NCBI GenBank assembly: GCA_001770205.1
Contig: MEQL01000054.1
Coordinates: forward strand, 58,236 to 78,235
Length of the DNA: 20,000 nucleotides
Reading direction: 5' to 3'
Origin: Bdellovibrionales bacterium RIFOXYD12_FULL_39_22
GTDB taxonomy: Bacteria > Bdellovibrionota > Bacteriovoracia > Bacteriovoracales > Bacteriovoracaceae
The position numbers and the translations under genes are program-made. The notes beneath the pieces were generated by a model. The model searched no databases, was not told where the DNA came from, and worked only from the letters and a program-made list of their open reading frames with translations. This document shows, one piece after another, positions 1 to 20,000 of the stretch; within the stretch, counting starts at the first letter, position 1, and each line of letters opens with the position of its first letter.

Positions 1-471
1 ATCTATTAACCTTGACTGCTGTAGTGTCATGATAAAAATTATAATTAAACTGGCCAACATAACTAGAAGGCCTGGCCGAAACTTTTCAAAAACAATTGAA
101 GTAATAATAACATGAGGCAAATAGAGCACTGCCAGATTGATAGGAATCATTCCATATTTATCTATCAACATTGTGACACAAAGATAGTCGACAAAAACCT
201 GGGCAAAAAAGAAATAGACCCTAATTTTACTTAGCGAATCATATTTATTATGAAAAAAAAGATATATCAGGTAAAAAAATAAATTAGCTCCTCCCAAAAT
301 AAAAATAACGCTTTTTATGGTTACAATACCACCAATAAAAAAACGTAAAAGTTGAAAATGCTGTAAAGTGGCCAGCAGCGAAAGAATTAAAAAAACTATC
401 CAGCGCAACTGAATCAACCAGTAGAGCCTAATCTGCAAAAAATCACTTTTGCGCATGGTAAAAGTGGCCAT
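1..471 (-). CDS. Multi-pass membrane protein, probably the N-terminal sensor region of a histidine kinase or other signalling protein (partial, runs off the left edge)
   Basis: Not in the ORF track. Manual translation from ATG 471 stays open to base 1: MATFTMRKSDFLQIRLYWLIQLRWIVFLILSLLA...FFFAQVFVDYLCVTMLI...LYLPHVIITSIVF..., with about 5 hydrophobic segments. RLYWLIQLRW resembles the RLxxLxxLRW start of RegB-like sensors. It starts 4 nt after the receiver gene stop. No catalytic domain is visible in the window. Confidence 0.7.
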   Translation of the reverse strand, partial: MATFTMRKSDFLQIRLYWLIQLRWIVFLILSLLATLQHFQLLRFFIGGIVTIKSVIFILGGANLFFYLIYLFFHNKYDSLSKIRVYFFFAQVFVDYLCVTMLIDKYGMIPINLAVLYLPHVIITSIVFEKFRPGLLVMLASLIIIFIMTLQQSRLID

Positions 472-475
472 TAGT

Positions 476-880
476 TTACTTTACCAGCTCATTTATCTTG
501 GCCAGTAGTATACTTGGGCGAATAGGCTTTTCCATGAAAAAATCTGCCGGAATTGACCCTTTTCCACTTACTGAGTTAATTGCTGAGGTAAAGGCCATAT
601 TAAATTTCTCGTTAATGGCCGAAAGAATTATCACCGGAATATGCTTAATTCGTAAATCTTCTTTGATGGCGCGGCATAATTCAAAGCCAGTCGTCGGATT
701 TTCTGGAAACATTACATCTAAAATTACCAGGTGAGGCATCTCTTTTGCGATCATTTCTATGGCCTCATTTTCTGAACTGGAGGAGACCACCTCCATACCA
801 GAAGACTCTAAGGATATCTTTAATGCCTCTATTTGATCTAGATCATCATCTACAATTGCTATTTTTCGCTTACTCCCCAT
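476..880 (-). CDS. Single-domain response regulator (CheY-like receiver)
   Basis: IAIVDDD acidic pocket, LVILDVMFP phospho-Asp, IILSA and EKP motifs. Start moved to ATG 880 (MGSKRK), which follows the SD GAAGGAG. Confidence 0.9.
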   Translation of the reverse strand: MGSKRKIAIVDDDLDQIEALKISLESSGMEVVSSSSENEAIEMIAKEMPHLVILDVMFPENPTTGFELCRAIKEDLRIKHIPVIILSAINEKFNMAFTSAINSVSGKGSIPADFFMEKPIRPSILLAKINELVK

Positions 881-911
881 ATCATCAACTCCTTCACTGT
901 TTCTACTATTT

Positions 912-1586
912 TTACGGCATATCAATGCTGGTAACGTAATCTAAACATTGTGTCAGCAACTCTGATTTTGGATAAAGTTTTAACCCTGCCCGATATGTCT
1001 CTATTGCCTTAATAAGATTTCCATTTTTTTGATACATCTTGCCTAAATGGTAGTAGGCGACGGCATTTCTTTTGGTCAACTTCAGCACATGCTCGAAGCA
1101 CTTGATTGCATTTTCCGTATCCCCAATTTCCTCGTAGGATAGTCCCAGCTCACAGGCCACGATCGACCACTCTGGCGATTCTCGTAAAAGTTCCGAATAT
1201 ATGGCAATAACTTTCCCGTGTTCAAATTCGAATTTATGGCACTTTCCTAACCAATAATGTGCCATTTTCATATTAGGTTCAAGCGCAATAACCCTTTCAA
1301 AAGCAACCTTGGCCGCTTCAAAATTGGCCTTATAAAACTCACAAATCCCCAGTTCATAGAAGGCCATCGCATTTTGGCCATCGATGGCCGTTACTAAGCG
1401 AAAGCCCTCTGCCGCCACCATGGTGTTTCCACGCAAAAAGTTAATGCGACTTAAAAATTGGTGCAAACTAGTACTTTCAGGGTGCTTGGCAATCAACGTT
1501 TTTAAGGCAGAAAGAACCCGTTCAGGCTCGTGAAGATTCATCAAATCATCCAACGTTAATCCTTCTAATTCTGTTAATGCTACCAT
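912..1586 (-). CDS. Tetratricopeptide repeat (TPR) protein
   Basis: Repeated 34-aa TPR patterns (AFYELGIC...AKVAFERVIALEP, AHYWLG, AYYHLGKMY...AIETYRAGLKLYP). Start moved to ATG 1586 after the SD AGAGGGAG. Confidence 0.85.
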   Translation of the reverse strand: MVALTELEGLTLDDLMNLHEPERVLSALKTLIAKHPESTSLHQFLSRINFLRGNTMVAAEGFRLVTAIDGQNAMAFYELGICEFYKANFEAAKVAFERVIALEPNMKMAHYWLGKCHKFEFEHGKVIAIYSELLRESPEWSIVACELGLSYEEIGDTENAIKCFEHVLKLTKRNAVAYYHLGKMYQKNGNLIKAIETYRAGLKLYPKSELLTQCLDYVTSIDMP

Positions 1587-1641
1587 AAAACTCCCTCTGA
1601 ACATCGCACTAGGCACTGCTAAACATTATCTAGATATAAAA

Positions 1642-1670
1642 AGGATAACCACTCGGAGTACTCCCGTCAA
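1642..1670 (-). promoter_or_regulatory. Putative sigma70 promoter of the TPR-receiver-sensor operon
   Basis: Minus strand TTGACG (1670-1665), 17-nt spacer, TATCCT (1647-1642). The spacer contains the palindrome GGAGTACTCC. Confidence 0.5.
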
Positions 1671-1856
1671 TCATCAAATCATCAGAAAATATTAAAGAGA
1701 TAAATCTCTTCTTGCCTCAGCATGAGCATCATATTATTATGTTCTACTCTTCTGTAATTTAACTGTAGCAAAGTGCAACTCCAAAGCAATTTATATAAGT
1801 AAATTATAGGTAATTTATAAACTTCAACCCGATATATAACCATGAGGAAGGCGCAG

Positions 1857-3086
1857 ATGAAAAAAATCAAAGTAGCAAACCCGGTAGTAGAACTTGATGG
1901 CGATGAAATGACCAGAATTATCTGGAAATTTATCAAAGACAAACTTATTCACCCATACCTCGATATTGACATAAAATATTACGATCTTGGCATTGAAAAT
2001 CGTGACAAGACCGAAGATAAAGTAACGGTTGAAGCGGCCGAGGCCATAAAAAAATATAACGTAGGAATTAAGTGCGCCACGATCACCCCCGACGAAGAGC
2101 GAGTAAAAGAATTCAACCTCAAAAAAATGTGGAAATCACCCAATGGTACCATCCGAAATATTTTAGATGGTACCGTTTTTAGAGAACCAATTATCTGCAA
2201 AAATGTTCCCCGCCTAGTTCCTGGCTGGACAAAACCTGTCTGCATTGGCCGTCACGCGCACGGAGATCAATACAAGGCCACCGACTTTGTAACTAAGGGA
2301 AAAGGAAAACTTACGATAACTTTTACCCCAGAAGGTGGCGCTCCACAAACTCATGAAGTAAATAACTATAAGGGCGATGGAGTTGCCTTGGCCATGTTCA
2401 ATACCGATGAATCAATCGCCGGTTTTGCCCGCAGCTGCTTTAATATGGCCTTAAGTAAAGGATGGCCGCTATATCTTTCTACTAAAAATACTATCCTTAA
2501 GCAGTACGATGGCCGCTTCAAAGATATTTTTCAGGAAATTTACGAACAAGAGTACAAATCAAAATTTAGCTCAAAAAAAATCACCTATGAACATCGCTTA
2601 ATTGACGACATGGTTGCTCAATGTCTAAAGTGGAATGGCGAATACGTTTGGGCCTGTAAAAATTATGATGGCGACGTGCAGTCAGACACCGTAGCGCAAG
2701 GTTATGGTTCATTAGGACTTATGACCTCCGTCCTTATGACACCAGACGGGAAAACCATTGAGGCCGAAGCTGCTCACGGAACCGTCACCAGACATTATCG
2801 TGATCATCAAAAAGGTAAGTCCACCTCCACAAATCCTATCGCCTCTATCTTTGCCTGGACTCGCGGATTAGCATTCCGAGGAAAACTAGACAACAACCAA
2901 GAATTAATAAAATTTGCCGATACACTAGAGCATGTCTGCATAGAAACAGTTGAGTCCGGACAAATGACCAAGGACTTGGCACTATGTATTCATGGAAATA
3001 AACTAAATGATTCACACTATCTAACAACAGAAAAATTTCTAGATGCACTAGATAGAAATTTACAGGCAAAATATAACAATAAATAA
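1857..3086 (+). CDS. icd: NADP-dependent isocitrate dehydrogenase, type II (IDH1-like homodimer)
   Basis: [52 protein letters not shown] and [10 protein letters not shown] (Arg-His NADP determinants). Start at ATG 1857 after GAGGAAGG. Confidence 0.97.
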
Positions 3087-3140
3087 GAAGGAATTATATA
3101 TTAACAAACCCCAAATAACTAACAATTATAAGGAGCATTT

Positions 3141-4430
3141 ATGAGTGGCAAAAAGGCCAAAATCGAATTAGAGGGAAAAACTTACGAACTACCAACTTTT
3201 GAAGGATCTGAGGGCGAAAAGGCCGTTGACATCAGCTCCTTGCGCAACCAGTCCGGTTACATCACCTATGATAATGGCTACGGAAATACTGGCTCTACCA
3301 AAAGTTCAATCACTTTTCTAGATGGAGAGAAAGGAATATTGCGCTATCGCGGATATAATATTGATGAGCTTTGTGAGAAAGCATCTTTTCTAGAAGTGGC
3401 CTATCTACTTATCAATAAAGCTCTGCCAACAAAAACCCAACTGGATGCTTTTGAAAAAAATATTAAAGAGCACACCATGATCAACGAAGACTACAAGCAC
3501 TATTTCGATGTATGGCCACGCTCCGCTCACCCCATGGGCATTTTGGCCTCGGCCATCAGCGGACTTGCCGCATTTTATGATGACTGCCTCAACCCCAATG
3601 ACCAAAAACAAGCACATATCGCAACCATCCGCCTATTAGCAAAAATGCCGACCTTTGCCGCCTATGCTTATAAAAAATCCATGGGCCAGCCTTTTATCTA
3701 TCCTAAAAATAAATTAGGCTACTGCGGAAACTTTTTAAACATGATGTACTCCTGCCCAACTGACGAATATAAAGTTGATCCCGATATGGAACGGGCCTTA
3801 AATCAACTACTAATTATCCACGCAGACCATGAACAAAACTGTTCCACCTCTGCCGTTAAAGTCATTGGAAGCAGCCAAGCAAATCTTTTTGCCGCTGTTG
3901 CCGGAGGAATCAATGCACTGTGGGGGCCACTACATGGCGGTGCCAATCAAGCGGTGCTAGAGATGCTTGAAGAAATTCATGTTAATGGAGGCGACGTAAC
4001 AAAATATGTGGCCCGTGCTAAGGATAAAAATGACTCTTTTAAATTGATGGGCTTTGGCCATCGGGTTTACAAAAACTTTGATCCTCGGGCCACCATCATC
4101 AAACGCTCTTGCGATATCATCTTAAACAAGATGGGAATCCATGATCCACTTCTAGATATTGCTAAAAAACTCGAAGAGATCGCACTTAAAGATAGCTACT
4201 TCATTGAGAAGAAACTATATCCAAATGTTGATTTCTATTCCGGTATTATCTATAAGGCCATGGGCTTTCCAGTTAATATGTTCACAGTTTTATTCTCACT
4301 AGGAAGACTACCTGGTTGGATTGCTCAGTGGAAAGAGATGATTGAAGATCCTGAAAGTAAAATAGCACGGCCTCGTCAAATTTATACTGGTGAAAAACAG
4401 CGAAATATTGTTCCCATCATGGAGCGATAA
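3141..4430 (+). CDS. gltA: Citrate synthase (Gram-negative GltA type)
   Basis: ITFLDGEKGILRYRGY, HADHEQNCST, WGPLHGGAN, MGFGHRVYKNFDPRA, YPNVDFYSG and RPRQIY. SD AAGGAG. Confidence 0.97.
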   Translation: MSGKKAKIELEGKTYELPTFEGSEGEKAVDISSLRNQSGYITYDNGYGNTGSTKSSITFLDGEKGILRYRGYNIDELCEKASFLEVAYLLINKALPTKTQLDAFEKNIKEHTMINEDYKHYFDVWPRSAHPMGILASAISGLAAFYDDCLNPNDQKQAHIATIRLLAKMPTFAAYAYKKSMGQPFIYPKNKLGYCGNFLNMMYSCPTDEYKVDPDMERALNQLLIIHADHEQNCSTSAVKVIGSSQANLFAAVAGGINALWGPLHGGANQAVLEMLEEIHVNGGDVTKYVARAKDKNDSFKLMGFGHRVYKNFDPRATIIKRSCDIILNKMGIHDPLLDIAKKLEEIALKDSYFIEKKLYPNVDFYSGIIYKAMGFPVNMFTVLFSLGRLPGWIAQWKEMIEDPESKIARPRQIYTGEKQRNIVPIMER

Positions 4431-4433
4431 CTT

Positions 4434-5186
4434 TTAGCTTATCCTTTCTCTAATCTGGGCGATAATTTCATCGCCCAGAATGGGGATAAGCTTTTCCTTA
4501 TTTGAACTAAAGGCCACCAAATTTCCAAAACTTTCCTCTACCGTTGAATAGCGATCTACTCCTAATCCACAGGGATTTATCTTGGCAAGTTCAGCAAAAA
4601 TAGTGTTATCAAATAAAACATTCAAGGCCAATCCATGATAAGTTACGAAGTGTTCCAGAGCAAATCCGATTGAAGCTAATTTTTTATCCTTATGCCAAAT
4701 TCCCAAAAGTGGCCTATCGTGAGACAGCGGGCCGCCCCCGCGCTTAAACAACACCTCTTCAACTATTTGCGCCAAAAAATTAATTAAACTTTTTACACTA
4801 AACTCTCCATGGCCTAAATTGACAATCGGATAAATTATAAGCTGTCCTGGATAGTGAAAGGTTATACCTCCTCCTCGTTTAATTTGATGAGTAGGATAAC
4901 AAAGCTTGCTGGCCTGCGCCCAGTCAAAATCAATCAATCCTGCCTGCTGCACCTCTTTGCCTTTCTGTAATCCTCTTCCCATGGTAAAGCAGTGCGGATG
5001 ACTGCAGAGAATAAAGATCTTGATCTCTCTATTGATTCTTACCAACTGCACCATCTCCAATTGAAAGGCCAAGGCCTGTTGGTAGTCCCAGCTCCATTTA
5101 ATAATAAAAAAAGTATCGTTTCCTTCAATTATCTGGCAGTGGTAAGTATCGGCCAATTTCAAAATAAATTTTTTACTTGCTTCCAT
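4434..5186 (-). CDS. lipB: Octanoyltransferase LipB
   Basis: HPHCFTMGR, RGGGITFHYPGQ, KLASIG (catalytic Lys), HGLALN and INPCG (catalytic Cys). Overlaps the end of lipA by 14 nt. Confidence 0.92.
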   Translation of the reverse strand: MEASKKFILKLADTYHCQIIEGNDTFFIIKWSWDYQQALAFQLEMVQLVRINREIKIFILCSHPHCFTMGRGLQKGKEVQQAGLIDFDWAQASKLCYPTHQIKRGGGITFHYPGQLIIYPIVNLGHGEFSVKSLINFLAQIVEEVLFKRGGGPLSHDRPLLGIWHKDKKLASIGFALEHFVTYHGLALNVLFDNTIFAELAKINPCGLGVDRYSTVEESFGNLVAFSSNKEKLIPILGDEIIAQIRERIS

Positions 5187-6075
5187 TTTTTACTGCTAAT
5201 GCATCGACATATTCGTGGGCCCGATAAGAACTTCTTACCATGGGCCCCGCGGCCACAAAAGAAAACCCTAAATCATAAGCGGCCCTTTCTAGACGAGCAA
5301 ACTCCTCCGGCGTGTAATATTTGGCCACAGATAAATGGGAACGTGATGGCCTTAAATATTGCCCTAACGTCACAATATCTACTCCCACATTGGCCAAATC
5401 TTGCATGGCCACAACAATCTCCTCAAAACTCTCCCCCAACCCGGCCATAAGGGAGGATTTGGTAGCAATATGTGGATAGTTACTTTTAAAAAATTTTAAG
5501 ACAGAAAGCGAGAGATCATAATTGGCCCGCCGATCGCGTACTCGGGTAGTCTGAGAGCGAACTGTTTCTAGGTTGTGGGCAATCACAAAGGGTTGACTTC
5601 GGCCCAAGATATGTAAAGAGCTCTCTTCGCCCTTAAAGTCCGGGATTAGCACTTCCACCAAAAGTTTGTCATCCGACTCTTTCAAGGCCTGCACCACTTT
5701 AGCAAAATGCGCCGCCCCACCATCTTGTAAATCATCACGATCTACGCTGGTAACTACAATGTATCGCAACGCCAAGCGAGAGGCCAATGCTACCGTCGAG
5801 GCAATTTCATTCTGATCAATAACCCCTTTTGGATTTCCTGTTTTAACATTACAAAAACGACAGCCTCGCGTACACGTGTCCCCTAAAATCATGGCCGTGG
5901 CCGTGCGCTCTTGCCAACACTTGCCCAAATTAGGACAACTTGCCTCTTGGCAGACCGTGTGCAATTTATTTTCCGTTAAATATTTTTTGATCTCTGTAAA
6001 ATTTTCGCCACCTGGTATCTTAGAGCGAATCCAGGGTGGAATACGCAAAGGCCTCTCTGCTGTGGAACTATTCAT
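5173..6075 (-). CDS. lipA: Lipoyl synthase LipA (radical SAM)
   Basis: CQEASCPNLGKC (CX4CX5C), CTRGCRFC (CX3CX2C), TSVDRDDL, HNLETV, GQYLRP and RSSY. Likely start is ATG 6075, overlapping the upstream stop (ATGAATAG). Confidence 0.97.
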   Translation of the reverse strand: MNSSTAERPLRIPPWIRSKIPGGENFTEIKKYLTENKLHTVCQEASCPNLGKCWQERTATAMILGDTCTRGCRFCNVKTGNPKGVIDQNEIASTVALASRLALRYIVVTSVDRDDLQDGGAAHFAKVVQALKESDDKLLVEVLIPDFKGEESSLHILGRSQPFVIAHNLETVRSQTTRVRDRRANYDLSLSVLKFFKSNYPHIATKSSLMAGLGESFEEIVVAMQDLANVGVDIVTLGQYLRPSRSHLSVAKYYTPEEFARLERAAYDLGFSFVAAGPMVRSSYRAHEYVDALAVKNGSK

Positions 6076-6508
6076 TTCCACTTCCGCTACTTTGTGAGGA
6101 ATTTTTGTTGTCAGCTTTGGCCATACTCTCAACTATATCCCGTAAATTTTTTATCTCTAGCTTTAAATTATCTATTTCCAATTTCAAGCTCGTAATGGAT
6201 TTTTCTTTTTCTACCAAATCTTCTTTTAATTTAAGAAGTGTCTCATTTTTTAAATCAGTAACACTCTTTTCTAACTCTAAATATTTGGCCGTAAAGTTTT
6301 GCAGGTATAGTTCCAAATTATTAAAACGCTTTCCTTGACTATCCCCCTCTCCTTTACTGGGATGATATTCTGCTAGCGGTTTAGAACGGTCGATGTCATC
6401 ATCAAATGTCATGGCCGTCAGCGGCCACTGTAAAAAAACTGAAATGATAATTGCGAGATAATACGCCACTTTCTTGATTTTCATTTTCATTTTCATTTTC
6501 ATTTTCAT
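6068..6508 (-). CDS. Hypothetical exported coiled-coil protein
   Basis: Basic N-terminus plus hydrophobic signal-like segment (VAYYLAIIISVFLQWPLTA), then a heptad Leu/Glu/Lys-rich C-terminal half. Fits tightly between the HD-GYP gene and lipA. Confidence 0.7.
   Translation of the reverse strand: MKMKMKMKMKIKKVAYYLAIIISVFLQWPLTAMTFDDDIDRSKPLAEYHPSKGEGDSQGKRFNNLELYLQNFTAKYLELEKSVTDLKNETLLKLKEDLVEKEKSITSLKLEIDNLKLEIKNLRDIVESMAKADNKNSSQSSGSGNE
6479..6508 (-). repeat. Perfect hexanucleotide tandem repeat (ATGAAA)x5 encoding MKMKMKMKMK
   Basis: The plus strand reads (TTTCAT)x5 at 6479-6508. Confidence 0.95.
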
Positions 6509-6520
6509 TCAAGAAAACTA

Positions 6521-8149
6521 TCAAGCAACTTTCTTCTTTGTAAATGAAATTCTTGCCCCTGCCGGAATGGCCGGAATACGATCTTCTGGTAAGACATAAC
6601 CAGGTATTTTACTCTCATCAACGACATCTATCTGATCTGGATTCATATATGACTGGGCATATTGCATGTAGATCTTTTGATCTATAAATAGATCAAAGAT
6701 ATCCTCATCTATATGATTATCTTTACGCATAAAACCCAAAATACGCAGTGCCTCAGAAAGTGTCTTCCCTTTCTTATATGGCCGATCTGGGGCAGTCAAG
6801 GCCTCAAAAATATCAGCAATCCCCATCATTCTGGCCTCCCAAGACATGTCCTCACGAGTTAATCCATTGGGATAACCTGTTCCATCCATTTTCTCATGGT
6901 GCCCGCCGGCAATTTCGGGAATCCGCATCAAATCCTTAGGCAAATGCAACTCCTTTAACATCTTTATTGTCATCTCGCTGTGATGATTAATTATCTTTCG
7001 CTCATCATCAGTTAGCGTTCCGCGGCCAACCGTCAAATTTTTCACTTCATCATCACTTAAAAGTGGTACTACTTTATCATCGAGATCTCTCCATGTTCGT
7101 TTGGCCAATTCACGCACTCGCTCTTGATCTTCTGGCCGCATAAATTCGCTACCAGTATTAGCAAAACGCAAAAAACTCTTTTCTTCCCCAAACCGTCGAA
7201 GCAACAATTGATACTTTTTTTCATTCCAAATATATTTTTCTTCATCAAAACAACCATTTTCCAAATCCTTCACCTTCTGCTCTAGTAGCCTAATTTTTTC
7301 ATCGCGCGCCAACATCTCAAAACGCAAATCCACAACATTGATCCGATCAAAAATGGCCTCTAACTTTGTGGCCTTATCAATAATATGCACCGGCGTGGTA
7401 ATTTTTCCACAATCATGAAGCAAGGCGGCCAACTTCATCTCTCGTCGCTGCTCAGGGTTCATAGAAAAATATTTAAGTGGCCCGCTACTCTCTTTTGCGG
7501 CCGCATCTGCAATCATCAGCGCCAATTGTGGAACTCGTTTACAGTGCCCACCGGTGTACTGGGACTTATCGTCAACAGCAGCAGCAATAACACGAACAAA
7601 AGATTCAAAAAGTTTATCTAAATCTGCTCGCAAAACCGCATTATACAAAGTCATTGAACTTTGTCCGGCCAACATATTGGCCAGATGAATTTCATCATCT
7701 TCAAACTGACGACTCTTACCCTCAACTCCCTTGCGAACTAGCTGAATAACTCCAATGCAAATCTGTTCTGAATTTACCAGCGGAAGTGCAATTAGCGAGA
7801 CTGGATTTTTTTCTGTGTGATCTTCCACTTTATCATAACTTTTGCGCTCAAAACGATTATCCTCATAGACGTTTTTAATTACTTCTTTCTCCACCATCAT
7901 GGAAACGTAAGTTGCCATATGCCGCAAATAAGAGGGGCCTGGTTCTGAAATATCACCACAATCTACCTGCATATGATCATCACCAGTCAGAGAGTAAAGC
8001 GTTCCTCCATCCGCATGAGTTAATTCCAACATGGCCATTAGAATTTCATGCAAGATCTGCTTTAGCTCAGTATGCCGCGCAATGCGCTGACTCAGTTTAT
8101 GTAACTGATCAACACGTTGGTAATATGCCTCTATCTCCACTCGTCCCAT
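6521..8149 (-). CDS. GAF + HD-GYP phosphodiesterase (probable c-di-GMP hydrolase) with a long insertion in the HD domain
   Basis: GAF-like ADGGTLY...LIALPL...IGVIQLV...FEDDE, then YTGGHCKRV, AALLHDCGKI, HHEKMDGTGYP and ADIFEALTAPDRPYK. Start moved to ATG 8149 because the ORF-track extension crosses AT-rich intergenic DNA and overlaps the divergent gene. Confidence 0.9.
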   Translation of the reverse strand: MGRVEIEAYYQRVDQLHKLSQRIARHTELKQILHEILMAMLELTHADGGTLYSLTGDDHMQVDCGDISEPGPSYLRHMATYVSMMVEKEVIKNVYEDNRFERKSYDKVEDHTEKNPVSLIALPLVNSEQICIGVIQLVRKGVEGKSRQFEDDEIHLANMLAGQSSMTLYNAVLRADLDKLFESFVRVIAAAVDDKSQYTGGHCKRVPQLALMIADAAAKESSGPLKYFSMNPEQRREMKLAALLHDCGKITTPVHIIDKATKLEAIFDRINVVDLRFEMLARDEKIRLLEQKVKDLENGCFDEEKYIWNEKKYQLLLRRFGEEKSFLRFANTGSEFMRPEDQERVRELAKRTWRDLDDKVVPLLSDDEVKNLTVGRGTLTDDERKIINHHSEMTIKMLKELHLPKDLMRIPEIAGGHHEKMDGTGYPNGLTREDMSWEARMMGIADIFEALTAPDRPYKKGKTLSEALRILGFMRKDNHIDEDIFDLFIDQKIYMQYAQSYMNPDQIDVVDESKIPGYVLPEDRIPAIPAGARISFTKKKVA

Positions 8150-8326
8150 AGTAGACTTCTCGGCAAATTTAATATTAATTTGATAAGTTAAGGGCATAAA
8201 AATTGTAAAATGTTTTATATTTAATATAATTATTTCACAGCGCGTCATTAATTGATGCATTTTGTCATAAATGGAGCTAAATTCTCCATAAACATGGCCG
8301 ACTATTTTCCTTTTTAAGGAGTTTTT

Positions 8327-10153
8327 ATGCATACATTCAAAAAATTAAATAGAATTAATAAAATTAAAACTTCCAAAGATATCTTAATTGCCCTTTTAAA
8401 ATTATTGGCAAAAGAAGTTAAGCTTTTACTTATCTCCGGCAAAAATGGCCAGCTAGGTGAGCACCTAAAGAATTTGCCATCTGATTTGATTTTTAAATTA
8501 GGCCTTGGCGTTAGCGGGACCAGATTAGAAACTAGATTTCAATTTAAAACGAAACATTCTAGAGAGACTCAAGAAGCGACTTTACTTTCCATCATCGCAG
8601 AAAATCGTGATACTGTTTTTGGCAAAGATCACGAATTTTCCTCTATTAAAAGTATCGAAGATTTTCAAAAACTTGTTCCCATCCAAACCTATGAAAGCTT
8701 GGCCCCCTATATTGAGAGACATCTTCAGGGAGAGGCCGACGTAATTGTAAAAGGCCGCCCGATATCTTATGCCACCACTAGCGGAACCACCGGCAAACCC
8801 AAGTTTATTCCTATCACATTGCGCGCAAAAAAAACCTCTCATCAAGCAGTTTCTCGTCTTTGGGCCTATACCGTCTCCAAAGAGCGGCCTCAATCCTTTG
8901 ATGGAAAAATTTTGGCCATTACTTCACCTGCAGAAGAAGGAAGAACGGAAGATGGAACCATTTACGGCTCTACTTCTGGCCAAATGTTACAGGGTATGAG
9001 CAAGGCCATTCGTAAAAAATATGTACTTCCTTATGAGGTGTTAACCATCGACGACTACGATTCAAAGTACTACTGCATTATATTATTAGGGATGTTAGAA
9101 AATGTCTCCTTCATCTCTACCGCCAACCCCTCAACCCTCACTCTTTTGGCCAATAAAGGTAATGAGCTAAAAGATAAACTTTTACATGATATCCAACATG
9201 GAACTCTTAATCCTAATCTAAAAATTAGCGACGAAATCCGCAAAATTGTGGAAAATAAAATTAGTGCCAAGCCGCAAAAGGCCCAAAACCTTCGAAGGAT
9301 CATCGAAAATGATCCTGAGAAAAAACTTCGCCCTAAGCATTACTGGCCAGCGCTTTGTACCATTGCATGCTGGACGGGTGGAAATTCTAGCACTTTTTTA
9401 AAATCTATCAAGGACTGGTATGGCGACGTCACGATCAAAGACCTTGGATATCTTGCCTCCGAACTTAGAGGATCAGTTCCTCTATCTTCTAAATCTTCCG
9501 CTGGCGTTTTGACCATCACTGAAAACTTCTTTGAATTTGTTGATGTTGATGACATTGATTCTATCAAACCCACCTACCTAACTTGCGACCAACTAGCTTT
9601 AGGCAAACGCTACTATATATTTTTCACTTCTCGTGCTGGCCTTTATCGCTACCACATCAACGATATTATTGAAGTGAAAAGTTTTGAAAATAATACTCCA
9701 GCAATTGTTTTTGTACAAAAGGGCAAAGGGGTTACCAATATCACTGGAGAAAAATTGTATGAGCAGCAATTAATGATGGCCATCAAAAACAGTGAAGAGG
9801 AAACTAAACTGCATACTGCCTACTATATGGCATTGGCGAAATATGCAGAGTCCAAATATGAGTTATACACTGAATTTGAGCGCAATAATCTATCTATTGA
9901 TGAAAAGAAAAAATTTATTGCGGCCGTGGAGAAAAATTTAAGCTCCATTAATATCGAATATAAGGCCAAGCGTGCGTCTCTTCGCCTTCCTCCAATTGAG
10001 TTAAAAGTTTTGGCCTCTGACTCCTTCCAAAGTTTTAAGAAGTGGAGAATTGATCAAGGTATTCGCGAGGCGCAGTTTAAAACTGTGCCTCTGACTAACG
10101 ATATTAATATGATTAGGCCTCTAACCGTAGTAGAGACGATCTCCCTACAGTAG
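8327..10153 (+). CDS. GH3-family (auxin-responsive GH3-like) adenylate-forming acyl-acid amido synthetase
   Basis: N-terminal QEATLLSIIAENRDTVFGKDHEF...VPIQTYE, P-loop TTSGTTGKPKFIP, motif II GYLASE, FFEF, motif III GLYRYHINDII and GEKL. Strong SD TAAGGAG. Confidence 0.9.
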   Translation: MHTFKKLNRINKIKTSKDILIALLKLLAKEVKLLLISGKNGQLGEHLKNLPSDLIFKLGLGVSGTRLETRFQFKTKHSRETQEATLLSIIAENRDTVFGKDHEFSSIKSIEDFQKLVPIQTYESLAPYIERHLQGEADVIVKGRPISYATTSGTTGKPKFIPITLRAKKTSHQAVSRLWAYTVSKERPQSFDGKILAITSPAEEGRTEDGTIYGSTSGQMLQGMSKAIRKKYVLPYEVLTIDDYDSKYYCIILLGMLENVSFISTANPSTLTLLANKGNELKDKLLHDIQHGTLNPNLKISDEIRKIVENKISAKPQKAQNLRRIIENDPEKKLRPKHYWPALCTIACWTGGNSSTFLKSIKDWYGDVTIKDLGYLASELRGSVPLSSKSSAGVLTITENFFEFVDVDDIDSIKPTYLTCDQLALGKRYYIFFTSRAGLYRYHINDIIEVKSFENNTPAIVFVQKGKGVTNITGEKLYEQQLMMAIKNSEEETKLHTAYYMALAKYAESKYELYTEFERNNLSIDEKKKFIAAVEKNLSSINIEYKAKRASLRLPPIELKVLASDSFQSFKKWRIDQGIREAQFKTVPLTNDINMIRPLTVVETISLQ

Positions 10154-10179
10154 AGACTAATCGTATAAGTGGAGAATTT

Positions 10180-11277
10180 ATGGCACTTACAAACTTAATA
10201 AAAAACCTCTCTCTTGTTTTATTGTTAGTCTTAATTACCTATGCCTCTACCACTAATGCAATCTGTGCTGAGAACACTTTTGCTCACGATCTAATAACCG
10301 GAGTCAACAAAACCTTCTATCAATTAGATACCGATTCAGTTAAAGTTCGTAATTTTTCTCACCGCTACGCCATTGCCTACACCAAGTGGACGCCTGATGA
10401 TGGCAATGATAATGGACATGTCATTATCTATAACCATGGACTACAAAGCCATCGTGGTTGGTTTTATGAGACTGCCGAACATTTAAGGGCCTCTGGTTTC
10501 ACTGTTTATGCCTACGACCGTATCGGATCGGGGGAATCAACTTCTCTTGTTCCGGCCTCTCGCTACAGCGCAGAAATTGTAAATCTAAAAGGCCATATCC
10601 ATAGTTGGTATGTGTACATTAAAACCCTAGAGATGATGAAAGAAATTGCGAAGGAAGAAAATCCTTCTGCAAAAATCCATCTATGGGGAAATAGCTTCGG
10701 GGCCAAAATCGTAACGGCCTATATAATTATAAACGGAGACAAAGATGATCTCTCTTCTACAATTTTTTCCACTCCAGGACTTTATCGTAACGAAAAAAGC
10801 ATGCCTCTTCCCTTCTCTAAGCTAAAATATCTATTTTCGGGTATGGATCAATATCTTCCATCACCAATCTATCCTGTAAATGGCGATAATGGCGCAGGAC
10901 TCTTCACCTCAACAGAGCCCTACTTTTATAAAATAAAACATGACAACCTGTCGCTGCGACAATTCACCAAAATGTTTTATGATCAGGCAACTAAGTTGGA
11001 TAAATTTATTAAAGTACATGCCAACGGAACCTCGGCCTTAAACGATAATCCCCGACTTTATTTGTTAGTGGAAAATGATCCCATGATGGATAATATTCAA
11101 ACAATAAAGCATATACAACAAAATCGCCCGCAAGCTATTGCTAAATATTATCCCGGGGGGCCAGACCATCGTCATTTTCTTTCGTACACTATTGATCGAG
11201 AAGAAGAAATGGAAGATGTCGTAAATTTTTTACTTGGCAATATTAATGCGCTGGAAAATAGCATCGAGTTGGATTAG
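10180..11277 (+). CDS. Alpha/beta hydrolase (lysophospholipase/monoacylglycerol lipase-like) with predicted signal peptide
   Basis: HGLQSHRGWF, YAYDRIGSGES, nucleophile elbow GNSFG (Ser172), candidate Asp in ENDPMM and candidate His in DHRH. N-terminal LSLVLLLVLITYA...AICA. SD GTGGAG. Confidence 0.85.
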   Translation: MALTNLIKNLSLVLLLVLITYASTTNAICAENTFAHDLITGVNKTFYQLDTDSVKVRNFSHRYAIAYTKWTPDDGNDNGHVIIYNHGLQSHRGWFYETAEHLRASGFTVYAYDRIGSGESTSLVPASRYSAEIVNLKGHIHSWYVYIKTLEMMKEIAKEENPSAKIHLWGNSFGAKIVTAYIIINGDKDDLSSTIFSTPGLYRNEKSMPLPFSKLKYLFSGMDQYLPSPIYPVNGDNGAGLFTSTEPYFYKIKHDNLSLRQFTKMFYDQATKLDKFIKVHANGTSALNDNPRLYLLVENDPMMDNIQTIKHIQQNRPQAIAKYYPGGPDHRHFLSYTIDREEEMEDVVNFLLGNINALENSIELD

Positions 11278-11303
11278 TACAATACAACAAAGAAGAGTTA
11301 GCG

Positions 11304-12473
11304 ATGAAAATAAAATCACTGAAACTACGCCAAACCAATATTCCCTTTGTTTTAGTTTTTAAACATGCCCTTAAATCACGCTCCGAAGTGGATGGCCTGA
11401 TCGTAGAACTAGAAACGGAAAATAATATTGTGGGGTACGGAGAAGCTCTACCACGTGAATATGTCACCGGCGAAACCACAGAATCAGTAACCGGCCATCT
11501 GATCAATACCATCTTTCCAAAAATGCGAGGAATGGAATTTAATAATATTGATGATGTGCTTTATTTTTTAGATAATTTTTACGATATCTTTGACAGTCTT
11601 ACGGAATATGATCTTTGCGTAAAAGCAGCAACTGAACTTGCGCTATTGGATGCCTACGGAAAAGAAAATAAAAAATCGGTATTAAATCTTTGCTCCTCGG
11701 CCTGCGGCCTCACTCCCAAAAATGAAATTGTCTATAGTGGAGTCGTCTCTGCAGATACTCCCATTATTGTAAAACAAATTTTAAAACAATATCAAAAAAC
11801 TGGAATAACTCAAATAAAACTAAAAGTCGGTAAAGATTTAGAGCATGACATAAAAAACATAGAACTATCTCGCGAAATAATTGGCAAAAATGTCGAGATC
11901 AGGGCCGATGCCAATGAGGCCTGGGACTTGGCCTCTGCCAAAAAGAATCTTCCGATACTAGCAGAAATGGGCGTGGTCTCTATTGAACAACCAATGCCAA
12001 AAACTTCCCGCGATGACTATCCAAAGCTTATGGAATTTCTACGCGGAAAAATAGAAGTATGTATTGATGAAAGTCTTTGCTCCATCGGTGATGCTAAGTG
12101 GATGATCGAAAATGGAGGTGCCTCCCTCTTTAATTTACGCATTTCTAAAAACGGTGGATTATCCAACGCACTTAAAATTTTTGCCATGGCCAAGAGCAAT
12201 GGAATTAAATGTCAATTGGGTGCACAAGTGGGAGAAACCTCTCTCCTTTCTTCTGCCGGACGCATTTTAGCGGCATTATGTGGAAACTTTCTTTTCCATG
12301 AAGGTTCCTTCGGAACCCATCTGCTTTCTTATGATCTCACAAAAAATCCCTTGAGCTTTGGGAGCGGTGGGATTGGGGATCTCTCCTACTTAAATTTAAC
12401 AGATAGTATGGGCCTAGGTATCAAGGTCGAAGGCAAACTGCTCGATAAAATGACAAAAAAAATCCTGGAATAA
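11304..12473 (+). CDS. Enolase superfamily enzyme, muconate-lactonising-enzyme (MLE) subgroup, substrate unknown
   Basis: GYGEALPREYVTGET capping domain, ELALLDA, KLKVG (K172/K174), metal ligands D202 (DANE), E228 (EQP) and D255 (DES), NLRISKNGG, GAQVGET and HEGS. Confidence 0.88.
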   Translation: MKIKSLKLRQTNIPFVLVFKHALKSRSEVDGLIVELETENNIVGYGEALPREYVTGETTESVTGHLINTIFPKMRGMEFNNIDDVLYFLDNFYDIFDSLTEYDLCVKAATELALLDAYGKENKKSVLNLCSSACGLTPKNEIVYSGVVSADTPIIVKQILKQYQKTGITQIKLKVGKDLEHDIKNIELSREIIGKNVEIRADANEAWDLASAKKNLPILAEMGVVSIEQPMPKTSRDDYPKLMEFLRGKIEVCIDESLCSIGDAKWMIENGGASLFNLRISKNGGLSNALKIFAMAKSNGIKCQLGAQVGETSLLSSAGRILAALCGNFLFHEGSFGTHLLSYDLTKNPLSFGSGGIGDLSYLNLTDSMGLGIKVEGKLLDKMTKKILE

Positions 12474-12574
12474 ACTAATCTCTATCACGCAATAGATAGT
12501 ATCAATTTCCAAATCTAACGATTGTTTTGCAATATAAATACAGCAATATATAAATATCAACTGGAGGATAATTT

Positions 12575-13084
12575 ATGTTGAGTATTAATAAAGAAGCTGT
12601 ACGTCAGCAAACATCAAACCAAATTTTGAAAGAGCTAAAATCCCCATCCTTTGAAGATGTTATTTTCTACGCTATCGAGCAGGAAGGGCGGGCCCATGAT
12701 CAGTTTAGTCGGTTGTCTAAGAAGGTCAAAAACAAAAAGGCCCGAGAAATTTTAAATAAGATTGCCCAAGAAGAACTGGAGCATCTAAAAGAACTAGAAA
12801 ATCTATTAGATGCTGGGCCAGATAATTTCCAAATTCCAAAAATTGAATATCATAGCTTCCTTGAAGAAAAGCAATTGATTGATAAAATAACCCCTGATGC
12901 CAGCGTACAAGAAGCACTACTTTTTGCCATTGGCCATGAGCATGCTACTTACAATCTCTATAAGGATTTGGCCCACGCCTCAGATAGTGTGGAGGCGCGA
13001 GATACTTTTGTTAAACTCTCTAGAATGGAGATTGCTCATAAAATTGAACTGGAAAATTGGTATAAACAGCTCTGTCTGCAATAG
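12575..13084 (+). CDS. Ferritin-like/rubrerythrin-family di-iron four-helix protein without a rubredoxin domain
   Basis: Duplicated E...ExxH pattern: AIEQE...EELEH and AIGHE...MEIAH. No CxxC pairs. SD GGAGG. Confidence 0.85.
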   Translation: MLSINKEAVRQQTSNQILKELKSPSFEDVIFYAIEQEGRAHDQFSRLSKKVKNKKAREILNKIAQEELEHLKELENLLDAGPDNFQIPKIEYHSFLEEKQLIDKITPDASVQEALLFAIGHEHATYNLYKDLAHASDSVEARDTFVKLSRMEIAHKIELENWYKQLCLQ

Positions 13085-13103
13085 CAAATAAAACTAAAGA
13101 TGG

Positions 13104-14243
13104 TTAGCGAAATTCTTTAAGTAGAGCTTTGGCGATAATCATCATCATAACTTCATTGGTCCCAGCTCCAATTTCATTTAGCTTATTATCTCGGAGATAT
13201 CTCTCAACTGGAAATTCTCTGCTATATCCATAGCCTCCCAGTATCTGAATTGCATCTAACGCAATTTTAGTGGCCATTTTGGGAAGTGCTAATTTAACTT
13301 TCGCGGCAACATCTGGGCCACGATTCCCTCTATCATAGTCACAGGCCACCGAATATAAGAAGTGCTTCATCATTTCGGAGTCAGTGGACATCTCCGCCAG
13401 CATACGTTGAATCATCTGAAAATCTCCAATGGGTTTTCCAAACTGCTGACGCTCATTAGCATATTTGCCACACACTTCCACACAAGCTCGAGAAATCCCT
13501 AAAGAAATTCCCGCAATAGTAATACGCTCGATCTCCAAATTTTTCATCATGTGATAAATTGAATCGCCTTCGTTTCCTACTAAATTGGCCGCTGGAACTT
13601 TAGCATTTTCAAAAATAAGTTCAGCAGTAGGAGAACCTCTCATTCCCATTTTATGAATATCTTTTCCTACAGAAAATCCTGGAGTCCCCTTTTCCACGAT
13701 GAAAGTAGAAAGGTTCTTGCGTTCATCCCCAGTCCGCGTATAGACATAGGCAACGTCTGCATACTTGGCATTGGTAATCCACATCTTGGCACCATTTATG
13801 TTGTAATAATCCCCTTCTCGTCTGGCCCTAGTTTGAATACCTACCGCATCTGAACCATTTCCTGGTTCACTCATGGCCATGCATCCAACATGCTCCCCAG
13901 AAATAAGTTTGGGCAAATATTTTGCTTTTTGCTTCTCCGAAGCATTGTTGTTAATATTGTTCACACAAAGCATCGAATGCGCTAGATAGCTCAGAGTAGT
14001 CGAAGCACATACTTTGCCAAATTCATCCATTACAATAGTTGCCGCAGTCGCACCTAGTCCAGAACCACCGTATTTAGGATCGGCCGTAATCCCCAACAGT
14101 CCCAATTCTCCCATCTTGGCAAAGGCCTCTAGATTGAAGCTCTCATCACGATCGTGCTTTTCCGCATAAGGAGCTAACTCTTTTTTAGCAAATTCCCGAC
14201 AAACATTTTGCAATTCTCTCTCTTCATCACTAAAAAACCACAT
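13104..14243 (-). CDS. ivd: Acyl-CoA dehydrogenase, isovaleryl-CoA dehydrogenase-like
   Basis: AMSEPGNGSD, NGAKMWITN, KMGMRGSPT, RQQFGKPI and QILGGYGY. The Glu in LEIER together with EIGAGT (Ala rather than Glu at the MCAD catalytic position) is the IVD arrangement. Confidence 0.8.
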   Translation of the reverse strand: MWFFSDEERELQNVCREFAKKELAPYAEKHDRDESFNLEAFAKMGELGLLGITADPKYGGSGLGATAATIVMDEFGKVCASTTLSYLAHSMLCVNNINNNASEKQKAKYLPKLISGEHVGCMAMSEPGNGSDAVGIQTRARREGDYYNINGAKMWITNAKYADVAYVYTRTGDERKNLSTFIVEKGTPGFSVGKDIHKMGMRGSPTAELIFENAKVPAANLVGNEGDSIYHMMKNLEIERITIAGISLGISRACVEVCGKYANERQQFGKPIGDFQMIQRMLAEMSTDSEMMKHFLYSVACDYDRGNRGPDVAAKVKLALPKMATKIALDAIQILGGYGYSREFPVERYLRDNKLNEIGAGTNEVMMMIIAKALLKEFR

Positions 14244-14278
14244 TAAATATCCCCTTCTTCTATCTATGAAACTAGAAA

Positions 14279-14938
14279 TTAATTGACATCCATTTCTGGA
14301 ACATCACCACTGACAATCAGTTTACCTTCTGTCAAACGCTTGATTTCCTCTACAGAAACCCCGGGGGCACGTTCAAGAAGATGAAATGCCCCATCTTTAA
14401 TTTCTAAAACGGCCAAATCAGTAACCACCTTCTTTATGCACCTCACACCAGTTAACGGAAGCGCACACTTCTTTAGCATTTTAGACTCGCCTTGCTTATT
14501 GGCGTGTTGCATGGCCACTACAATATTGCGTGCTCCGGCCACCAAATCCATTGCGCCCCCCATGCCTTTAATTAACTTCCCCGGAATCATCCAAGAAGCA
14601 ATATTTCCTTCTTGATCTACCTCAAAGGCACCAAGTACCGTTAAATCAACATGCCCACCCCGAATCATGGCAAAGCTGTCTGCGGAAGAAAAAAATGCCG
14701 CCCCTGGAATTGCCGTAACTGTTTGCTTGCCGGCATTTATTAAATCGGCATCTACTTTATCATCGACAGGAAATTCTCCCATTCCCAATAGCCCATTTTC
14801 TGATTGTAAAACTACATTCATTCCAGCAGGAACATAATTCGCGACCAGCGTTGGAATTCCAATTCCTAAATTAACGTAGTAACCATCACGTAATTCTTTA
14901 GCAATTCTTTTGGCAATCTGTTCTCTCGTTAGTGTCAT
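14279..14938 (-). CDS. scoB: 3-oxoacid CoA-transferase subunit B
   Basis: VNLGIGIPT, LQSENG (catalytic Glu), DLINAGKQT, MIRGGH and GMGGAMDL. Confidence 0.93.
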   Translation of the reverse strand: MTLTREQIAKRIAKELRDGYYVNLGIGIPTLVANYVPAGMNVVLQSENGLLGMGEFPVDDKVDADLINAGKQTVTAIPGAAFFSSADSFAMIRGGHVDLTVLGAFEVDQEGNIASWMIPGKLIKGMGGAMDLVAGARNIVVAMQHANKQGESKMLKKCALPLTGVRCIKKVVTDLAVLEIKDGAFHLLERAPGVSVEEIKRLTEGKLIVSGDVPEMDVN

Positions 14939-14956
14939 ATAAATTCTCTCTTTTTA

Positions 14957-14986
14957 TTTTTATAAGTTTTTATAGATTTTTATAAA
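14957..14986. repeat. Three imperfect 10-nt tandem units (TTTTTATAnn) between scoA and scoB
   Basis: TTTTTATAAG, TTTTTATAGA and TTTTTATAAA in tandem. Confidence 0.6.
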
Positions 14987-14987
14987 G

Positions 14988-15686
14988 TTATTTTTTTACC
15001 GTTCTCTGTTCAATGCGCTTTTCAAAATTACCTTTAATAACTCGCTGAACAAAAATACCAGGAGTATGAATATGCTCAGGATTTAACTCTCCAACTGGCA
15101 CAATCTCTTCCACTTCTGCTACTGTAATTTTTCCAGCGGTCGCAATCATAGGGTTAAAGTTCATGGCAGTTTTACGATAAATCAAATTCCCCATCGCATC
15201 GGCCTTCCATGCCTTCACAAAAGAAAAATCAGCGGTTAAAGACTCTTCCAAAATATATTTACGTCCATTAAACTCTCGAACCTCTTTACCTTCGGCCACC
15301 GGAGTCCCATATCCTGTTGCCGTAAAAAAGCCAGGAATTCCAGCACCACCTGCTCGAATTTTTTCGGCCAAAGTTCCCTGTGGGGTTAATATTACTTTCA
15401 TTTCGCCAGAGATAAAAAGTTTTTCAAATAAGGCATTTTCTCCGACATAAGAAGCAATCATAGTTTTAATTTGACGTTTATTTAGCCACAATCCTAGGCC
15501 AAAATTGTCTACCCCCGCATTGTTGGAGATACAGGTAAAACCTGTTAAGTCTGATTCACTGACTTTCTTGATTAGCCCTTCAGGAATTCCACAAAGACCA
15601 AATCCTCCAACCATTACCGTCATTCCACTTTTTAGGCCGGCAATTGCTTCTTCATAATTTTTCACAATTTTGTTAAATCCAGACAT
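14988..15686 (-). CDS. scoA: 3-oxoacid CoA-transferase subunit A
   Basis: [40 protein letters not shown] and HTPGIFV. Start moved to ATG 15686 after the SD ACGGAG. Confidence 0.93.
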
Positions 15687-15774
15687 GATAAACTCCGTTG
15701 TTATTTTGAGTAAAAAAATGAAACCAATGTAAGGGTGAAAAGGGTAGCAATCTTTTAAATAATTGTCACCGGAA

Positions 15775-17619
15775 TTAATTGAGGAATTTTTCAATATATT
15801 TTAACAGTGTTTCCTTCCGTAGCGGCTTGGTTAAATAATCGTCACATCCGACGGCCAGTGATCGTTCTAATTCTGCTTTTAACCCATAGGCAGTCAATGC
15901 CAGAATAGGGCAATGGCGTTTTTGATTGGCATGCTCCCATTTTCGAATGATTTTAGTTGCCTCATATCCATCCAACACAGGCATATTCATATCCATAAAG
16001 ACAATATCGTATTCTTTGTGTGTAAATAACTCCAGTCCTTCTCGTCCATCAGCGGCCTCATCAATCTCAAAAGGATATTTCTTCAAAAAAGTTTTAATGA
16101 TCAATCTATTATCTGCAGAGTCATCGACCAAAAGTATTTTTAATGACTCCAATTGGACCGCGCGACTCTTAATTGGTGCCACTGCCAAATCATCACCATT
16201 TTGGAGTAAGCAGGCGGGAAGTGGCATATTAAAAAAGAAGGTACTTCCCTCTTCTGGTTTGCTCTCCACCCAAATTTCTCCTCCCATAAGTGTAACCAAT
16301 TTTTTGCAAATGGCCAAACCAAGTCCCGTTCCTCCATACTTTTTAAATATTGAATTATCTGCCTGCACAAAACTTTCAAAAATTTTACCCAAATTTTCTG
16401 CCCGAATACCCATTCCTGTATCTCTAACCCAAAATAGTAATTCATCGTTATATTCATCAACCTTCTGTTTTAGTGAAATACCAATAGTAATGGAGCCCTT
16501 CTCTGTGAATTTTATGGCGTTGCCCACTAGATTTATTAGAATCTGTAAAAGCCTGGCCGGATCTCCCGCATAAAATTGTCGAACTTGCGGCGCAACGCTT
16601 ACTAAAAGCTCCAGTCCCTTATCGTTAAGTCCTTTTTGCATCAACTCCTGTACCTGACTTGCCACCTGCGCAGGGGAAAATTTTATATTATCTATATGTA
16701 AATGCCCCGACTCAATTTTAGATAGATCCAACAAATCATTAATCAGTGCCAACAAAACACTTCCTGCATTATTGATAGTTTTTACATATTGATTTTGCTC
16801 CTTAGACAGACCAGAATCCAATAAAACTTCCGACATTCCTAAAATAGCATTCATCGGAGTACGAATCTCATGGCCAACATGTGCCAAAAAATCAGACTTA
16901 GTGCGATTAGCAACTTCTGCCTCATTTTTTGCCAGAGTCAACTCATCCTGGAATAAAAAAAGCTGCTCGATATATTCGTTAATCTTGCGCGCATTAAAAC
17001 GAGAAAAGGCAATAATAGAAATTGCCAATCCAATACTAAAAACTAGAAGTACAAACTGCATGTAGGTAAGTAGCTCTAATTGCCGATTAGTATTTACATG
17101 AATATTTGCTTCTAACTCATTAACTAGCTCCAAAATTGTTCTATAGCGATCATGCATCTCCTCATGAGAATCCTTAAAATACATTTGCAAGGAAAGCAAA
17201 TCTCTAACCGGAGAAAGCATCGTTTTGTATTGTAACACCATTTCATGTAAGTAGAGCGCTTTTGCCCGTAATTCTGGGCCAGTTAGCGGCATTAGCTCTT
17301 CGTGATCAACTCCGAAATTTCCAGTCAATAATGAATCGGCATAAGTCTCTGCGGATTTCAACGAATTATGATATATTGGCAATCCCTCTTCCAATTCATT
17401 TTTTTCATATAACATCTCATATAAAATCTGCTGTGTAGTGGCCAAATGAAATTTTATTTCATTAATACTATCGACCAAGTGGACCGCACTATGGCCGACG
17501 CTCTTACCCAACGAAACGGCATAGAGAATGCCTAGGATGGTTGTGGAAGTAAGCAGCAAAATCCCCCAATAGATCTGCCACGATGATGACGACATTCGCC
17601 TGTTGCGATAAGAAAGCAT
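15775..17619 (-). CDS. Membrane-bound hybrid sensor histidine kinase (2 TM + periplasmic domain, HisKA, HATPase, receiver)
   Basis: H-box HEIRTPMN, N-box [26 protein letters not shown], and receiver LLVDD...FMDMNMP...ALTA...TKP. The start could instead be ATG 17595. Confidence 0.95.
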
Positions 17620-17622
17620 TTA

Positions 17623-18102
17623 TCACTTCTTGGAATATTTTTTTAAAAACTTTAGATACTTCTCTTCCATTACATCTAATTCCATCGGCCCTTGACACTT
17701 CTGGCACTTTTTATTTTTAAAAATAGTTCTATCTGCACTGTTCTTGCTCTCAACCAATTCCGACTCTACCAAGTCACATTTTTCACAATAGTAGGGAATA
17801 TAATATGACTCTATAATCCCACCTGCTGGTACAAGGCCTTCGATTAGATTTACCTGCTCAATAAAAATGCGGTTGCAATTTTTAAAAGTTACTGCCGATA
17901 CGCTTTTGGAAAAAGTATTAAGCCAAGAAATCCAACCTCTAATGCCGCATGAATTTAGGAGTGTAAGTCCGTTTAGATCAAAAAGGACACTACTTTTGGG
18001 CGTAAATTTTATCGTTGGAAAAATAGTATCCTCATTAACCTTCCCATTAACCGTAATTAAAATTTTAGCTCCATCATAATCTATGTTTATATTTTCATTC
18101 AT
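17623..18102 (-). CDS. STAS-like (anti-sigma-factor antagonist fold) protein with C-terminal Zn ribbon
   Basis: VLFDLNGLTLLNSCGIRGWI resembles the STAS DLxxVxxxDSSG motif. Has CEKC and CQKC pairs. ATG 18102 overlaps the upstream stop (ATGAATGA). Confidence 0.7.
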   Translation of the reverse strand: MNENINIDYDGAKILITVNGKVNEDTIFPTIKFTPKSSVLFDLNGLTLLNSCGIRGWISWLNTFSKSVSAVTFKNCNRIFIEQVNLIEGLVPAGGIIESYYIPYYCEKCDLVESELVESKNSADRTIFKNKKCQKCQGPMELDVMEEKYLKFLKKYSKK

Positions 18103-18754
18103 AACCCGTCTCACTCGCCTTTTGGAAAATGGTATTGATCCATAAACTATTTTTTCTTTCAGCTCTTAAATCGGCAGAGTTCCAAGTTTTTATGAATATT
18201 ATTTTAGGAATAGATGATAAAATATGTATAAGCTTCTCTTGATTATAGGACAAAAACAGTCTGTCTTTGCCCTTTTCTTCGTCCCACTTCTCTTTCAATG
18301 ATAGATAAAAAACACCTTTCGGCCTTAGTGAATTCATTAATGAACAAATCACCTCGGCAATTTGTTTTTCTGTCAAATGAACTAAGGAAGCATTGGCCCA
18401 GATACCATCAAAACGCTCTGGCCAATGAACTTTCTCAAAAGGCATGTTAATAATTTGATCCGCTGATGCCTTTGAGTTGGTGCGGGCCAATTGACACATT
18501 GCCACTGAAGCATCCACCCCGATTACTCTATACCCTCTGGCACTAAAGGCCATAAAATCTCGGCCCGCACCACAACCAACATCCAAGATACTGGCCCCTT
18601 TAGGAAGATACTGAAGAAATTCATCGTAAAGATGAAAGAGATCTAAATTAACAGTCTCCTGATGATATGCTTTTGCATTTGCATCGTAATATGCAATTAT
18701 TTTTTTTAATTTACCTAATTGCTCTAATTGCCCTGATTGATCATCTTTTGACAT
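18095..18754 (-). CDS. Class I SAM-dependent methyltransferase
   Basis: ILDVGCGAGRD motif I, VIGVDAS, FDGIWANASLVHL and LRPKGVFYLS. Confidence 0.9.
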   Translation of the reverse strand: MSKDDQSGQLEQLGKLKKIIAYYDANAKAYHQETVNLDLFHLYDEFLQYLPKGASILDVGCGAGRDFMAFSARGYRVIGVDASVAMCQLARTNSKASADQIINMPFEKVHWPERFDGIWANASLVHLTEKQIAEVICSLMNSLRPKGVFYLSLKEKWDEEKGKDRLFLSYNQEKLIHILSSIPKIIFIKTWNSADLRAERKNSLWINTIFQKASETGYE

Positions 18755-19215
18755 TTTCTTATACTTAGAAGAAGTTCATTATCCTGCTCTAGGATCATTG
18801 GTCGAATTTTTTCCACCAATGCCGCGTCTGTTTTTAAAATACGCACCAGACGACAAAGTAGTTCATGGCTCTCTTCTTTGTGCACTTTATTCCATCCATA
18901 AACATTGTATTTTGTTTCATAAAAAAGTTTATAGAGATGTTCTTTGTAGTGCAACTCCACGATCTCTCCAGTGTGATTGACCAACTCATCTCCCAAAGCA
19001 TTTTTGTGGATAGAAAAATCCCAGGTCAGTTTATCACCACTACCAAGATCCATTGTGCCTTCATAGGTTCTAATGGCAAATCCCTTCTGTGATATTTTGA
19101 CTAGTCGGCCAGTACGTGACCCCTTGGAATAGCCGAAATTTAAAACCAAATAAGCTGCGGCCACAACCAATATTAGTAAAAAAACAAAAAAGGAAAACAC
19201 TTTTTTCTTTGTCAC
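18724..19215 (-). CDS. Hypothetical membrane-anchored protein (YSxGxRxGxLxKxSxKG...TYEG family)
   Basis: One N-terminal TM helix followed by YSKGSRTGRLVKISQKG...TYEG. Likely GTG start at 19215 after the SD GAGAGG. Confidence 0.75.
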   Translation of the reverse strand: MTKKKVFSFFVFLLILVVAAAYLVLNFGYSKGSRTGRLVKISQKGFAIRTYEGTMDLGSGDKLTWDFSIHKNALGDELVNHTGEIVELHYKEHLYKLFYETKYNVYGWNKVHKEESHELLCRLVRILKTDAALVEKIRPMILEQDNELLLSIRKCQKMINQGN

Positions 19216-19414
19216 GATACAACCTCTCTCGATAAACATCTAACTAGTCTTGATAATTTGTAAGAGATAAATGATCAGAACATTCTTAGATAAAAAACAC
19301 TATAAAACAACAAAAAATGCCAGCAAAGCTAGACTGCCATTAAGCACGGAGATGTGTGAATATTAAAAATAATAAAATTTTTTATACTTTATCAAGACTC
19401 TTTTATTAAAAAGT

Positions 19415-19443
19415 TTGACAGATACTTTTCACTCTATTAATCT
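19415..19443 (+). promoter_or_regulatory. sigma70 promoter for tRNA-Val
   Basis: TTGACA (19415-19420), 17-nt spacer, TAATCT (19438-19443), preceded by an AT-rich tract and 25 nt upstream of the tRNA. Confidence 0.7.
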
Positions 19444-19468
19444 CTGCAAACAATCTTAAATCGGTTTT

Positions 19469-19544
19469 GGGCGTTTAGCTCAGCTGGGAGAGCGCTACCC
19501 TTACAAGGTAGATGTCGGGGGTTCGATCCCCTCAACGCCCACCA
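19469..19544 (+). tRNA. tRNA-Val (anticodon TAC)
   Basis: Acceptor stem GGGCGTT/AACGCCC, D arm GCTC-AGCTGGGA-GAGC, anticodon arm CTACC-CTTACAA-GGTAG, T arm GGGGG-TTCGATC-CCCTC, encoded ACCA end, 76 nt. Confidence 0.98.
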
Positions 19545-19890
19545 AATCTGATGCTGGTCGAACCAGCGTTACTTAAAAAGCCGTCGAGGCAGACTTCTAA
19601 CCCGGCGGCTTTTTTTATTTCAGCAATCCTTTCTCCACCTTCAACACCTTTCACAGATGCATCCAGTGGCCTTCCAAGTTTACGAAAAGGGAGTACGACT
19701 CCAGACTGTTTTCTATGGGCATTTCGTAATGCTTCTGATTGTCGCTCTGAGCCCCAAACATCAACCATGATCACGTTATCGGGGTTCAAATGGATGGATT
19801 TTATAACATTTCGCACAATCTCTCGTTTCTTTGAGAGGTTTGTACCCTTGCGGTGAACCTGCTTAACTTTTTAAACTTTTTGAGTATTTC
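19532..19890 (-). pseudogene. Possible C-terminal remnant of a large serine recombinase reading into the tRNA 3' end
   Basis: One frame is open from about 19870 to 19532: KVKQVHRKGTNLSKKREIVRNVIKSIHLNPDNVIMVDVW...GSTSIRFGGR*. The resemblance to recombinase C-termini is from pattern recognition only. Confidence 0.35.
19575..19617 (+). terminator. Rho-independent terminator downstream of tRNA-Val (possibly bidirectional)
   Basis: AAAAAGCCGTCG ... CGGCGGCTTTTTTT stem with one G-U pair and a U tract. A second small hairpin, GCTGGT-CGA-ACCAGC, lies at 19553-19567. Confidence 0.75.
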
Positions 19891-19936
19891 CTAGAATTTT
19901 AAAATAGTGGCATTGTTTTTTCTTGAGAATAATTCC

Positions 19937-20000
19937 ATGGTAAAAATAATTCTGGGTTTTTCGCTACTTCTTCTTTGTTCTGCTGTACCCATACCAGATA
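19937..20000 (+). CDS. Possible start of an exported protein (partial)
   Basis: MVKIILGFSLLLLCSAVPIPD... is signal-peptide-like. Only 21 codons are visible and the SD is weak. Confidence 0.3.
   Translation, partial: MVKIILGFSLLLLCSAVPIPD

Follow-up and report, generated by a model that had tools for sequence, protein, structure and literature searches.

A GH3-hydrolase-enolase gene trio in a Bdellovibrionales bacterium as a candidate lipoamino-acid cassette

The genome of the Bdellovibrionales bacterium RIFOXYD12_FULL_39_22 contains, within a stretch of 20,000 nucleotides that we analysed as a whole (contig MEQL01000054.1, positions 58,236 to 78,235; hereafter the window), three consecutive genes for a GH3-family ligase, an α/β hydrolase, and an enzyme of the enolase superfamily. 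This raises the question whether the three genes belong together and, if so, what kind of molecule their products would make.

Layout of the locus and its flanks

The ORF listing of the window gives three ORFs of the same orientation, which are separated by two gaps of 26 nt each (Table 1), as a previous reading of the DNA letters (the sequence-only reading) had stated, and along which Pfam assigns the GH3 N, M, and C domains, then Hydrolase_4/Abhydrolase_1, and finally MR_MLE_C and MR_MLE_N. No terminator-like site was found on the plus strand between the three genes, and no break in GC content is seen around them. A Shine-Dalgarno sequence had been claimed for each gene, which holds for AAGGAG, located 5 nt upstream of the ATG at 8327, and for GGAG ahead of the hydrolase gene (10180), whereas the site preceding the enolase-type gene (11304) is only weak. 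The promoter-like site agrees with the consensus at 10 of 12 positions and is the top-scoring plus-strand site within 8000-13300, as a consensus match only, in a scan that returned 19 sites versus 15.9 expected from shuffles.

Table 1. Positions of the features of the trio within the window
Feature	Position	Strand	Basis or remark
Promoter-like site, TTGTAA-16 nt-TATAAT	8203..8230	+	Divergent intergenic region; ~97 nt upstream of GH3 start
GH3-family acyl-acid amido synthetase, 608 aa	8327..10153	+	Pfam GH3 domains, motifs
Spacer with GGAG	10154..10179	+	26 nt, precedes hydrolase start
Hydrolase_4/monoglyceride-lipase-like α/β hydrolase, 365 aa	10180..11277	+	Pfam, AF2/Foldseek
Signal-peptide-like N-terminus of the hydrolase	10180..10260	+	aa 1-27: K8, hydrophobic run, TNA before I28
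Spacer with weak purine-rich site AGAAGAG	11278..11303	+	26 nt, precedes enolase-type gene
Atypical MLE-subgroup enolase-superfamily enzyme, 389 aa	11304..12473	+	Pfam, alignments, AF2

The divergent neighbour (6521-8332, minus strand) contains GAF and HD/HD_5 domains according to Pfam. In its longest ORF form it overlaps the GH3 start by 6 nt, but since in-frame ATGs are present at 8260, 8248, 8197, and 8149, its true start is likely a later one. The HD-GYP gene that had been noted at this place does exist, but it does not travel with the cassette, as it lies near it in only one of 86 clustered loci, which is the window itself. The trio is inserted among housekeeping genes, as had been claimed, with isocitrate dehydrogenase, citrate synthase, LipB, and LipA assigned by Pfam upstream and a rubrerythrin-like gene, acyl-CoA dehydrogenase, and CoA-transferase A/B downstream. 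Conservation of these flanks and of the HD-GYP neighbour with the trio was not found among the 86 clustered loci, which would suit the view that the three genes are unrelated neighbours co-oriented by chance, as would the absence of the hydrolase from 55 of 80 related loci.

Conservation, gene order, and fusions

The neighbourhood comparison that had been suggested as a check for co-occurrence and fusion across phyla gives a different picture. Of the 80 related loci, which come from more than 10 phyla, 45 have the enolase gene as a same-strand neighbour of GH3 (45 of 52 when one animal-gut clade is left out); among the relatives, this holds for four of five orthologous loci. The reverse test covered 401 genomes of the phylum, of which 24 have an enolase-family match of at least 300 bits, and 23 of these 24 have GH3 next to it. 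Moreover, the pairwise distances of GH3 and enolase proteins are correlated (r = 0.855, 44 loci), which was reached by none of 999 permutations. The order GH3-hydrolase-enolase is identical at four further loci (L023, L024, L026, and L139), and fused forms exist as well among public proteins, namely a FA_hydroxylase-GH3-MR_MLE triple fusion (P0036), Hydrolase_4-MR_MLE fusions (P0132, P0134, P0143), and the reverse order MR_MLE-Hydrolase_4 (P0144, P0147). A chance neighbourhood is contradicted by the adjacency counts, the shared order, the fusions, and the correlated divergence, and can hardly be entertained; the grouping of the trio is more than chance. The earlier proposal of one conserved functional unit that acts on carboxylic acids and lipids is thereby supported across phyla. 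The conserved core is GH3 plus the enolase partner, whereas the hydrolase is the variable member, found in 25 of the 80 loci, exported or cytoplasmic, and with Ser or Cys as nucleophile.

Further genes recur near the GH3 clade. In other lineages, OlsE-like hydroxylases (195-199 bits over the full length against NF052566) adjoin or are fused with GH3, and an ICMT/PEMT-type methyltransferase, HpnA/OleD-like SDRs, and an Mpo1-like protein are found as neighbours. A PlsC-type acyltransferase is present in a clade without the enolase gene, and FAA_hydrolase neighbours occur in Bdellovibrionota loci. In the genome studied here no OlsE-like gene was found, so that only other lineages provide the hydroxylase context.

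The three enzymes and their putative reactions

The GH3 protein is recognised by Pfam over all three domains (E-values of 2.2e-73, 1.9e-18, and 9e-17 for N, M, and C), and it has the nucleotide-binding motifs TSGTTGKPK (151-159), YLASE (375-379), and GLYRYHIND (438-446), as defined in PMC12493201, with residues that are invariant across six orthologues. OlsH is the only NCBIfam family that matches it at E < 0.001; FlxY follows at E 0.0085.

The hydrolase is matched by Hydrolase_4 (1e-20) and Abhydrolase_1 (8.2e-16), and its AF2 model (pLDDT 88.5) finds the monoglyceride lipases Rv0183, Yju3p, and human MGLL as top Foldseek matches. The predicted triad consists of S172 (in GNSFG, 170-174), D300, and H332, with an HG oxyanion motif at 86-87. 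Among 14 sequences D300, H332, and H86-G87 are conserved, and the nucleophile is Ser in six, and Cys in eight; the copy in the window has Ser. The model starts with a single helix at 2-30, and comparable hydrophobic N-termini, mostly ending in a small-x-small (AXA-like) pattern, are found in the relatives L015, L021, L023, L026, L029, and L071. Judged from its N-terminus, the hydrolase of this organism appears to be exported, and the lipase-like, exported character that had been ascribed to it is supported by the Foldseek matches and the N-termini of the relatives. In other lineages the hydrolase lies in the cytoplasm, joined to the enolase domain in one protein.

The enolase partner is matched by MR_MLE_C (1.7e-38) and MR_MLE_N (8.5e-07), and the Foldseek neighbours of its AF2 model (pLDDT 94.7) are N-succinyl Arg/Lys racemase, dipeptide epimerases, muconate lactonizing enzymes, and NSAR/OSBS at TM 0.79-0.85. 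K172-x-K174 is located at the end of β2, the metal ligands are D202, E228, and D255, and K282 takes a second-shell position. Throughout the family, R51, Y53, and E333 do not vary, and H21 hardly does. R279, at which the strand 275-278 ends, is found at the position of the catalytic β6 lysine of racemases and epimerases. This lysine (K268 in the B. subtilis dipeptide epimerase, K263 in NSAR) aligns with Arg in all five PDB alignments, and Arg is present in 42 of 42 GH3-linked enolase sequences and in 24 of 24 strong enolase-family matches in the phylum. However, 17 of the best 150 enolase-family representatives have Lys, and therefore Arg is not universal. According to 10.1101/2022.03.03.481873, the two-base racemase mechanism depends on the β6 lysine, which is not the acid/base catalyst in OSBS; the Arg thus argues against ordinary two-base racemisation. 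The enzyme might still be a true N-acyl-amino-acid racemase or epimerase leading to an N-acyl-D-amino acid lipid, with K282, H21, or Y53, for example, as second base, and the top matches in sequence and fold (dipeptide epimerases, N-succinyl Arg/Lys racemase, NSAR/OSBS) as well as the representatives with β6 lysine would fit this. Against the consistent Arg of the alignments and the GH3-linked sequences, we consider it improbable: as a residue needed by N-acyl-amino-acid racemases is replaced, the likeness to those enzymes may stop short of the reaction.

We assume, with a probability of about one half, that the three genes work as one operon-like cassette whose product is a tailored lipoamino acid, which would be a fatty-acyl amino acid and possibly a membrane aminolipid, and that this is a variant of the GH3-dependent OlsH/OlsI logic. 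As its family membership and the biochemistry of OlsH suggest, the cytoplasmic GH3 would use ATP to adenylate a free fatty acid, which may be hydroxylated, and join the acyl group to the α-amino group of an amino acid; in the resulting N-acyl amino acid the α-carboxylate would stay free. The enolase partner may then bind this carboxylate via Mg2+ held by its three metal ligands, and K174 may abstract the α-proton; because the second catalytic lysine is Arg, a one-base reaction, such as β-elimination/dehydration of the head group or cyclisation, would be likelier than ordinary racemisation. Finally, the seemingly exported serine hydrolase could make or break acyl esters of the lipid within the envelope: it might transfer a second acyl chain to it from a phospholipid, remove one, or free the fatty acid used in the first step.

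This lipoamino-acid reading agrees with the family assignments and the retention of all three GH3 nucleotide-binding motifs, with the OlsH/OlsI precedent (PMC12493201), with the adjacency, correlated divergence, and fusions of GH3 and enolase, with the lipid-related gene context in other lineages, and with the monoglyceride-lipase fold. The closest solved enolase relatives, dipeptide epimerases and N-succinyl Arg/Lys racemase, moreover act on N-acylated amino acids. Less in its favour are the hydrolase, whose export here and cytoplasmic, enolase-fused form elsewhere are awkward for a single common role and whose Ser nucleophile is Cys in 8 of 14 relatives, the distance of both GH3 and hydrolase from the Ols models, the genome without an OlsE-like gene, and the Arg in place of the lysine that known N-acyl-amino-acid racemases require.

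A different order, which had been proposed before and to which we give a rather low chance, would begin with release: the hydrolase cleaves an ester, lactone, or lipid and so frees a carboxylic acid, for example a 2- or 3-hydroxy fatty acid, which would undergo isomerisation, dehydration, or cyclisation at its own α-carbon on the enolase partner, and GH3 would finally couple the result with an amino acid. Enolase-superfamily enzymes require a free carboxylate that bears an α-proton, and such a group is likewise part of the GH3 substrate; one-base chemistry is compatible with the β6 Arg, hydrolase-enolase fusions in both orders suit consecutive steps, an exported lipase could liberate fatty acids outside the cytoplasm, and neighbours related to hydroxy acids (an Mpo1-like 2-hydroxy fatty acid dioxygenase family protein, FA_hydroxylase) occur elsewhere. 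However, the nearest characterised enolase relatives use N-acylated amino acids and not fatty acids, we know of no MLE-subgroup enzyme that acts on a simple fatty acid, and the hydroxylase neighbours resemble OlsE, which, judged from the titles of papers on it, modifies the head group of the finished aminolipid.

Comparison with known systems

No description of this gene trio was found in the searched literature, in agreement with the earlier statement that no characterised pathway contains it, but that statement missed a two-gene analogue. In Singulisphaera acidiphila the GH3-like OlsH forms N-acyl ornithine from a free fatty acid and ATP, and the α/β hydrolase OlsI O-acylates it to ornithine lipid, in a pathway that also includes OlsG (J Biol Chem 2025; PMC12493201). 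Therefore, bacterial GH3 proteins, which had been called poorly characterised, are no longer uncharacterised. Like this system, the window has a GH3-like ATP-dependent ligase with intact nucleotide-binding motifs and an α/β-fold enzyme in what looks like one operon, and OlsE-like hydroxylases accompany its GH3 clade in other lineages. However, the cassette is not the OlsH/OlsI pathway itself: the GH3 reaches 120.5 bits with the OlsH model against a cut-off of 620, the monoglyceride-lipase-like, seemingly exported hydrolase has no match to the OlsI model NF052614 at E <= 1, an OlsG methyltransferase is absent from the cassette, and nothing in the Ols pathway corresponds to the enolase partner. 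Function can thus be transferred by analogy only.

Dipeptide epimerases and N-succinylamino-acid racemases (PDB 3jva, 1jpm/1tkk, 2p88, 1sja) share with the enolase partner the fold, the β2 KxK, three metal ligands, and a positive second-shell residue, and their substrates, N-acylated amino acids whose carboxylate is free, belong to the class of compounds that a GH3 ligase produces. They differ in the β6 lysine, and the invariant and near-invariant residues named above set the enolase partner apart as a family, which is obligately GH3-linked, whereas no such link is known for those enzymes.

MenH-MenC-MenE also brings together an α/β hydrolase, an MLE-subgroup enzyme, and an adenylating ligase. 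A non-lipid pathway of this kind, or one like muconate cycloisomerase plus lactone hydrolase, in which a cyclic or aromatic-derived acid would be the substrate of hydrolase and enolase-type enzyme and GH3 would amidate it in place of a CoA ligase, is formally identical in its enzyme set. It would also fit the best NCBIfam matches of the enolase partner, muconate cycloisomerase (124.8 bits) and OSBS (106.3 bits), both under the cut-off, the FAA_hydrolase neighbours, and the relatives with a Cys nucleophile, which dienelactone hydrolase likewise has. In OSBS the β6 lysine is not an acid/base catalyst (10.1101/2022.03.03.481873), so that Arg would be tolerated. We nevertheless regard it as very unlikely, given the monoglyceride-lipase fold and apparent export of the hydrolase and the OlsE-like, PlsC-like, and other lipid genes near the GH3 clade. 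The ligase of the window is furthermore a GH3 and not an ANL CoA ligase, and the canonical men genes sit elsewhere in the genome, with menF-menD-menB on contig 25 and a menC-like, menE-like, and menH-like cluster on contig 12.

The best solved relatives of the GH3 are plant enzymes, JAR1 and GH3.15 being the closest (with GH3.12/PBS3, E 4e-32 to 2e-19), which have the same three-domain layout, whereas the protein of the window is bacterial, carries an N-terminal extension of ~70 residues, and stands in a lipid-type gene context. Jasmonoyl-Ile synthesis, to which the trio had been likened, is not its nearest parallel; OlsH/OlsI is closer.

Layout of the three-gene cassette

The sequence-only reading had described three co-oriented genes with 26-nt gaps, each preceded by an SD sequence. 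The ORF listing confirms this arrangement for a GH3 ligase gene, an alpha/beta hydrolase gene and an enolase-type gene of the MLE subgroup, with spacers of 26 nt at both junctions. The ribosome-site sequences are a strong AAGGAG ahead of the GH3 gene, GGAG ahead of the hydrolase gene and a weak purine run only ahead of the enolase-type gene. The best promoter-like site of the region in a consensus scan, which returned 19 sites vs. 15.9 expected, lies upstream of the GH3 gene, and the scan revealed no terminator-like site on the + strand between the trio genes. According to Pfam the flanking genes belong to central metabolism, and there is no break in base composition. Taken at its longest ORF, the divergent GAF-HD gene would reach 6 nt into the GH3 gene, across its start codon. 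Since this gene has in-frame ATGs at 8260, 8248, 8197 and 8149, a later start and a shorter gene are likely, which suggests that a genuine divergent promoter region would be left between both genes. A link of the cassette to this HD-GYP gene in the sense of DSF-like signaling was dropped, as an HD-GYP gene stands beside the cassette in the window only, among the clustered loci. The rubrerythrin/ferritin-like gene 3' of the trio, with a strong GGAGG site of its own, weakly matches the EncB encapsulin-cargo ferritin family (29 bits, cut-off 90) and is not conserved alongside the cassette.

Features of the cassette region (window coordinates)
Feature	Position	Strand	Length	Basis
GAF-HD (HD_5) gene	6521-8332	-		longest ORF
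Promoter-like site	8203-8230	+		consensus scan
GH3 gene	8327-10153	+	608 aa	ORF listing; Pfam GH3 N, M, C domains
Hydrolase gene	10180-11277	+	365 aa	ORF listing; Pfam Hydrolase_4/Abhydrolase_1
Enolase-type gene	11304-12473	+	389 aa	ORF listing; Pfam MR_MLE_N + MR_MLE_C
Rubrerythrin/ferritin-like gene	12575-13084	+

Conservation of the GH3-enolase pair and its partners

A GH3 orthologue is present in five of 40 relatives, and in four of these five an MR_MLE gene directly follows it. A one-genome-per-species scan gave 515 related GH3 loci, of which the best 80 were analysed. Among these best 80 of 515, an enolase homolog is located within 1.5 kb of the GH3 gene and always on the same strand at 45 loci, a hydrolase homolog within 2.6 kb at 25 and both partners at 23. 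At 28 loci, which come from Bacteroidales, Treponema and Fibrobacter-type MAGs, both partners are lacking. In a quick GH3 tree (LG+G4, SH-aLRT support only), from which 13 of 94 clustered ORFs that were hydroxylase-only or truncated, including those of L023, L024 and L066, had been left out by a motif and length filter, 27 of the 28 partner-less loci fall into a single clade (28 tree rows, 100% SH-aLRT). The neighbors in this animal-gut clade are a HAD hydrolase and a PlsC-type acyltransferase (gut-type loci within L050-L100). At the remaining 52 loci the enolase gene is present in 45 cases; two of the seven misses are cut by contig ends, and in one further genome, that of L021, the enolase gene is found on another contig. 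The carriers are labelled as Bdellovibrionota, Melainabacteria/Obscuribacterales, Pseudomonadota, Nitrospirota, Nitrospinota, Acidobacteriota, Bacteroidota, Chloroflexota, Cyanobacteriota and Armatimonadota. Tandem GH3 pairs occur at L088 of the gut-type clade and at L029 of the Bdellovibrionota. L050 and L051 are near-identical contigs, with GH3 branch lengths of 0 and 0.0018, that have different labels, Anaerovoracaceae of the Bacillota and Muribaculaceae of the Bacteroidota, which is probably a binning or labelling artefact.

The association also holds in the reverse direction. When a profile of 42 GH3-linked enolase proteins was run against 401 genomes of the window's phylum, 24 loci reached at least 300 bits, and GH3 adjoins 23 of them; the next six loci (<215 bits) have GH3 in no case, one of them being without any tblastn match. 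A lone strong Arg-type enolase without a GH3 neighbor (L142, G285 contig 5) is located between genes of the cytochrome P450 and the sodium/bile-acid symporter families. Pairwise distances of GH3 and enolase proteins are correlated with r = 0.855 (44 loci, 946 pairs), a value that none of 999 permutations reaches and to which shared host ancestry contributes too. Thus, the proposal of the sequence-only reading that the trio acts together is backed by its co-occurrence across phyla in the scan of GH3 loci, by the reverse test within the window's phylum, and furthermore by fusions. The latter come from a Pfam survey of the 150 top-ranking proteins among 26,789 library matches of the enolase profile. 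Among these, P0036 (1207 aa) has the order FA_hydroxylase-GH3-MR_MLE, P0132, P0134 and P0143 are Hydrolase_4-MR_MLE proteins, P0144 and P0147 are MR_MLE-Hydrolase_4 proteins, and P0146 joins Haem_oxygenas_2, an iron redox enzyme, to MR_MLE. The fused hydrolase domains are without signal peptides and mostly have a Cys nucleophile. Such natural fusions indicate which steps go together.

Four types of gene context recur. Type A, GH3-hydrolase-enolase, is found in the window, at loci labelled Thalassolituus, Bermanella and Pseudoalteromonas, and with 62-65% identity at L139, from a genome that belongs to the same family as the window. In type B of other Bdellovibrionota the order is GH3-enolase-hydrolase, and an FAA_hydrolase gene runs divergently. 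The Obscuribacterales have type C, in which hydrolase-enolase-GH3 has an ICMT/PEMT-type methyltransferase gene upstream and genes for HpnA/OleD-like SDRs and an Mpo1-like protein downstream. Type D consists of genes for a small protein, an FA_hydroxylase, GH3 and enolase, with hydroxylase and GH3 sometimes fused; its hydroxylases match the model of the ornithine-lipid hydroxylase OlsE over the full length with 195-199 bits, under the cut-off of 475. It is mainly because the recurring partners of the cassette are lipid enzymes that the acid substrate is read as a fatty acid. A conserved protein of about 149 aa (cluster c14; L036, L048, L052, L053, L056, L057, L059, L060 and L094) adjoins the GH3 cassette and precedes the hydroxylase-GH3-enolase genes where the hydroxylase is present; it has no match in Pfam or NCBIfam and is missing from the window. 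In the GH3 tree, the window protein clusters with the type-A loci (98% SH-aLRT) and not with the type-B Bdellovibrionota, a placement that would fit a transfer of the whole cassette.

The least constant cassette member is the hydrolase, which varies in presence, nucleophile and location. The window protein (P0002) matches PF12146 (Hydrolase_4) with 74.6 bits, and the alignment predicts a triad of S172 in GNSFG, D300 and H332. All top Foldseek matches of its AF2 model (pLDDT 88.5) are monoglyceride lipases, and in NCBIfam it weakly matches the models of phospholipase BipL, lysophospholipase L2 and the proline iminopeptidase type. Among 14 relatives, six have Ser and eight Cys as nucleophile. 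N-termini were searched for a signal-peptide pattern that consists of a positively charged residue, a hydrophobic stretch (12-15 residues) and small amino acids at -3 and -1. A signal-peptide-like N-terminus with a small-x-small end is present in the window hydrolase, in most type-A and type-B relatives checked and in the exported-type relatives L015, L021, L026, L029 and L071, and it is absent from the Obscuribacterales-type and the fused hydrolases. Judged by this sequence pattern, the window hydrolase may be an exported protein.

Active site and possible reaction of the enolase-type protein

The enolase-type protein has the fold of the enolase superfamily with a capping domain and a modified TIM barrel (MR_MLE_N and MR_MLE_C; AF2 pLDDT 94.7), and by both fold and sequence it belongs to the MLE subgroup (Foldseek TM 0.79-0.85 to MLE-subgroup structures). 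Closest solved relatives are the dipeptide epimerases 3jva, 1jpm, 3r0k and 3q45 and the N-succinyl Arg/Lys racemase 2p88, with scores that are nearly reached by muconate cycloisomerases and NSAR/OSBS. Racemase, epimerase, cycloisomerase and OSBS relatives score alike in Foldseek and are not separable by it. Dipeptide epimerases have an acidic DxD at the end of beta8, which binds the free ammonium group of the substrate. The predicted beta8 end of the window protein is E333-G-S335, with A, S or G at position 335 in 149 of 150 representatives; its register relative to the DxD is tentative, as the PDB alignments end before this stretch.

K172 and K174 (KxK, end of beta2) and the metal ligands D202, E228 and D255 (beta3-beta5) are invariant in 42 sequences and are positioned at predicted strand ends in the AF2 model. 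In the alignments with the five best PDB relatives, the motif N277-L-R-I-S-K-N-G-G stands gap-free against N-I-K-L-M-K-x-G-G in every case, and therefore R279 can be assigned to the place of the catalytic beta6 Lys and K282 to the second-shell place. Their counterparts in the Bacillus subtilis enzyme are K268 and K271 (chain numbering), where K162 and K268 are the two catalytic bases and K271 is a second-shell residue (Glasner-lab preprint, 10.1101/2022.03.03.481873). According to the same source, the beta2 and beta6 lysines are conserved across the MLE subgroup, and the beta6 lysine of OSBS makes a cation-pi contact instead of acting as acid/base. However, position beta6 is Arg in all 42 GH3-linked sequences and in all 24 strong matches from the window's phylum, and N-x-K-L-M-K is retained by four weaker GH3-free paralogues of the phylum search. 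Of the 150 top-ranking library matches (26,789 in total), 133 have Arg and 17 Lys at this site; R51, Y53 and K174 are present in all 150, E333 in 149 and H21 in 140. By these alignments, a defining feature of the MLE subgroup is missing in most of this enolase family.

As a position open to both Arg and Lys suits an electrostatic role like that in OSBS, one-base chemistry by K174, i.e., elimination, dehydration or cyclisation, is favored over ordinary two-base racemisation. The enolase partner could also be a racemase that uses another second base; racemases and epimerases are among its closest solved relatives, and with Arg in the place of the usual second base we regard this as improbable. 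The closest characterised relatives act on N-acyl amino acids that have a free carboxylate, and a GH3 ligase delivers compounds of this class; the simplest logic for the two genes is therefore that the enolase partner acts after the ligase. A live rival to this order is that it acts on the free acid ahead of the ligation. For a GH3-dependent lipoamino-acid pathway with an extra, atypical enolase-superfamily step the chances are about even (roughly 0.5). It is a bolder and rather doubtful suggestion that the GH3-linked enolase proteins represent a new functional family, with beta6 Arg (rarely Lys) and near-invariant R51, Y53 and E333, which may catalyse a reaction new to the superfamily on a membrane lipoamino acid, e.g., a cyclisation of the head group or a one-base beta-elimination leading to an alpha,beta-dehydroamino-acid lipid. 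If this is true, more than ten bacterial phyla would have, as the product of the cassette, an envelope lipid or lipid signal of a class not seen before.

In our full-text literature search no paper was found that links Gretchen-Hagen GH3 with an enolase-superfamily partner; some of the "GH3" matches, judged by the listed titles and abstracts, concerned glycoside hydrolase family 3. The cassette marks a large and phylogenetically wide subset of bacterial GH3 homologs (515 related loci in the one-genome-per-species data) with a fixed partner enzyme, the active site of which is unlike the textbook pattern of its subgroup. This makes the cassette a tangible starting point for finding new lipoamino acids or aminolipids and a new reaction of the enolase superfamily, and culturable carriers, e.g., a Pseudoalteromonas, allow testing of the cassette.

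Comparison with menaquinone genes and OlsH/OlsI

In its enzyme classes the trio mirrors MenH-MenC-MenE. A menaquinone replacement, with the trio as the missing MenH, MenC and MenE, was rejected because men genes are located elsewhere in the genome, namely menF-menD-menB on contig 25 (L110) and a menC-, menE- and menH-like cluster on contig 12 (~41000-43800), with scores just under the cut-offs (menE-like 267 vs. 330 bits, menH-like 192.7 vs. 209).

The GH3 domains PF03321, PF23571 and PF23572 of the window ligase are all above gathering (247.6, 66.7 and 62.3 bits vs. 23.6). The nucleotide-binding motifs TSGTTGKPK (151-159), YLASE (375-379) and GLYRYHIND (438-446) are present, those of plant GH3 enzymes being SSGTSQGRPK-, YGSSE- and GLYRYRLGD-like (PMC12493201). 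The motif core residues show no variation in six orthologues. Closest solved structures are the plant proteins JAR1, GH3.15 and GH3-1 (E 4e-32 to 7e-30), and among the NCBIfam models OlsH is the sole family at E < 0.001, followed by FlxY with E 0.0085. To our knowledge, OlsH (2025) is the only bacterial GH3 enzyme with a proven role. The GH3-like OlsH of Singulisphaera acidiphila forms N-acyl ornithine from a free fatty acid with ATP and Mg2+, and OlsI, an alpha/beta hydrolase of the same operon, then O-acylates it to the ornithine lipid (Rivera-Najera et al., PMC12493201). The authors count >7500 bacterial homologs and expect other amino acids as substrates (PMC12493201). A 2026 review repeats the OlsH/OlsI findings, and "racemase", "epimerase" and "D-amino" do not occur in its main text (PMC12971839).

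Within the window's own genome (assembly 94.6% complete), a profile search gave no OlsH, OlsI or OlsE above the cut-offs. A second, more distant GH3 gene of this genome (L018, 7782-9296, contig 57, ~27-28% identity) is without an enolase neighbor and adjoins a radical SAM gene and a gene for a membrane protein with weak likeness to MMPL. The hydrolase P0002 differs from OlsI in that it has no match to the OlsI model NF052614 (cut-off 385 bits) at E <= 1; its relative at L013 reaches 14.1 bits, and the weak matches of this model in the own genome are two other loci and not the cassette hydrolase. The window GH3 matches the OlsH equivalog model NF052613 with 120.5 bits, under the cut-off of 620, and judged by these profiles it is a relative of OlsH rather than its equivalent.
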